Source of the DNA: Hyaloraphidium curvatum SAG 235-1
Taxonomy: Eukaryota; Fungi; Monoblepharomycota
DNA length: 64,000 nucleotides
Assembly (NCBI GenBank): GCA_025558095.1
Contig: JAIVFI010000037.1
Coordinates: 248,001-312,000 of the forward strand
Reading direction: 5' to 3'
The notes under the pieces were generated by a model that worked only from the letters and a program-made list of their open reading frames with translations, was not told the origin of the DNA and made no database searches. Position 1 is the stretch's first letter, and the number at the start of each line of letters is the position of its first letter. Positions 1-64,000 of this stretch are shown here, piece after piece. The translations under genes were made by a program, and so were the position numbers.

Positions 1-1436
1 TCGAAGCGCATCTGGGGCGAGCTCTACAAGGTCATCGACTCGTCGGACGTGGTCATCCAGGTCCTGGACGCCCGGAACCCGATGGGCACGCGGTGCCGCA
101 ACGTGGAAAAGTTCCTAAAGGAGGACGCGCACAAGCACAAGCACATGATCTTCGTGCTCAACAAGTCGGACCTCGTGCCGACCTGGGTCACGGGGCGCTG
201 GGTCAAGATCCTGTCGCGCGAATACCCGACCATCGCCTTCCACGCCTCGGTCACCAACTCGTTCGGCAAGGGGTCGCTGATCCAGCTGCTGAGGCAGTTT
301 GCCAAGCTGCACTCGGACAAGAAGCAGATCAGCGTCGGGTTCGTGGGCTACCCCAACGTCGGGAAGAGCAGCATCATCAACACGGTCAGGGGGAAGGCGG
401 TCTGCAAGACCGCGCCGATCCCGGGAGAGACCAAGGTGGGTCAGCAACGGCTCGGTGGTTGTTGCCCTAGCTGACAACGAGTGTCGGCTTCCGTGGTCCA
501 CAGATCTGGCAGTACATCACGCTCATGAAGCGCATCTACCTCATCGACTGCCCCGGGATCGTGTATCCCTCCCCCGATGACTCGGAAACGGACATTGTGC
601 TCAAGGGCGTCGTTCGGGTCGAGAACCTGCCGAGCCCCGAGGAGCACATCGGCGAGGTCCTGGAGCGGGTCAAGCCCGAGTACATCCGGCGGACGTACGA
701 CATCGAGTCGTGGGACTCGCCCGAGGACTTTCTCGAGAAGCTGGCGCGCAAGTCGGGCCGGCTGCTCAAGATGGGGGAGCCAGACCTGGGGACGGTGGCG
801 AAGATGGTGCTGAACGACTGGTTGCGGGGCAAGATCCCGTTCTTCGTGGAGCCGCCGTGGGAAGGCGAGGAGGAGGGGGAGGAGGCCGAGGGCGGGAAGG
901 ACAAGGTCGCGGAGGAGGTGGCGGTCAAGCAGGACCTGAGGAAGCTGGCGGTACAGCCCGGCTTCAGCGAGGGCGACGCCGCCGGGCCCGACGGCGAGGC
1001 GGCCGCGGAGGAGCAGGAGGACGAGCTGGATTGGGACACTGTGCTGGCCAATGTGGAGGCCGAGGAGGTGCCAATGTCGGCGGCGCCCTCGGACGCGAAA
1101 GCGCCCAGCAAGGGGAAGAAGAGGGCGGCTCCGGAGGCCGATGAAGACGAGGATGAGGATGGGAGCGACTACGGATCCGCCGAGGAAGGCGAAAGCGGCG
1201 GGGAGGAGGAGGATGCGGACGAGGCTCGTTCCGAGTCGTCCGAGGACAGCGGGGCAGCGGATGCCGCCGAGGAGGTCGTTCAGATCCCGACGCGGAAGCA
1301 GCGGATGACGACCAGCAAACGGAAAGCGGGCAACTTCTACACCGTGGCCAACGTCAAGAACCGCAACCGCAAGAAGCTGAAGCCGAACCCCACGCCGCCC
1401 GCAAAGGGCAAGGTGGCGAAGAAAGGTCGGCGGTGA
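1..1436 (+). CDS. NOG2: Nucleolar GTP-binding protein 2 (circularly permuted GTPase), 5'-partial
   Basis: [59 protein letters not shown] motifs; intron 436-503 (GT...CAG); acidic/basic tail. Confidence 0.95.
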
Positions 1437-1574
1437 TCGGTGGAATGAATGTGGCTCCTGCATGGTTGAATACAATGGAACAGACGAACATCGTTAGCCG
1501 AAATGAAAGGAACCAAATGGTCGATTATGGGTGAGTATGTACAAGCATTCATCCAGTCCAAGAGTTGAATCGCA

Positions 1575-2565
1575 CTACCCTCCTTCCTTCCGCACCACGC
1601 CGTCCTCGTCCACGTACTCCCCCTTCTGCACCAGATCGTGGTCCCCGAAGGTCTCCTCCGTGTTCATGGCCTTGATCCAGTCGATCTCGAGCTCGAACGG
1701 GCCGGGCTGCCGCACGATGGAGAAGCCGACGGAGCGGACCTGCATCCGGTCCATCTCGATCTGCCGCTTCTGGATCCAGCCGTGGTTGGTGAGGAGGAAG
1801 TCGCGGAAGGGTATCTGCGGGGGTGCTGTCAGCGTCGCCCGGGCAGAGCCGGCAAGACGGCCCCACCATGATGGTCTCCCACTCCCCGGGCGTCTCAAAA
1901 AAGAGCCGGTGCTGGTACAGATCCTGTTCTATCGGCGAGTTGGTCTGCAGGTTGACGAACCATTGCCGCCCGTCGCCCCGACACCGGACGGCCAGGTAGC
2001 GGAAGAGGGTTGTGTCGAAGGAAGGGGTGTGGAAGAGGGTGAGCTGCTTCGGCTTGGCTTTGCAGGCCGCGTAGCCGAGGGCTTTGATGTTGCCCGGCAG
2101 CCCCGGCGGGACGTCGGTCGAGAGGTTGCCGCAGAACCGTCCTTGGGCCGACGCGTCAGCCCAGGTTCCGCGTCCCCGTGCCAGGCGGCCCACCCTTGTT
2201 CTCCGGCGTCAGCTCCAGCGTGGCCTCCGTCCGCCCGCCCATGTCCTTGTCGCTGCCCACGACCCAGTTGGCGAGGTCCGCCTGGGAGTTGAGCGTGTAC
2301 ATGGGGAGTTCTGCCCTCCATTCGCCAAAGTCCGTCTTGAAGGCTGGAGGTCCGGCACGGACCGCGATGAGTGTTCTCCAGAGTGCAGGGCGCGACGAGC
2401 GGGTACCAACACTTGGCCGTCTGCTTCCCGGCGTACCTGGAGGGAGGAGCGGGAAGGCGAGATCGGTGCCGTCAGCACACGCGTGCAGGACCTTCGGCGG
2501 GCCCGAACCGACTCCATAGACCGCTTCAGATATTGCCCCAAGCGACTCGCTGCCGCCGAGGCCAT
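1575..2565 (-). CDS. CIA30: Complex I assembly factor CIA30/NDUFAF1, multi-exon
   Basis: W..GSDKDMGG, YLAVRCRGDGRQWFVNLQT, DLYQHRLF, IPFRDFLLTNHG, GPFELEIDWIKA motifs spread over several short-intron-separated frames. Confidence 0.9.
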
Positions 2566-2662
2566 TTTCGCGGCTCGCAGCGGGGGGGGGGGGGGGGGGC
2601 GCGGGTTGTGTGGTTGCTTCCAATCCCTGCCGCGCCTCTTCAACCGCTGTCGCGTCGCCGGC

Positions 2663-5600
2663 ATGCCTCCGAAGGCAGCGCTCGCTGCCGCCGGGGCGGA
2701 GGGCGCGCCGCCGTGGTCGCCCGACGTGTTCGCGCGGCTGCTCGACGCGGTGACGGACGCGTTCACGTCGAAGTCGTTCGGCGTCCTCGGCGCGGCAAAG
2801 GACGCGTACAAGGCGAACCGCGACAGACTGCGGGCCGGCCTCGCGCACCCGCCGAGGGCCGACGCAAAGCGCGACGAGATCGCCAAGCATGGTGCGGACC
2901 GCGGGGCGGCGCCGAATGCTGGAAGGCACTCACCCCTTTCGCACCCCGTTCCAGGCAAGGCAACCGTCGGCGGCCGCGAGTACCGCGGCTCGGCCGCATT
3001 CAACTACAACGTGCTGTGCCTGTCCGACCTGCTGCACATGGACGAGGACTGGGCCGCGGCGATCCTGTTCCACGCGCAGTCGCGGATCGCAGAGTTCGGC
3101 GGCCGCTCGCTGCTGGCCACCGGCCTGGCAATGTTCCACGCCGAGCGCGCCGCCTGGGTCGAGGTCGTCATCTCCCTCGTGCTGGGCGCCCTGGACGACC
3201 GCGTGCCCGACGAGTCGCGCCAGCTGTTCGTGCACATGCTGCGGCCGCTCATGGGCGACCCCGTGTCGGGCAACGGCCTGCTCCGGACAGTCCTCGAGGG
3301 CCTGGACCAGGTCCAGGGCCAGCTGGCCAGGCTGGCGCAGGTCGTCGACGCGCCGGCGCCCGCCATGCCGCCGAACCCGCAGCAGACGCTGCTGGCGGCC
3401 ATCGGCGGCGCGGCCGTTGTCGAGGAGCACTCGGCCCTGTTCGAGGAGCAGCTGCGGCGGCTCAAGTACGCCGCGTGCCTGCTCGCGGAAAAGACCTCGC
3501 TCAACTACAAGGACGTGGTCTCGCTCCTGAAGCGGCTGCAGTCGGCCCAGGACGCGGGCGACGAGTACGCGGCCTCAGCCTGGCTCAGCGCGCTGATGCG
3601 CCAGAGCTCCGAATCGACTAGCCCGGCCGACGAGTCGCTGGCCGCCATGGCGGGCGACCGCGACTTCCTCATGCAGGCGAACGAGCTCGTGGACGGCGCG
3701 GGCTGGAGGAGCCAGGGGATGCGGCTCTTTGCAAAGATGTCGTGGTCGACGTACCTCAAGGGCTTCCAGCCTGTGAGCCATGCGATCCGCTGCCCTTCTT
3801 CCGTGCAAGCTGACGCCGCTCGCAGATTTACCTCACCCTCTACGACAGCATCGGACTCGTGCAGGAGAAGCTCGACCAGGGCGGCCAGGCCGCGATCGCG
3901 GGCGACATTGTCACCTTCATCCGCGAGCGGCTGCTGCAGCCGGCCGGCACTTCGGACGCCGACCCGGACACGGACCTCCGCGCCAAGTTCCTGCTCCCGA
4001 ACCTGCGCATGCTCTTGGAGCAGTTCATCCAGCGCTTCCCGCGCATCCTGCGCAGCCTCAAGGTCGCCGACGACGAGGCCGCGCAGATCGCCAGCGCCCA
4101 GGGGCGGCTGCAGGTGTCGCAGTCCGGCGGCATGGTCACCGCGCAGTCGGCCATCTCGGGAGGCGCGCGGCCCGACTTTACCAACTTTGTCGCGCTCATC
4201 TCGGAGCTCTACCGGGGCCAGGTCGACGCCGGGTGGGACTTTTGGAACGAGAACAGGCTGGTCAACTTCCTCAAGCTCGCGGCGGATTCGAGGTCCATGG
4301 TCACGCGCAAGGAGGTGCTCGGGATGCTCGGCGCGCTGGCTTCGGGCCCCCGGTCCTCGGAGAAGGCGTTCAACTTCCTCGGTGGCGCGCAGGCTATGGG
4401 CTTCGGGGGCCAGGGCGGGTACTCGTCGGGCCTCAGCTGGTACACCCTGTTCCAGGCGCTGCAGACCTATGCGCAGCTGCTCAGTCCGGCCAACACCGCG
4501 GTCGGGCTGCCGGACGAGGAGGTGGCCCTCGTGTCTTGCTTCCTGTCGGTGCTCACGCAGGTTTGTGCATGCAAAGTCAGGACCCCCGACCCTATCTCAC
4601 GCCTCGTCGCTTCCAGGTCGCCACGTATAACGCGGCTGCCCGCACAATCCTTTCGCAAGCCCGGGGCTTCGATTCCCTCGTCATCCTAGTGACCTGCGGA
4701 CTTCCCGTGAGCCTCAAGGCGTCTCTTCTGGACTCGCTTGCCGCCTTCTGCGTCGGAAGGGGCGAAAACATTGCCGAGCGCGTGTTCGGTCTGATCGAGA
4801 CCCACCAGCTCCTTCAGACCCACGGGATTCCGCTGAACGGACAGATGACCACCGGCCTCGTCGTGGACCTGGAGCAGATCGAGGTTGCCAGCATGCGCTA
4901 TCCGGCGACGGGAGCCTTTGTCGAGCTGCTGACGACCCTCATGGTCACCACCGGGGGCGTCGGGCCGGCTTTGGACAACCTGGGCAGCGGTCGGCGAAAG
5001 CCGGGCGTCTGGCCCTACGTCGACTACGTCGTGGACCAGGTGCTCCTCAAGCTCCGGTCGCGGAGCTACGTCGACCCCAAGGAGCGGTGGAAGCTGCAGG
5101 AAAAGTGCTTCCGGTTCCTGGAGACCTGTCTTGCCAACATGAGCTTCAGGGTATCGGGAAACCAGGGGCGGGACCGCAACGAGTTCCTGGGCAAGCCGGG
5201 AAACGCGGACCAAATCGACGTCAGCGCCGTCCTCTACCATGCTGGGTTCCAGGTCATGACCAAAACCCTCTCGGGCCCCAAATTCAGGCTGCTCGAGGAG
5301 TTGCTCGACGTGCTCAGGGGCGGCGTGGAGGCGGTGAACAGGAACCTGCTTGGCACCGCCGACTACCGCACGTGCTGCCTGCATGCCCTCCGCATCGCTC
5401 ACAAGATCTCGGAGAACCAGCGCCCTTTCGTTGATGCCTGCAGCATTCTTTCGGCGTCCGGCGTCGAGCCGCCGTTTGCCTCGAACCTCCCTTCCAACAT
5501 CACCACGCTCGACCAGTTCATGTTCTACCGCAACGATGTCGTGGCCAAGCTCGCGGGCTTCGTGGCGTGCACAGTCGACGATGAGATCGGCTGGCTCGCT

Positions 5601-8600
5601 GTCAGGTTGTTGCACTTCATCAGCTTGGCGCCGGATTTCGGAGGACCGGGCCAGGGCGGGCGGGCTGGAGCCGGTGCGTCGGGCGGCAACAGGATCAATC
5701 GCCTCGTCAGCGTCATCCGACAGAGTCCGGACCGAGACGCCATCATCCAGGGTTTCGCGGACCGCTTGGACGTCGAAGATGCCGCAGACGACGTTGCCGA
5801 GCCCGCGCTGGACGGACCCGCCGAGGACGGCGACCAGTTGGTCCAGCGGAACGTCGATGGTCTCGGGCCGGACGGCCGCGCGAAACCCAAGCCGTCCGTG
5901 AGGTCCGCCATTTTGGACTTGTTGCTCGACAACCTGGGACCGCAAGTCGTTGCGCCCTCCGTGGCGCACTTGCTGCTCGGTTTCGATGTCCAGCGCTCGC
6001 TGGCACATTCGACCCTCCTGAATCCGAAGAAGAACCCCTCGGTGACGCTCAACTCGCTGCACGTCATCGTCGACCTGATCCAGCGCGGGACGAACGAGGC
6101 GCTTTCCAAGGTGGCGTCGTGGGAGCAGATTATCTGGATCCGGCAGCCGTTGCTTGCAGAGAAGTGCTACCACCTCATCTACGCGCTCTGCTCGGACCCC
6201 CAAACATCGAACGCGACGCTTCAGTACCTGCGCGCTGAGGACGTGCTTGTAAAGCAGCTCGATCTACCTCCCTCGGCAGCCTTCGCGCGGGAACTGTTTT
6301 CAGACGACATGGACCAGGGAGAGGAGGTTGCAGGGGAGGCTTTGATGACGCTGTGCCGCGCCTGGCTCTTGCGTACTGTCGCCCTGGAACTCCGCAACCT
6401 TTCACAGGCGTCGGAAAACCCGGCGCTGGGCAAGCTTCTAAAGGTACTCGAGCCCGCGCCGCCGTTGCATAACTGTGCTCATGTTTCGCGTCTCCAGGTG
6501 CTGTACCAGGTCGGCTCGGGCCAGGCAAATGGCCCCAATGGGTCCACGCCCTCGTCCTCGGGGCTGCCGAGGATGCTTGAGCTCGCGCAAAACTTTGAAA
6601 TGGGCACCATTGAGCTGGCCCCGTTGCCGCGAGGAACCCGCGTTTCCGAGGACGAGGCTTCGATGTATCGCTACGAGGACTCGCGCGGATGTCCGGTGTA
6701 CGATGTGCCGTCCCTGGCGCTCCTCTTGACTGCGCGAAGGCCCGAGGACAGGCTTGGGGGCGGGCAGACGGTGCAAGATCGGGAGATTCTCCAGCTTCTC
6801 GAGGTCTTCGTCGTGCGGAATCGCCAGTACGAGTCGCAGTTTGCGCGACAGCTTTCCATGAAAGCCTGGGCCGAGATCGTCGAGGTCAGCCTGAGCGATG
6901 AATGCTATCCGAGGATTCCCGGCCCCGAGAAGCACATCCTCGTCTACGACATGTGCACCGCCGTGCTGCCTCGGTTGGCTGAAGACGACACGGACCCTGA
7001 CATTGTTGAAGACCTCTCGCGCGCGGTTCTCAGCATGGTGGTCAAGCTGGGGGCCAAGGATTCTTCCGACCGGGGATCTGGAGCGAACGGACCCAACAAC
7101 GCCCTGTCACTTGACATGATGGCCACGCTCGTGAAGCAGCTCATCGGGGTGCTGACGAAGAGCACGCTGAAGAGCGGTGCAAAGGGCGACCTTACCAGCG
7201 CCTTGCTGCGCTTCATGCAGGATATTGCCATGCCGCCAGCGGATGCGCGAGCTGCACCTGGTGCGAAGCGCGGTGATTCCGGTGAAGCCGACGACGAAAC
7301 CGTTGGTCGGAGTTCGGCACTTGCCATCAGGCAGACGGGAACGCTGGCGACCATCTATCGGCTTGTGGACCAGACTTCGGCGAGACTCGTGGAACTTCTG
7401 TGCTCGATGGCCCTTGATGCGCGCGAGGACATTTGGAAGGCAACAGCCCTGGCCGCCCTGGACTCCGTCCTTGGTCTATACCAGTCCCACACGGACAACA
7501 CAGAGCGCGTGGTTCATTTCATCAACCAGAGGAACTTCATCGGCCTCCTCGTCGAGACCATCAGGCGCGATGATTTCGCACTTCAGCAGCTGGTTCACAC
7601 GTACGAAGCTGGTAAGCAGCCGTTCCGTATGCCCATCCGGGTTGGTTGTTGACTCGGCTCGCAACGCAGATTCCCTCAACCCCCTCTCACTCTACCTCCA
7701 AAAGATGTCTCTGCTTTGTCGGCTCTGCTTGAAACGCGAAGGCGCTGACAAGCTCGTTGAGAACGGGTTGATCGAGGCCCTCACGGACAGCCGTGTCTTG
7801 GACATGAAGCCCGATGTCGATCTCACCCCTGACTGTGTGTTCGGTCGTCTTTTCCCCGGAATCGGTTGCTGATTAGTGTTTCCAGCTATGGAGCATGCCA
7901 TCGGCCTTGCCGAACGCTTCCACCGCATCTTCCTGCCCGCCGTACGCCTGGTGAGCTCCATCCTCTCGCGAGTCGGACGGGACAACGTTGATGCGGCACG
8001 CCGGGTTCGTTGTGCCGGGCGGGAGCAAATGTGTCGCACCTTACGCGGTAACATTGCAGGCCACAGCGTTCATCATGGGTCACCAAGACGTCCTGCTCTC
8101 GATACTGAAGGATCGAACCGCAGCGATCACCTTGCTAAACCTCGAGCAGCTCGAATGCATCACTTTCCTGTGCTCCATGTTGGCCGGTCGGTCTGACTTC
8201 ACAGCACGCACGGGTTTCCTCCACTTCCACCTCATCGGCCTGCTTGCCAAGTACTCTGACACTTCACGCTGGATGCCGCGACTGCGGCCGGTCGGCTCGG
8301 GACAGGCGGAGCGGCATGCGGAACCCGTGGCCGGTACGCGCGCTCTGTGGCGTTTCGGCGCTCAAACTAATAGCACACGTTTCGCAGGATCGCGCGGCGC
8401 GTTGACTCCTTTCCAACGGGATGCCAGCCGGGTCGTGCGGAATATCTGTCGCAACATCCTTTCCTACTGCCAGAACTTCGCCGACAGCCGGTCTGATCAC
8501 ACGCAGACCTTCGTTCCTGTCTTTGCACTTTCGACCAACATTCCGGACGACATCTGTGAGTTGTCCGGCGAGCGCGTCGTGTTTTCCAGCTTCTGACCTC

Positions 8601-9334
8601 CGCTTCGTAGCTTACGCGCCAGCGACGCCAACGCTCGGCACGCTCATACAGTACACTGCCTCGGCCACAGATGATCTAGCACAGGCGCTGGAGGACCATA
8701 AACGTTACTCGGCGAAGGTCAAGGATCTCAGTGAAGGGCGCACGCCGGCACCCGCGGACCTGGACGATGTCCTGGGTCCCAAGGCGGTAGCGTCCCTCGA
8801 GCCCGCAGAGAAGAACAAGGCGTACGGGAAGGAGATCCGCAGAATGGCCAGCGATCTGACCAAGGACATTCTCGCTCTGCTCTGTCAGTTGCCGCGCGCA
8901 GCGGCTCATTCGGTGCTGACACGCGGGACCCGTCCAGATATCATCGAGCACAGCCTGTTGCAGATCTATCGGCACGTCGAGTTCTGCCACGCAATCGTCG
9001 GGGGTCGCGCGGATTACCCGTCGGCGGCTCTGGCGACGAGGCGGCCTTTCGTGGGTGGTGCGGCCGAAATGGAGGACCTGCAACGGCTCCGACGGGAGCT
9101 GAGCAGCCGCCCTTCGACCCTGCGTGACGTGCTGGACCGATTAGGTCGTCTGGACATGGTGAGAAGCGCTTCGAACACCGCCTTTGGACCGGAGCTGATG
9201 AGGACCCCGCAAATCAGAGCCAGGACGTCGGCGGCAGGCAGCTCAGGAGTCGCAACACATTTATGCAAATGCTCTTGCGACGATCGCGGGATCTGCTCAA
9301 CCTCGACTCCGCCGGTGACATGCTGGAGGACTAG
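2663..9334 (+). CDS. NUP192: Nucleoporin Nup192/Nup205, multi-exon
   Basis: LSDLLHMDE, LEQIEVASMRYPATGAFVELL, LDNLGSGRRKPGVWPYVDYV, PSVAHLLLGFD, LAEKCYHLIYALCSDP; last exon ...FMQMLLRRSRDLL...ED* ending at 9334. Confidence 0.92.
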
Positions 9335-9606
9335 AGGATATTGCACCCGCCACTCTTTGCCTGGAGATACGGATTGTTGGCAAACTCGGGCATGTTCGGG
9401 GTCACGAACGGGTCGGGGTGCGATTTGACGTAGGCAACGAGGCTGAGAAGGCGAGAAGAAGACTGTAAGCGCTCGGACACGGGAAGAGACCAGGGGATGG
9501 ATGCGGACCTTTTGCTGGCCTCGGAAATCTTGATCCGCGGCAGAAGCTCGTCAGCCCTGAGCTTCTCGTTGACCTGGAGGAGTTTCTGCAGCTTAAGCTC
9601 CGACAT
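9331..9606 (-). CDS. Heterotrimeric G-protein gamma subunit
   Basis: MSELKLQKLLQVNEKLRADELLPRIKISEASK...LVAYVKSHPDPF...NPY...GGCNIL (GGL domain plus CAAX); one in-frame intron at about 9445-9507. Confidence 0.88.
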   Translation of the reverse strand: MSELKLQKLLQVNEKLRADELLPRIKISEASKRSASIPWSLPVSERLQSSSRLLSLVAYVKSHPDPFVTPNMPEFANNPYLQAKSGGCNIL

Positions 9607-10005
9607 TCTGCTGGTTCTGGGTGTTACTGAGGGTTGAATGCCGGGCGTGGGCAGGACGCAGGGTGGAAGCGGTGACCGGCAGCGTTACCTCGGTAGCCCC
9701 GGTAGTGCCATCTCCAGGGCACGGAAACGGACAATCTCACCTATATGAATGAAGCAGCTTGCGTGACGGGGCGCCGCCTGATGACTTCTTTGCCGGGTTG
9801 GTGCGCTCCGAATTGCGGGTTGCAAACGTCGCTGGCGTCGCCGCAACTGATCACACCGAACCTTACCGCTTCCTTGCGGTGTAGCAGGAGCGCGACGGGC
9901 ACGGAATAACCCAAAGGGTCACTGCTCCAGGTTCGAACGCGGGAGTATTTCGGAGAGGATCCAGAGTATGATACACAGCGGGCATCCGCTACATGATCGA
10001 GGCGT

Positions 10006-10617
10006 CTAGATCTCGGCCAATTCCCTCAACCGCCGGACGGTTGACCGGACAGTGGCAGCAGCGGTCGTCCTGCACAAGCGCATGAGCGACGATGCCGACA
10101 GAGGCGGCGATGGAGAACACTCACGAGACGGTCCATGCTCCACCGGCCATGACCTTCTTGCACCCCTTGCACTCCCAGATACCGACGTTGGTCCGCTTCA
10201 CGCTGTCCTGTTTGTCGAAAGCGGCAGAGAGGTCCGATGAGCGACGTCCAAGAACTTCCCAGGTGCCGCCGCGACCCGCCGAGGCCACCTCCACGCCATG
10301 TGCGACCGCTCCACCACGAGTCACTCGGTCGCCAGAGACGGGCGGACTGCATCCTTCCTCGTCCAACCCAGCGCCGCAAGTGGTTGTGAAAGTCGGCCAA
10401 GCCAGCCCTCCCCCGCAGTCGCCCTCCACCACCACCGCGGGCCCCGCCGGCCCAAGACCGCCCGGCCAACTGCCTCGAAACCGACCTTTCCGCAAAAGGT
10501 GCAGGTGTAGCGCGCGTGCTGCGTGACCTCCATCTTCTTGATCTGCTTCCGCAGCGAGGCACCGTAGCGGGTGCCGTATTTGCCGGTGATTCCGACTTTC
10601 CGCGTGCGCTTGGCCAT
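10006..10617 (-). CDS. RPL43: 60S ribosomal protein eL43 (L37a)
   Basis: [44 protein letters not shown]|[25 protein letters not shown]; 2 introns. Confidence 0.97.
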
Positions 10618-10959
10618 GGCGAGGGAGAGGAACGGACTGTAGCAGACCCGTCAAGAGTCTGCCAAGGAATGGAGACGAGAGGAGGCTCACGAGGCGAGGA
10701 AGGGAGAGGAGGAGACGAGCGCGTTGGGGTGCCTGGCTGGTGCGGGCCGCACACAAAACAGACCTCTGAGGTCGAAATGTAATGGTTTGGTCACAGATAG
10801 GGCCAGACACTTTTACTGTTCGACCTTCGAGACTAAAGTCCCCGACTAGTGTGATTACATCAGTAGCTCATCCCGCCATCCACCGCGCCCTCGCCGTGCC
10901 CAAAGTAGTGTCCGGCCAGAGGCTGCTCCAGTCAGCCCCGGCGCCTCCAGCTCTAGCAG

Positions 10960-11788
10960 TCAGCAGTCAAACCAGGTCTCCTCCACGAATTCCAAAAGCG
11001 ATTTGTAGGCGGTTTCCAGGTCGTCGTTGACGATGATGGTGTCGTAGACGCCGTCCTGCTTCGCGTAGTCAATCTCCGTCTGGGCGGTGGCCAGCCGCTT
11101 CTGGATCGCCTCCTCCGTCTCGGTCTGCCGGCCCCGCAGCCGCCGCTCCAGCGTTTCAAAGTTCGGGGGCATGATAAAGAGGTACTTGGCGCCCAGGTCC
11201 GTGTTCTTGATGCTCTTCACGCCATTGGACTCGACGTCCAGCACGCAAATCCTCCCCTCGTTCTGGACGTCCTTGATCGCCTTGATCGACGTCCCGTACA
11301 GGTTCCCAGCAAACTCGGCCGTCTCGACAAAGCCGCCGTCGGCCTTGAGAGCGAGGAACTCGTCCCGGGTCACGAACCAGTAGTGCCTGCCATTCTCCTC
11401 CCCGGGCCGCGGTTTCCTCGTCGTATCTGAAGCATGGGCAGTACGCCATGGCAGGTGGCCGCAATTGAGGTCGGTCCGAACCGGGGGCAGTGGCACGGTC
11501 AGGGGACCCCGGGTGCGTGGCACATTGTGACCCACGAGAGACGCTCAGGCCGAAAGCTCCGTCATAGGACTTGAAGAGACGGGTCAAAAGCGTAGATTTT
11601 CCGCCTCCAGAAGGACCCGAGACGACGAGTGGCGCGGCTGGAAACCGAGGACAGCGTCCCTCGTCAGGAGAGAGCCCATTCAGCCCGGGACGCCGTCACC
11701 CGCCTTTCCCTGGCCGCCGTTTCTTCGGCTGGGGTACCGCCGGCAATTCTAGCGCCACTTCGGTGGCCACCTGCTGCTCCAGCGCCAT
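10960..11788 (-). CDS. GUK1: Guanylate kinase
   Basis: PLVVSGPSGGGKSTL, SVSHTTRKPRPGEENGRHY, FAGNLYGTS, LERRLRGRQTETEE, IVNDDLETAY; first intron appears to be GC-AG. Confidence 0.93.
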
Positions 11789-11875
11789 CCTCGCCAGCAA
11801 ACAATATGTTGTGCCCACGCGTCGATCATAGCCCGCCCGCGCCCGCCCTTCATTTCATCTCCTCCTCAGCGTGCG

Positions 11876-12448
11876 ATGGCCTCCAACATCATTCTCCAGG
11901 GGAAGTTCCGCGTCACGCAGATAGATGGTGGCAACAAGAAGCATTTCGACCGAGGTGCGTGTGCTCCATGCCCGGGTCGTTGCTGCGTGAACGAACGGTC
12001 CACTGCCCCAGTCTCGAGGATCAACAGCACCGCGGAGGACTACGACCTCAACCTGCGCATTGATGTGAACTCAGAGATATATCCGATGCACGTGGAGGAG
12101 CGCTTCACCTTCTGCTTGGCACACTCGCTGGCGGCCGACGCCAGCTCCGCGGGGGTGGAGCGAAAAGAGGTCTGGCGCGACGTGGGCGCCCCGGGGAAGA
12201 AGACGCTGGCGGACGACTTCGACTACGTGATGCACGGAAAGGTGTACCGCTACACGGACGTCGAGGGAGAGCAAGGGAGCCACGTGTGGGTCTGTTGACC
12301 GCCTCCCGAGGCTCTCCTGCTCACTCGCGTGCCCAGGGTCGTCCTCGTGTCTTTCGGCGGACTGCTCATGGCGCTGGAGGGCGATGGGAGACCGATCAGC
12401 GGCCTGGAGCTGGGACAGAACGTCTACGTCTTGATACGGAGATCATGA
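11876..12448 (+). CDS. RPB8: RNA polymerases I/II/III common subunit RPABC3
   Basis: KHFDRVSRI, LRIDVNSEIYP, LADDFDYVMHGKVY, VSFGGLLMALEG; 2 introns. Confidence 0.95.
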
Positions 12449-12520
12449 GCGAGGGTTGAGGGTTCAGGTCGGCACGGCACCGACGCCGAGCCAGGTATAC
12501 CAGCGTGGATACAGGCGATA

Positions 12521-15500
12521 TCACTTTAGGACCTTAATGACCCCATCGTATGAGGTGGTAATCAGCATCGGGTATGGGAAAGGGGTGATCTGGATGTCCG
12601 TGATGGTATCCAGGTGGTACGACTGGGTCGGGGCGGAAAGAGAGGAAGACGACGAAGACGTTTGTGGTTGCTGGCTGCTGGATGCCAGGGAAGCATCCCC
12701 GAGGAGCCTGCTCCTGCCGGAGGAGGAGGTTGAGGACTTGCGCGAAGACACAGCCGAAGACGTGCCCGATCGCAGCGGGCCGGTGTTGGCGGGGTATTGG
12801 AGCACGGGGGAGTACTCCAGATAGAACGAAGTGTTCTCATGGCGTTGGAAGCTTCGGATTCCGTCAGCCATCCGTTCGGGCGTCGGAGAATCGCGGACGT
12901 ACCTGTACTTCGGCGCGGGAGAGTCCACGTCGGGGTTGGAGACCAGATACGACTTCTCGACGGATTGCAAATCCCAGAAACGGATCTTGCGGTCGGCTCC
13001 GGCTGATATCATGCCCTTGCCATCCGGCGTGTAGACGACCCCGGACACGCCCCCAACGCGGCTGAATTTGGAAGCGCCATACCTCGCGCCACCCAGCAGG
13101 TCGTTGGCGCCGGCAGGGCTGGACGCCTGAAGCAAGTCCGCATGACACGGCGTTAATGGGAATCCATAGCCAGATAGGGTTCGCAGGCCCCACCTTCACA
13201 CCGCGTCCGTAGAGCGCATTCATTTCGTCCTCGGCCCGATCGTTGTCCGCATCGATTACGCAAAAGACCTGCTCGCACGCCGCCGTTTCGATGTCCCACA
13301 CAGACACCTCCTCGGTAGGGCCTTCGACTGAAGCCGTGAGCTTCGGTGCCCCCATGTGACGGCCCGGCCCGGAAGCCCCAGAGTCCAGCGACAGGAAGTT
13401 GATCCGCGAACGACTCGGATGGCCCCATGACTTGAGCGGCAGGCCGAACCGAATGTCCCAAAGCACAAACGTCCCCATAGACGAACCAGATACGAACCAG
13501 TTGTGGTTCCTGTCCACAACAAAGGCCGTGGTGGTGCCGTACTCCGCCGGAACGGGGAAGGTCCATGCATCCTTCATGGTCCGCAGATCGAGGCCGCATA
13601 TGCGGCCGCGATTGGTGGAGTACATGAGGACCGACGAGAGTTCTTCGGAGTAATGGTGCAAAAGGGTGGCATGCTCGCCGTCCGGCAGGTCGAAACGGCG
13701 CACGCCGTCGAGACCCGAGTACTTCGGAGTCGCGCCCGTGTACGAGCATTCGACCCTCGACACGTGCACGCTGCCGGTGGTCGATGCCGAGGCGACGCTG
13801 TGCGACTGCTCGCAGAACGCAACGGAAGTGACCTTGCCTCCTTGGACCAGCGACAGCCTAGCCCGGTTGGTCACGTTCTGCTCCAGGCGCGCGCAATCCC
13901 AGATCTTGACCGTCCCGTCGTTGGAGCACGTGGCAAAGAACATGAAGTCCGGACTAATCCTGACCTGATTGATGGCGGCGGAGTGTTCGTGAAACGATCC
14001 CACGAGCGTGCCCTCGGGCTTCCAGTTCTTCAGGCTCGAAAGGACCCCATCCAATGGAGCCCCCACGGGCGAAGTCCCAGCATCCCCTACGACCTTGCCC
14101 AAGTCCATCTCCGGCGGGAAGAAGTGCGCAGCCTTCTTCTCAAGCAGCGGGATGACGTTCTGCGGCCGACCTTCCGTGCCGATAACGAAAGTGCTCGACG
14201 AGAACTCGGCGCCCACACCGAGCGCTGTTTCGCGCCTCCCGAGGCCCCGATCTCCGGCAGCAGGGAAGCTGTTTGTCCGCGATGGCGACGCACTGGTCAC
14301 GTGTCCGCTCCCGCGCGGCGTCAGGGGCCTGGTAGTCCGTCCGCGCTGGTCGTTCCGCAATCTCGATCCCGCGGGGGAACTGCGCCCACTCGGATCCAAA
14401 TCAACAGACAATCGTCCGCCCGATACGATGACCATGGATCCTTGTGCTGCATCCTTCAAGCCTTCCGGATGGAGCTTCTGCTTCTCGTCCGTAGGCGGGG
14501 TCAGGAACACCGTGTGGGGAGTAACGCCCAGCATCTTCAGGGGCATGAATGCCGACTGCGAGCTATCTCCGCGATCCGAATCACTGATGGAAGCAGAGCT
14601 GCGCATGTCCCGGGACCGCGAGGCGCGGGCAATGAAGGCGTACAAGGACAAAATCTTGGCGCGCTCTGCCTCCGTGAGCCCTAACTCCTTGAGCCGTTTG
14701 ATCACCGGCTTTCCGTCGATCAGCGGATCGTTCAATGGTAGGCTGATGTCGCGCAGGTCCGCCAACGCAGCAGGTGACTGCGATGCGAAGGTCATGGTCT
14801 GATCGTAGAGGATGCGAGGTAGAGGCGGCTTGAGCTTGTCCAGGAGATCCAGTTCTGTGACCTCGCTGAGCTCCCGACGCAGGAAAGGTTTCACCAGCGG
14901 GTACACAAACACCCGAACCTCAACGGGCGCGAGTGACTTGGCCGCGGCTACGGTAAGGCTGACAGCACCTGCATCTCCTGCTCAGGTGCGGAAACGAATA
15001 ATGCGCCAGAAAACTCTCACCATAGCGCACCCAAATGTTCGGATGGCAAAGAAGAGGGACGGCGGTCTCAACTGCCTCAATCAGCCGCGTTTTGCCGATG
15101 AAGCCAGCGTTCGACAGATCAGTCAAGGCGCTGAGTGCCTTGGCAACGACAAACTCCTCCTCATCTGCGTAAGCAACCGCATCAGTCAGGTGGATTCCAC
15201 GCCGACAGCTCACGCACCAGACAGTGCTTGGATCATGAGCGGGAGGACGTAGTCTTCCAGACTCTTTCCGCCGACGCTGAGCCCAACCCCAACGATGCTG
15301 TCAAAGAAGGCGCTGTAGGCACGTGTGTGTGAGCTATAGTCTGCTGGACCGTGTTCCGCATACCACCTTCGAAGAAGCCAGTCGCGATCGTTCAGGTACG
15401 TAATGAGGTGACTTAGGACAACATCGTTCGAGCGAGTGGGACCCAGGAAAGAACACAGCTTGGCGACGTCGGCGAGCAAGGTACGCTTGACTGCGGGGTT

Positions 15501-17674
15501 CGGGTCGACCAGGAGAGCGGCGACGTCTTCCTGGACAAGGTCCTGGATGTCTCGGAGTGAGGAGTCGTACGTCCCATGCGGCGTGTCGCCGTAGTCCGTT
15601 TCCGCATTCGATGAGGGCAAGTTCTTCCTGAGCAGCTGTGCCATTTGGAGGAAGCGCATCGCGCACTCTGCCAATGACGAAAGGCAAGACGCATAGGCGA
15701 CGCGCACGTTCAGTTCCGTGTCGACCGCGAAGCGGCGGAGATTGGGCAGGATGTACTCGGGAAACACCTGGATGTCTCCGGGTGTCAATGATTCAACCGA
15801 CAGGAGCTGGCGTTCACAGAATGTCAGACGCGAAGGGAACGCGCTGGAGGGCAAGATCCCACGAGCTGTGTCAACACCCGCACGGCAGTGGCCCGAACAA
15901 CCGGAACATCATCTTGCAGATAGACGACCAGGAAGGGGACAACCCTGTCTAGCTTGTGCTCGTCCTCTGCGTTGATTGAAAGAGCCAGCAGCAGGTCCAT
16001 GGCACACAGCTTTGCCGAGACAAACACGCAGGCATGCGAGTTTGCGCACACCATCGTCGTGAGGATAACGGAAAGAATGTCTGAGTGGGGACGTAATGTG
16101 AGATTTGGACGCTGCCGTGTAGGGCTAACGAACCAATATTCGTTGCCGGGAGCTCGGCCATCATCTTTAGAGTGCATTGAGGTATCCCAACGTCACCAAG
16201 ATTGGTGATGGTCGTCCAGGCGGCAAATCGGTCGGAGGCTGCGAGAGAAGGGCATGAGACCGAGATTGTGGTGTCCGAGCGCAGGTGCAGCTCACCCGAG
16301 CGGGCGGCCCTCGCAACTCCGTTCCTCTGTCCGGAAGTGATGTCGAGGACGGTGGACATCTCCCGATGAAGCTTCTCGATCCGGTAGTCCGCTTCGGACA
16401 CCAGAAGCTTCTTCGAATGCGGAGACTGCCACTGGTAAGGAGCCAATAGATCCTTAGGCGGTTGAGTAAGGGAGCCCAAGTAGTCGTGGAGGAAGTCGCG
16501 GAAAAGAGGCGGAAACACGGTGCCGAAGCTCCGGCGCAAATGGTCTTCCGCGGTGCCTCGCTGCGCTGGATTGACTCGGATCATAGCCGCTATCATGTCC
16601 TGTCGGATCGCACGTCAAACAACTCGTCTCCCCCTTGCCGACGGACAACCCACCCGCAGAGCAGTGTCCTCGATGTGCCCGAGGTCGCCCAGAGGGTCGT
16701 AGTCCCCGTTTCGATACCGCAGGAGTTGTGACAGATCGAAGAGCGGCTTCTCCAAGAACAGTTCCGCGAGAACGCAGCCCAACGAGAAGACGTCCATGGC
16801 CGGGCTCAGGCCTCCAGCGGCGACCTTCTCCTTCGGGGAATGGAAGCGCTCGGGTGCTAAGTAGCATGTGCGGCGGGCCGACGTGTCGAAGAAGAAAAAG
16901 AAATCGGCCGGATTGTCCTGGCGCCTGAAGTGAGTCGCGCTCGGGGACAAGCACCGATGATCACGAACTTCAGGCAGGTACACGGGCTTGTAGTTCGCAA
17001 AGTCGACGTAGAACGCCCACGTCCAGCTCGTGACCATTATGTTCTCGGTCTTGATGTCACCGTGCTGGACCTGGGGAGGGTTCCATGGGTACACGGGCCG
17101 CACGTCCGAGGGAACGAGCAAGGACCTGCCGTGCGTGGATGTCGCTCAGGCCCTTGAGAAGCTGGAACGCTATCCACTTCTTCTCGATCGGGCAGAGGAA
17201 AGGCCGCGTGCTCAGACGGTCGTACAGGCTGCTGAAGACATACTGCCGGACCGAGTACGCGGCTCGCTCCGTCTCGATGATCCTCTGGTGGAACAAGACA
17301 TTCGGCACCGATTCCAAGGCCCTGCGCTCGCCTGCAATAAAACAGGCATGTTCCAGGTCTCGAACGTTCCTCCAGAGCGACGCACTGCGAGAACCCACGT
17401 CGCAGCTCTTCGATGTACCGGCCCAGGGGCAGCCCCGCCGAAGGCTTGACGAAAATCTTCACCACGAGCGCTCCCTCGCGATGCCGGCATTTGATCGTCT
17501 TCATGAGCCGAGCTCCACCGAGACTGCGGGTCCCACGGACGTCAGGGCCCGCGAATCGCGTAGCTCCGTTGGATGTCCCGACCTCCGCTCGTACTGCACA
17601 TCGGTCAACTCGCTGACATAGCTGTCGATCCCCACGGCGGCAGCTATGTTTGCCGACGAAACGACGTTCCCCAT
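12521..17674 (-). CDS. VPS15: PI3-kinase regulatory subunit Vps15 (kinase, HEAT, WD40), multi-exon
   Basis: MGN myristoylation start, [72 protein letters not shown]-terminal WD repeats. Confidence 0.96.
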
Positions 17675-17888
17675 CGCGTCCAACGGGCCTTTTAACGCGT
17701 CATTTCGAAGCCCCGGTTCGCGTGACTGGTTCTGAGAGGCCCAATAGAGGCGGCGGCCAGCGGCGGCGACGCCGGTCCGCTGCACCGATTCGGTCATCCT
17801 TATCACTTTGGAAGAGATGCCTGCCATGTATTCAGCTTCCCAGACACGTCGCACGCGGCGGAAATCTCGCTTCCGGTCCCGCAACGCC

Positions 17889-20317
<2,429 letters not shown>

Positions 20318-20455
20318 GGGACCGGCCGGCCGCGGTTGAAAGGGATTGGATTTTCGCAGCCCAACTCCCAACCTTGAATTTTTCGCGCAGACGCACCCCT
20401 CTCAGACGCGCTGCCTCGTCATACGACCAACCCCTCCTTCCTCCACGCGCCAGCC

Positions 20456-21493
20456 ATGGAGCTCCAGAACGAGGAAGGGGCGGAGAACGTGAAAGTGCGG
20501 ACTGCAGGATGCCGGCGAGGGAGCCATTGCTGACGGCGGCTGCGTCCGGAAACCTCTCCCGGCTTCCACGCCCACCCGCCCCACCGCCGCCCTCTCCTGC
20601 CCTCCGATCCCTCGGCCGCGCTTCTGCCTCGTACCTGCATTCCATCTGGATAGCTGTTCGGCAAATGGTCGTATGAAGATGTGAAGGCCTCGGACATCTC
20701 GCTCGAGGTGGGCCCGCCCTCGCGCCTCGGCTCCGCGCCGCTGACCCGTCCCTCGCATGCTTGCTCTCTCTCTGGAATCGCTTTTTTGCCCTCCGTGTGC
20801 GGTGCGCGCCACCAGGACTACATCCAAATCCGGCACCGCGTCTACATCCCGCACACCGCGGGGCGGTACCAGATGCGGCGGTTCAGGAAGGCCCAGGTGC
20901 GGCCCGCGCGCCGGAGGAGCGTAGCGTGCACTGATGCGCTGGGTCACCGCAGTGCCCCATCGTCGAGCGCCTGGCCAACTCGCTCATGATGCACGGCCGC
21001 AACAACGGCAAGAAGCTCATGGCGAACCGGATCGTCAAGCACACCTTCGAGATCATCCACCTCCTCACGGACCAGAACCCCATCCAGATCCTCGTGGACG
21101 CCATCATCAACACCGGCCCGCGCGAGGACTCGACCCGCATCGGGAGCGCCGGTACCGTGAGGCGGCAGGCCGTCGACGTGTCGCCGCTGCGGAGGGTCAA
21201 CCAGGCCATCTGGCTGCTGACGACGGGCGTAAGTTGCCGTTGTGGGGTTTGCGTGTGTGCGGAGGAGCCAACACCGGTCGGTCGCCAGGCTCGTGAGGCT
21301 GCGTTCAGGAACGTCAAGACCATTGCCGAGTGCCTGGCGGACGAGCTCATCAACGCGGCCAAGGGGTCCTCCAACTCGTACGCCATCAAGAAGAAGGACG
21401 AGCTGGAGCGTGTCGGTGCGTTGCCGCCAAATGTCTCCGCCAAGGGACGGGAACTGACTGCCGTTCCGGTTTCCAGCGAAATCCAACCGGTAA
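20456..21493 (+). CDS. RPS5: 40S ribosomal protein uS7 (S5)
   Basis: [79 protein letters not shown]; 5 introns. Confidence 0.97.
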
Positions 21494-21537
21494 AGGCCGG
21501 CCTGTACATTCCTGGCGAATACACGCTGCTGTGGACA

Positions 21538-23055
21538 TCATCGGCTGTATCCGCCCTTCCACCGGCCTCCTTTCGGCGGCGATGGCGCCCGCTGGTGGCG
21601 CGGATCCCGCTCCGGCGTGGGAACCCATTCGACACGGCGCCCGGAGTCGTACCGCACGCCGACCTCCCTGTCCCTCTCGCGGTACCGCGGTGGGCTGGTT
21701 GCCCGTTCCCGTTCCCGCTCCCGATCTCTTCTGTCCCGATCCCGGCGGTCGTAGGAGTTGGAGGGCTCGCGCTCGCGCTCCGGCCGGCTTGGCCGCTGGT
21801 ACCGATCGTTCGCACCGGGCGAGCGGGACCTCCTGCGCCGGTCGCCGTCCCGGCGGTCGTCTCGGCGATCCTCCCTCCGATCGTCCCTCCTGCGATCCGA
21901 ATCGCGGCGGCCCCCATCGCGGTCGCTCCTCGGCGTGTCCCTTCCCCGATCACTGCGCGGCGTGTCTCTTCCCCAGTCGCTGCGCGGCGTATCGCGCCCG
22001 CGCGGCCGGTCCCCGTGGCCCCTGCCGTCGCCGTTGCGGTCGGCCCCGCGCCGCCCGTCGTTCCTTAGATCCGCCGTCAGCTCGTCGTGGCGTTTGATCA
22101 TCCACGCCACCATGGAGCTGCTGAAGGGTGTCGGGCCCCCGAAACCGGTCCGGTAGCGCTCGGGGCAGTCCTGGCGGCGGAATCGATGGTCAGCAGGGAT
22201 ACAAGAACAGAGCAAGCGAGCGGTCCCACGTCTCCCCAGTGCTCCGTCGATGAGCACGTGTAGCACGAAACCACTTCGACCTCCTTTGACGGCGCATCCG
22301 ATATGAGAGCGTACTGTCGCCAGCAGATCTTGCAGTCCTGCGGGAAACAATCAGCACCGGGCCATGACTCAAGGGAGAGATGAACGAACGATCGTGGCGT
22401 GGTCAGTCGAGTCGCAGTAGTGGCAGTAGCGGCTCGAGTTGTTGTCTCGCTGGGGACATATCTGCGCGAAGGACCGAGATCAGCATTGCCTCTGGTTGGA
22501 ACGGTAGCACTTGCCTGTCGCCTGTGACCGAGCGAGCCACCTTTCATGACAAGAGGATTCCGTTTAGCTTCATGCCACATATCAGCAGCGCAGGTCGGTC
22601 CCACAGATGAAGCAGCAATGAGAAGCCAGCGGGCACCGCGTCGGGTCATGTTTCTCGTCACAAAAGAAGCAGATTTCGGCTGCCGGGCAGCTCCATCAGT
22701 TTCCGTCCCTCAACAAACTGCCAAAGGGCGCCGACCTCCGGATATCTTCTCCTGGCAATCTCGCGCCAGGTGGCCCCGTTTCCTGTTGTCGGTTTTCCCA
22801 CCGTGAGCGTCTTCCGACCAAAGACCGCAGAACCTTCCCACCGGCAAAAGAAGCACGCCACGCCCTTCCCTGCCTTCGCATCCTGGTTCTCCGGCACGAA
22901 GTAGCGGCCCCATGGCAGCGAGGCCTGGGGGACCGGCTCGGCCTGAGGAGCCAGTCCCGAGGGAGGGACATCAGGTCCTCGTTCGGCACCTCGAGACCGG
23001 AGGGCTGACGCACCGGCTTCTCTGGGTTCTCGAGCGGTATCGCTTCGTTCCCCAT
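21538..23055 (-). CDS. Zinc-knuckle protein, Air1/Air2 (TRAMP subunit)-like, with RS/RD-rich tail
   Basis: GRYF motif, then several CCHC knuckles ([44 protein letters not shown]) and the Air-type 'IWRQY' signature (CKICWRQY). Confidence 0.75.
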
Positions 23056-23359
23056 TTCCCCCACGTGAAGTGCCCTCTAGTCGGAACTTTGTCTCAGAGC
23101 CGGGACGCCGAAGCCCGCGGGGACGCCGCCGCCTTCCGGTGCAGCATTCATCGATGGCCGAAAACAGCGAACGAAACGAACTTCCAATTTGTTAGCAGCG
23201 CGGGTCCTGGCGCTCGGAAATGCTGCGACGCGTCTGCAACTCCCCGTCAAGCCTCCTGGACCATCGCCCACTCGCACAAGGAGCGCATGTGGAGAGCGGC
23301 TGTCGTGGCGAGATCGCTGCAGCCGAGATTCTCAAAACGGGATTGAATGTTGTCGGCGG

Positions 23360-23835
23360 AGCAGTAGTGCTGACGGCCACCGTGCCCCGGACCTCTCCCG
23401 GCCTCCAACGCCCTCCCGCCCCACCGCTGCCCTCTCCTGCCCTCCGATCCCTCGGCCGCGCTTCTGCCTCGTATCTGCAATCCATCTGGATCTTCAGCTG
23501 TTCGGCAAATGGTCGTATGAAGATGTGAAGGCCTCGGACATCTCGCTCGAGGTGGGCCCGCCCTCGCGCCTCGGCTCCGCGTCGCTGACCCGTCCCTCGC
23601 ATGCTTGCTCTGTCTCTGGAATCGCCTTTTGCCCTCCGTGCGGTGCCCGCCAACAGGACTACATCCAAACCCGGCACCGCGTCTACATCCCGCACACCGC
23701 GGGGCGGTACCAGATGCGGCGGTTCAGGAAGGCACGGACCGGAACCCCATACAGATCCTTGTGCCATCGCCAGTACCGACCCGTGCTAGGGTCGATCCGC
23801 ATGGGAGCTCTCGTACCGTGTGGGGCGTCGATGGG
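23360..23835 (+). pseudogene. Partial, intron-containing, degenerate duplicate of RPS5
   Basis: Near-identical to 20520-20890 (end of intron 1, exon 2, intron 2, exon 3), then jumps to a decayed copy of about 21066-21180; no start exon and no 3' exons. Confidence 0.85.
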
Positions 23836-24019
23836 TCACCGTGGGCCGGCCAACAAAACCATCGAGTACGAGCGATCCATCGTAGAGTCCTCGTGTTCAT
23901 TTCATTCAAACATGTCAATCGGGAAAGACGGACGCCTAGGTTTGGTGGTTGTCCGCAACCATCGGGGGCGCATCGGGGGCTCCGCACCGCGACCGCCGCC
24001 CCTCGCCCCGAATCAAACG

Positions 24020-26840
24020 ATGCTGAGCACCGAAGGCGCGGCACTCGCGCCGCGATTCACGCGGAAAGCGAAGCTGCCAGAAGCGCGACAAACGAGGCCG
24101 GCCGATGACGGCGTGCCGCTCCCCGTCCGGCTCGCGAAGCTGAAGGTACCCGAGTCCCTGGTTCCGCGCTCTCGCCGCTCCAACTCCCCGGAACGGCAGC
24201 GGCTCGTCCACGAGACCATTATTGCACATCGGAAGGACTTTCTGACGGCGTTTCAGTACTGCTCAAACCTGGTGCAGGACGTGGAAGCGGCATTCGGGAC
24301 CGTGGATGTGGGACTCGCCGAGGTCCTCAAACCGCGATGAATGTGAACCATTCGTGGGATTCCTGCAGGCTCAGGATGAAGAGAGAATACCGGGCGATCT
24401 TGTCGGGGAGATCCAGTCGCTCCGAGTCCTCGCGCAGGTGCGGGGACGGTGTCCGCGCGATGGACCCACTCTTGACGACGCGTGGGACAGCTGCACCACA
24501 CGTTGCAGAACTTTGACAGTCTCTTGGAGATTGGAGAATTCAAGATGGCCGCCGCAGCCGTCGTGCAGATGGTGGGTCCGGCGTTCGTGGCCAAGACCAG
24601 TCCACCAACACTCTCTGGCGGAAGATGGATCTTTTCGAGCAGCTCGTCGATGCCAACGGCTTGCGGTGCGACTTCAACATCTATCAGCTGCTGAAGAACG
24701 ACTACGCTGCAAAACGCGCCCGCCTCACCCAGTATCTGAACGAGATGTTCGCCGCGGGCATTTCCATCCACCAAGAGGGTTCAAGCGCAGAAGTCCAAGT
24801 CTCCTTCCGCCTCGTCGGTGAGCAAGGACTCGACCTTATCTTTTCCACTCAGCGCTGAACGAGTCGTCCGTACAGGGCCGCATGCCAAGAAGTACTACGA
24901 ATCGTCGATCCCCCTCGAAGACGTCCTGAGCGCCCTTTACCACCTCGAAACCCTGGAAGCAAAGTTCCAAACTGTAGCCACGCGTCTGACTCAGCTGTGC
25001 ATCGCTCCGTGCATTTCAAGTGCGAAGCTGGACATTCAATGTTCCAAGAGCAAGCTGCAGGCCGTCTTGAAGCTTCAAGGCGGCGCCAGAAAGTCCAGGG
25101 GACCAGGCCAATCTCCAGGTGGGTCAAGCTTCGCTCGTGCTATGCTGAATTAATCCTGTCTGGTGCTGCAGCTTTGGACCAGGTCCTCGACCGAATTCTC
25201 CAAATTTGCAGGTTCGTGTCCGAGGACGTCTTCCCAGCACCACCACCCAGCGACGGGCATTTTCCGACTGAAACACTGCTTGACGTCTTTGGCCGGACCT
25301 GGTGGCCATCACTGTGGAGCTCCGTGAACGAAAACGTCCTGACGCCGTTGGTGCCCGAGGACGTCCTTTCATTGAAGCACTTTCAAGAGGAGCTGAGGCC
25401 AAAAGTCCTCGAATTTGGGAACGCTTTGGAACAACTAGGTGGCTTGCCTCTCGCGCCGGGGTTCAATTCGACCCATTGATTCTCCGACCAGGGGTGCTTC
25501 CCGCCGGCAGGCGTGAGCTGGACGACTTTGTGGAGAACATCGCGGCTCTGAGCACCGCGAAACGGCGCGCATCGATCCTTGCGACTGCACGATCCGTCCT
25601 GCTCAACGAAGACATAAATATGGTGGAGGTCAGCGACGCAACAGAAAGAGGTGAGATCCCTACGTGTGCGCAACGCTCCGGTTCGCAGCTAAAGCAGAGG
25701 TCCGCAGGCGGCGTATTCAACCTGAATGGAGGCAAGAAGGACCCGGGCTTTGATCAGGCGAGAGGCAAGGAGGGCGCCGAGGGCAAGGCCGGCCTGGAAT
25801 CGGGAGAAGTCGACGCATTCAAGGTGCCTCGATGTTCCGTGTCATCACAAGTCCACGCAGTGGTCGAGATGGCGTATCAGATGGTAAACGAAGCCACCTC
25901 CAGCGATTCCAAAGCGTGGGTTTTGCTTGAGCATAGCCCTGTCGCGCGGGACGGCGGACCCTTAACGTTCATCGTTCTGCTGCCCTGCCTGCCAGTGCGA
26001 TCGAGCTGTTCTACTGCGCTCGCGACCTCTTCGACCTCATGCGCTGCGTTCGGCCGATGTGCCACGCGGACCCGGCGACGGCGACGATCGCAAGCACTCT
26101 CCTCTTCCACAACGATTGCCTCTACGTCTCCCATCACCTCCTCACGATCGGCTACCAGTACAAAAGCCAGCTGCCGCCCCCGCTCAATGAGACCGCAACC
26201 TTTGTCGACATGATTCCGTCTTTTCGGAAGCTCGGGGAGACGGCCCTGCGTGGACTCTTGGTACGTGGATCGAGAAAGTGCATCTCGTCGGGCTGACAGC
26301 AGTCCAGCGCAACCACAGGGACTACATCTTGGAGTGCTTGGTGGATGCCGATCTCCTGCGGGAGCTTCAAGTGCAGGAGCGATTCGAGAAGGCGGAAAGG
26401 TGCTTCAAGGACGTGATTGCGAAGATCGAAACCCTGTCCCGTTCCGCCAAGGTGACTCCTTCGCACGACCGTGCAGTTCCGTGCTGATCGTGCTATGCGC
26501 AGAACATCCTTCCGAGCGAGCTGTACTTGAGCGTGATCGGGCAGCTCGTCGACACGGTTGTCGAGCAGGTGCTCCTGATGGTTCCCCAACTGGACACGAC
26601 TTCGTGGCAAAACTCGTTTCAGGTCAAGTACATCCTCAACCTCGCCGCGGTTCGGATCGAACGCTGGTTCGAGATCTCGAGGAGGGAGGGGAACAAGACG
26701 ATCACGGAAAAGGTTGGGGACCTAGTTCCCGAACGCTTCTGCCTCGCCTGACAGGGTTTTGATGATTGCAGGCCCCCATCTCGAAACGAGTTGCGTCTTG
26801 GGAGCGCTTTTCGCGCCTCGTCGGCGCTCCCCCCGCGTGA
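24020..26840 (+). CDS. ZW10: Centromere/kinetochore protein ZW10 (Dsl1 family), multi-exon; C-terminus appears truncated
   Basis: FKVPRCSVS, LFYCARDLFDL, LLFHNDCLYVSHHLLTIGYQY, TFVDMIPSFRKLG, ILPSELYLSVIGQLVD; ends ...SWERFSRLVGAPPA* at the edge of the Fanzor element. Confidence 0.85.
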
Positions 26841-28255
26841 GGTGGGGTCGGAATATATAGTGCTCCGTTATTAGAAACCCGCACTCTCTAAGCGTCCCAC
26901 GCTACAGCTAAAGTCCTCGTTCTCTCTGTCGCTAACTCGGCACTACAGCGTCTAACATCGTGCTCCGCCATCTTGACGTCCTGATTGTGTCCATTTTTTG
27001 AGCTGGCGGATGGCCCCAGCATTCGGTCGCCGTCTCGCTGCATCGGTCCCCAACGTCCGTGCGCAGCTTAATGCTTCGTTGTCATGCACAGAGGGATTTT
27101 ACAGTCCGGAGACGTTCCGAGGTGGCAGAGGCCGGATTTGTAGCGCGTTCGCGAGGAAGAGGTGCGAACGCAGACCGCGGTCCCGAACAGCACAGCACGT
27201 CACCCCTCCGACCCGCTACAGCTCGTGATGGCGCACCGGGATACGGTGGAGAACAGCGCTGGCCGCCAGTAGTCTCTTACGCGATTCCTGGCTCCACCAA
27301 ACGTCGTGGGATGGCCGTACGGGCCGCTCCGCGTGGACCGCCCCAAGACGAGTAGTACTGCCGAGCGAACCCCGACCTGCAAACTCATCCCGCTGAAATG
27401 GCACCTAGGCGGCGCCAGGAGCATCTCGGAAGGCGATGCCGACGGCGCGGCTCCGTTTTGCGCCCGATCGTCGTCGCTACGACGACCGAAGTGCCGCGGT
27501 TGTGTCGAACCGCTGCGCTCCCGTTTCGCGACGTGCCATCGCAGGCATTCCACAGAAAGATGGCCGAGCTCCCAGAATTGCACGTCGGAAACGACTCGAA
27601 GGGGATCTCGGCCGCTCAGACGCCGATTCTGGGGAACCCGCACCGCATCGGTTGGGCGCTTAACCGTGTCGCCCCGCCGGAGCACTGGAAGCAATGGAGG
27701 TCCGGTGGCCGCGGTCTTTCCTCTTTTCCAGCTCAAACGATGATCCGCTTCGTCCGCTGGTGCTTGGAACCGAGATTGACAACCGCCGGCGAGAGGACGA
27801 AGCGGCAAAGGTCTGCCGCTGAATGCCCACGGGAGGCCCGGTCGCGGCAGGTGCAGTTGCAGGAAGAGCGAAAGCGAGCACGAGTCATTTCGCGTGAAAT
27901 CTAGGGCCCTCGACGGAGTGGGGCGACAGGCCTTTCGGAAACCGGGGGTCGGGAGCCCGAAGGCCCGAGCGGGGCGGAGTCGCCGACACCCCTGGTCAAA
28001 TGGCTGGTTAAATTGCTGGGCAAATAGGAAATGCCCGTTGCGGCAGACCGCCATGAAGCCGATAGGAAACGGAAACTGGGAAGGGCTTTTGGGCGCGTGA
28101 GACGTGGCCTTGGGTTTAGCGCCGTGTCGGAACGCAACGCGCCGCCGCGCGGCAGCGGCATGGCCGGGCACCAGGTACACTTTTGCACTCCCGTGGACAC
28201 CGCGTCGGACATTTTGGGCCAGTAGCGGCGACCGCGGCGCCGTGGCCGGCCCGCG

Positions 28256-31200
28256 ATGGCCGCGCACGCGGCTGCGTGGGCCAATTTCCTACCCGTACTG
28301 CCTTTGCCGTGGAGCGTACTGTGGAACAATCGGATTCACGGCCGCGATGTCGACATCACGCGGCCGCCGGCGGTGCAGTTCGCCATCTGGAACAACATGC
28401 CTGGGGTCGCTGTTGAAGCCGACGCCTTCAACCTCCCGGCGAACCTGGCCAGGTTCTGCCCAGTTCACGGCAACGCTTGTCCAGCTCCGCAGCAGCTTGC
28501 AGTCGGTCAGATGGTCCAGTTTGTGCAGGGTATTCCGTTCTGCAATTGTAAGTATGAGCCGCCTGCTACCCGACATACGGATCTCTCACACCCAGCGCTC
28601 GCAAGCCGCTTTCCACCAAGGCTTCGAACCGGCATTGGACGTGTTCCTTGGAACCTGCCCAGTCGCCCAACTTCGATGTGAGCAACTTCCGCATTTCCAC
28701 AATGCGCTTGCGGGGGCTTTTGGCTTTATCCTTCGTTTCTACGACGCGACCGCGACGATCCCGGAGCGGCACGTATCGGTGAGTGCGATTTGTGCCGTGT
28801 TTTTCTTGAGTCTGACGCCTCTGCGCAGCATGCACGATACGGCGTGGCGTTGGTCTTTGTCCCCCTCAGCTCTCTTCGTCCGACAACCCTTGTGGCCGCT
28901 GATGTCCCCGACGCATGGATCGAGAGGCCGACGACGGACGTGGTTTTCGACGGGATCCAGGCGTTCTACGGGCGTGCCACCATCTGGGACGACAACATGA
29001 TCTACGGCAACGCCCCGAACAAGACTTGCGTTGACTGCTCCCGCCGTGGCCACCCGAGCAAAGCCTCGTTCTACTGCGAGCAACATAACCCCCGTGCATT
29101 GAATGGCATCAAGGCCTTCGAATGGGATCACGAGGGTGGGCTATACTGGTACCGACCGTACGTCGTGAAGACGAGTTTGGACGCTTTCTGCCGGCATGAG
29201 CCGCTCCGTGGGCTTTTCAAGACCATTTCGGCTGCTACAACCATGGTTTGCTTTGAAGGAGCCCTCTTCCTGCAGTTGTTTTTGTCGCTCTACCCGTTGC
29301 GGTCCGCGGATGCAACCGGGATGTGGGAACCGATCGTGGACCTGAATTTGTCGGATTCCCAAATCCAGAACCTGTTCAAGGCGTTCTATTTCCCGTCGGA
29401 CGATGGCTACGGCAGGGTTTTACAGCTCCTAGACCGTTTCCATCCCCTAGCGCGCGAGGTATTTGTTCAGCACTACCTACCATGCCGGAAAGGAAGGGCG
29501 ACCTGGCCCGGGGACTGGCCTGCAGCCCGCGCGGTCTGCGACAACTTTGACTCTCTGCCAAATCAAGTTGCTGCCAACGTTCGCACGCAGTTCGTGGGCG
29601 CCTGGAAACGCCACGTCGTGTACAACATCGGGGACTGGACCGTGTGGTGGATCAAGGAGCGGCTCAAGGAGCGGATCACGGCTGCTGCGCAGTGGCCAGC
29701 GTGGATGCTTGGCAAGCTGGCCTGGGGCATGTACAACTACTTCACGCTGGGCCGCTCGGACAACCTGGACATCTTCGAAAGGCGCAAGGCGGAACGAAGA
29801 GCAGCAGCTGCTTCGCGGAGGGAGGGAAGAGCACCTGCCGAAGCGGCGGTCCCGGCCGACCACCCGTTCGAGCTACCGACTTTCCGGGCGGAAGATGCCT
29901 GTGGATGGCCACCGTCCACGCTCAACGTGGCGAACCGAATCATTGCTGAGCTGCGCCGGAAGTTTGGACCCGTCGATTGGAGCAAGACGGAGACGGGCGG
30001 CCTGATCTGCAAGGATAACGCCTTCATCGGCAACTACATCCGCTGGCTTAGGTACCTTTCGCTTGCGCGCGAGGAGGCCAACGCGAAGCAGTTTGCGCTT
30101 GTCCCGCTCTACGACTGGTCCAACAAGTTCGTCCTCGTCGATACGATGGTGCTGTATTGGTGCCTCAGGATCGTGGAAGATAGGGTTGGTGGTCTGTGCG
30201 GGACCAAACTGCTTTCTTTTCTGACGCCTAGCTCTACACCGCAAACAGCTCCGTGCATCGGAACAACCCCCGCCGGCGGACCTGAAGCTGCCCAAGACCC
30301 CGGCAGTCTTCTTCGCCGACCACGAGAATCTGCACAACTGGCACCTGTATCTGTTCAACGTCGACGGAGTCTTCCGCAACAAGAGCCCCGAAGCCCGGCG
30401 CAAGCGGAACCGGCGCCGCAAGGAGCAGCGGAGGCGGAGAAAAGCGCAGGAGGCGCAGAGCGGGCAGCGGTTTCAACACAAGCGGGGAGGGTGGAAGCGC
30501 GTGAAGAAGAAGAAGGTGGGCGACGGATCTCCGGATTTCGCCGTACTGGCAACCCATGAGAACTGCTTCCGCAGTCAAAGTCTCGGCCAATACCAGGCGA
30601 TCTCCGCGATTCCAGTTCGATACCCGAGTCCGAGATACCCCAAACAACACCTCCTCCGCCCCCCTTCCCCAAGCCAAAATCCATAGTCTTCGACGGGTCG
30701 TTCGTGGTCAACAACAGCGACGTCTCGATCCAGCTGCACAAGCGGAAGAGAACGTCCGCAACGTCGGACAGGAGCGCTTTCGAGGGTGCCGATGAGGGCT
30801 TCACGCGGGACCCGAACGGGCGCAGCAAGCGCACCGGCACGGGTGCGTGGGTCGGGGACGTGGACAGAATACCGGATCAGGTCAAGGAGAACTTCGACGT
30901 CTTCCCGGACCACACCATCGTCGCGGCGATCGACTTCGGCTGGAAGAATGTAGCAACGTGGGGCTGGACGACGCTGGGCAAGATCAGGGCCGCCGGCAAT
31001 CTCCATGTCTACGACAAGAACCCTCTGGACAACCCGCTACTGTACGACGTGGAGGAGGTCGTTGCAGTCGAGGTGGACGGCGTCGTCATGGACCCCGAGG
31101 GAAGGCCGCTGCTGGCGGCCGACGTCGAGCAGAGAGCGATGTTTGGCGGCACGACGGTCTGGGTCGACGACCCGATGCTCATGGACACGGGTGTCGTCGG

Positions 31201-32081
31201 GATGGACCGCGCAAACATGCCCTGGGTCGCGGACGACGTCGAGGAGAAGGTGGTGGACGGGTGCAAGGTCTACTACCGGAAGGTGAACAAGGGCAACGTC
31301 AAGCTCACCTTTGGCAAGGTCACGGCCGGCAACATCAAAAGGCATACGGGCGCTGCGCGCCGAGAGAAGGAGACCGCCGAGAAGGTCGAGCAGGTCTTTG
31401 GTCGGAAAGACCCCTTCGCCAACCTCGGTTCTCCGCGCACCTGCGTTGTCTCGGAGCTCGAGGAGCACCTGCGCAAGGTGTTCGAAAAGCTGGACCGTGT
31501 TTGGAAAGTGACGCTCGACCCTGATATCGTCAAGCTGCGATTCAAGAGCTACATCGACAAGCAGCGGTTCTACCAGAATACGCTCCCGGCCTGGGTGGTG
31601 GGAGGCAAGGAGAACCTGCGCAAGCCCATCCTCCTGTACCCTGGTGCGGCGAGCCTCGTCTTCAAGAACCAGCGCGGCAACATGCCCGCCTCTGTTCGCA
31701 AGTGTCGCCGCGGCATCGCCCACCGCCTCAACCCCGGCATGTGGCAGTTTGCCATGGACACGGGCGAGGAGTACACCTCTCAAGTGCACGCAGCGGCACA
31801 CTCGTGGGACCACCCCGAGCGATCGCTCGTCTGCATCAACCACGCCGAGGACAGTCCCGGCAAGCGCCCACGCGACCTCCAACGTTGCCAAGGAACAACG
31901 TGTGCGTAACGGTTTCCTTCTGCGCGAGGGGTGAAGCTCACGATCCCCTATAGATTGCTGTGGAGGGCACGTGGCCCGGGACAAGAACTCGGTGAAGGAC
32001 ATCATGAGCGTGGGGCTCAGCAACGTCGTCTTCGGTAAGCGGCCCACGATCTTTACCTACGAATACTGGCGAAACCGTTGA
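28256..32081 (+). CDS. Fanzor1 (eukaryotic TnpB homologue) RNA-guided RuvC endonuclease, spliced
   Basis: Introns 28779-28828, 30185-30248, 30516-30574 and 31902-31953 join one frame of about 1025 aa from 28829. It contains CVDCSRRGHPSKASFYC, VVKTSLDAFCR, FALVPL, FDGSFVVNNSDVSI, RuvC-I AAIDFGW (D 30932), RuvC-II GEEYTSQ (E 31766), RuvC-III RDKNS (D 31980) and C-terminal GKRPTIF. Exons upstream of 28779 are uncertain. Confidence 0.85.
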
Positions 32082-32165
32082 AGACAGTAGCCAGAAAACT
32101 AGTAGCGGCGTCGAACCTGCGGAGTGCGGGTTTCTGATGTAGCCGCACGAGGAAAATCCTTTAGA
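32050..32165 (+). ncRNA. Putative Fanzor omegaRNA scaffold and guide
   Basis: Lies between the Fanzor 3' end and the element right end, where omegaRNAs are encoded. Possible stems: CAGAAA(32092)/TTTCTG(32131), GTGCGG(32124)/CCGCAC(32143), AGGA/TCCT(32150-32160). Positional inference only. Confidence 0.5.
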
Positions 32166-32222
32166 CCTTCCTTTCCGTGGCGCCAAACTTCGTCCGTGCC
32201 CTGACCGCGTATCCTGGGCGCC

Positions 32223-32885
32223 ATGTCTGAAGAACCTGAGGACCCGAAGCCCCAGCTGGTCGAGGAGTGTGAGTAGGGGGTCAACGGAGGCACACGGGCT
32301 CGGTCAGGGATGTGTGCAGCGTCGCCGTGGCGTCGACGTCTCTGCTTCCCACGGACCTGGGGACATCTTGCCCGCTGTTGACGACAATTATGGGCGCTCA
32401 ATTGTGCTGGAGTCTCTGCGATTGGCGCCGGCACCTTCGGACGGGAGGATGGCGGATGGCGTTGGGTCTCGGAGGCATTCGAACTCAACCGTGGGTCCGA
32501 TCCGCCAGGCAAGGAGTCGGACCACTGCAAGCACCTCCAACACGTCTATGAGCACTGCGCGGAGAGGTGGGCTCGTCCGGAAGCCGCGATGGACGGGCTC
32601 GGAGCCTGATTCGGACTGGTCGGACACGCAGGATCGAGAAGGAGGGAGGCGAGCAGAACTGCGTGCTGGAGTTCTTTGACCTCTTGGAGTGCATAGTACG
32701 TGATGGTGCTCGATGACTACTCGTTCTCTCTAACCCGCGGTCGCGCGTCCCCCTAGGATCACTGCGTTGGGTGAGTAGGGTCAGGTAACTCAGGGTAACG
32801 TCTCTGACCGCGGTCCACATGCTACCTCCTGGTGGGAATCTTGCTATCGACTTCTAGGCCGAAGCTGTTCAAGCAGCTGGTGTAA
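32223..32885 (+). CDS. QCR6: Cytochrome bc1 complex hinge protein (subunit 6)
   Basis: Spliced: MSEEPEDPKPQLVEEC KESDHCKHLQHVYEHCAERIEKEGGEQNCVLEFFDLLECI DHCVG PKLFKQLV*; 5 small exons, absent from the ORF track. Confidence 0.92.
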
Positions 32886-33132
32886 ACGGTAGTGACTAGC
32901 ACGACAGCCTTACTCCTTTGGGTGCCGCCAGCGAATCGGCTTCTCGCGTCAATCTAGGACGTCGATACTGTTTAGGTCGCTGTCTGTGAATGATTTTGTC
33001 CAATGCTCGCGGGCGGATGCGCAGTCGAAGCACGGCGGCTGACTGGGTCGTGGGGGCGCTTGCAGTGACTCGACTTCCGTGCCCGCAAACTCCAACCTCA
33101 GCAGCGAGCCACTCCCCCCGCCGGAGCCCGCC

Positions 33133-34533
33133 ATGGAGCCCGACGGCAGTAGCTCAACGGCGAGCAGTCCGCTCTCCGACACCGTGGAGGTCTACGGTGG
33201 CTTCGTAGGCCTCGAGACTCCGGGCCAGTCTCCCGGTGTGGCTTTCCAAGTCGCCGGCTTCGCCCCGCAAGGCCCGAGCTCCCCTGACCAACGGAACACC
33301 AAGATTCCGATGCACTTTGGGGCTGCCTTCTCGAGGTACGCGGTGGTTTAGGAGCCGGGGGGCCGGCTGCAATCGTGGCCGGTCGATGACGGTGCGCCGA
33401 CAGCTTCGTTCAACCTCCCTTCATCCGGAGTTCGAAGGACACTTACCACGTTTTCGTGGGCGATCTTTCGAACGCCGTGACGGCCGAAAGCTTGAAAGCG
33501 GCCTTCAGCGCCTACAACGTCCACGACGCGCGGGTTGGGACGACTGACTCCGTTGCACTTTCGTTGTGTACTCAGTTTCTTCTTCTCCAGGTGGTCATGG
33601 ACTACACGACGGGCCGCACCCGGGGTTATGGCTTCGCCTGCTTCAAAAATCGCGAGGATGCTGCCAGGGCGATTGAGGAAAAGAACGGCAGCTGGCTGGG
33701 CGGGAGGTCCGTGAGGGTCTCCTGGGGTTCCCGCGGACTGCAGCCGGACGGAACTCTGCCTCCGACCTCAAGCGATCGCTCGCAAAAGTCTCGTAAGTCG
33801 CTCGGCATGTCATCGGCCTTCTCTTAATCACGGAAGACGACTCTCCAGCCGGCCGAAGGTCTTCGCTGCAAGAAATCCGGACGCAGAGCCCCATCACCAA
33901 CACGACTGTGTGTAAGTAGCTTGTTCTTTATCGTCGTCTCATTGTGAACTCGAAGCTGACGTGCCCGACAAGACATTGCCAACATACCCCAGATGCAGAC
34001 GGATACCGAAGTCGCGAGGCTTTTCGAGCCGTTCGGGTTGATTCTGGACATTAGGCAACAATGGGCCCGCGGATACGCCTTCGTCACGTTCGTCGCACGT
34101 ATTGAAATCCAGCGCGACTCAACATACTGATCGATCACTCTCCAGGATGGAGAACCACGAGAGCGCCAGCCGCGCGATCCACTCGCTCAACGGGGCCGAG
34201 TACTGCGGAAGGAAGCTGAAGGTGCGATCGGAACCTGCGGTAACGCGATCTCTCGGCTGACGCCTGTGGCAGTGCTCGTGGGGCAGAGAGAAATGGGGCT
34301 ACGGCATGGAGGCCGAACCCCTGATCTACGATGCCTTCGGCAACGGCTTCGTGGGGGATCCCAACGCTCTCGCGGACGGCTGGGTGTTCCCCGCCATGCA
34401 GCAGCAGTACGTCGACGGCTCGGAGAGCGACACGGAATCGATTCCCGGCGGCGTTACATATCCGATGTACCCGCAGCAGGTCTACTTCATCCCGGGGATG
34501 GTGGCGCCGCAGTACGCGGAGGCAATGTACTAG
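33133..34533 (+). CDS. Multi-RRM RNA-binding protein, Pub1/TIA-1-like
   Basis: YHVFVGDLSNAVT..LKAAF, VVMDYTTGRTRGYGF, NGSWLGGRSVRVSW, NTTVY, RGYAFVT, HESASRAIHSLNG..LKCSWG; start codon uncertain. Confidence 0.8.
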
Positions 34534-34589
34534 GAGTCTTGAATCGCCAATCTTGCGTTTGCTTCAGCGACTCCGCCGGCCGTCCAAGT

Positions 34590-35916
34590 CTATCCCTCCC
34601 CATGCGTCTCGCGGTAGTACTCCACAAAGCTGTCGATCGTGGACGGCCATGCGCCTGCAGAGCGCCAGATAAGCTGGGATCGATTGCAGGCGAGTCTGCG
34701 CTAGTCACCGTCCGAGTCGTAGTTGCTGAGGTCCGGATTCGTTGTCCGGAGAAAGTCGAGAAGCTGGCGGCAACAATGAGCGTACTGGATCGGGCGCGGC
34801 AAGAAACGAGGAACGCACCAAGTTCCAAGTATCCCGGCTGATCGCCTTGCTGTGCTTCTCCTGCGGCCAGTTGTCATGAGTCCAGCGTCGAGGCATGCCG
34901 AACGCCAACCAACCTTGACAAAAGTGATCCATTCCTCTGCGAGCGGGTACTTTGGCGAAAGAAGAAGCTGCAAGAAGGCTGGTTGGCGACGATGCACGTT
35001 CGTCATGGAAGCTGCCCACCTCCCAATACGCAACGGCGATCTCAACCGCTAGGAGCGGGATCAGACGTCGAACACATACGCGCCATTGAATTAGACGTAC
35101 GCAAGCTCTTTTGTCCCTCGGACCGCGCAAAGTTGAAGGCAAACTGGTACACGTCCCGGAACTTGCTTTCGTCGTCGAGTTCGGCGCGGAGCATTGGTAG
35201 CGAGTGCTTCATCTTGTCTAGGGTATCGCACCTGGCGAGGGCAAGCGGGTCAGCGAACCGGACCGTCCAGCGCCACACATTGCAGCCGACCGAAGCTTGG
35301 TCCAGCCCTGCCGAAGCGACGGGGTGAGCGGGCAGATAAAGGGTCGAGATGGATGCCGATCGCACCTTTAGCCAGCCGTCCTTCGTGAACTCGGCCATCC
35401 GTTGGGCCCCAAGGTGAAACGCAATGACCAGCATGACCTTGTCCGACGGATCGACCTCCAGATCGTTGCACAGCGCCTCCACGCCCTCGATGCCGATGAC
35501 CTCCTCCCCGGCCTCTGCAGATCGGGTGCCGGAGACGACATTTCGGAAGCCGCGGGTTCCAGAGCAAGATGGCCTAATCAGCGATGGCCTGCCGGGCCTC
35601 CGGGCGCGACGCACCCTGGTACTTGGCGAAAAGCCGGTTCAGGTCGGCAGTGTTCACGTTCGACGAGCTCGGCCGCGCCTGCGACTCCCCCCCGCTCATG
35701 AAGAACGAGTCCACGGCCAATTCCAGGTTCCAGCCGGCCGCATTGAGGTACGTCTTGGCCGTCTTCTCGCTGCGCGACGCGTGGGAACGCGTCCGGATCG
35801 GCGGGCCGGCCGGTGAGCGCGCGCGGGGCAGATCGCATCGCGCCGTCGTACTTGGCATTGGTGAAGGAAATGAACTTGTTGATCTTCTCTTTCTGTCCGG
35901 GCTTCAGGGACAGCAT
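34590..35916 (-). CDS. DCN1: DCN1-like cullin neddylation E3 (UBA-like plus PONY domain)
   Basis: LNAAGWNLELAVDSFF, IGIEGVEALCNDLEVDP, FRDVYQFAFNFARSEGQKSL, ISRDTWN, NYDSDG-AWPSTIDSFVEY. Confidence 0.92.
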
Positions 35917-36051
35917 CGTGGAGCGGTGGGCCGGGAATGGGACTGACTATTGGTGCGGAGGGTCCCTTGGCGGTCGCGCCTCGTTGGGTTAGATTTTCGC
36001 CAACCCATCAACATCGATCACACTTTCGGCCGCCCAACCCGCCCATCGACC

Positions 36052-36576
36052 ATGGTGAGCTCGGAGACCGACGGGAGGCGGAGATTTATGGCCTGTGGAC
36101 GGGTCTGCTGGGCGTGGGGCGGGTGTCGGGCGCGTGGGGACTCTTGTGGGGAGGCGGAACGCGGGACCGGTGGACTCTGCTCCCACTCTGGCGGACTCGG
36201 GGGCGGCTGGGCACAGGCTGGCGGCTACTTTTCTGGGGCTACGGGGATCCTTCTCTGGACGGGAACTGACGGGAGGGCGCCGTTGCCAGTCGCACGACGC
36301 TGTGTGGTTCTCCAGGCCGAGGCGGTACGGCAAGGGCTCGCGCCAGTGGTGGGTTCCAGCGCCTGCCGGGCCTCGCTCCCCCTCTGAACGATTAGTTGCC
36401 TGTCTGCTCTCCGTGGCTCGCCGCGTGCCTGCCGGGTCGCCGTCTGTCTGTTCCGCCGTGCCAACAGCCGCGTCTGCGCGCACCAGGCCGGCCTCATCCG
36501 CAAGTACGGCCTCGACATCTGCCGCCAGTGCTTCCGGGAAAAGAGCTCGGACATTGGCTTTTTGAAGACCCGGTGA
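36052..36576 (+). CDS. RPS29: 40S ribosomal protein uS14 (S29)
   Basis: M|[19 protein letters not shown]|[36 protein letters not shown]. Confidence 0.96.
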
Positions 36577-36833
36577 TTCGCCGGACCAGGTGGGCGGGGC
36601 GTGTGGAAGGCGATGGAAAACCAGGCTGACGCCGTCTGCGGCAGGCGAGGGCTACCTGCAACTCAGTATGCTGTTGCAGAGACGCCTTTGTACATTACAT
36701 CGGTAATGGAAGCTTCGATTTCCTGAAGGAGTTGCCGTGTGCGGGCGTGGATGTCTAGTTTACGAGAGCCGGACAGAGGGCCCGTGGGACAACGTCAACG
36801 GCAGCAGTCTATGGCCAAGCACATGGAAACCAT

Positions 36834-37755
36834 CTACAGCTTCTCCTCCTGCGAATCCGAGGCGCGGTCAGCGGCTGGTCCTCTGGGAAGTCCGGTCCGC
36901 GAACAAACCTTGAGCCCGTCCCTGAAGAAGACAAAGTAGGGGGTGACGCTGGAGGGTAGGAGACCAGTGAGAATGTGCCCAGCTCCGTCTAGTCGCGGTG
37001 CAGCCCCACCCGTCCTCGCGGTAGTTCAGAAGGGCGACCATGCCCTCGGGGTTCATGTTCTCGCCCGTGTAGAACTCCCAGTCCTTGAAGTTCTCGAGGA
37101 CCTTCTTGATGAAGGGCTGGATGTTCTTCTTGAAGACGTCGACCCGGTCGGGTGCGTTTGCCTCGAGGTGCTTCTGCACGGCCTTCATGTAGTCCTTGAT
37201 GTAGACCATGTACGACTTCTTGTCGAACTGCGTGCTCTGCAGCCGCATGGCGTAGGCCACGTTGTTCCTTTGGTGCCCGCATCAGCCTCGCCGCGCGCCG
37301 GGAGCCGGGAGCCGGTCGGTGCTCACACAGTGACCGTGCCCTCGTCCGCCGGCCCATCATCTGCGTCCTCGCCCTCGGCCGAGGCGTTGGCACCAATGTC
37401 GATGTCCCCGGCACCGGCCTTCATGGTGATCATCTGCGATGCGCCCGTCAGCGCTTCCTCCCGGGTCCCGGCCAGCCGATGGCACCTTCGCGTCGACCTC
37501 GTAAATAACGTCGTCCACGAGCGTCAGCTTGAAGGCGTCCGAGACCATCTCGTCGCCCGAGATGACGTCCTTGTACTGGCGATTGCGGGACGGGGGTCAG
37601 CCGGGGGTCTCCGGGGCGTGCGGCGCACGGGACCCACGAGGAGCTGGGCGAGGAAGAAAAGCGCGGGCGGCGCCGGGGGGGCGGGGCGGGGGCAGGCGGG
37701 GCCGATGAGCGCGGGGCGGGGGCGGCGCAACAATGACCAGCGCGAATGCTACCAT
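36834..37755 (-). CDS. TMA19: Translationally controlled tumour protein (TCTP)
   Basis: M|LL|YKDVISGDEMVSDAF, DIGANASAE, FDKKSYMVYIKDYMK, FYTGENMNPEGMVALLNYREDG, FFRDGL. Confidence 0.95.
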
Positions 37756-37870
37756 TTTGGCGGATTAAAGGCGGGACGGGGGAGAAAACGGGGGTGCGTG
37801 CGTCCGAGTAGGTGGAGGGCGCGGTGACCGATCACACGCGAGCATCACCGGCCTCCGCCCAACCGCCCCG

Positions 37871-38310
37871 ATGACGTCGGCCGCGGGCGCCGAGGCGGGC
37901 AAGAAGCGGCGCGCCAAGGCCGAGTCGCCGGGCGACGAGCGGTCGGCGCGCGACCCGTCGGAGACGCCGACGTCGAAGTCGGGCGGCGACGCGGACCCCG
38001 ACGAGAAGCGCCGCCGCTTCCTCGAGCGCAACCGCCTGGCCGCCTCGAAGTGCCGCCAGAAGAAGAAGCAGTGGATCGAGGAGCTGGAGCGCGCCTCGGC
38101 AGACAGCCGCGCTCGCAACAAGCAGCTGCACGCGCTGGTCGACCAGATGCGCGAGGAGCTGATGGCGCTCAAGAACCAGGTGCTGCTGCACCAGTCCTGC
38201 GAGGGCGTCGAGAGGTGGGCACGCCGTCGCGCCGCCCGATGCCCGTCTGACCCGGCCACCCGGTCGCCAGCTTCCTCCGGACCCACAAGGTCGAACCCTC
38301 CGCCGTTTGA
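37871..38310 (+). CDS. Small bZIP transcription factor, ATF/CREB (Atf1/Sko1-like)
   Basis: EKRRRFLERNRLAASKCRQKKKQW followed by a leucine zipper and LL.H..C; one intron near 38215-38270. Confidence 0.88.
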
Positions 38311-38406
38311 ACATCTTGGGATGCTGTTGTCTGTCTATTCTTCACTCGTTGCTGTGGGCGCCTGTATGTTGCGCCGTGTCAATCGATGATTTGCCTCCGC
38401 CGCCGT

Positions 38407-39242
38407 TCATTCCGGGACCGCCTCCGGGTCGATTCCCGCCGCCCTGCACTTGACCGCGAGCTCGAACAGGTAATCGTAGCATTCCGCCATCGTCTTGGTC
38501 CGCTGCCACGTATCGCCCCAAACGTACACCCCGTGCCTCCGCACGAGCACGGCGCAGGTGTCCGGATACCGTTCCATCGCCTGAGTCTCGTCAGCGATGG
38601 GCACCGCACAGCGCCCGGAGACTGCCCACCTCGGCCATTCGGTCCTTCAGGTCCTCCTCTTCGGGCGTGTTTTCGACGATCGGGACTGCGGCGGCGACAT
38701 GAGGAGTCGGACGCAACTGCGGCGCCGGACCACCGACCCTCGAGCATGTCAAAGTACCGCAGGTTGGTATTCGTCGTCCCCCGCCGGATCCCCTTGATCA
38801 TCTCCTGGTGCGTGATCCGGAACACATCCCCCGGCCAGAGCAGAGTCACCATGACCGCCGCCTGCGAATGCGTGTGGATGCAGGCGCCCGCGTTCCGCAT
38901 GTCGAACGCGTTCATGAACAGCGGCGTGCACTGCGACGGCTTGAACTTCTTGGCCGGCGGCGGGCCGCGGACGATGCTCTTTCCGCGGTCGAGCACGTAG
39001 AGGTCCTCGGGGAGCATGCGCTCCTTCTGCACGCCCGACGGCGCGATGTATGTGAAGCGGTCGTCGCGGATGCTCATGCCGCCCCCGGTACCGGTGACCC
39101 AGCCGAGATGGTAGAACTGTTGACAAAGAGCCGGAATGAGGTTCGCTGGGTGTTCCGGATCCGCTGCCCGGATGAGGTCGTCGAGGTCTTCCGGGAGCGG
39201 CCCGCGGCCGTTGGCCGCCGCACTGCGCGCCTCCCCGGCCAT
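38407..39242 (-). CDS. MDE1: Methylthioribulose-1-phosphate dehydratase (APIP)
   Basis: [71 protein letters not shown]. Confidence 0.96.
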
Positions 39243-39437
39243 CGCGGTGCCAAATCCCCGGGGGACGACAGACTGAGCAAGCTCGGAGTCTGGCCGGTGC
39301 CCTTCGCTCCGGAGAAGGGCGGAGCAAGAGGATGCGGTGTGGGATACGGAGTGTTGCGCACAAAGCAGCCCATCGCAGTCATTGCAGCCGCGTCACACAT
39401 TTATTGGAGGCGGCGACGCAGCCTGCAAGCAAGGGAA

Positions 39438-42400
39438 TTACGACGGCAAGAAATAGTAATCGTCGTCGCTGCCGAGCGCGGGAGCTTCGTAGAGGACGGT
39501 CTTCTGTGGCGGGATCGGCACCATGCTCAGTCGCTCGCGCCGTTCGTCGAGCGTCTCCGGGACCTGCCGGAGCCATGAGCTCACTCGTCTGATGCGCTGT
39601 CGCGGTCACTTACGTCGACCGACACTGAGAATATCGCCTTGAGGCGGTTGCGCATGGCGCGAATCAGCTTCATGACGGTTTCCTGGAGGCGTTCTGCTCT
39701 TTCCCATTCGCCGATCCGAATGAGCACACGACCGAGCTCCTTTACCGGGCCTGAAGGCAATCGGTGAGCTTAAGCTCTCGAGGACAGCAACCTCGTCGTA
39801 GAGACGCACCTCTGCAACCGTTGTTCGCCGACTGCACGAGCGATCGCAGGGTGACCACCAGGTACTCCTCCTCGTAAGGGCTGCCTTCCTTGCCGCTCAA
39901 TCGCTTGCGCTCTTCCTTCCGCCGCGACTTGCTGCGCGGGAGTTAGCCGAGCATCGGAGCCTGCAGCGTGAGATCGGACCTCGACTTTCGAGAGGCTTTG
40001 CTGTTGACGGATCGCGAGGCGGTGGTCGCCGTCTTCATAGATGCCGTGTCCGACATCAAGTCCACCTTGTCGGGTTCCGCTCCGTCGTCCAAATCCAGTG
40101 GCCGGGCTAATAGGCTCTGCGTCATTGCTAGCAATGATTCCGACGTGCTCAAAAACCTACCCTTCTGAAGCTCGCGATCGGTCCTGACTTTGCCCAACCG
40201 CGCGAACATCTCGTCGAATTTGTGACGCTGATCTTGCAGCTCCTGTATCGTGGTATCAAGCTCTGCAGGGGAATAGGGATTACATCCGATGTCGAATGTG
40301 ATGGTAACCACCGAAGCCAACCATCCCTAATCGCGGGGTAGACAACGGTCTCGAGGAGATCCATCTCGCTTCCAGCAGTGGCCTGCAACTGAAATCAGAG
40401 ACCTGGGCGCAACGACCAGGAAGACGCGCACTATCCGGATCGCTTCGGACCACGAACTTGACTTGACCAGCATGGACACGCACTCGGCTGTGTCGTGCAA
40501 AACCTCGCGGAAGACTGTTGCTGCCTCGCTGAATCGGCCTTCTTGGATGAGCTCGTCTGAAAGACGTCAGGTGCGCTGTAGCAGCAGCCTGTGCTCCACA
40601 AACCTGCAAGGTCTTTCCCAAGTTCTGCCACGCGTTCCTTATCGAACGGCACGCGCCGTGCTGCGGAGAGGGCCTCATTCCAACAGAGACCCTTGGAGTA
40701 CGCATCGACAGACTCCTCGTACAAAGCGGCCTGCTCGAGGACCATTCCGGCAGCATCATACTTTGCCTGCGACAGCAATGACGCTGCAAATGCTCTCATC
40801 ACGGCCTTACGGCGAGAGTCAGTTTCAACCAGCGTGTTTCCATCAAGATCCAACCTTGTGCTCTTCCCCACCCCGAGGAAACAGGGATGCGGCAGTACTG
40901 TAAAGACTGTGCTCTTGCATATAGCCGAGGAGCTGCTCGAAATGTGACGGCCCTGTAAACATCACGGTTACGATCGCACTCACGCAAACAGCGTCGCCAC
41001 CTACCAGCTTCTGCCAGGTTTCCAATTGCTTTGTTGTAGCGCCGCAAATGGTCATCAATCGCAAACTTTCGATAGGGACCTTCATGCTGCCGCAGCTCGT
41101 GCAGGAAAGGTAAATATTCCTTTGGGTCCTGGACATGCGGGTAAGCACCAGCCACGACGCTCCCCTGACGTCGTCCTTACCATTTGCGATTGCTGTGCGA
41201 CCATCAATGCGAGCGCAAAGTTGTACATCCCCAAAGCGACGTCGAATAAGCTTCGGACGTCGGAGAGGAAGATAGCATAACGCAGAGCTTCCTCGGCGGC
41301 TTCGATGCCTCTCGTTGCTGCAAGCACCCGCGGTCACGAGAGCAGTAGACTCCGCTCTTTGATGGCCTGCCTTTGATGTCAAGGATCCTGCGCAAGGCTC
41401 CTTCGTAGTCCGGTGGCATGTGCTTAACCAGCGAAACCAAGATTGCTTGCTCGTACTTGACCGGATTGATCTGATCCAACGCCGTCCCTACTGACGTGCA
41501 GATCCTGTTTACCTTGTCCGATCTGCAGATCATGTTTGCCACGCCCTACACTCGGGAAGAAGCTGTACTCACTGTTCGTCCTCTTGGGTCGTCGACCGGG
41601 AGTTGGGATAAAGGGCCGCGTACAGAGTGCGCGTTACGTCCGCGGGCCTGATGCACAGTCAGAGCAGATCGCAGGAAGCACACGTAAACACTAACGTGAG
41701 GGCTGAGAGGAACAGATTGAGGTAGTCCGCAGTGTCCACATCACGGATGAAACGATCAACGTTGGCTAGGAAACGGTCCAAGTTGTGGTCGACAAGAACG
41801 TTCAAGTCGATCCGGTGCCGGCGGCACAGCACCAAGGCGTCTCTGTACTCCATCCTGCATGTGCGAATAACATGATCGGCGCGGCGAATACAAAGATCGC
41901 GCGAGAGGATCGCACTTATCGAGGTGAGCCTTCACAGTCGTCAGAACCAAGGGCCGGGGGGCGATAGTTTCGAGATTGCCACGCGGCATTTGAAGCACCA
42001 AAGATTGAGCGCCGTGAAGCGCAGTCACGATGAAGGCGCCCCTCTCGATGCGCCGGGACACATGCTCCAACGGGCTCTTGCTTTCTGTTGCCTCCGCATC
42101 TCGATGTACATTCCCAGGTGCCATGAGCGGGACGAAGTCCACACGGTTCGAGATTGTGGTGAAGATGAGGAAATTCGAGTGACAGAAAAAGGACGTGGCA
42201 TCCGCCGCTATGGTCATCTCGTTCAAGCTCAGCCTGCCGCGAGAATCAAGCGCCACAATTGCAAGACTGGAATCAGAGGCTGTCGCCGATGCAATCCATC
42301 CAGAGGCAGCAAGCTCAAAACTGGGAGTAGGACTCGGAAGCTTGGGACAAGGGCCAAACAGATCCAGTGACAACCTGCTGTGTGCCGACGAAGCATTGAT

Positions 42401-44802
42401 CGTGCCTGCACAAATTGCACAATCAGAAGGCATTGCAGAGAGATGCGGCTCAAGATCCTTACAACTGTAAAGCGAACCGTCCGCAAGTTCAAGAACTGTG
42501 CGACCGAAGGTGACGTGGTGATACAGGCGCATTGCAAGCGCTTTCGGCAGCGCCACATCAGCCAAGATTAGGCAGGCGCCGTCATTGGAAATCTTCACAA
42601 GCAGTAGCTCGTCTCGTGCGGCATCAGAGTTCCAAGACAGCAGCAAAGCGACGTCTTCTGCGATCAAGCAAGCTTGGCGGACGCTCGAATGTGGGAGCCT
42701 GGGAAGAACATGCTAAGCTCCTGTTGTAACGAGGAGAGACAGCACCAACCTGGTCGTCCACATTGGCTGCGGTGCGGACGAACCCGAACACTTGTAGCAG
42801 GCCAGGCTGGAGTCGCACAAAAGGGCGAGCAGAAGCTCGTGTTCCCCATCGCCCCACAAATTCAGGTAGCGGGCGGCGGCAGAAAGGCTTACATCCCAAG
42901 CATACATGGGGGGAGGTATGTTCTTGGACGCAAAGGGTGTTAGCAGGGCATGATCTGGCGTTTTCGATGCATTTAATGTTTGCTTGGGAGCAATCCTGCT
43001 CATGTGACCCACCGCCGTCAACGACAGCAACAGTCCCCTGACTGGAAGCGGCAATGGAGGTGTTCCTGAAGGTGTCCCAGTAAAGCTTGATGCAAGTATA
43101 AACCCCATCTGAATGCAAACCTCCGTTGAAAGGCCATTTACCAAGCCGGCACTTTACCTACCGCTGCTCAACACGTGGAGAACAGTGGCGGATTCGGGAT
43201 CCCACAGGAAGCACGTAGCGGAGCTACCAATGTCCCGGATCTCCTGTTTCAGATACCAATGGTAGTTGGAGGAGGCCCAAAGTTGGACTGCTCGGCTTGG
43301 CATGAGAATGGTGGAAGGCGACAAAAAGGCACTCACCGCAGTTCTTTGCATCGTTACGCAGCAGCTCCACAGCCAGGATGGTGGAGTCTGAGTTCCAGCA
43401 CATGGAAAGCACCTAAAAAGCATGGCGTCGACAACAATTAGCGCGTGCCACGCCGAGCTGTCACACAAACCACCTTTGTCGACGCTGGCTCGCGCAAAGA
43501 GAACTGTCCATGCCTGAGCCCATTCGGCTCGAAGAAGATTACATCAATGGAGCCGTTCACGAGTTGGTACGAGGTGATCTGGTTTCCCTGCGGTCTGTGC
43601 GAATAGCCACCACGTAATCAGTGAGGCGTCGATGCCGACAAGACTAAAGACGAACCGCCACGCGACAGCATCCCCGAGATGCGAGACTCTCTCCCCAATG
43701 TACTGCAACCCTGCTTCGCGGGTGTACAGATGCAGGACTCGACCTCAAGGTCAATGGTTCAGCGGTTGTTATGCGGGGCCTGGCATGCACAGCGTACCTT
43801 TCCCCTGTTCTGGCACCAGAGCACAAAAAGCATTGCCATCACCTCGCCAGGAAAATCGCGGAGTCCCAGAGTCTCCATCCACAAGCTGCTCAACAGCAGT
43901 GATCTTGCGCCTCGCAGCTTCCTTCCCCTCCGAACCATGAAACTGCGTCTCCTTCTTGCCCCATCCCACGCTTACGAGGGCCTCTGGTAAATTGAACCGG
44001 TTCAGCGCACCGCGATGCCAACCGACTCCTGAAGAACCCCCAACCTTGCGCCGGTTCACTCGGAACAAGCTCTGTTTCCACCACAACATCGAAATCCTTC
44101 GTCATCTCCAACAGACTGCCCTTGCCTATCATGGCAAGGAGCTGGACGTCAGAGAACTCCCGTAGCGCCCCGGAGCTCGCTCACGAACCCGTCGCGACCG
44201 CGAAAACCTCCTTGTCGGGACTCCATTCCATGGCGGCGATTCCACCTTCAATGCTGCCGACGCACTCAATCTATCCAAGCAGGGCGAATGACCATCAGGC
44301 ACTGGCCCAGAATGACAAAGAACGGCCACAAGACCTGATCCTCCGAAGCTGGAGCGCCGCGATCCAAGCCAATGACAAAGATATCCCCGTCGGAGAATGC
44401 TAGGCACAAGGACGAGGAGTCCGGCAGTAATTGCATTGAGACGGGCCTTCGATGGCCATGGGCAGCCGGAGGCGAAGGTATCCTCGCCAGCTCCAGCACT
44501 TCCACGTCACGGCGAAGGATCGGCGAGTTGCCGTCCCCGATCACGTGCAAAACGACGGAGGACGACGTTTCCGCAGCATCCGAGCCCGAAACTGAGCCGT
44601 CGGGATCTACGGCGGGGCCACCCGGAACGGTCAAGACGGCGAAGATGTCGCCCGTCTGCGAATCCACCGCGAGCATGTCCCCTCCCTCGTCCTGCTTCCG
44701 TTTCCTCCGGTTCGCCGCGACGCCGTCCTGCACATCGCGATGAGATCCCAAAACATGGAACAAGTCCAATGTCCGCTGCTGGAGAACAGCGAGAGAGCGC
44801 AT
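39438..44802 (-). CDS. ELP1: Elongator complex protein 1 (IKI3), many exons
   Basis: MRSL start, WSPD.E, VSVGWGKKETQFHGSEGK, SWRGDG, NYHWYLKQ, RRIERGA, LQMPRGNLETIAPR, CRRHRIDLN, ALGMYNF, DPKEYLPFL, GSPYEEEYL. Confidence 0.95.
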
Positions 44803-44951
44803 TGTTTTGAGGTTGTTTGATTCCGCCGTCCCCGATCACCGAGCTTCGCGTTCAACACGAGCGCACCGGGAAATGAGCGAACGGGTGGGGCGGGACGCGT
44901 TCGACGCGTGTGTGATGTTTGGTAGTCGGACGTCGAGCGGCTAATGGTCCG

Positions 44952-45485
44952 ATGGGCGGTCTCCAGGGCAGAGGAGGCGGCGGAGGCCGAGGTCGAGGGG
45001 GCGGGGACAACCGCGGCCGCGGAGGCGGCCAGCAGGGCCGCGGAGGGGGCGGCCAGCGTGACGGTCCGGAGAAGAAGCAGTCCATCCTTGACCTTTCGAA
45101 GTACGTGGACAAGAAAGTGAGGGTCAAGTTCACGGGCGGGCGAGAGTGTGGGTGGAGCTCGGTCGCGGACTCGGCGACGACGAGACGAGCCTGACTGGTG
45201 ATCACCGGGCCAGGCATAGGGACTTTGAAAGGCTACGATCCGTTGCTGAACCTGGTTTTGGACGAGACTGAGGAGTTCATTCGAGGTAAGGGACGCCGCT
45301 CCACTGCCGTGGAGAGGCACCTCGTGTACTGGTGGCTGACTTCTGAGGTAGATCCGCAGGACCACAGCAAGCTGTTGGACGAGACGCGATCCCTCGGACT
45401 GGTGGTGTGCCGCGGCACGTCGGTAATCCTCATCTGCCCAACATCGGACTTTGTTCAGATCGCAAACCCGTTTGCGCAATCATGA
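44952..45485 (+). CDS. LSM7: U6 snRNA-associated Sm-like protein Lsm7
   Basis: KKQSILDLSKYVDKKVRVKFTGGRE, GTLKGYDPLLNLVLDE, RSLGLVVCRG, IANPF; Gly/Arg-rich N-terminus. Confidence 0.95.
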
Positions 45486-45612
45486 GGGACGCTCGAGGGA
45501 ATGCTTGTAGTTTCGATCATTACAAAAGCATATCGCTGGGTATGACAAAGGAGGGGTATCGCATGGAGATTCCCTTGAGACCGTCCGAGTGTCCGCGGGC
45601 AGGGATTGGCGA

Positions 45613-46272
45613 TCACTCGCCCGCTTTCTTCCTCAGTGCAGCGAGCTCCTCGGCTTTCTTATCCAGATCCGGCTTCTTCAGTTTCTGCTGCTGGAAGTAA
45701 AGGACGATAAGGCTAGGGGCACGGCCATGAGGGGTCATCTGGCGGTGCCATCGCAACGAATGCTTACTATCGTCCCATGATGTTGAAGCCGCTTAGGTGC
45801 TCGCAAGCAGCCTTCGCGTCAAAGATGTCCTGCGCAGCAGTCAGTCTTCGGCTCCGGACGTTGAAGGCAAGGCCGGCGAACCTCATACACCACAAACGCG
45901 GTACCCCTCGTGTCCGCCGCCGTCCCCACGCGGATTTGTCTGGTGTCAAGGCAGCCGAACGATGGTCAGCGGTTGAGGCTAAGGCGCTGCAGGCCAGGTG
46001 ACGCACCGTATTGCCCCGTACTTGCCGAAAAGGTCATACAGCTCCTCTGCGACCCGAGAAAGATAGGAAGGTATCAATGAGCCCGTGATGCGCTCGGTCG
46101 AACGTCCAGATATCCCACCGGCCGTGATCTTGAACGGGAGGTTCCGGACGAAGAGGATTCTGCGCAGTTGCGCCTCGTGAGCCCCGGAATCGCAATCCGG
46201 CCCCAAGAGAAAGGCCAACCTGTTCACCTCCGGAGGAAGGCGCACGTTTCTCGCACGAGGCTGAAGTGCCAT
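45613..46272 (-). CDS. SF3B6: Pre-mRNA branch-site protein p14
   Basis: RLPPEVNR|ILFVRNLPFKIT|AEELYDLFGKYGAIR, TRGTAFVVYE|DIFDAKAACEHLSGFNIMGR; 3' end uncertain. Confidence 0.92.
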
Positions 46273-46382
46273 AGTGCAGGCAGGGAGGGTGAACGGGTTG
46301 GTGTGATCCCGGGCGCGCGCGCCCTCGCCGCCGAGCCGGCGGAGACGTGCGGACGCAAGCAGACTGCCCCTGTCTGCTCACA

Positions 46383-48516
46383 ATGTCGTACTTCCTCGGA
46401 CGCGATGCGTTCGCGGACCTCGTCGGTGCGTTATTGCTCTTCAAGTGTGGCGACGCGTTCCTGACTGGACGACGGGAAACGCTCCGCAGAGCGCGCGACG
46501 TCCGAGGCGATACCTGCGGGGTCCGACGACATCATGGTGAATCTGGAGGTCGCGGACAAGATCAAGGGCAAAGAAGTTGCGCCGGATAAGGCGATGCGGA
46601 CGATCAAGGCGCGTCTGGACCACAAGAACCCGAACGTCCAGTTGCTGGCCCTGAAGGTGGAGATCTCCGCGCACGGTGCGCCTTCCCCCGGCAAGGCTGA
46701 CCCGGACCCGTCACAAGCTATGTGACATCTGCGTCAAGAACGGAGGCAACCATTTCCTCCAGCAGATCTCGTCGAGGGAGTTCCTGGATCACCTGGAGAC
46801 GATGCTGAAGCAGCACGTAGGTGCCGGGCCGGCACGCGAAGCATTGCCCCTCTGATGAGCCACCGCAGACGTTGAACTTCGACGTCCGGAACAAGGCGCT
46901 GGCGCTGATTCAGTCCTGGGCCATGGCGTTCCGGGGCAAGCCCGATCTCTACTACGTGGTCGAGGTGTACAACCGCCTGCGCAACCTCGGCATGCAGTTC
47001 CCGCCCTTGGACAAGACGGACTCCCTGTCGGTCATGGTCGACACCGCAACCGCGCCGGAGTGGACGGATTCGGACGTTTGCGAGCGCTGCCGCGTTGCTT
47101 TCACCTTCACCAACCGCAAGCACCACTGCCGCAACTGCGGCAAGACCTTCTGCGGCTCGTGTTCGGGAAAGAACGAGCCTCTGCCGCACTTTGGGATTAC
47201 GAAGCCGGTACGGGTGTGTGAAGGATGCTTCACGAAGCTTCAGTCGGGAAGTGGAGCTGCGGCGGCTACCGCGACCGCGAGCATGCCGCCGCCGATGCCG
47301 AGCACCGGTTTCCCGGGGGTCATAGGTGCTACAGACCCCAAAGTTGCGGCTTACCAGAGCGCGGCTCAGTCCGCCATCGCGAGAATGGCCAACAAGGAGG
47401 ACGACGATCTGGCCAAGGCCATCGCGCTCAGCTTGGAGGAAGTCAGCAAGCCGTCGCCGAGGCCCAACGGATACTCTGTGCCACCTTCCAGGAGCAAAGA
47501 GGACGAGGATCTGGAGCGAGCGATAGCCGAGTCGTTGAAGGATCTGGAGAACAAGCGGGATTCCGCGACCCAGAACGTGGAAGCCGTTCTGAAGGCGGCT
47601 CCCGTGGCGAGCATCGCGGCGGGAGAGCCGGCGAGGGACCCGAATGAACTGAATCCCACCGAAGCGGAGAACATACGTCTCTTTGCACAGCTCGTCGAGC
47701 GCTTGGAGCAGGAAGCTGCGTCTCGCGGCGCGTCCGCGGCCGTTGCGGATGCTTCGGTTCAGGTACGGTCTGCGCTGTCTGCTCGCGGCTCGGTCTTGAC
47801 CGACCGTTCGTCGGCAGGCTCTCTACAACCAGATCGCCGCTTTGCAGCCCAAGCTGGTGCGGAACGTGGAGGAATCGGTCCAAAAGTACCGCGCGTTCGT
47901 GGACATCAACTCGAGGATCGAAGGAGCGATGCGCACGTACGACATGATGCTCCAGGCTCGCTTGCGGGAGGCGGCGTACGGAACGTCGGGGTCGGGGAAC
48001 ATTGCGGCCTACGGCCGGGAACCTTACGCTGGAGCCCAGTACGCGACCTCGGCACCCTCTTCCGCGTACTCGTATCCTCAAGCTGCTGCTACCCCGCCGG
48101 CGCAGTACGGATATCCTCAGTCGATGCCTTATCCCGGACCCGAAGCTTCCGCGGCACCGGCGCCGTCTCCGGCAGTGCAGCACCTACCGGGACCCGAGGC
48201 TTACCCGGCCGCCCCCGCGGCGTTCCCCAGTTCTGTCGGCCCGCCCCAGGGAGCTTATCCGACCGCTGGCCCGCCGCCGGAACAGTACCCGACGGCGCCG
48301 GCACAGACGGCTCCTCCCTACGCCAGCCAGGACTACCCGACCCCTCCGTCAGGGCAGACCGCGCCTTCCTACACTGGCCAGGACTATGCCAACCCTCCGC
48401 CAGGACAGATTCCGGGGGCCGTTCCGTACGGGCAACCACAATATCCCCAGCAGCAAGCACCTCCCCCGCAACCGCTTCCGGTTGCTGTCGAGGAGAAGCC
48501 ATTGATTGAGTTCTGA
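46383..48516 (+). CDS. VPS27: ESCRT-0 subunit Vps27/Hrs (VHS, FYVE, 2 UIM, GAT)
   Basis: [76 protein letters not shown]-terminal clathrin box LIEF. Confidence 0.96.
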
Positions 48517-48671
48517 TCGCGCTATACATCGGAGCAACATCAGGGGGATTTCATCGTGTACATTCGCGGGAAAGCTGCTGTTGCACCTCAGAAAGCGCCT
48601 CGGCTGCACATCGGTGTCGATGCCGGCCGTTTGTCCCTGCTGTCCAGTGTCCGGCGCCGTGAGAACAGACC

Positions 48672-50480
48672 TCACTTCAGCCGCGCGATCTCCACTCTTT
48701 GGAACATGGCGCGCTCGTCCTCCAGGGACAGAAACTCGAGGCCCGCGGAGTCGGCGGCAGTTTCGTCGGAATCGGCGCCCTGCAGCGAGCTCTCCGATCC
48801 CGGTTCCCCACTGTCCTCGTCGTCCTCATCGGCAAGCAACTCGGTGGTTCCCGCCGTCGGACTGCCTTCCTCGTCGTCCGATTCGAGGTGGAAGAGCGGC
48901 ATGGCCGCAAAGTTGACGTCCCCAGTGTCCGACGCCCAGCTCAGAGCACGGGGACCCATCCCGGAACCGGAGCCGTCGCGCTTCCTCATCGAACGCGGAG
49001 GCTGCGGGGTGTTGTGGGCGAAACGTTCGATGATCCCGTCGTCCGAGTGGGGGCTCCGGAAGTACCGGCTTTCGAAGCGAGAGTCCGAATCGCGGATCCA
49101 CGGCACGTCGTGGTGGACCGCGATCATCGAAGCGACCTCCTCGACCGTCGCACGGTCCTGGGGGTCGAGCTGGAGCATGCGAGAGACGATGTACCAGCCT
49201 TCGTCCGTGAGCTTGAAGGCAGTGCGGATGACGCCGACCTCCCCGCGCTGGAAGCGGCGAAACACGGGGTCGTTCAAGCTGGCCTCCTGCCAAGGCGATT
49301 TCCCGCGCAAGCAGTTGAGCAGGATGATGCCCAGGCTCCACACATCCGCGCGGCTGGGAAGGTACCGTTCCGTGCGGTAGTTGAGGAGCTCGGGAGCCTC
49401 GTATCGCAGGGATCCGATGTTCAAGGTCGTTTCGATGTCCGCCCTGGCAACATCGGCGGGTTCCATGGTACGGGAAAGGTGACTCAACCCGAAATCGGCC
49501 AGCCGGACGTTGCCGTCGCGTCCCTGAACCAAGCGCGAGTGAGTAACCGCACAGACGACGCGGCCGAAGCAAACGACTCACGAGCAGGACGTTTTCGGGC
49601 TTGAGGTCCCTGTGCCAAACGCCCTTGGTCTGAGAAAAGGCGACCGCATCCACAATCTGCGCAAACAGCCTGCAAGCCCCGACATCAGCCGCGACATTGA
49701 ACCGAGTTCCGACAGCACGCCCACCGCTTGCTCTCTTCCTCCCCCAGGCCGTTGCCGTCCTCCTCGGAATCGGCGATCGTTTCGTAGAGATCCATCGGGC
49801 AATACTCCATGATTAGCCAGGTGATGTCCTCCTCGTCCACGACTCGGTACAGCGTTGTCACGTAAGGATGACCTGCAACGCGGCACAGGGACTCGATCTG
49901 CACGCCAGGCTGCGTCAGATCCGCACCCAGACCGGGTACGATCCGCGGAACCCACCTCCACGCGATGAGCCTCCACCTGCGCCGCCGTGAGACCGAACTT
50001 GAACAGCGCCTTTACGGCAAACAGCTCGCTCGTGCGCGTGCTCTCCCCCAGGTAGACCGCGGCGAAGCTTCCCAGGCCAAGCGTCCTGACGAGACGGATC
50101 TCGTCGTTCGCCGCGTTGACAGGCTTGGTCGGGGAGCCGGCTCCCGAAGCATTCCGCGCCGAGCCGGGGATGCAGCGCCCGATCTGCGTTTTGGGGTCAA
50201 AGTTGGCGGGCAGGTGGTAGTCGACCACCACGGGCTCCAGCGGGGTGGGCGGCGCCTCCTCGGCCTGCAGGCGCTTTGCCAGCGCGCTTGCGGCATGGAA
50301 GCTCAGGTCCAGGTTCAGCGAGGGGTGGAAGAGTGTTGCGTCGGAGAGCAGGCTCGAGGCGCCGCCGGGGCTGGCGTGAGCAAAGAGGCCCCCGCCCGCA
50401 TTGCGCACCGAATCCGCCAAGTGCAGCGCGCCGCCGCCTGGGCGCAGCGATCTGCGTGGGATCTGGATGCTGTCGGGCAT
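48672..50480 (-). CDS. Ser/Thr protein kinase, Ran1/Pat1 (Sks1/Vhs1)-like
   Basis: LGLGSFAAVY, FAVKAL, HPYVTTL, MEYCPMDLYETI, WHRDLKPENVL, LADFGL, GSLRYEAPE, DVWSLGIILLN..G..PW..A...D. Confidence 0.85.
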
Positions 50481-50986
50481 TGTCCGGGGGCGTCACGCGG
50501 CTGGCACGTGCGAGGAGGAGGGGCGGGGTTGGCGAGGGGGGCGGCTCGCGGCACCGGCGCGGGGACGCCTCCCGCCTGCCGCGCTGCCTCGGCGCGCCGG
50601 TCACGGGCGGTCGGCCGGGGGCATCGGATGCGCCGAGTGCGCCGCGGGCGACGCCCGCGTAAGGGGCTCGCGCGGCCGGCCGTCACAGCGGGGCTCGCGC
50701 GCCGCTGACGCCGCCGCTTGCAAGCAAACCTCCGAGGCGCGCGGGCGAGATGCGGGCGGATGAGCTGTGGAGCTGTAGTGGGGTGGCAATGAAGTCACGC
50801 TGGCGGGGTGTGCGCGATCGCCTACTCCCTTCCATCAAGATCCCAACTCCGGGACGCTGCACTGTCCGCTCGTTTGCCTTTCGAGGCACGTGGCCCACCC
50901 CTCTATTGTCTACCGGCAACTCACCGCATGTTGTCGCCCATTCAGTTGCGTCTCGTGAACTCTCCGGACTTCGCATCGGACGCAAG

Positions 50987-51651
50987 ATGGACCCCCCGCC
51001 GAACGGCGAGCCCCGGCCAATCCAGGGTCTTCCGGACGGCTTCTCCCAGCCAAAGACACCGCGGGAGGGCACCATCGCCACCGGGCGGTACAGCCCCTTC
51101 GACGTTTTCCGTAGCTATCGGCCGTCGGAATCGGAGAGCGCCGTGGCTCGCAAAGCCAGCGCGGCTTTCAACACGTACTGGTTGATCGGGACCGGATTGT
51201 GCGTCTTGTCAGCCGCGCAGTTCGCGGGCCTTCTTGACGTTGATTTTGGAACAGGGGTCTCGCGGGAACGGTCGCGATCGTGCGAAAGACGCCATTCAAC
51301 TTTCGCACCGTCCCCGGGACCTTGGCGCTTGTGAGCGTGATGACCATAGGCGAGTACGGGGGTCGCAAGCTCGGGGAACGGGCCGGCCTGCGTATCCTGT
51401 TGGACGAGTTGCCGCAGGACTCCGAGCTGCGGAAGGCACTGATCGCCGCCCAGCAATCGGGGCCATTTACTCCGTCGATGGAGGGATCGATCGATCCGGA
51501 TGTGTCAATGCCGACGCCAACGCCGTCGCTGGATCGGACTGCGGCTCCCTCCGCTGCATTCCCCCCGAACGTGGGGCCGCCGAGCGGTCCCACACCTCCG
51601 AAGCCCCGTCGAACGAACAAATATGGGGACCCAATTGAAGATTACAAGTGA
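50987..51651 (+). CDS. Hypothetical small membrane protein (2 hydrophobic segments)
   Basis: Two ORFs joinable by a short intron; segments YWLIGTGLCVLSAAQFA and GTLALVSVMTIGEYGG; C-terminal RTNKYGDPIE. Confidence 0.55.
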
Positions 51652-52076
51652 AGCATAGCTTGTCCCTGTATCCGTTGCCGTGCACGTAGTCCGCCATCTC
51701 CCATCCGTCACGTTCCAGGAGTTCCCCGCATTGCCACCGCTCGTTCATCGGGACTTCCGCCCAAACAAGGTCCGGAAATAGATTGTCACGGTGCTGATGA
51801 AAAAACCGTTGATGAACGGCCTCACGCAGACGTTCCTGGTGGAACATCGAGGGTCGATCAGCACGGCAGTGCGAGCTTCACACGTCGTCTCCCACCATAA
51901 CGTCGTCCCGCTCCAGGCCACGAGGGCTTGCATTGCCGGAGACATGCTGGATCCCACCAAGGGCCCGGGTGGGCTCTGCCGTGCGTCCATTGCAACGACA
52001 CGGCCGCTCGTGTTGTGACCGCGGCGCGACGCGCGCATAAACACCTACCCCTTTCTCTATCTCCCTCTCCTCCCTC

Positions 52077-52616
52077 ATGGGAACCCAGACGCACTCGATG
52101 GTCTTCTGCCCCGATTGCGGCACTCTGCTTAACCCTCCGGGGTCCGGGCAGTCCGATGACATGGTGTGCGATCTGTGCGGGTTCACCGAGGACGCAGGCG
52201 GTCTGTGGTTTCGACCCCCTGGAGAGTGTAACCAGGTTGACAGGCCCTGGCGAATCAGCATACGAGAACATCCGTGTCGTGACCCGATCGACGCCGGAGG
52301 CATTTCCGAGCAGGCCGTCGAAAAGGAGAGAAAAGGCAAAGAAGGAGGAGGAAGCTGCTGTTGGTTCCACTCGCGCCTCGCGATCGCGACTTTCCTCTAA
52401 CGAACGCCCTCTTTTCCCTCTAGATTGACGAGAAATGGTTCGTCTATCTCGTTTACCTGTGCTTCTCACATTCACTCCGAGTCCCACAGTCCTAAGTGCG
52501 GCCATGTTGGATTGACGTTCCACACGATGCAGCTGCGGAGCGCAGACGAAGGCGCCACCATCTTTTATCGGTGTCCAGTCGTACAATGCGGGCACAAATT
52601 CTCAGTCAACAGCTAA
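52077..52616 (+). CDS. RPA12: RNA polymerase I subunit A12
   Basis: [59 protein letters not shown]. Confidence 0.93.
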
Positions 52617-53285
52617 CGACGTGGCGATGGGGGGGGTCTCTTGGAACTGTGATACCCAAAGTGTTGATCAACGTGCGCTGCATTGGCCCATAGACGGTGT
52701 TTGCTGGCACCGCTGTGACTCTACACCGGTGCGCGAACGGACACTGACCCTAACTGCGCTACGGAAGTCCTATCCGCGTCCCCGCCGCTGCCTCCCTTGC
52801 TAGCTTTGCCGCGGAGCGGCCCCGCGAGCGCCAGCGAGCCCCGCGTCAGCGGGCACGTACCCACGCCGAAGGCAGGTACGTTCCCCCGCCGCCACCTGCC
52901 AGCTAGCTTCGCGCGGAGCGCGCCCCGAGCGTCAGCGAGACGGCGAGGACCGGTCGAAGGGCAAGGACACGAGCGGGGGGATGCCCGTGTCGGAGGGCTG
53001 CGGGGTGGACGGGGCGGAGACCGAGGTCGCGGACGAGGACGGGCCGCCGGCGCTCGAGCAAGTTTCCTGGACCTCCTCGGTGCCCGCCGGCAGCATCTGC
53101 GCCGTCGCCATCCCCTCCAAGGCCGCCAACATCGCCACTGTGGACCCCGCCATGCGTGCCATCCTGGACGAACTTCTCCTTGCGGCACCCAACCCCCTCC
53201 TTGAAACGAAGCACAGAAAGGCACCGGGAAGCTAAGAAGCTGCTGTCCACTCCGGCAAGCCGATCGCACCGAACACCGGTCACCG

Positions 53286-53954
53286 TCAATCTCGCCCGCC
53301 CAGAAGACGCTGCAGGGCTTCCCGTTTCCCCTGAGCGACAAAGATCTCCGAAAGGGTCCCATAGATTGCGGTCGTCCCCTTGATTCCATCTTCTTCCATC
53401 AATCTGAGAAGCTGCTCGGCTCCCGCAGCGTCGCCCACCCGGTGCAGGGAGTCCATAAAGTGCTCGTAGAGCTTCGAGTCCAGTTTGACGCCGCTTTGCC
53501 GCAAGACGGCGATGAACTGGGAGATTGCATCGTATCCCCACGGGACGAGCGCGCCCGCCCGGGCTATCAGGGTCGCGTCCGGCGCCGTGAGTCCCAAATC
53601 CCGAGCCTTCGCGACAAGGAGCGTGAGCAAGTGCTTCCTCGTGTCGCGCGTCGCGTCGTCTTCCGCCTCGGCGCCCTCCCCGACCCGGCACAGAATGTCG
53701 CGGATCTCCGGTTTGCCGAACTCGACGCTCCCGCTTCGCACGACGGCGAGCACGTCCGACAGTCGGCCTTCGAGAATGAGCCGCCGGAGACGGCTGGCGT
53801 CCGGCGGAGAGTCCGGCTGCGTCGAAGCGGGTCGGCGCGCGGTGCATCGTGCCGCTGGCAGCGCAGGCGACACGATCCGGAACCGCGATGTCGCCGGGGC
53901 GAGCATTGGAGCGCCCCGGCGGAGAACAATGCTACGCGCAACGATGCCCGACAT
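53286..53954 (-). pseudogene. PPR-like protein N-terminal part with mitochondrial-type presequence, apparently truncated
   Basis: Arg-rich N-terminus; PPR-like helices (GLTAPDATL, GVKLDSKLYEHFMDSL, MEEDGIKGTTAIYGTL); no recognisable continuation downstream. Confidence 0.5.
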
Positions 53955-55248
53955 TTTAGAAAGGCCGATGGTCGCCGACTATGGTCGCAGTTGGGTGTCT
54001 GGGATCTGGGACGATATGGGTTGTGATGACTACGCCGCCCGTCTCCCACAGGAGGGTGAGCAAAGTTTCTCCTCGTCATCAAATGCTCCTCAAATGCTCC
54101 AGTCCATTGCTAGGTCCCCCTACTGTACAGATAGATGGCCTGGCTTACACTGATTGCTGATTGCCCCATGAAAAGGCTAAGAAACAAGCAAGGTGAAAGA
54201 GAAGGGAGTTATTGGTAACCCTTCCATTTCCCAGTTTTCCTGTCCTACATTTGCCTTTTGCCTTGCCTTTTGACTATTCGATAGAATAGGAGGTTGAGGT
54301 CCAAAGTTCCCCCCCGGCGGGACAATCCCTTTTTTTTTCTTCGCAACAAATCGACTTTTCGCGTCGAGCTTGGCCGAACGCCGCCCGGAACCCGGTCCAA
54401 TGGCTCTTGTTATCCTATGCGCAGGTTATCGTGGGGTTGTTGGGGTTGTTCGGGGTTGGACCGTGGACGCCGACTATATGCCTTCGGACCTCCGGCGTCG
54501 CTGACCCTCCAGTTCTGTTGAATCGCAGCCAAGGCCCGTGCGAATCGCGCTTCATATGACACGTTGTGGCTACGGTGAGTCGGTTTCGGCTCCGCGACAA
54601 CGGGAGGGGGTGTGCTAGAGGGCTCCGCAGCGCCGCCGAATGTGCGAGGCTCTCGGTGGTGCTGGCCGCCTCTCCTGGCACGGCAACGCGGGCCACACGC
54701 TGCTTTCATTGTGAAAAGACGCATTGGAACGTTTGGGACCCGGGATTCGGATGAATCGAGGGTGGGGGGACGCGCCGGAGAATGGACCGCCCCAGGGTAT
54801 AGTACTCAGGGTATAGTAGTATTGGTGACCCGGACCTGCCCCTGGCTTGGCCGCTGTTACACCATCAGTTTGCTGCTAATTTGGCGTTTGTCGTCGTGCA
54901 TCTTTTTCATTTTCCCTGTTTTCTGTCCTTCATGGACTTTGAAATGAAGCTGGCGATGGAGTTGAGGGCCTTCTCCTTTTGCTGCCTCACTTTGATCGTG
55001 GGCTCGAACTCCTTGATGCTGAGAGCCCAGAGCCAGGTCTCCATGTTCCACTCGCGGCCCAGTGCTTCCAGTCTGGTCTGCAGCTTCTGGCGCCGCTCTG
55101 CATTTGCTGAACAGTGGAACAGAAAATGTTGTTCATCTCCAATGTGCTCAGGGTCATGCTTGCACATCCTCTGCTGCACCTCAAGTCCTTGGTGCCTGCC
55201 TGTTTCCACCTCCAGGTCGTGGGTAGAGCAGAGCAGCTTCTGGACGTC

Positions 55249-55423
55249 TGTCAGGACAGGCCTTGGAGATGGCCTAGTCATGGGTTGGTTAGGGAGAGCA
55301 TATGGGGGCAGCCCAAACACCATGTACCCCCACTGCTTCTCACTGTGTACATAGACATCCCGCTGCCTCGATGCTGTGCAGTCCCCGCTAGGCAGGGCCC
55401 AGCTGGCCCCTGGGTTCCTGACA
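55249..55423. mobile_element. Solo LTR (175 bp)
   Basis: TG...CA termini with 8-bp inverted ends TGTCAGGA/TCCTGACA; flanked by ACGTC/ACGTT (5-bp TSD, one mismatch); interrupts the LINE ORF. Confidence 0.8.
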
Positions 55424-55774
55424 ACGTTCCTCCGGTGTTTCTCCACCCGGATCAGCGACGGTGCAATGTGACCAAAGGTCATGTCACACATCCTCCAGAA
55501 GTGCAGCTTGTCGTTGTCCTTGAGCTTCTGGGCATTGATCTCCCTGAACTTGCCCTTCACAAGATTCTCCACAGTCTCCTTGGCCCATGAAAAAGTGTCC
55601 TTCTCCCACATCTCCCTCCACTCCTCTCCACCATAGTACACAAGTAGTTCCCTCAGGAAGGCAGCCCAGTTCCAGCACCCCTTCAGTGCCTCGATCTTGA
55701 GCTCCTTGTAGAGCAGGTACAATGCAGGGTCAGCTGTTTTGATACGCATGAGGAACTTGAGAGCCGACTCATGG

Positions 55775-55946
55775 TGTCAGGAACCCAGGGGCCAGCTGGG
55801 CCCTAGCGGGGACTGCACAGCATCGAGGCGGCGGGATGTCTATGTACACAGTGAGAAGCAGTGGGGGTACATGGTATTTGGGCCGCCCCCATATGCTCTC
55901 CCTAACCAACCCATGACTAGGCCATCTCCCAAGGCCCGTCCTGACA
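55775..55946. mobile_element. Solo LTR (172 bp), inverted relative to 55249-55423
   Basis: Reverse-complement match to the first LTR with the same termini; no TSD; flanks come from LINE positions about 0.8 kb apart. Confidence 0.8.
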
Positions 55947-56147
55947 GGTACACCCATCCCTTCCAGCTTCCTCCACAACCTTGGGCGCTCCACCGTGTCA
56001 AAAGCCTTTGTGAAATCTACAAACACCATGATCAGCTTTTCCTTGCGTGCCTTGGCCAAGGAGAAGAGCGCCTCAGCGAGGAACACAGTGCATGAAGGGT
56101 GGACCTCCGTGCCCGGAATCCAAACTGCGAGTCTTCCAGCAGCTTGT

Positions 56148-59100
56148 TAGAATAGAATAGTATTGGTGACCCGGACCTGCCCCTGGCTTGGCCGCTGTTA
56201 CACCATGAGTTTGCTGCTAATTGCAAAGTTCATCGTCGTCGTGTGTCTTTTTCATTTTCCCAGTTTTCCTGTCCTTCATGGACTTTGAGATGAAGCTGGC
56301 AATGGAGTTGAGGGCCTTCTCCTTCTGCCGCCTCGCTTTGATCGTGGGCTCGAACTCCTTGATGCTAAGAGCCCAGAGCCAGGTCTCCATGTTCCACTCG
56401 CGGCCTAGTGCTTCCAATCTAGTCTGCAGCTTCTTGCGCCGCTCCGCATTTGCTGAACAGTGAAACAGAAAGTGTTGTTCGTCTCCAATGTGCTCAGGGT
56501 CATGCTTGCACGTTCTCTGCTGCACCTCAAGTCCTTGGTGCCTGCCTGTCTCCACCTCCAGGTCGTGGGTAGAGCACAGCAACTTTTGGACATCCCTCCG
56601 GTGCTTCTCCACCCGGATCAGGGATGGTCCGATGTGGCCAAAGGTCATGTCACACATCCTCCAAAAGTGCAGTTTGTCGTTGTCCTTGTTCCTTTGGGCA
56701 TTGATCTCCCTGAACTTGCCCTTCACAAGATTCTCCACAGTCTCCATGAGGCCATGAGAAAGTGTCCTTCTCCCACATCTCCCTCCCATCTTCCCCGCCA
56801 TAGTATACAAGTAGTTCCCTCAGGAAGGCAGCCCAGTTCCAGGACCCCTTCAGTGCCTCGATCTTGAGCTCTTTGTAAAGTAGGTACAGCGCAGGATCCG
56901 CTGTTTTGATGCGCATGAGGAACTTGAGTGCCGACTCGTGGTCATGAACTGCAAGGGGGTACTGGCCAGTGATCGCATACAGACAGGCCAGGGAGGTAGA
57001 CTTGGGCAGATGAGTGACGGCACGAAGAGCCATGCATGTCACTTTGTCCCTGGTGCTTTCCCCGGCAAGGTACTCCTCCTTCGGCATCTCAACAATGAAC
57101 GGGTTCCCATATTGGCCCACTGCCTTGACCTTTGTGTTGTAGAGCTTGAGCTGGAGGTCAGGACTCATCCCAGGCTGCTCCCTGAAGTCGCGGAGCCAGA
57201 GCCCATAAGCAGCGTTCATCTTGGCCTCTCTGCCATGCACATGGTCCTTGCTCCGGCCGGTTGAGGTCAGCTGATACCCCAGAAGCTTGAAGCTGTCAAC
57301 CCTCTTCAGCTCCTGGTCCCTGTACATGACCTTTACACGGTGAGGTATCCTCCTGGCCATCCACTCTGTCTTGCTGACGTTGATCTCCAGCCCATTGGCA
57401 CTGGCATATGCAGACAAAAGATCCAGCTGCATCTTGGCATCCTTCACCGTCTTCGAGATCAAAGTGGTGTCGTCTGCAAAGAACAGAGCCAGTGTCACAG
57501 CCAGCAAGCTGACCATCCTCTCCTGATCCTCTTCCTCCTCAGACACCATGCCCAGATCCATCCCTTTTGCACCATTGGCCTCCATGAAAGCAGTGATGTT
57601 GTTGATGAACAAGATGAAGAACAGCGACGAGAGAGGGTCCCCCTGCTTCACTCCGGTCAGGAACTTGATGAAGTCTGACTTGGTCCCGTCTTCATCCCGG
57701 AGCCGTCCCCACACCCGCCCGAACGCCATCTCGAACATGTCAACAACCAGTTTGGGTACTCCCATCTCCTCCGCCAGCTTCTGCCATAACCTGGGGCGCT
57801 CCACCGTGTCAAAAGCCTTTGTGAAATCTACAAACACCATGATCAGCTTCTCCTTGCGTATGCGTGCCTTGGCCAAGGAGAAGAGTGCCTCGGCAAGGAA
57901 CACTGCATGAAGGGTCGATCTCCGTGCACGGAATCCAAACTGCGAGCCTTCCAGCAGCTTGTTGCACTCAGCCCAGGGAGCTAGCCGAGCGTTCCAGACC
58001 AGGGAGAAGACCTTCTCCAGCGTCCTCTCTATGCTGATGCCTCGGTAGTTGCCAGCCACGTTCTTGGGCCCCTTCTTGTGCAGCATCACCAGCAGTGTCT
58101 GGCCCCAGTCATCCATCTTGACGCCATTGAGCACGTCGTTGACGAGGTTGACAACAGCTTGCTTCAGTACTGCAGTCCCGTACTTGACGAACTCGAGCCG
58201 GATCCCATCCTCGTCCTTTGCCTTGCCGTTGGGGGCCTTCTTCAAGACCCTCTCCAGCTCCTTGAGGGTGATGGGGCGCGTACTCGGCGCTGGCCACCAT
58301 CTCCATGTGGCGTACCAGCTCCGCAAAGGGTACGGGGTTGCCCTTCCGCCTCGCATAAGTGTTGGTTCCCGATGGTGACATGCTCATAGACGTCAGACCA
58401 CTTGGGCCAGAGACGTGGTACCTTCTCTTTAGTCCAGTGGTCTAACAATAAGTCTTTCCAAGCAGTTGGTAGTGAAACAGAAAGTGTTGTTCGTCTCCAA
58501 TGTGCTCAGGGTCATGCTTGCACGTTCTCTGCTGCACCTCAAGCCCTTGGTGCCTGCCTGTCTCCACCTCCAGGTCGTGGGTAGAGCACAGCAACTTTTG
58601 GACATCCCTCCGGTGCTTCTCCACCCGGATCAGGGACGGTCCGATGTGGCCAAAGGTCATGTCACACATCCTCCAAAAGTGCAGTTTGTCGTTGTCCTTG
58701 AGCCTCTGTGCATTGATCTCCCGGAGCTTGCCCTTCACAAGATTCTCCACAGTCTCCTTGGGCCATGAGAAAGTGTCCTTCTCCCACATCTCCCTCCCAT
58801 CTTCGCCGCCATAGTATACAAGTAGTTCCCTCAGGAAGGCAGCCCAGTTCCAGGACCCCTTCAGTGCCTCGATCTTGAGCTCTTTGTAAAGTAGGTACAG
58901 CGCAGGATCCGCTGTTTTGATGCGCATGAGGAACTTGAGTGCCGACTCGTGGTCATGAACTGCAAGGGGGTACTGGCCAGTGATCGCATACAGACAGGCC
59001 AGGGAGGTAGACTTGGGCAGATGAGTGACGGCACGAAGAGCCATGCATGTCACTTTGTCCCTGGTGCTTTCCCCGGCAAGGTACTCCTCCTTCGGCATCT

Positions 59101-59585
59101 CAACAATGAACGGGTTCCCATATTGGCCCACTGCCTTGACCTTTGTGTTGTAGAGCTTGAGCTGGAGGTCAGGACTCATCCCAGGCTGCTCCCTGATGTC
59201 ACGGAGCCAGAGCCCATAAGCAGCGTTCATTTTGGCCTCTCTGCCATGCACATGGTCCTTGCTCCGGCCGGTTGAGGTCAGCTGATACCCCAGAAGCTTG
59301 AAGCTGTCAACCCTCTTCAGCTCCTGGTCCCTGTACATGACCTTTACACGGTGAGGTATCCTCCTGGCCATCCACTCTGTCTTGCTGACGTTGATCTCCA
59401 GCCCATTGGCACTGGCATATGCAGACAAAAGATCCAGCTGCATCTTGGCATCCTTCACCGTCTTCAAGATCAAAGTGGTGTCGTCTGCAAAGAACAGAGC
59501 CAGTGTCACAGCCAGCAAGCTGACCATCCTCTCCTGATCCTCTTCCTCCTCAGACACCATGCCCAGATCCATCCCTTTTGCACCT
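56148..59585 (-). mobile_element. Non-LTR retrotransposon copy 2: (TTCTA)n tail, RT unit, then a second 5'-truncated unit
   Basis: Tail TAGAATAGAATAG at 56148; RT ORF 56650-58356 frameshifted near 56750; internal junction 58470/58471; truncated at 59585. Confidence 0.92.
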
Positions 59586-59659
59586 TAGAATAGAATAGAA
59601 TAGTATTGGTGACCCGGACCTGCCCCTGGCTTGGCCGCTGTTACACCATGAGTTTGCTG

Positions 59660-61798
59660 CTAATTGCAAAGTTCATCGTCGTCGTGTGTCTTTTTCATTT
59701 TCCCAGTTTTCCTGTCCTTCATGGACTTTGAGATGAAGCTGGCAATGGAGTTGAGGGCCTTCTCCTTCTGCCGCCTCGCTTTGATCGTGGGCTCGAACTC
59801 CTTGATGCTAAGAGCCCAGAGCCAGGTCTCCATGTTCCACTCGCGGCCTAGTGCTTCCAATCTAGTCTGCAGCTTCTTGCGCCGCTCCGCATTTGCTGAA
59901 CAGTGAAACAGAAAGTGTTGTTCGTCTCCAATGTGCTCAGGGTCATGCTTGCACGTTCTCTGCTGCACCTCAAGTCCTTGGTGCCTGCCTGTCTCCACCT
60001 CCAGGTCGTGGGTAGAGCACAGCAACTTTTGGACATCCCTCCGGTGCTTCTCCACCCGGATCAAGGATGGTCCGATGTGGCCAAAGGTCATGTCACACAT
60101 CCTCCAAAAGTGCAGTTTGTCGTTGTCCTTGGGCCTCTGGGCATTGATCTCCCTGAACTTGCCCTTCACAAGATTCTCCACAGTCTCCTTGGGCCATGAG
60201 ACAGTGTCCTTCTCCCACATCTCCTTCCCATCTTCGCCACCATAGTATACAAGTAGTTCCCTCAGGAAGGCAGCCCAGTTCCAGGACCCCTTCAGTGCCT
60301 CGATCTTGAGCTCTTTGTAAAGTAGGTACAGCGCAGGATCCGCTGTTTTGATGCGCATGAGGAACTTGAGTGCCGACTCGTGGTCATGAACTGCAAGGGG
60401 GTACTGGCCAGTGATCGCATACAGACAGGCCAGGGAGGTAGACTTGGGCAGATGAGTGACGGCACGAAGAGCCATGCATGTCACTTTGTCCCTGGTGCTT
60501 TCCCCGGCAAGGTACTCCTCCTTCGGCATCTCAACAATGAACGGGTTCCCATATTGGCCCACTGCCTTGACCTTTGTGTTGTAGAGCTTGAGCTGGAGGT
60601 CAGGACTCATCCCAGGCTGCTCCCTGATGTCACGGAGCCAGAGCCCATAAGCAGCGTTCATTTTGGCCTCTCTGCCATGCACATGGTCCTTGCTCCGGCC
60701 GGTTGAGGTCAGCTGATACCCCAGAAGCTTGAAGCTGTCAACCCTCTTCAGCTCCTGGTCCCTGTACATGACCTTTACACGGTGAGGTATCCTCCTGGCC
60801 ATCCACTCTGTCTTGCTGACGTTGATCTCCAGCCCATTGGCACTGGCATATGCAGACAAAAGATCCAGCTGCATCTTGGCATCCTTCACCGTCTTCGAGA
60901 TCAAAGTGGTGTCGTCTGCAAAGAACAGAGCCAGTGTCACAGCCAGCAAGCTGACCATCCTCTCCTGATCCTCTTCCTCCTCAGACACCATGCCCAGATC
61001 CATCCCTTTTGCACCATTGGCCTCCATGAAAGCAGTGATGTTGTTGATGAACAAGATGAAGAACAGCGACGAGAGAGGGTCCCCCTGCTTCACTCCGGTC
61101 AGGAACTTGATGAAGTCTGACTTGGTCCCGTCTTCATCCCGGAGCCGTCCCCACACCCGCCCGAACGCCATCTCGAACATGTCAACAACCAGTTTGGGTA
61201 CTCCCATCTCCTCCGCCAGCTTCTGCCATAACCTGGGGCGCTCCACCGTGTCAAAAGCCTTTGTGAAATCTACAAACACCATGATCAGCTTCTCCTTGCG
61301 TATGCGTGCCTTGGCCAAGGAGAAGAGTGCCTCGGCAAGGAACACTGCATGAAGGGTCGATCTCCGTGCACGGAATCCAAACTGCGAGCCTTCCAGCAGC
61401 TTGTTGCACTCAGCCCAGGGAGCTAGCCGAGCGTTCCAGACCAGGGAGAAGACCTTCTCCAGCGTCCTCTCTATGCTGATGCCTCGGTAGTTGCCAGCCA
61501 CGTTCTTGGGCCCCTTCTTGTGCAGCATCACCAGCAGTGTCTGGCCCCAGTCATCCATCTTGACGCCATTGAGCACGTCGTTGACGAGGTTGACAACAGC
61601 TTGCTTCAGTACTGCAGTCCCGTACTTGACGAACTCGAGCCGGATCCCATCCTCGTCCTTTGCCTTGCCGTTGGGGGCCTTCTTCAAGACCCTCTCCAGC
61701 TCCTTGAGGGTGATGGGGCGCGTACTCGGCGCTGGCCACCATCTCCATGTGGCGTACCAGCTCCGCAAAGGGTACGGGGTTGCCCTTCCGCCTCGCAT
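59660..61798 (-). CDS. LINE-type reverse transcriptase with C-terminal Zn-knuckle-like domain, no endonuclease (712 aa)
   Basis: NGKAKDEDGI, KKGPKNVAGNYRGISI, QFGFR, FVDFTKAFDTV, GVKQGDPLSSLFF, FADD, GLEINVSKT, FKLLG, HDLEVETGR...C...GDEQHFLFHC. Confidence 0.93.
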   Translation of the reverse strand: MRGGRATPYPLRSWYATWRWWPAPSTRPITLKELERVLKKAPNGKAKDEDGIRLEFVKYGTAVLKQAVVNLVNDVLNGVKMDDWGQTLLVMLHKKGPKNVAGNYRGISIERTLEKVFSLVWNARLAPWAECNKLLEGSQFGFRARRSTLHAVFLAEALFSLAKARIRKEKLIMVFVDFTKAFDTVERPRLWQKLAEEMGVPKLVVDMFEMAFGRVWGRLRDEDGTKSDFIKFLTGVKQGDPLSSLFFILFINNITAFMEANGAKGMDLGMVSEEEEDQERMVSLLAVTLALFFADDTTLISKTVKDAKMQLDLLSAYASANGLEINVSKTEWMARRIPHRVKVMYRDQELKRVDSFKLLGYQLTSTGRSKDHVHGREAKMNAAYGLWLRDIREQPGMSPDLQLKLYNTKVKAVGQYGNPFIVEMPKEEYLAGESTRDKVTCMALRAVTHLPKSTSLACLYAITGQYPLAVHDHESALKFLMRIKTADPALYLLYKELKIEALKGSWNWAAFLRELLVYYGGEDGKEMWEKDTVSWPKETVENLVKGKFREINAQRPKDNDKLHFWRMCDMTFGHIGPSLIRVEKHRRDVQKLLCSTHDLEVETGRHQGLEVQQRTCKHDPEHIGDEQHFLFHCSANAERRKKLQTRLEALGREWNMETWLWALSIKEFEPTIKARRQKEKALNSIASFISKSMKDRKTGKMKKTHDDDELCN

Positions 61799-61883
61799 AA
61801 GTGTTGGTTCCCGATGGTGACATGCTCATAGACGTCAGACCACTTGGGCCAGAGACGTGGTACCTTCTCTTTAGTCCAGTGGT

Positions 61884-63809
61884 CTAACAATAAGTCTTTC
61901 CAAGCAGTTGGTAGTGAAACAGAAAGTGTTGTTCGTCTCCAATGTGCTCAGGGTCATGCTTGCACGTTCTCTGCTGCACCTCAAGCCCTTGGTGCCTGCC
62001 TGTCTCCACCTCCAGGTCGTGGGTAGAGCACAGCAACTTTTGGACATCCCTCCGGTGCTTCTCCACCCGGATCAGGGACGGTCCGATGTGGCCAAAGGTC
62101 ATGTCACACATCCTCCAAAAGTGCAGTTTGTCGTTGTCCTTGAGCCTCTGTGCATTGATCTCCCGGAGCTTGCCCTTCACAAGATTCTCCACAGTCTCCT
62201 TGGGCCATGAGAAAGTGTCCTTCTCCCACATCTCCCTCCCATCTTCGCCGCCATAGTATACAAGTAGTTCCCTCAGGAAGGCAGCCCAGTTCCAGGACCC
62301 CTTCAGTGCCTCGATCTTGAGCTCTTTGTAAAGTAGGTACAGCGCAGGATCCGCTGTTTTGATGCGCATGAGGAACTTGAGTGCCGACTCGTGGTCATGA
62401 ACTGCAAGGGGGTACTGGCCAGTGATCGCATACAGACAGGCCAGGGAGGTAGACTTGGGCAGATGAGTGACGGCACGAAGAGCCATGCATGTCACTTTGT
62501 CCCTGGTGCTTTCCCCGGCAAGGTACTCCTCCTTCGGCATCTCAACAATGAACGGGTTCCCATATTGGCCCACTGCCTTGACCTTTGTGTTGTAGAGCTT
62601 GAGCTGGAGGTCAGGACTCATCCCAGGCTGCTCCCTGATGTCACGGAGCCAGAGCCCATAAGCAGCGTTCATTTTGGCCTCTCTGCCATGCACATGGTCC
62701 TTGCTCCGGCCGGTTGAGGTCAGCTGATACCCCAGAAGCTTGAAGCTGTCAACCCTCTTCAGCTCCTGGTCCCTGTACATGACCTTTACACGGTGAGGTA
62801 TCCTCCTGGCCATCCACTCTGTCTTGCTGACGTTGATCTCCAGCCCATTGGCACTGGCATATGCAGACAAAAGATCCAGCTGCATCTTGGCATCCTTCAC
62901 CGTCTTCGAGATCAAAGTGGTGTCGTCTGCAAAGAACAGAGCCAGTGTCACAGCCAGCAAGCTGACCATCCTCTCCTGATCCTCTTCCTCCTCAGACACC
63001 ATGCCCAGATCCATCCCTTTTGCACCATTGGCCTCCATGAAAGCAGTGATGTTGTTGATGAACAAGATGAAGAACAGCGACGAGAGAGGGTCCCCCTGCT
63101 TCACTCCGGTCAGGAACTTGATGAAGTCTGACTTGGTCCCGTCTTCATCCCGGAGCCGTCCCCACACCCGCCCGAACGCCATCTCGAACATGTCAACAAC
63201 CAGTTTGGGTACTCCCATCTCCTCCGCCAGCTTCTGCCATAACCTGGGGCGCTCCACCGTGTCAAAAGCCTTTGTGAAATCTACAAACACCATGATCAGC
63301 TTCTCCTTGCGTATGCGTGCCTTGGCCAAGGAGAAGAGTGCCTCGGCAAGGAACACTGCATGAAGGGTCGATCTCCGTGCACGGAATCCAAACTGCGAGC
63401 CTTCCAGCAGCTTGTTGCACTCAGCCCAGGGAGCTAGCCGAGCGTTCCAGACCAGGGAGAAGACCTTCTCCAGCGTCCTCTCTATGCTGATGCCTCGGTA
63501 GTTGCCAGCCACGTTCTTGGGCCCCTTCTTGTGCAGCATCACCAGCAGTGTCTGGCCCCAGTCATCCATCTTGACGCCATTGAGCACGTCGTTGACGAGG
63601 TTGACAACAGCTTGCTTCAGTACTGCAGTCCCGTACTTGACGAACTCGAGCCGGATCCCATCCTCGTCCTTTGCCTTGCCGTTGGGGGCCTTCTTCAAGA
63701 CCCTCTCCAGCTCCTTGAGGGTGATGGGGCGCGTACTCGGCGCTGGCCACCATCTCCATGTGGCGTACCAGCTCCGCAAAGGGTACGGGGTTGCCCTTCC
63801 GCCTCGCAT
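61884..63809 (-). CDS. LINE-type reverse transcriptase, tandem-unit form truncated in the Zn knuckle (641 aa)
   Basis: Near-identical to 59660-61798 until ...HFLFH, then reads YQLLGKTYC* across the unit junction. Confidence 0.9.
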   Translation of the reverse strand: MRGGRATPYPLRSWYATWRWWPAPSTRPITLKELERVLKKAPNGKAKDEDGIRLEFVKYGTAVLKQAVVNLVNDVLNGVKMDDWGQTLLVMLHKKGPKNVAGNYRGISIERTLEKVFSLVWNARLAPWAECNKLLEGSQFGFRARRSTLHAVFLAEALFSLAKARIRKEKLIMVFVDFTKAFDTVERPRLWQKLAEEMGVPKLVVDMFEMAFGRVWGRLRDEDGTKSDFIKFLTGVKQGDPLSSLFFILFINNITAFMEANGAKGMDLGMVSEEEEDQERMVSLLAVTLALFFADDTTLISKTVKDAKMQLDLLSAYASANGLEINVSKTEWMARRIPHRVKVMYRDQELKRVDSFKLLGYQLTSTGRSKDHVHGREAKMNAAYGLWLRDIREQPGMSPDLQLKLYNTKVKAVGQYGNPFIVEMPKEEYLAGESTRDKVTCMALRAVTHLPKSTSLACLYAITGQYPLAVHDHESALKFLMRIKTADPALYLLYKELKIEALKGSWNWAAFLRELLVYYGGEDGREMWEKDTFSWPKETVENLVKGKLREINAQRLKDNDKLHFWRMCDMTFGHIGPSLIRVEKHRRDVQKLLCSTHDLEVETGRHQGLEVQQRTCKHDPEHIGDEQHFLFHYQLLGKTYC

Positions 63810-63923
63810 AAGTGTTGGTTCCCGATGGTGACATGCTCATAGACGTCAGACCACTTGGGCCAGAGACGTGGTACCTTCTCTTTAGTCCAGTGGTCTAACA
63901 ATAAGTCTTTCCAAGCAGTTGGT
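61913..63923. repeat. 2011-bp tandem repeat unit
   Basis: Junction ...CCAAGCAGTTGGT|AGTGAAACAG... recurs at 58470, 61912 and 63923. Confidence 0.95.
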
Positions 63924-64000
63924 AGTGAAACAGAAAGTGTTGTTCGTCTCCAATGTGCTCAGGGTCATGCTTGCACGTTCTCTGCTGCACCTCAAGCCCT

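What the first reader, a model, noticed from the sequence alone, without database searches (positions are those of the whole stretch)
26826..32165. Element ends: asymmetric 17-bp inverted repeat plus hairpins (Helitron2-like) and candidate omegaRNA
Seen: ATTAGAAACCCGCACTC (26870-86) matches the reverse complement of 32122-38 at 16/17. The left copy lies about 25-45 bp inside a GC hairpin (26831-47). On the minus strand the right copy starts A|TC and can pair with CAGAAA at 32092. No TSD and no transposase were found. Short motifs TGTAGC, ACGAGGA and CTTTAG at 32138-32165 also recur inverted at 26901-26920, so the right end could be about 32137 or about 32165. Established: Helitron2 elements have short asymmetric terminal inverted repeats with hairpins, make no TSD, and can carry Fanzor1. 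Inference: a non-autonomous element whose right end encodes the omegaRNA, with the guide drawn from the QCR6 upstream flank.
Basis: partly seen in the sequence, partly recalled or inferred. Interest (0 to 1): 0.78.

Follow-up and report, generated by a model that had tools for sequence, protein, structure and literature searches.

The report
Expressed Fanzor transposon with symmetric ends
A 5.3-kb mobile element in an early-branching fungus carries an intact, spliced gene for a likely RNA-guided nuclease (Fanzor), and its right end, shared with related copies, likely encodes the guide RNA; its ends look symmetric rather than Helitron2-like, so it is probably a new example of a known kind of element.

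Summary
The 17-bp inverted repeat is real, but it is the core of a longer imperfect repeat. Contigs of related copies match the right end up to 32148, not 32137 or 32165 (2 of 2 informative records shown). Mirroring 32148 puts the left end at 26860: both ends begin GTGC and match at 21/27. The only TATATA in the 64-kb window ends at 26859. The left end itself was not mapped directly. An RNA-type contig splices five introns into an intact 1180-aa ORF with D-E-D RuvC-type residues; its relatives hit Pfam Cas12f1-like_TNB weakly. The stretch 32066-32148 folds into two stems ending two bases before the end. Contigs with other upstream sequence ('ghost'-like copies) share 72 nt of it, as in the Spu-1 elements of Spizellomyces. 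Best reading: a non-autonomous Fanzor1 element with terminal inverted repeats, omegaRNA at the right end, guide from 32149 in the QCR6 upstream flank, TA-rich TAM. Helitron2 membership fails on the 5' T and the T-rich target. No target-site duplication was found and the transposase is unknown. The neighbouring ZW10 gene appears to lack its last ~40 codons.

The parts
26772..26840 (+). Last expressed exon of host ZW10, ending in a stop at 26838-40.
   Evidence: Pfam ZW10_C and Zw10_middle upstream. ZW10_C2 profile 19-65 of 152 on the previous exon, E 0.047. An RNA-type contig enters at 26770 and runs on to 27171. Translation.
26854..26859 (.). TATATA directly before the inferred left end; candidate target site and TAM, and a possible former TATA box
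   Evidence: Only occurrence in 64 kb; TATA occurs 20 times. The role is inferred.
26860..26886 (+). Inferred left terminal inverted repeat, 27 bp, beginning GTGC, with the 17-bp core at 26870-26886
   Evidence: 21/27 identical to the reverse complement of 32122-32148. The end is inferred by mirroring the mapped right end. A related contig reaches left to about 26864 (derived from from_end values).
26887..27698 (+). Left non-coding region shared with diverged related copies
   Evidence: Many substitutions and indels from other contigs in X1, X2 and X3; loose ends at 27020, 27389 and 27698.
28256..32081 (+). Fanzor-like gene, 1180 aa, six exons (28256-28547, 28606-28778, 28829-30184, 30249-30515, 30575-31901, 31954-32081); candidate catalytic residues D816, E1094, D1148
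   Evidence: Five GT-AG joints in one 4189-nt contig of run X2. Open frame. Residues 212-1180 are the annotated 969-aa protein P0001. Relatives P0002 and P0003 (E 1.9e-58 and 7.5e-53) hit Cas12f1-like_TNB at E 0.0038 and 0.00015, below the curated cutoff. Atlas neighbours score 0.95 and 0.98.
32066..32148 (+). Predicted omegaRNA scaffold: stem 32066-32094 and long stem 32105-32146. The stretch 32077-32148 is shared with copies that differ upstream.
   Evidence: Fold z -2.2 for 32060-32148, a window chosen after seeing the data; z -0.8 for 32077-32148. Shared block.
32122..32148 (-). Right terminal inverted repeat; the element ends at 32148
   Evidence: X2 record 13 matches 32097-32148 without a difference and has 3947 further letters that do not lie on the window. 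X3 record 15 matches 32077-32148 with 2 differences and ends at 32148.
32149..32163 (+). Predicted guide segment (host flank, about 15 nt), lying just upstream of the QCR6 transcript
   Evidence: Inferred from the mapped end and the 14-15 nt guides reported in PMC10432273. Not observed.
32183..32268 (+). Host QCR6: transcript contig begins at 32183, ATG at 32223
   Evidence: X2 record 14; first intron joint at 32268; Pfam UCR_hinge on later exons, E 0.0012 and 0.0065.

Best explanation
A non-autonomous mobile element ending at 32148 and likely starting at 26860 carries an intact spliced gene for a likely Fanzor1 nuclease between imperfect 27-bp inverted ends, and its right end is predicted to be the omegaRNA scaffold with the guide read from the flank at 32149 onward. 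Shown: the spliced open frame, the shared ends in other copies, the right boundary. Inferred: a transposase encoded elsewhere, most likely a cut-and-paste type recognising the GTGC tip and the inner 17-bp site, moves it into TA-rich sites. Transcripts running through the right end would be trimmed to an RNA of about 85-100 nt that loads into the Fanzor. The complex would cut empty sites (TA-rich TAM plus guide match) and so help the element be restored by repair. Shorter copies without the gene would supply more guide RNAs. The missing TSD and the short ZW10 are most simply explained by loss of host DNA next to one end of this copy.
For: The right boundary was fixed from contigs. Its mirror image then falls on GTGC (chance about 0.006 from base composition), directly behind the window's only TATATA. 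Fanzor1 TAMs are 4-5 nt and AT-rich (PMC13565253 section 15). The shared 72-nt block from the stop codon to the end, in contigs with unrelated upstream letters, parallels the 75-nt block of Spu-1 ghosts (PMC10432273 section 7). Three of the six positions where the right repeat departs from the left one are paired in the predicted RNA stem; a perfect mirror folds at -14.3 instead of -21.2 kcal/mol. TIRs forming part of Fanzor1 scaffolds is reported (PMC10711439 passages). The ORF is intact and spliced. Diverged paralogs exist in the same species (P0005, P0007).
Against: The left end is inferred, not mapped. No TSD, although DDE elements make one (PMC13565253 section 20). By eye against recalled ZW10 sequences, similarity stops near 26822-26826, which would also fit a left end there. 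The right boundary rests on two records, and the flank letters of X2 record 13 were among the rows not shown. X1 and X3 are one sample and may be the assembly source. P0001 itself has no TnpB/Fanzor Pfam hit, lacks the first zinc-finger cysteine of its relatives, and its atlas recognition score (2255) is below the 2300 mark. The 72-nt shared block alone folds no better than shuffles (z -0.8). Nuclease activity and a small RNA were not observed.
Confidence: 0.62

Rival explanations
1. Helitron2/Helentron-like element read on the minus strand: 5' end at 32148 with a hairpin made from the repeat itself, the other repeat lying 30-45 bp inside a 3' end near 26823-26830, upstream of the 26831-47 hairpin; moved by a Rep/helicase in trans without a TSD.
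For: No TSD. The minus-strand terminus folds a 6-bp hairpin (-5.8 kcal/mol). The spacing from repeat to 26826 (44 bp) fits the 38-60 bp given for Helentron derivatives (PMC4067079 passages). ZW10 similarity seems to stop near 26822-26826 (by eye, recalled sequences). Fanzor1 in Helitron2 is known (PMC3627910 section 8).
Against: The 5' base would be G, not T. The 17-bp core is 10 bp, not 0-4 bp, from that end, and the 27-bp repeat is longer than the 8-17 bp described. The target is not TT or TTTT: the base next to the mapped end is C on this strand. The hairpin is better on the plus strand and covers a host stop codon. The TAM would be GC-rich.
Confidence: 0.2
2. Helitron2-like element on the plus strand, as in Chlamydomonas CRe-1: 5' end at a T near 26868-26871 with a small hairpin (TTAGA/TCTAA), 3' end at 32148.
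For: A 5' T and a repeat 0-2 bp from that end; same gene orientation as CRe-1; no TSD.
Against: The GTGC mirror and the unique TATATA at 26854-59 would both be coincidences. No separate hairpin lies between the repeat and 32148, and the right flank begins with G. The 5' hairpin is not the lowest-energy fold.
Confidence: 0.08
3. Symmetric-ended element that natively makes no TSD (tyrosine- or serine-recombinase-like, or an unclassified transposase) and inserts precisely behind TATA motifs; the empty site is simply the left flank joined to the right flank.
For: Placing the two flanks side by side puts the window's only TATATA 34 nt upstream of where the QCR6 transcript contig begins, a plausible TATA-box distance (established knowledge). 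Joined ends would form a palindrome between two 17-bp arms.
Against: One locus only. It leaves the short ZW10, and the lack of room for its 3' UTR, unexplained. The contig start is not a mapped transcription start.
Confidence: 0.1

Closest known systems
Spu-1 / SpuFz1 and ghost Spu-1 elements of Spizellomyces punctatus (Saito et al. 2023, PMC10432273; section 7 and passages read, supplements searched for four terms)
   Same: Fanzor gene alone between inverted repeats of about 30 bp; a block of about 75 nt from the stop codon through the right repeat, shared with gene-less copies; TA-rich left flank; no transposase inside.
   Different: 1180 aa and five introns against 633 aa in one ORF. Repeats are bipartite (GTGC tip, variable spacer, 17-bp core). 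No TA duplication in this copy. No sequence similarity to solved Fanzor chains was detected.
Helitron2-borne Fanzor1 CRe-1/2/3 of Chlamydomonas (Bao and Jurka 2013, PMC3627910, sections 7, 8, 10, 12 and passages of section 9; Jiang et al. 2023, PMC10530073, section 10 and passages)
   Same: Intron-containing Fanzor1 in a non-autonomous element; short inverted repeat near both ends; hairpins; omegaRNA 3' of the gene.
   Different: Helitron2 starts with T, has the 5' repeat 0-2 bp from its end and the 3' repeat 20-30 bp from its end before a hairpin, and inserts after TTTT. Here the mapped end is G/C, the core is 10 bp from it, and the adjacent flank is not T.
Unassigned TIR elements with Fanzor1 (ascovirus SFav-1/HVav-1 type; PMC3627910 section 12, PMC10711439 passages)
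   Same: Non-autonomous, Fanzor only, transposase family unknown, TIR forms part of the RNA scaffold, RNA abundant.
   Different: Those have 13-bp TIRs and 4-bp TSDs; none is seen here.

Membership tests
Fanzor (TnpB-like) | RuvC D ... E-x-x-[TS]-[TS] ... RD motif (Bao and Jurka motif; glutamate just before the zinc finger) | tested here: met
   D816, E1094 (EEYTS) and D1148 (RD), conserved in P0002 and P0003. Spacing from D to TS is about 280, just over the stated 275, owing to an insertion of about 70 aa.
Fanzor (TnpB-like) | C4 zinc finger / TNB domain | tested here: inconclusive
   Relatives hit Cas12f1-like_TNB below the curated cutoff (E 0.0038 and 0.00015); P0001 does not and has His where they have the first Cys.
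Fanzor (TnpB-like) | Fanzor fold | tested here: inconclusive
   Both models have low confidence (pLDDT 38.0 and 41.6), so the fold searches are uninformative. Language-model neighbours carry DUF8286 and Cas12f1-like_TNB.
Fanzor (TnpB-like) | omegaRNA at the right end extending into the flank; RNA-guided cleavage | not testable with these tools
   Only contigs were available. A conserved, transcribed block ends at 32148; no small-RNA reads and no assay.
Fanzor1 (versus Fanzor2) | Phylogenetic placement, large REC, no IS607 recombinase | not tested
   No tree was built. Size, introns and atlas neighbours point to Fanzor1 (inference).
Helitron2/HLE2 | 5' terminal T | tested here: not met
   With the mapped end at 32148 the minus-strand start is G; the mirrored plus-strand start is G. 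It would be met only if the left end were at 26868-71, which is unmapped.
Helitron2/HLE2 | Asymmetric short repeats (5' copy 0-4 bp from its end; 3' copy 20-60 bp from its end, before a hairpin) | tested here: inconclusive
   The core lies 10 bp from the mapped right end, and the mirror symmetry suggests the same on the left, but the left end is not mapped.
Helitron2/HLE2 | Insertion into TT or after TTTT | tested here: not met
   The flank next to the mapped end begins GAGG. Caveat: this flank may not be the original one if host DNA was lost.
Helitron2/HLE2 | No TSD | tested here: met
   No match longer than 2 bp at any of four end pairs.
Helitron2/HLE2 | Rep/helicase partner with the same ends | not testable with these tools
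   No whole genome is held for this window; none in the window's 103 long frames.
DDE cut-and-paste TIR transposon | [quoted passage not shown] | tested here: inconclusive
   21/27 match reaching the mapped right end; the left end is inferred.
DDE cut-and-paste TIR transposon | Target-site duplication | tested here: not met
   None in this copy. Flanks of other copies could not be read, so no superfamily is assigned.

The most novel reading that the evidence does not exclude
A Fanzor-carrying transposon family with GTGC...GCAC ends and an unidentified transposase inserts without a target duplication directly behind host TATA boxes. Its TAM is the TATA box, its guides are core-promoter sequence, and its copies borrow strong host promoters to mass-produce guide RNA, which would make it an RNA-guided, promoter-targeting selfish element.
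Probability: 0.1. Interest if true: 0.72.

Novelty: new member of a known kind. Interest (0 to 1): 0.42.

Why it matters
It adds a large (1180 aa), intron-containing, apparently well-expressed Fanzor with an intact catalytic triad. The omegaRNA scaffold, guide start and TAM are now defined well enough for a direct biochemical test. It corrects the element's class and its guide position. If the other copies also lack a TSD and follow TATA motifs, the family would have an insertion rule not described for Fanzor elements in the papers I read. The insertion also sits in the apparent 3' end of ZW10 and 34 nt upstream of the QCR6 transcript, so it may have changed two housekeeping genes.

Tried and rejected
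No whole genome is held for this window, so copies could not be aligned genome-wide. The search for related loci with alignment A1 found no relative among 251 metagenome and 66 viral candidate stretches. A degenerate end pattern found 0 matches in metagenome and viral contigs. No run is on record as RNA; X2 is a guess, supported only by its GT-AG joints. X2 has no cover at 32149-32182; a hole in contigs is no evidence of a transcript end. Contig depths (17198 for a ghost-type contig, 1969 for the gene contig) are a poor measure of expression and are not used to rank. Structure predictions were too poor to use; Foldseek and VIA-align gave nothing meaningful. Sequence searches of solved structures with A1 and A4 gave no hit at E below 0.9; those with two ZW10 exons also gave nothing. 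Rfam gave no match better than E 2.7. The bacterial promoter and terminator scan is not relevant and found nothing. The N-terminal exon had no usable atlas hit. P0008 (E 1e-8, a bacterial repeat protein) was judged spurious and left out of A3-A5. The missing ZW10 C-terminus was not found in 32 of 34 stop-free pieces scanned around both ends (two short terminal pieces were left out). Rejected: right ends at 32137 and 32165; the three inverted short motifs as end signals; a Replitron-type direct repeat (CCGCAC recurs inside the left repeat, but only as a result of the hairpin geometry); 2-4 bp TSDs at shifted ends (chance level). No good self-target for the guide in the window (best other site 4 mismatches in 16). 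Four look-ups of earlier findings by place or sequence returned nothing.
Full report
Setting. The window is eukaryotic and about 60% GC. A protein encoded inside the finding is held in NCBI as a hypothetical protein of Hyaloraphidium curvatum, a monoblepharid fungus (taxonomy recalled). No whole genome is held, so evidence on other copies comes from assembled contigs of three public runs, two samples in all.

The observation. Alone it is modest: 26 of 300 shuffles of the 5.9-kb region contain such a match. The hairpin at 26831-47 folds at -4.9 kcal/mol but overlaps the stop codon of the upstream ZW10 gene. The three short motifs recur as described, but contigs of related copies change two of them. 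No TSD longer than 2 bp exists for any of four candidate end pairs, and none of the 103 frames of at least 190 aa in the window hits a transposase family.

The gene inside. One 4189-nt contig of run X2 skips five GT-AG introns. Splicing them gives an uninterrupted 1180-aa frame from 28256 to 32081; the annotated 969-aa protein is its C-terminal part. It has D816, E1094 and D1148 in the arrangement that Bao and Jurka give for Fanzors. Its closest outside relatives are 38-41% identical over the aligned part, keep these residues, and hit Pfam Cas12f1-like_TNB below the cutoff; the protein itself does not. Language-model neighbours are giant-virus and Mucoromycota clusters carrying DUF8286 and that domain. 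Two diverged paralogs come from the same species; P0005 has Gly at the catalytic Glu position. Folding failed. I call it a likely Fanzor1; activity is untested.

Copies and the right end. Diverged contigs cover about 26864-27698 and the right end, but mostly not the gene in between. Laying the runs on 31860-32260 placed 28 records, of which 15 were listed. Several begin to match at 32073-32077, at the stop codon, with unrelated letters upstream, as gene-less or different-gene copies would. Two listed records that are not this locus reach past 32137, and both stop at 32148. X2 record 13 is identical over 32097-32148 and has 3947 more letters that do not lie on the window; I read its orientation from X1 record 2, whose loose-end lengths fix the convention, and the flank letters themselves were not shown. 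X3 record 15 ends exactly at 32148. None of the listed records from other loci reaches 32165. Against a uniform picture: one related locus leaves the window at 32111 and a close paralog at 32083, and the remaining short records end at 32112-32126, probably graph branch points.

The left end. Mirroring 32148 along the repeat gives 26860. There the sequence begins GTGC, as the right end does on its own strand (chance about 0.006), and the two 27-mers match at 21 positions. The only TATATA in 64 kb ends at 26859. A related contig reaches left to about 26864, derived from the from_end values; whether its first letters match was not displayed. So the left end is inferred. One fact points the other way: ZW10 similarity seems to stop near 26822-26826 (by eye against recalled sequences). 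The last two exons cover only about positions 19-110 of the 152-position ZW10_C2 profile (weak hit), and no remainder was found nearby. The ZW10 transcript contig runs on into the element.

The RNA. The stretch 32060-32148 folds into a stem at 32066-32094 and a long stem at 32105-32146, two bases before the end (z -2.2, window chosen after the fact; the 72-nt shared block alone gives z -0.8). SpuFz1 and PpFz1 RNAs also have two stems before the guide (PMC11423790 passages). Three of the six differences between the right and left repeats are paired in the long stem, and a perfect mirror folds 7 kcal/mol worse. This suggests the right repeat has adapted to serve as RNA. The guide would start at 32149, in the 34 nt before the QCR6 transcript contig begins. 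No small RNA was seen; contigs cannot show one.

How it most likely works (0.62). Shown: spliced intact gene, shared ends, right boundary. Inferred: a transposase encoded elsewhere binds the bipartite ends and inserts the element at TA-rich sites; the right end yields an omegaRNA; the Fanzor cuts empty sites and favours restoration of the element, as proposed for OMEGA systems (PMC13565253 section 20); gene-less copies add guides. Loss of host DNA beside one end would account for both the missing TSD and the short ZW10. Rivals: a minus-strand Helitron2-like element ending near 26826 (0.2), a plus-strand Helitron2 (0.08), and a natively TSD-less element landing behind TATA boxes (0.1).

Comparison. 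It works like Spu-1 and its ghosts (PMC10432273 section 7). It should not be filed as Helitron2: the 5' T and the T-rich target (PMC3627910; PMC11417382 passages; PMC5148889 passages; PMC4067079 passages) were tested and not met, asymmetry is doubtful, and no Rep/helicase partner could be sought. It cannot be filed under a DDE superfamily either, since no TSD is present. Replitron ends are direct repeats (PMC10288648 passages) and do not fit.

Novelty. Full-text searches found no paper with both Hyaloraphidium and Fanzor, and two unrelated listings for the species name plus transposon. The supplement of PMC10711439 lists three H. curvatum Fanzor HMM hits (two were shown), but not this protein's accession. 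The supplements of PMC10432273 and PMC10530073 do not name the genus (one scanned file could not be searched). Repbase and subscription journals were not searchable. Verdict: a new member of a known kind, with a corrected end and class, and two open oddities (no TSD, TATA-like landing site). Interest 0.42.

Noticed in passing
window:26772-26859: ZW10 seems to lack about 40 C-terminal residues, and its transcript contig reads into the element to at least 27171; host DNA may have been lost at this insertion.
   Followed up: partly
window:28256-28996: The spliced frame is open for 211 codons upstream of the annotated start, across two introns. This N-terminal extension has no Pfam hit, and its first exon has no atlas hit.
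   Followed up: partly
window:31037-31290: An insertion of about 70 aa after the first RuvC motif, shared with paralog P0005 but absent from P0002 and P0003; reminiscent in position of RuvC insertions in other Fanzor1 proteins.
   Followed up: no
window:23368-23733: Partial second copy (84-98% identical) of the 5' part of the ribosomal protein S5 gene at 20528-20892, broken off before the rest of the gene, upstream of ZW10.
   Followed up: no
window:54800-64000: Head-to-tail array of near-identical reverse-transcriptase (RVT_1) segments on the minus strand, with spacings of 2011 and 1431 bp and a 128-bp inverted repeat at 55265-55929; LINE-like tandem array or assembly artefact.
   Followed up: no
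window:32073-32111: One related locus (X1 record 2, X2 record 10) keeps a Fanzor 3' remnant and the first 39 nt of the shared block, then diverges before the long stem; another close paralog diverges two bases after the stop codon. The family may have more than one kind of right end.
   Followed up: no
window:26756: One DNA contig (X1) has an extra T in the ZW10 intron relative to the window; X3 does not.
   Followed up: no

Follow-up and report, generated by a model that had tools for sequence, protein, structure and literature searches.

Does the fungus Hyaloraphidium curvatum, an early-diverging, chytrid-like species, encode an RNA-guided nuclease of the Fanzor1 lineage, and could the copy described here still cut DNA? 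We analysed a 64,000-nt stretch of its genome (the window), in which an earlier note, made from the letters alone, had read a divergent, intron-split and very large Fanzor1 gene; the early-diverging fungal host that it proposed was borne out. The reading that we favour, and consider likely, is a Spu-1-type DNA transposon, non-autonomous and inserting at TA, that carries a divergent nuclease of the Fanzor1 lineage. In our judgement there is somewhat better than an even chance that this copy cuts DNA today.

Gene structure and splicing

The gene lies on the forward strand, to which all window coordinates below refer. Four GT-AG introns are present exactly where they had been claimed, at 28779-28828, 30185-30248, 30516-30574 and 31902-31953 (50, 64, 59 and 52 nt), and the exon phases chain through them without a stop to the TGA at 32079-32081. 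The earlier note had called these reading frames unannotated, but a public record, KAI9005058.1 (P0001; 969 aa, hypothetical protein), already covers the gene. Checked exon by exon against the window, P0001 starts at the ATG at 28997 and uses exactly introns 2, 3 and 4. Exon 2 (28829-30184) encodes the REC/WED-side half of the protein and exon 3 (30249-30515) a Lys/Arg tract resembling a nuclear localisation signal. Exon 4 (30575-31901) encodes the end of WED, RuvC-I with D605, a set of long helices, RuvC-II with E883 and an altered zinc/TNB region. Exon 5 (31954-32081) supplies RuvC-III with D937 (31980-31982) and the stop codon; as proposed, RuvC-III is in frame only once intron 4 is removed.

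Introns 2 to 4 are supported by the public model and by homologues that are intronless or carry the same intron. In the frames predicted for exons 2, 4 and 5, three homologues from metagenomes (P0003, P0012 and P0013) align with 30-43% identity (36-43% for exon 2), and the aligned stretches reach the borders of introns 2 and 4; the match of homologues to exon 3 is weak (E 0.007). At the position of intron 4, P0003 and P0012 read through without an intron, and the same codon is interrupted in the paralogues C13 and C1 as well as in L064 and L065. The change of frame requires intron 3, whose exact borders fall in low-complexity sequence. Intron 2 has a weak donor (GTTGGT), and every intron has alternative in-frame splice sites.

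The proposed length of about 1025 aa holds as a codon sum (452+89+442+1+41 = 1,025), but intron 1, and this length with it, is unproven. Intron 1 has textbook splice signals and may lie in coding sequence or in the 5' UTR; exon-wise comparison with homologues gave no support for it or for the 56 codons at 28829-28996. Mild support for the predicted frame at 28829-28996 and 28256-28546 comes from a codon model, and the paralogues C31 and C39 start about 25 residues ahead of their own zinc knuckles. Further upstream, 28256-28778 holds an ORF from an ATG at 28256, with a likely intron at 28548-28595, and no in-frame chain from this region to the main gene was established. As no homologue was found for anything 5' of the zinc knuckle and codon support upstream is mild, 969 aa is the supported minimum length of the predicted protein.

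Probable descent from Fanzor1

The proposed Fanzor1 descent was supported by a profile of the RuvC half, a Foldseek comparison, neighbours in the Atlas and PF07282 matches in homologues. When it included two further families of this genome (B and C, described below), the RuvC-half profile found SpuFz1 (8GKH) as its best match (E 3.2e-4), in which the Glu and Arg-Asp motifs line up with those of the profile; with both families removed, SpuFz1 was unmatched and only the RuvC-III of Fanzor2 was recovered, weakly (E 0.013). The fold model comprised 455 residues at a pLDDT of 50, the last 90 residues, RuvC-III included, being unmodelled. Foldseek placed SpuFz1 in positions 1-4 for this partial model (E 0.012-0.026), with Cas12 proteins and other Fanzors ranked below. 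A wide fold search of the partial model put Cas12j at the top (VIA Z 7.0, rmsd 6.2, 186 aligned), and GtFz1 also appeared; a full-length AlphaFold model reached a pLDDT of 37. Long helices predicted between RuvC-I and RuvC-II align to SpuFz1 in these low-confidence models. The Atlas neighbours were Cas12f1-like-TNB clusters from fungi and giant viruses (0.95-0.96), and three homologues match PF07282 (best E 1.5e-4).

Searching Pfam exon by exon gave no family for this protein, a PDB sequence search with exon 4 or the full-length profile gave no match, and scans of viral and metagenome DNA likewise gave none. Among 1.84 billion representatives we found five true relatives, three of which come from the Hyaloraphidium genome, the gene itself included. 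The identity scores are each modest and all point the same way, supporting the Fanzor1 lineage; descent from Fanzor1, with an RNA encoded at the right end, is in our judgement highly probable.

Catalytic residues and drifted signatures

The D-E-D triad of a RuvC domain split into parts I, II and III is present, as had been claimed, and is conserved in homologues. Its residues lie in the motifs AIDFG (30926-30940), GEEYTSQ (31763-31783) and ARDKNS (31974-31991), with codons at 30932-30934 for D605, 31766-31768 for E883 and 31980-31982 for D937. The spacing from E883 to H890 is that of the Fanzor "Ealt", a Glu with six residues before the first zinc ligand (PMC10711439); P0003, P0012 and P0013 have Cys at the place of H890.

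The word divergent proved apt, as a number of Fanzor signatures have degenerated here. At RuvC-I, where DPG is a near-exclusive Fanzor fingerprint and D-hydrophobic-G the normal active motif of TnpB (PMC10711439), the gene reads DFG and C13 reads DYG; of the other close homologues, the five with sequence across this site all have DPG, as do families B and C. A C4 zinc ribbon (PF07282) between RuvC-II and RuvC-III is not matched in this protein, whose first zinc cysteine is His, with H894, C905, H908, C923 and C930 of the zinc region kept in the family. Hallmarks of Fanzor1 include a TDG motif in WED, an enlarged REC and a kinked REC2 helix pair; at the aligned place of TDG this protein has NNS and its homologues TDC or TNG. 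Close homologues outside the sub-branch keep DPG and the cysteine, so the changes here are derived. For this reason we class the gene as a variant that descends from Fanzor1 and do not claim textbook membership.

What is particular to this gene is the joint drift of three signatures together with a selected acidic insertion. The insertion (30998-31303; 102 aa, residues 627-728) follows the RuvC-I strands, contains 20 acidic residues and 20 Val, is predicted to form mostly beta strands and is found only in this gene and in the C13 paralogue. A threefold repeat within it is weakly indicated (shuffle p 0.10, 0.06, 0.006). Compared with C13 by codon position, the gene as a whole shows identities of 0.78, 0.82 and 0.58, and the insertion alone 0.76, 0.82 and 0.62; these values indicate that the gene and its insertion are under purifying selection. 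Homologues, as well as families B and C, conserve the zinc knuckle that lies at the N terminus here, C-x2-C-x4-H-x7-C (29027-29077, residues 11-27). Of the Arg/Lys-rich localisation signal in the earlier note, the basic tract stands (30396-30515, with a counterpart at the same place in homologues) and its nuclear role is predicted. Introns and localisation signals are common in Fanzors, the latter predicted in about 60% (PMC10530073).

This drift could be taken to mean that the protein is a Fanzor1-derived, guide-directed binder that takes its guides from protein-less ghost copies of the element (described below) and cuts poorly or never, immobilised or domesticated, with an acidic insertion that damps RuvC or recruits a partner. 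DFG, the loss of TDG and the His zinc site would fit such a protein, and are partly common to C13, the closest paralogue, whose catalytic Glu is Gly; so would the 20 acidic residues under selection, and a single complete copy whose right TA is mutated. Yet this copy retains all three acids, and C13 is 5'-truncated, which leaves decay as a possible source of its Glu loss. D-hydrophobic-G is, moreover, the usual active motif of TnpB (PMC10711439), and PpFz1 is active despite a 100-aa insertion in RuvC (PMC11423790). We consider a binder unlikely.

A TA-flanked element of the Spu-1 type

Around the gene we delimited an element of 5,289 bp (26860-32148) with imperfect 27-bp inverted ends. The left inverted repeat (26860-26886) is complementary at 21/27 positions to the right one (32122-32148), with a perfect 14-bp inner block. 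It abuts the left target-site dinucleotide TA (26858-26859), itself preceded by TA, which fits the (G/T)(A/G)TA flank motif. The block at 26860-26995 is common with protein-less ghost copies (84% to L044). A branch-point and acceptor-like motif lies in it at 26932-26948; such motifs are kept near the left end in the window element and in both ghost subfamilies, and could capture host read-through transcripts. The block at 27020-28130 scores as non-coding in the codon model and is shared at 67-86% with three other repeated elements of the genome, two of which are other Fanzor1-like families; it is probably a promoter or leader. An autonomous Tc1/mariner element has a DDE transposase inside; here no exon of the element matches a DDE transposase family in Pfam.

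With a covariance model we recovered 11 right ends in the genome: this copy, the 5'-truncated C13 and C1, and eight protein-less ghosts of up to about 0.97 kb that form two subfamilies. Between stop codon and right end, C13 and C1 have 0.9 kb to which the ghost interior shows 66-69% similarity. Seven of the eight ghosts end in GCCGCAC followed by TA, and one is cut short; a GA end occurs in this copy alone, and its right end shares 96% identity with ghost copies. Of the seven left flanks scored, six finish in TATA, TGTA or GGTA and one in TGTG; taking Spu-1 as the analogue, the predicted TAM is (G/T)(A/G)TA. The architecture, with TA-flanked inverted ends, no transposase inside and ghosts, is that of the Spu-1 type. 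Two other assignments were discarded: the CACTA superfamily, as the ends read TAGTG...CACTA, the reverse orientation, and a splice acceptor at the 3' end, as the base after CACTA varies.

Helitron2 elements show asymmetric inverted repeats, end hairpins, no fixed target duplication and a Rep/helicase partner. A one-ended, Helitron2-like or break-primed mode of copying, in place of cut-and-paste, is compatible with the main reading and is suggested by several 5'-truncated copies with intact right ends, by the imperfect inverted repeats and by an 11-bp direct repeat flanking C1, as in the CRe elements of Chlamydomonas (PMC3627910). That duplication is seen at one truncated copy only and may in part be microhomology, whereas the full-length copies have symmetric GT/GC...AC ends, most ghosts and family B have TA on both sides, and the element contains no Rep/helicase. 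We hold this mode of spread to be quite unlikely and keep TA insertion as the preferred reading. The C1 repeats (L043, 6078-6088 and 7508-7518) overlap the last scaffold bases and may mark a break-primed insertion.

The element lies between a ZW10-like gene on its left and a small gene starting near 32224 on its right. The ZW10-like gene (26503-26840; Pfam match weak, E 0.039) ends some 20 nt short of the element and apparently lacks about 40 C-terminal model positions; a full ZW10_C2 match lies on C24. The missing positions were not found right of the element, so a deletion at the junction may explain the lost TA.

Predicted right-end RNA and guide

In agreement with the earlier note, an omegaRNA-like right end is predicted at the element. 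The predicted scaffold (32077-32150, 74 nt) folds into a terminal stem and an inner hairpin and overlaps the right inverted repeat. The terminal stem uses the final ACUA, the target-site dinucleotide included, and the GA end places one mismatch in the stem of this copy; the inner hairpin is 27 nt longer in C13 and C1. Across eight distinct sequences, the relatedness of which weakens the test, 95.6% of cells were paired and three pairs had changed on both sides. None of 500 shuffles reached the pairing or the covariation score, and slid controls paired at 34-45%. The recurrence of the stem at metagenomic loci is more telling than this covariation test: four homologue loci end 66-101 nt past the stop in GCAC followed by TA, and each forms the same stem from other letters, where the background is at most 5%. 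Rfam returned no match, and no conserved first stem-loop was established in the right-end RNA.

Fanzor1 RNAs, characteristically free of pseudoknots, are described as closed by such a double-stranded stem, target-site bases included (PMC10711439); for Spu-1, ghost loci are reported along with a scaffold of 75 nt and a guide of 14-15 nt (PMC10432273). Placed by the positions in these two papers, the native guide of this copy would be the host flank at 32151-32165. We found no TAM-flanked target for it in the genome assembly, and none for the ghost guides in 373 kb (part of the genome).

The mismatched stem bears on whether the copy is recently dead, its frame intact by inertia and the gene either unexpressed or left with an RNA disabled by the GA end. 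It is the only complete copy, lacks a near-identical sister, and has paralogues that are all truncated or broken. Its 969 codons and three frame-keeping introns are nevertheless free of lesions, and ghosts with the 96% identical right end could supply RNA in trans. A dead copy seems to us very unlikely.

A model for the nuclease

For the preferred reading, a mobile element with a working nuclease, we propose a mechanism that starts from features with direct support: the gene structure (by homology), catalytic residues, ends, RNA covariation, ghosts, flank motif and purifying selection. The gene would be transcribed and spliced, and the protein would enter the nucleus by means of its basic tract. 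There it would bind an RNA of about 90 nt, made up of the 74-nt right-end scaffold and about 15 nt of flanking guide and drawn from its own locus or from ghost copies. The complex would cut double-stranded DNA where the guide matches beside 5'-(G/T)(A/G)TA-3', that is, at empty insertion sites, and repair from the filled allele would restore or spread the element, a homing role. Movement itself would be the work of a transposase acting in trans from elsewhere. For these steps (expression, RNA binding, TAM, cleavage and homing) we infer from characterised Fanzor1 proteins.

Several observations count against the favoured reading: structural scores are low; DPG, TDG and the first zinc Cys are changed; the copy is the only complete one and has a mutated right TA; and the catalytic Glu is missing from its closest paralogue. 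A bolder reading, improbable in our view, is that the sub-branch formed by this gene and C13 is a re-engineered Fanzor1, in which a zinc knuckle and a selected acidic insertion accompany a TnpB-like DFG and a His/Cys zinc site. One resident gene would then use eight ghost guide loci as a regulated RNA-guided nuclease or binder, and could seed transposase-free, one-ended insertions at its own breaks.

The closest known system is SpuFz1 in Spu-1 of Spizellomyces punctatus (PMC10432273, PMC3627910; PDB 8GKH). Both elements lack an internal transposase and have inverted ends of about 30 bp with TA, conserved bases left of the element, a 74-75-nt scaffold directly past the stop, protein-less ghosts with a variant scaffold, and a D-E-D triad with its Glu close to the zinc site. 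In contrast to Spu-1, the present protein has at least 969 aa (633 in Spu-1) and the element 5.3 kb (2.1 kb), with introns, imperfect inverted repeats, a CCHC knuckle, DFG, no TDG and a His/Cys zinc site; there is one complete copy where Spu-1 has 17-19, and the predicted TAM is (G/T)(A/G)TA where that of Spu-1 is CATA. PpFz1 of Parasitella parasitica (PMC11423790) is likewise a fungal Fanzor1 with a RuvC insertion of about 100 aa, but the insertion here is acidic, Val-rich and mostly beta by prediction, and has no demonstrated homology to the cyclophilin-binding FRI domain. CrFNuc and the CRe-1,2,3 elements of Chlamydomonas (PMC10530073, PMC3627910) share an intron-containing Fanzor1 gene and 5'-truncated copies, one of which has a flanking duplication here; those elements are Helitron2-associated, whereas the full copies here have TA-flanked symmetric ends.

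Published precedents exist for introns, localisation signals, TA ends, ghosts and RuvC insertions of 100 aa; our literature search found no paper pairing Fanzor with Hyaloraphidium or Monoblepharidomycota. The gene adds a deep, database-poor branch of Fanzor1, directly testable since scaffold, guide start and TAM are all predicted. It also shows that the triad can persist through drift of DPG, TDG and the C4 ribbon alike, so that surveys based on Pfam or motifs miss such genes. Its size makes the protein less attractive as a compact editor.

Other Fanzor-like families of the genome

"Very large" holds beyond the published range: most Fanzor1 proteins have 600-700 aa (PMC11423790), a length of about 800 aa being reached by some (PMC10711439), and this sub-branch is larger and more altered than the published members. 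Within the Hyaloraphidium genome, however, the size is unexceptional (950-1,185 aa in families B and C). The Fanzor1-like family B (L055-L058; C18, C2, C12, C20) comprises four 6.9-kb copies, 94-96% identical, with an ORF of at least 950 aa, a knuckle, DPG, EYGTSKCC and GT...AC ends flanked by TA; its left flanks are GGTA, CTTA and GTTA. The ORF ends without RuvC-III, which probably lies behind an intron. Family C, also Fanzor1-like (L059-L061; C15, C21, C7), has three copies of about 6.4 kb, 94-95% identical and one of them frame-broken, with an ORF of about 1,185 aa, a Pro-rich start, a knuckle, DPG, EFRTSK and a similar right end. These younger families are better bets for activity.

A fourth repeated element with the same 5' non-coding block occurs at L062 and L063 (C5, C3). 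One further related Fanzor is distributed over L040:2440-3904 (C45, the RuvC half, with a frame break) and L041:4100-6056 (C31, the N-terminal half), which have 477 bp at 100% identity and further blocks in common; the element may be split, rearranged or mis-assembled. C39 holds another N-terminal half, and more distant RuvC-half matches lie in open frames of about 1,200 aa at C1:1445043-1445621 and C31:259435-260013. Elsewhere in the window, 54800-64000 is a tandem array of reverse-transcriptase-like repeats, and 20528-20892 and 23368-23733 form a local duplication, 84-98% identical.

Follow-up and report, generated by a model that had tools for sequence, protein, structure and literature searches.

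The last 9 kb or so of a 64,000-nucleotide stretch of Hyaloraphidium curvatum SAG 235-1 DNA (the window; positions 248,001 to 312,000 of contig JAIVFI010000037.1, hereafter C37) is the left part of a 22.3-kb self-nesting LINE island, which on balance we regard as a candidate regional centromere or pericentromere resembling those of Zepp or Grem-LINE1. Of the 43 large contigs of the assembly, 41 carry the same LINE in about one island each, which makes the C37 island a good candidate for a centromere and not for a telomere. A first-pass annotation of the window had offered both options, and it is the centromere, as a candidate, that the distribution supports.

The island and its LINE

The island occupies C37:302,813-325,086 (its left edge is window position 54813) and is interstitial in a 531.6-kb contig. 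It is gene-free, with genes on both sides and gene content returning 22 kb to the right, and GC falls from 0.62 to 0.55 on entering the array. Window positions 54813-64000 cover its left ~9 kb, and ~13 kb more lies to the right of the window end. Nearly all of 54813-64000 derives from a single non-LTR family in minus-strand sense, as first annotated, the exceptions being two inverted solo-LTR-like copies at 55248-55423 and 55775-55947; the rest of the island, beyond the window, has as exceptions a copia-like element and one small LINE fragment in inverted orientation. No target-site duplication was seen, in that the outer flanks of the island share no word of 8 nt or longer. The anatomy described here comes from self-comparison and from mapping onto a natural full-length copy (L007:5584-9601), with no consensus used. 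Tandem Repeats Finder, whose longest period is 500, reported no repeats, and the 2011-bp period described below came from self-BLAST.

The full-length copy, 4018 bp in size, encodes EN and RT in one long ORF and ends on its 3' side in a (TATTC)n tail; at least seven copies have its 5' end in common. The reverse transcriptase of the family matches RVT_1 with E values of 1e-26 to 1e-31; among proteins of solved structure its best relatives are R2 and LINE-1 ORF2p. Upstream of RVT_1 lies an AP endonuclease region that covers positions 16-225 of the 225 in the Exo_endo_phos profile (E 0.0025) and, in the full-length copy, matches Exo_endo_phos_2 (E 1.6e-4), both under the Pfam cut-off. The endonuclease motifs QN, AE, GDLNAH and SDH are readable in the translation; homologues and protein-atlas neighbours carry PF03372 and PF14529, and Exo_endo_phos and RVT_1 occur in database neighbours. 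The predicted AP-endonuclease domain is weak yet coherent. The description of the family as endonuclease-less has to be given up, since the copies in the window are merely 5'-truncated and the 4018-bp full-length copies have the endonuclease region. LTRs are absent, and copies share a common 3' end with the tail CCAATAC(TATTC)nTA and a variable 5' truncation, at points that include element positions 1021, 1327, 1537, 1731, 2225, 2606, 2779 and 2816. Judged by its predicted RT and EN domains and by its tail and truncation pattern, the element is an AP-endonuclease-type non-LTR retrotransposon (LINE). The nearest proteins among 5.8 billion are unnamed and 23-28% identical to it. A Pfam search found no zf-RVT, nor any zinc-finger match in an open frame of 146 codons that lies upstream of the ORF. 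The CpG observed/expected ratio is 0.43-0.57 in the LINE and 1.1 in flanking DNA. At least four to five C5-DNA-methyltransferase loci are present in the genome.

A split founder and tandem composite units

The oldest LINE copy, O1, frames the island. Its 3' end (54813..55245, minus strand; element positions 3575-4008, ~92% identity to the full-length reference) forms the left island edge and adjoins unique DNA. It is followed by a solo-LTR-like insert within O1 (55248..55423), by the middle piece of O1 (55429..55775, minus; positions 3225-3571, 91%) and by the second solo-LTR-like copy (55775..55947), which is inverted and 95% identical to the first. The 5' piece of O1 lies outside the window and 21 kb rightward, at C37:324698-325086, in the same sense (positions 2816-3207, 92%). 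The founder is therefore broken between element position 3225 at one edge and 3207 at the other, with equal sense and similar identities (91-92%), and the island is nested inside it. The first-pass annotation had noted that the interrupted copy does not resume within the window; this is true, but O1 reappears further on, at the right island edge.

Next to the founder pieces lies O2, an old LINE fragment (55947..56148, minus; positions 2225-2424, 89.6% identical), and then the first tail-bearing unit (56148..58470, minus). This unit consists of the tail CCAATAC(TATTC)nTA and element positions ~1731-4018, with a 79-bp deletion (positions 1830-1908), a 91-bp foreign insert (58361-58451) and an RT-only ORF at 56650-58356. 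A partial tail-less unit (58471..59584, minus; positions 2606-3707) abuts, at 58470/1, position ~1731 of the next unit. The second tail-bearing unit (59585..61912, minus) has its RT ORF at 59660-61798 and one additional TATTC tail repeat at 59585-59590; its tail-to-position-2606 junction is seen again past the window, at C37:315049-315054. An internal tail-less 2011-bp tandem unit (61913..63923, minus) is 100% identical to the one that follows it (63924-65934 when the window numbering is extended), of which the window holds the beginning (63924..64000, minus). Right of the window, up to C37:~325,086, come another partial unit, a younger copy (positions 1021-4018) broken by the copia-like LTR element, a small LINE tail in inverted orientation, and O1's 5' piece.

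Two further observations of the first-pass annotation stand. The innermost, leftmost copy is indeed the most diverged (89-92% identity versus 97-99% for other copies), and the reported fusions of 3' tails directly to 5'-truncated copies, at 56147 and 59585, are real (56147/8 and 59584-59591). In addition, however, there are tail-less junctions at 58470/1, 61912/3 and 63923/4, in which element position 3707 is fused to ~1731. The repeated units, whose periods are 2011 and 3443 bp, have in common one chimeric junction, the 79-bp deletion and the 91-bp insert, and they are therefore tandem or segmental duplicates made at the DNA level and not serial insertions. Other islands contain similar composite tandem arrays, with unit lengths of 2028 and 1239 bp, and inverted duplications. 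Of 16 tail junctions, taken from the islands whose sequence was retrieved, 11 adjoin LINE sequence, in both orientations; comparison of all 16 revealed no evident target consensus. Later insertions, both of the same family and of LTR elements, split a 5'-truncated founder. New copies favour sites within or beside older copies in either orientation, and DNA-level amplification then turned composite pieces into tandem units, of 2011 bp on C37. Unequal exchange between same-sense copies may have produced these satellite-like arrays.

About one locus on most large contigs, and none in the chromosome ends examined

All LINE copies detected in the genome, by 122 matches of a 33-mer from the tail, 95 matches of a second 33-mer and BLAST matches, fall into 44 loci on the 41 contigs mentioned above (the large contigs range from 444 kb to 1.6 Mb) and make up ~1.9% of the genome. 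The two exceptional large contigs, C16 and C38, gave no copy with the two 33-mer probes and BLAST, nor did the 12 small contigs, and C1, C26 and C35 have two loci apiece. With random placement a mean of 16 contigs would be empty, and two or fewer empty contigs were never reached in 200,000 trials. Across the genome 69 tails are forward and 53 reverse, so the loci do not share one polarity; as for dispersal in random orientation, which would have spoken against a special array, both orientations do occur, but all detected copies lie in the 44 loci. The family is thus confined almost entirely to islands, about one per chromosome-sized contig, and the islands also gather copia-like and other LTR elements.

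A check for terminal TTAGGG and TERT had been suggested. Searches for TTTAGGG and TTAGGG arrays found none, but reading of the contig ends revealed TTAGG: C37 ends in (TTAGG)n, 206 kb from the island, as do five other contig ends, in arrays of ~120-160 bp. The last 10 kb of the four such ends examined are LINE-free. A telomere is present at 0 of 50 contig left ends, so contigs may not equal whole chromosomes. The genome also contains a gene with the telomerase RBD (TERT).

These results bear on the mechanism first proposed for the array, in which reverse transcription, primed on a DNA end, would add one copy after another at a retrotransposon telomere or a healed break. Retrotransposon telomeres are built by HeT-A, TART and TAHRE in Drosophila and by telomeric LINEs in Giardia, and the C37 array recalls them in its 5'-truncated non-LTR copies, since the large pieces in the window run head to tail in the same sense and tails are fused onto truncated copies. 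However, the array is not terminal but mid-contig and flanked by genes, (TTAGG)n caps this contig and five other ends, a telomerase gene exists, polarity is mixed, identical junctions and indels mark the units as DNA duplicates, and the founder picks up again at the far island edge. We therefore give this explanation almost no credence. It is also improbable, if somewhat less so, that the tandem part is an assembly artefact in the form of a mis-expanded or collapsed repeat. The complete identity of the two internal units would suit such an error, and, the public runs being short contigs, the count of 2011-bp units comes from the assembly. Nevertheless, a 212-nt contig from an independent-format public run crosses the 58470/1 junction, the one junction that these runs span, with zero differences, 10-13 sites separate the tail-bearing from the internal units, and comparable composite arrays are present in other islands; an artefact would in any case alter copy number and not the island or the genome-wide pattern.

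A more serious rival sees in the islands heterochromatic sinks for transposons instead of centromeres, with a self-inserting LINE staying at its first landing site while purifying selection in a gene-dense genome clears copies from all other sites. Nesting into older copies is directly observed, copia-like and other LTR elements accumulate in the islands too, and the CpG depletion is consistent with silenced, methylated DNA. In contrast, chance founders predict about 16 of 43 contigs empty and many with several islands, whereas two are empty and three have two, and LINE copies are absent from the four chromosome ends examined. We consider the sink unlikely, if far from negligible. Several points count against the centromere reading. 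A self-targeting element could live on in a single heterochromatic sink on each chromosome, away from the kinetochore site; the LINEs of Mucor lie beside the kinetochore-binding core and are not the core itself; and two contigs are without a copy, three have two loci, and contigs may not be whole chromosomes.

Candidate centromeres and their relatives

Two criteria for a centromere, one locus per chromosome and freedom from genes, describe the islands, which would be the regional centromeres or pericentromeres of ~43 small Hyaloraphidium curvatum chromosomes. By analogy with Zepp in Coccomyxa, the LINE may target existing copies of itself, or else chromatin that is centromeric or methylated. 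More tentatively, and with less confidence than we have in the candidacy of the C37 island, the islands may be functional centromeres of all ~43 chromosomes of this monoblepharid-lineage fungus, with a LINE that actively homes to centromeric chromatin in convergence with algal Zepp and with composite units of 1.2-2.0 kb, present in several islands, that are nascent satellites made from transposon fragments.

According to PMC8226300 (citing Blanc 2012 and Higashiyama 1997), the L1 LINEs Zepp of Coccomyxa subellipsoidea and ZeppL-1 of Chlamydomonas lie at putative centromeres, in strictly about one cluster per chromosome and none elsewhere, and insert in nested fashion into existing copies. The element described here resembles them as a predicted AP-endonuclease-type LINE with about one cluster per chromosome and absence elsewhere, in its nested insertion (most tail junctions and the split founder), in arrays mainly of 5'-truncated 3' ends and in the other transposons that join the clusters. 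It differs in that its host is a non-photosynthetic fungus and not a green alga, and in that much of the C37 array arose through tandem duplication of composite units at the DNA level. A green-algal host, to which GC content and the likeness to Zepp had pointed, is rejected because LHC genes are absent and a named protein identifies the fungus. Zepp reportedly has a poly(A) 3' tail, unlike the (TATTC)n tail found here. Given that the nearest database proteins are so distant, the resemblance to Zepp is probably a matter of convergence, with kinship undemonstrated.

Among fungi, Grem-LINE1 of Mucor circinelloides is specific to gene-free pericentromeres, of which each chromosome has one, tens of kb long. 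Its domains are AP, RVT, zf-RVT and a zinc finger in ORF1, a poly(A) signal is present, and the kinetochore of Mucor, which is without CENP-A, binds a short AT-rich core and motif flanked by LINEs (10.1101/706580). The Hyaloraphidium element is likewise a fungal LINE with predicted AP-endonuclease and RT domains in a gene-free region per chromosome, but Pfam finds AP and RVT_1 only, and the C37 island has no AT-rich core, its lowest GC being ~0.54. Transposon-rich regional centromeres verified by CENP-A ChIP include those with Tcn LTR elements in Cryptococcus and the G2/Jockey-3 islands of Drosophila. Retroelement islands flanked by or mixed with tandem repeats, in silenced or methylated DNA, are a shared theme, although the islands here are of much smaller size (~5-25 kb), with one LINE family dominating them.

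As the pattern is already known from Zepp/ZeppL and Grem-LINE1, this is not a new kind of system. To our knowledge no centromere has been mapped in chytrid-grade fungi, and a full-text literature search for Hyaloraphidium returned nothing on centromeres or transposon islands. A sequence marker with one locus per chromosome provides directly testable centromere candidates for ~43 small chromosomes, and the composite tandem arrays show cleanly how satellites can originate from transposon fragments. Besides green algae and Mucorales, Hyaloraphidium would be a third independent lineage whose centromeres, here candidate ones, are marked by one LINE family that nests in itself. This adds weight to the view that LINEs which cluster in this way are predisposed to be recruited as centromeric DNA.

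Anatomy of the C37 island

Genes are densely packed in the window up to about 54.8 kb (GC 0.62, CpG observed/expected about 1.1), among them those for a Nup192 homologue, a WD40 protein and a VHS-FYVE-UIM protein. From 54813 onward GC drops to 0.55, and every long minus-strand ORF encodes an RVT_1 reverse transcriptase. The resulting island lies at 302.8-325.1 kb of a contig of 531,647 bp (C37), of which the window covers 248001-312000, and gene content, with a cullin-like fragment and a PWI-DEAH helicase, returns to its right. Self-comparison reveals repeats spaced at 2011 and 3443 bp that are 98.7-100% identical, and agrees with the first-pass annotation that the most diverged copy is innermost, the left-edge copy being 89-92% identical.

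We describe the island in the sense of the element, that is, from right to left on the plus strand, with window numbering carried on beyond 64000 and with element positions and identities referring to one natural full-length copy of 4018 bp (L007:5584-9601), not to a consensus. It opens with the 5' part of an old copy, O1 (positions 2816-3207; 77086 to 76698; 92%), and a small inverted tail fragment (76511-76699; 90.7%). These are followed by a younger copy in two pieces (positions 1021-1367, 76510 to 76169, 97%; positions 1537-4018, 69536 to 67055, 99.3%), interrupted by a copia-like LTR element with gag, zf-CCHC and RVT_2 (69537-76168). Then come a partial unit (2606-3707), two tail-less 2011-bp units and one tail-bearing unit (67048 to 59591; 97-98%), and a repeat of the partial unit (2606-3707) with one tail-bearing unit (59584 to 56148; 97-98%). 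A fragment of a second old copy, O2 (positions 2225-2424; 56148 to 55947; 89.6%), and a solo-LTR-like piece (55947 to 55775), for which no identity to the LINE was scored, lead to the 3' part of O1, which carries a second solo-LTR-like insert (positions 3225-4008; 55775 to 54817; 91-92%).

O1 is a single founder that was split between positions 3207 and 3225: its 5' part now forms the right edge of the island, its 3' part forms the left, and the entire 22.3-kb island is nested inside it. The first-pass annotation saw no resumption of the interrupted copy within the window; the 5' part of O1 is found at the far right edge, outside the window, and the array is interstitial, an arrangement that the first-pass annotation had itself named as refuting its reading.

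Within the LINE the CpG observed/expected ratio is 0.43-0.57 and TpG and CpA are in excess; the ratio is 1.1 in the flanks and about 1.0 in the copia-like insert, and CpG behaves similarly in other islands. From this loss, together with loci for C5 cytosine DNA-methyltransferase domains in the genome (C12:523-549 kb, C4:158 kb, C4:762 kb, C1:1431 kb and C31:108-110 kb), we infer that the LINE islands are probably methylated. The copia-like element (C37:317,537-324,168; L001:5537 to L002:2168) looks younger than the surrounding CpG-depleted LINE, or exempt from the same decay.

The LINE and the duplication of its copies

The common 5' end of the LINE, shared by at least seven copies, was found by tracing longer copies on other contigs. 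Intact copies have a single long frame opening at nucleotide 442, whose N-terminal 260 residues cover the whole Exo_endo_phos profile, although weakly (E 0.0025, under the Pfam cut-off); the usual AP-endonuclease motifs are recognisable in this region, and RVT_1 lies downstream. The elements had been called endonuclease-less, but the window copies lack this domain because they are 5'-truncated. The nearest solved structures are R2 and human LINE-1 ORF2p, and PF03372, PF14529 and PF00078 occur among Atlas neighbours and matches from a search of 5.8 billion proteins, at an identity of only 23-28%. The 3' end reads CCAATAC(TATTC)nTA. A second repeat family lies immediately upstream of the full-length copy (L007:4300-5583; C4:662.3-663.6 kb) and recurs in islands of C29, C22, C19 and C41. 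Separately, an NCBI-annotated H. curvatum protein encoded on C1 (P0005), with methionine-synthase (metH-like) domains, is 85% identical to a short stretch (5%) of the LINE ORF and is therefore a LINE/metH chimera.

All 2011-bp units share a chimeric junction, at which position 3707 meets about 1731, a 79-bp deletion and a 91-bp foreign insert (window 58361-58451, 61802-61892 and 63813-63903), and the junction of a tail to position 2606 is seen twice, each time with an identical (TATTC)3 tail. A tail-less junction cannot result when an entire 3' end is copied by target-primed reverse transcription. The units therefore arose at the DNA level, from a composite piece that was duplicated in tandem or segmentally. 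Serial reverse transcription had been proposed; the island holds about five or six independent LINE insertions, not one for each unit. The unit count is that of the assembly, public runs offering short contigs only, one of which (212 nt) reads across the chimeric 58470/1 junction with no differences. Other public-run contigs are without the 91-bp insert, which resembles pieces at C36:187119-187206 and C42:332555-332638 and is a mobile or solo-LTR-like element of very small size. The two internal units match each other at 100%, whereas tail-bearing units depart from them at 10-13 sites, about three quarters of which fall within some 340 nt of the position-3707 (tail) side (window 56459-56800 and 59902-60240). 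Gene conversion may account for this clustering, as may a renewal of 3' ends that proceeds separately.

Composite arrays are also found in other islands. At C12:481.4-494.2 kb (L078, L079) a 2028-bp unit, made of a young LINE 3' piece (2779-4012, 97%) and an older fragment (1997-2571, 88%), is repeated six times in tandem before a longer young copy, and at C36:187-193 kb (L081, L082) a 1239-bp unit of two old fragments (2425-3392, 91%; 1797-2037, 87%) is repeated four times. C41:92.0-108.7 kb (L083, L084) holds an inverted duplication whose arms, each about 4.6 kb, are 99.4% identical, one with an extra 2.6 kb, and about 13 copies of a 62-bp tandem repeat near the island middle (~99.0-99.8 kb).

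Contig ends and the telomere reading

(TTAGG)n, a telomere repeat reported in Acanthamoeba (PMC9528979) and Aurantiochytrium (10.1101/2023.06.15.545109), stands at six of the ten right contig ends examined (L019, L021, L025, L027, L029 and L031, the right ends of C37, C35, C4, C42, C5 and C6), about 120-160 bp long as assembled and 120-158 bp at the four studied more closely. The last 10 kb at the four telomeric ends studied are GC-rich and not CpG-depleted, and contain no LINE sequence. In addition, a telomerase RBD match at C15:409,344-409,646 (78 bits, summed over neighbouring same-frame pieces) marks a putative TERT gene. With an interstitial array, genes on both sides, (TTAGG)n ends and this telomerase RBD locus, the proposal of a retrotransposon telomere is refuted. 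None of 50 left contig ends (L018-L077) carries (CCTAA)n, and all begin in unique, often coding-like sequence. This left/right asymmetry is systematic, so that a contig may not represent a whole chromosome.

Genome-wide distribution and a candidate centromere

A 33-mer of the LINE tail, with up to 3 mismatches allowed, occurs 122 times (69 forward, 53 reverse) and a second 33-mer 95 times; BLAST returns the same loci whether the query is the tail, the body or the 5' part. The assembly comprises 43 large contigs, ranging from 444 kb to 1.6 Mb, plus 12 that are small, and every match falls inside 44 loci on 41 of the 43 large contigs, together about 1.9% of the sequence. Locus size is roughly 1-20 kb from first to last probe match, the mapped C37 island being 22 kb. 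There are two loci on each of C1, C26 and C35, and none was found on C16 or C38 with the 33-mers and BLAST. Random placement of 44 loci leaves a mean of 16 contigs empty, and two or fewer never in 200,000 trials. The copies have no uniform polarity genome-wide, several islands containing head-to-head copies; 11 of 16 tail junctions in the fetched islands abut LINE sequence, in either orientation.

Of the two functions first suggested, telomere or centromere, only the latter stands, as a candidate drawn from distribution alone. In green algae, Zepp and ZeppL form strictly one cluster per chromosome by nested insertion into existing copies, giving arrays of 3' ends (PMC8226300), a pattern that the H. 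curvatum islands match in clustering, nesting and 3'-end arrays. Restriction to gene-free islands likewise resembles that of Grem-LINE1, which is specific to gene-free 15-75-kb pericentric regions of Mucor (10.1101/706580). However, the H. curvatum LINE differs from these elements in host, tail type and domain set, and the likeness, one of pattern, need not mean membership in either family. Its host is a fungus of the Monoblepharomycota, in whose genome no LHC genes occur. A full-text literature search turned up no account of centromeres or transposon islands in Hyaloraphidium, which is not proof that they are undescribed. The self-nesting LINE island is a candidate centromere in H. curvatum, of a kind of system already known.
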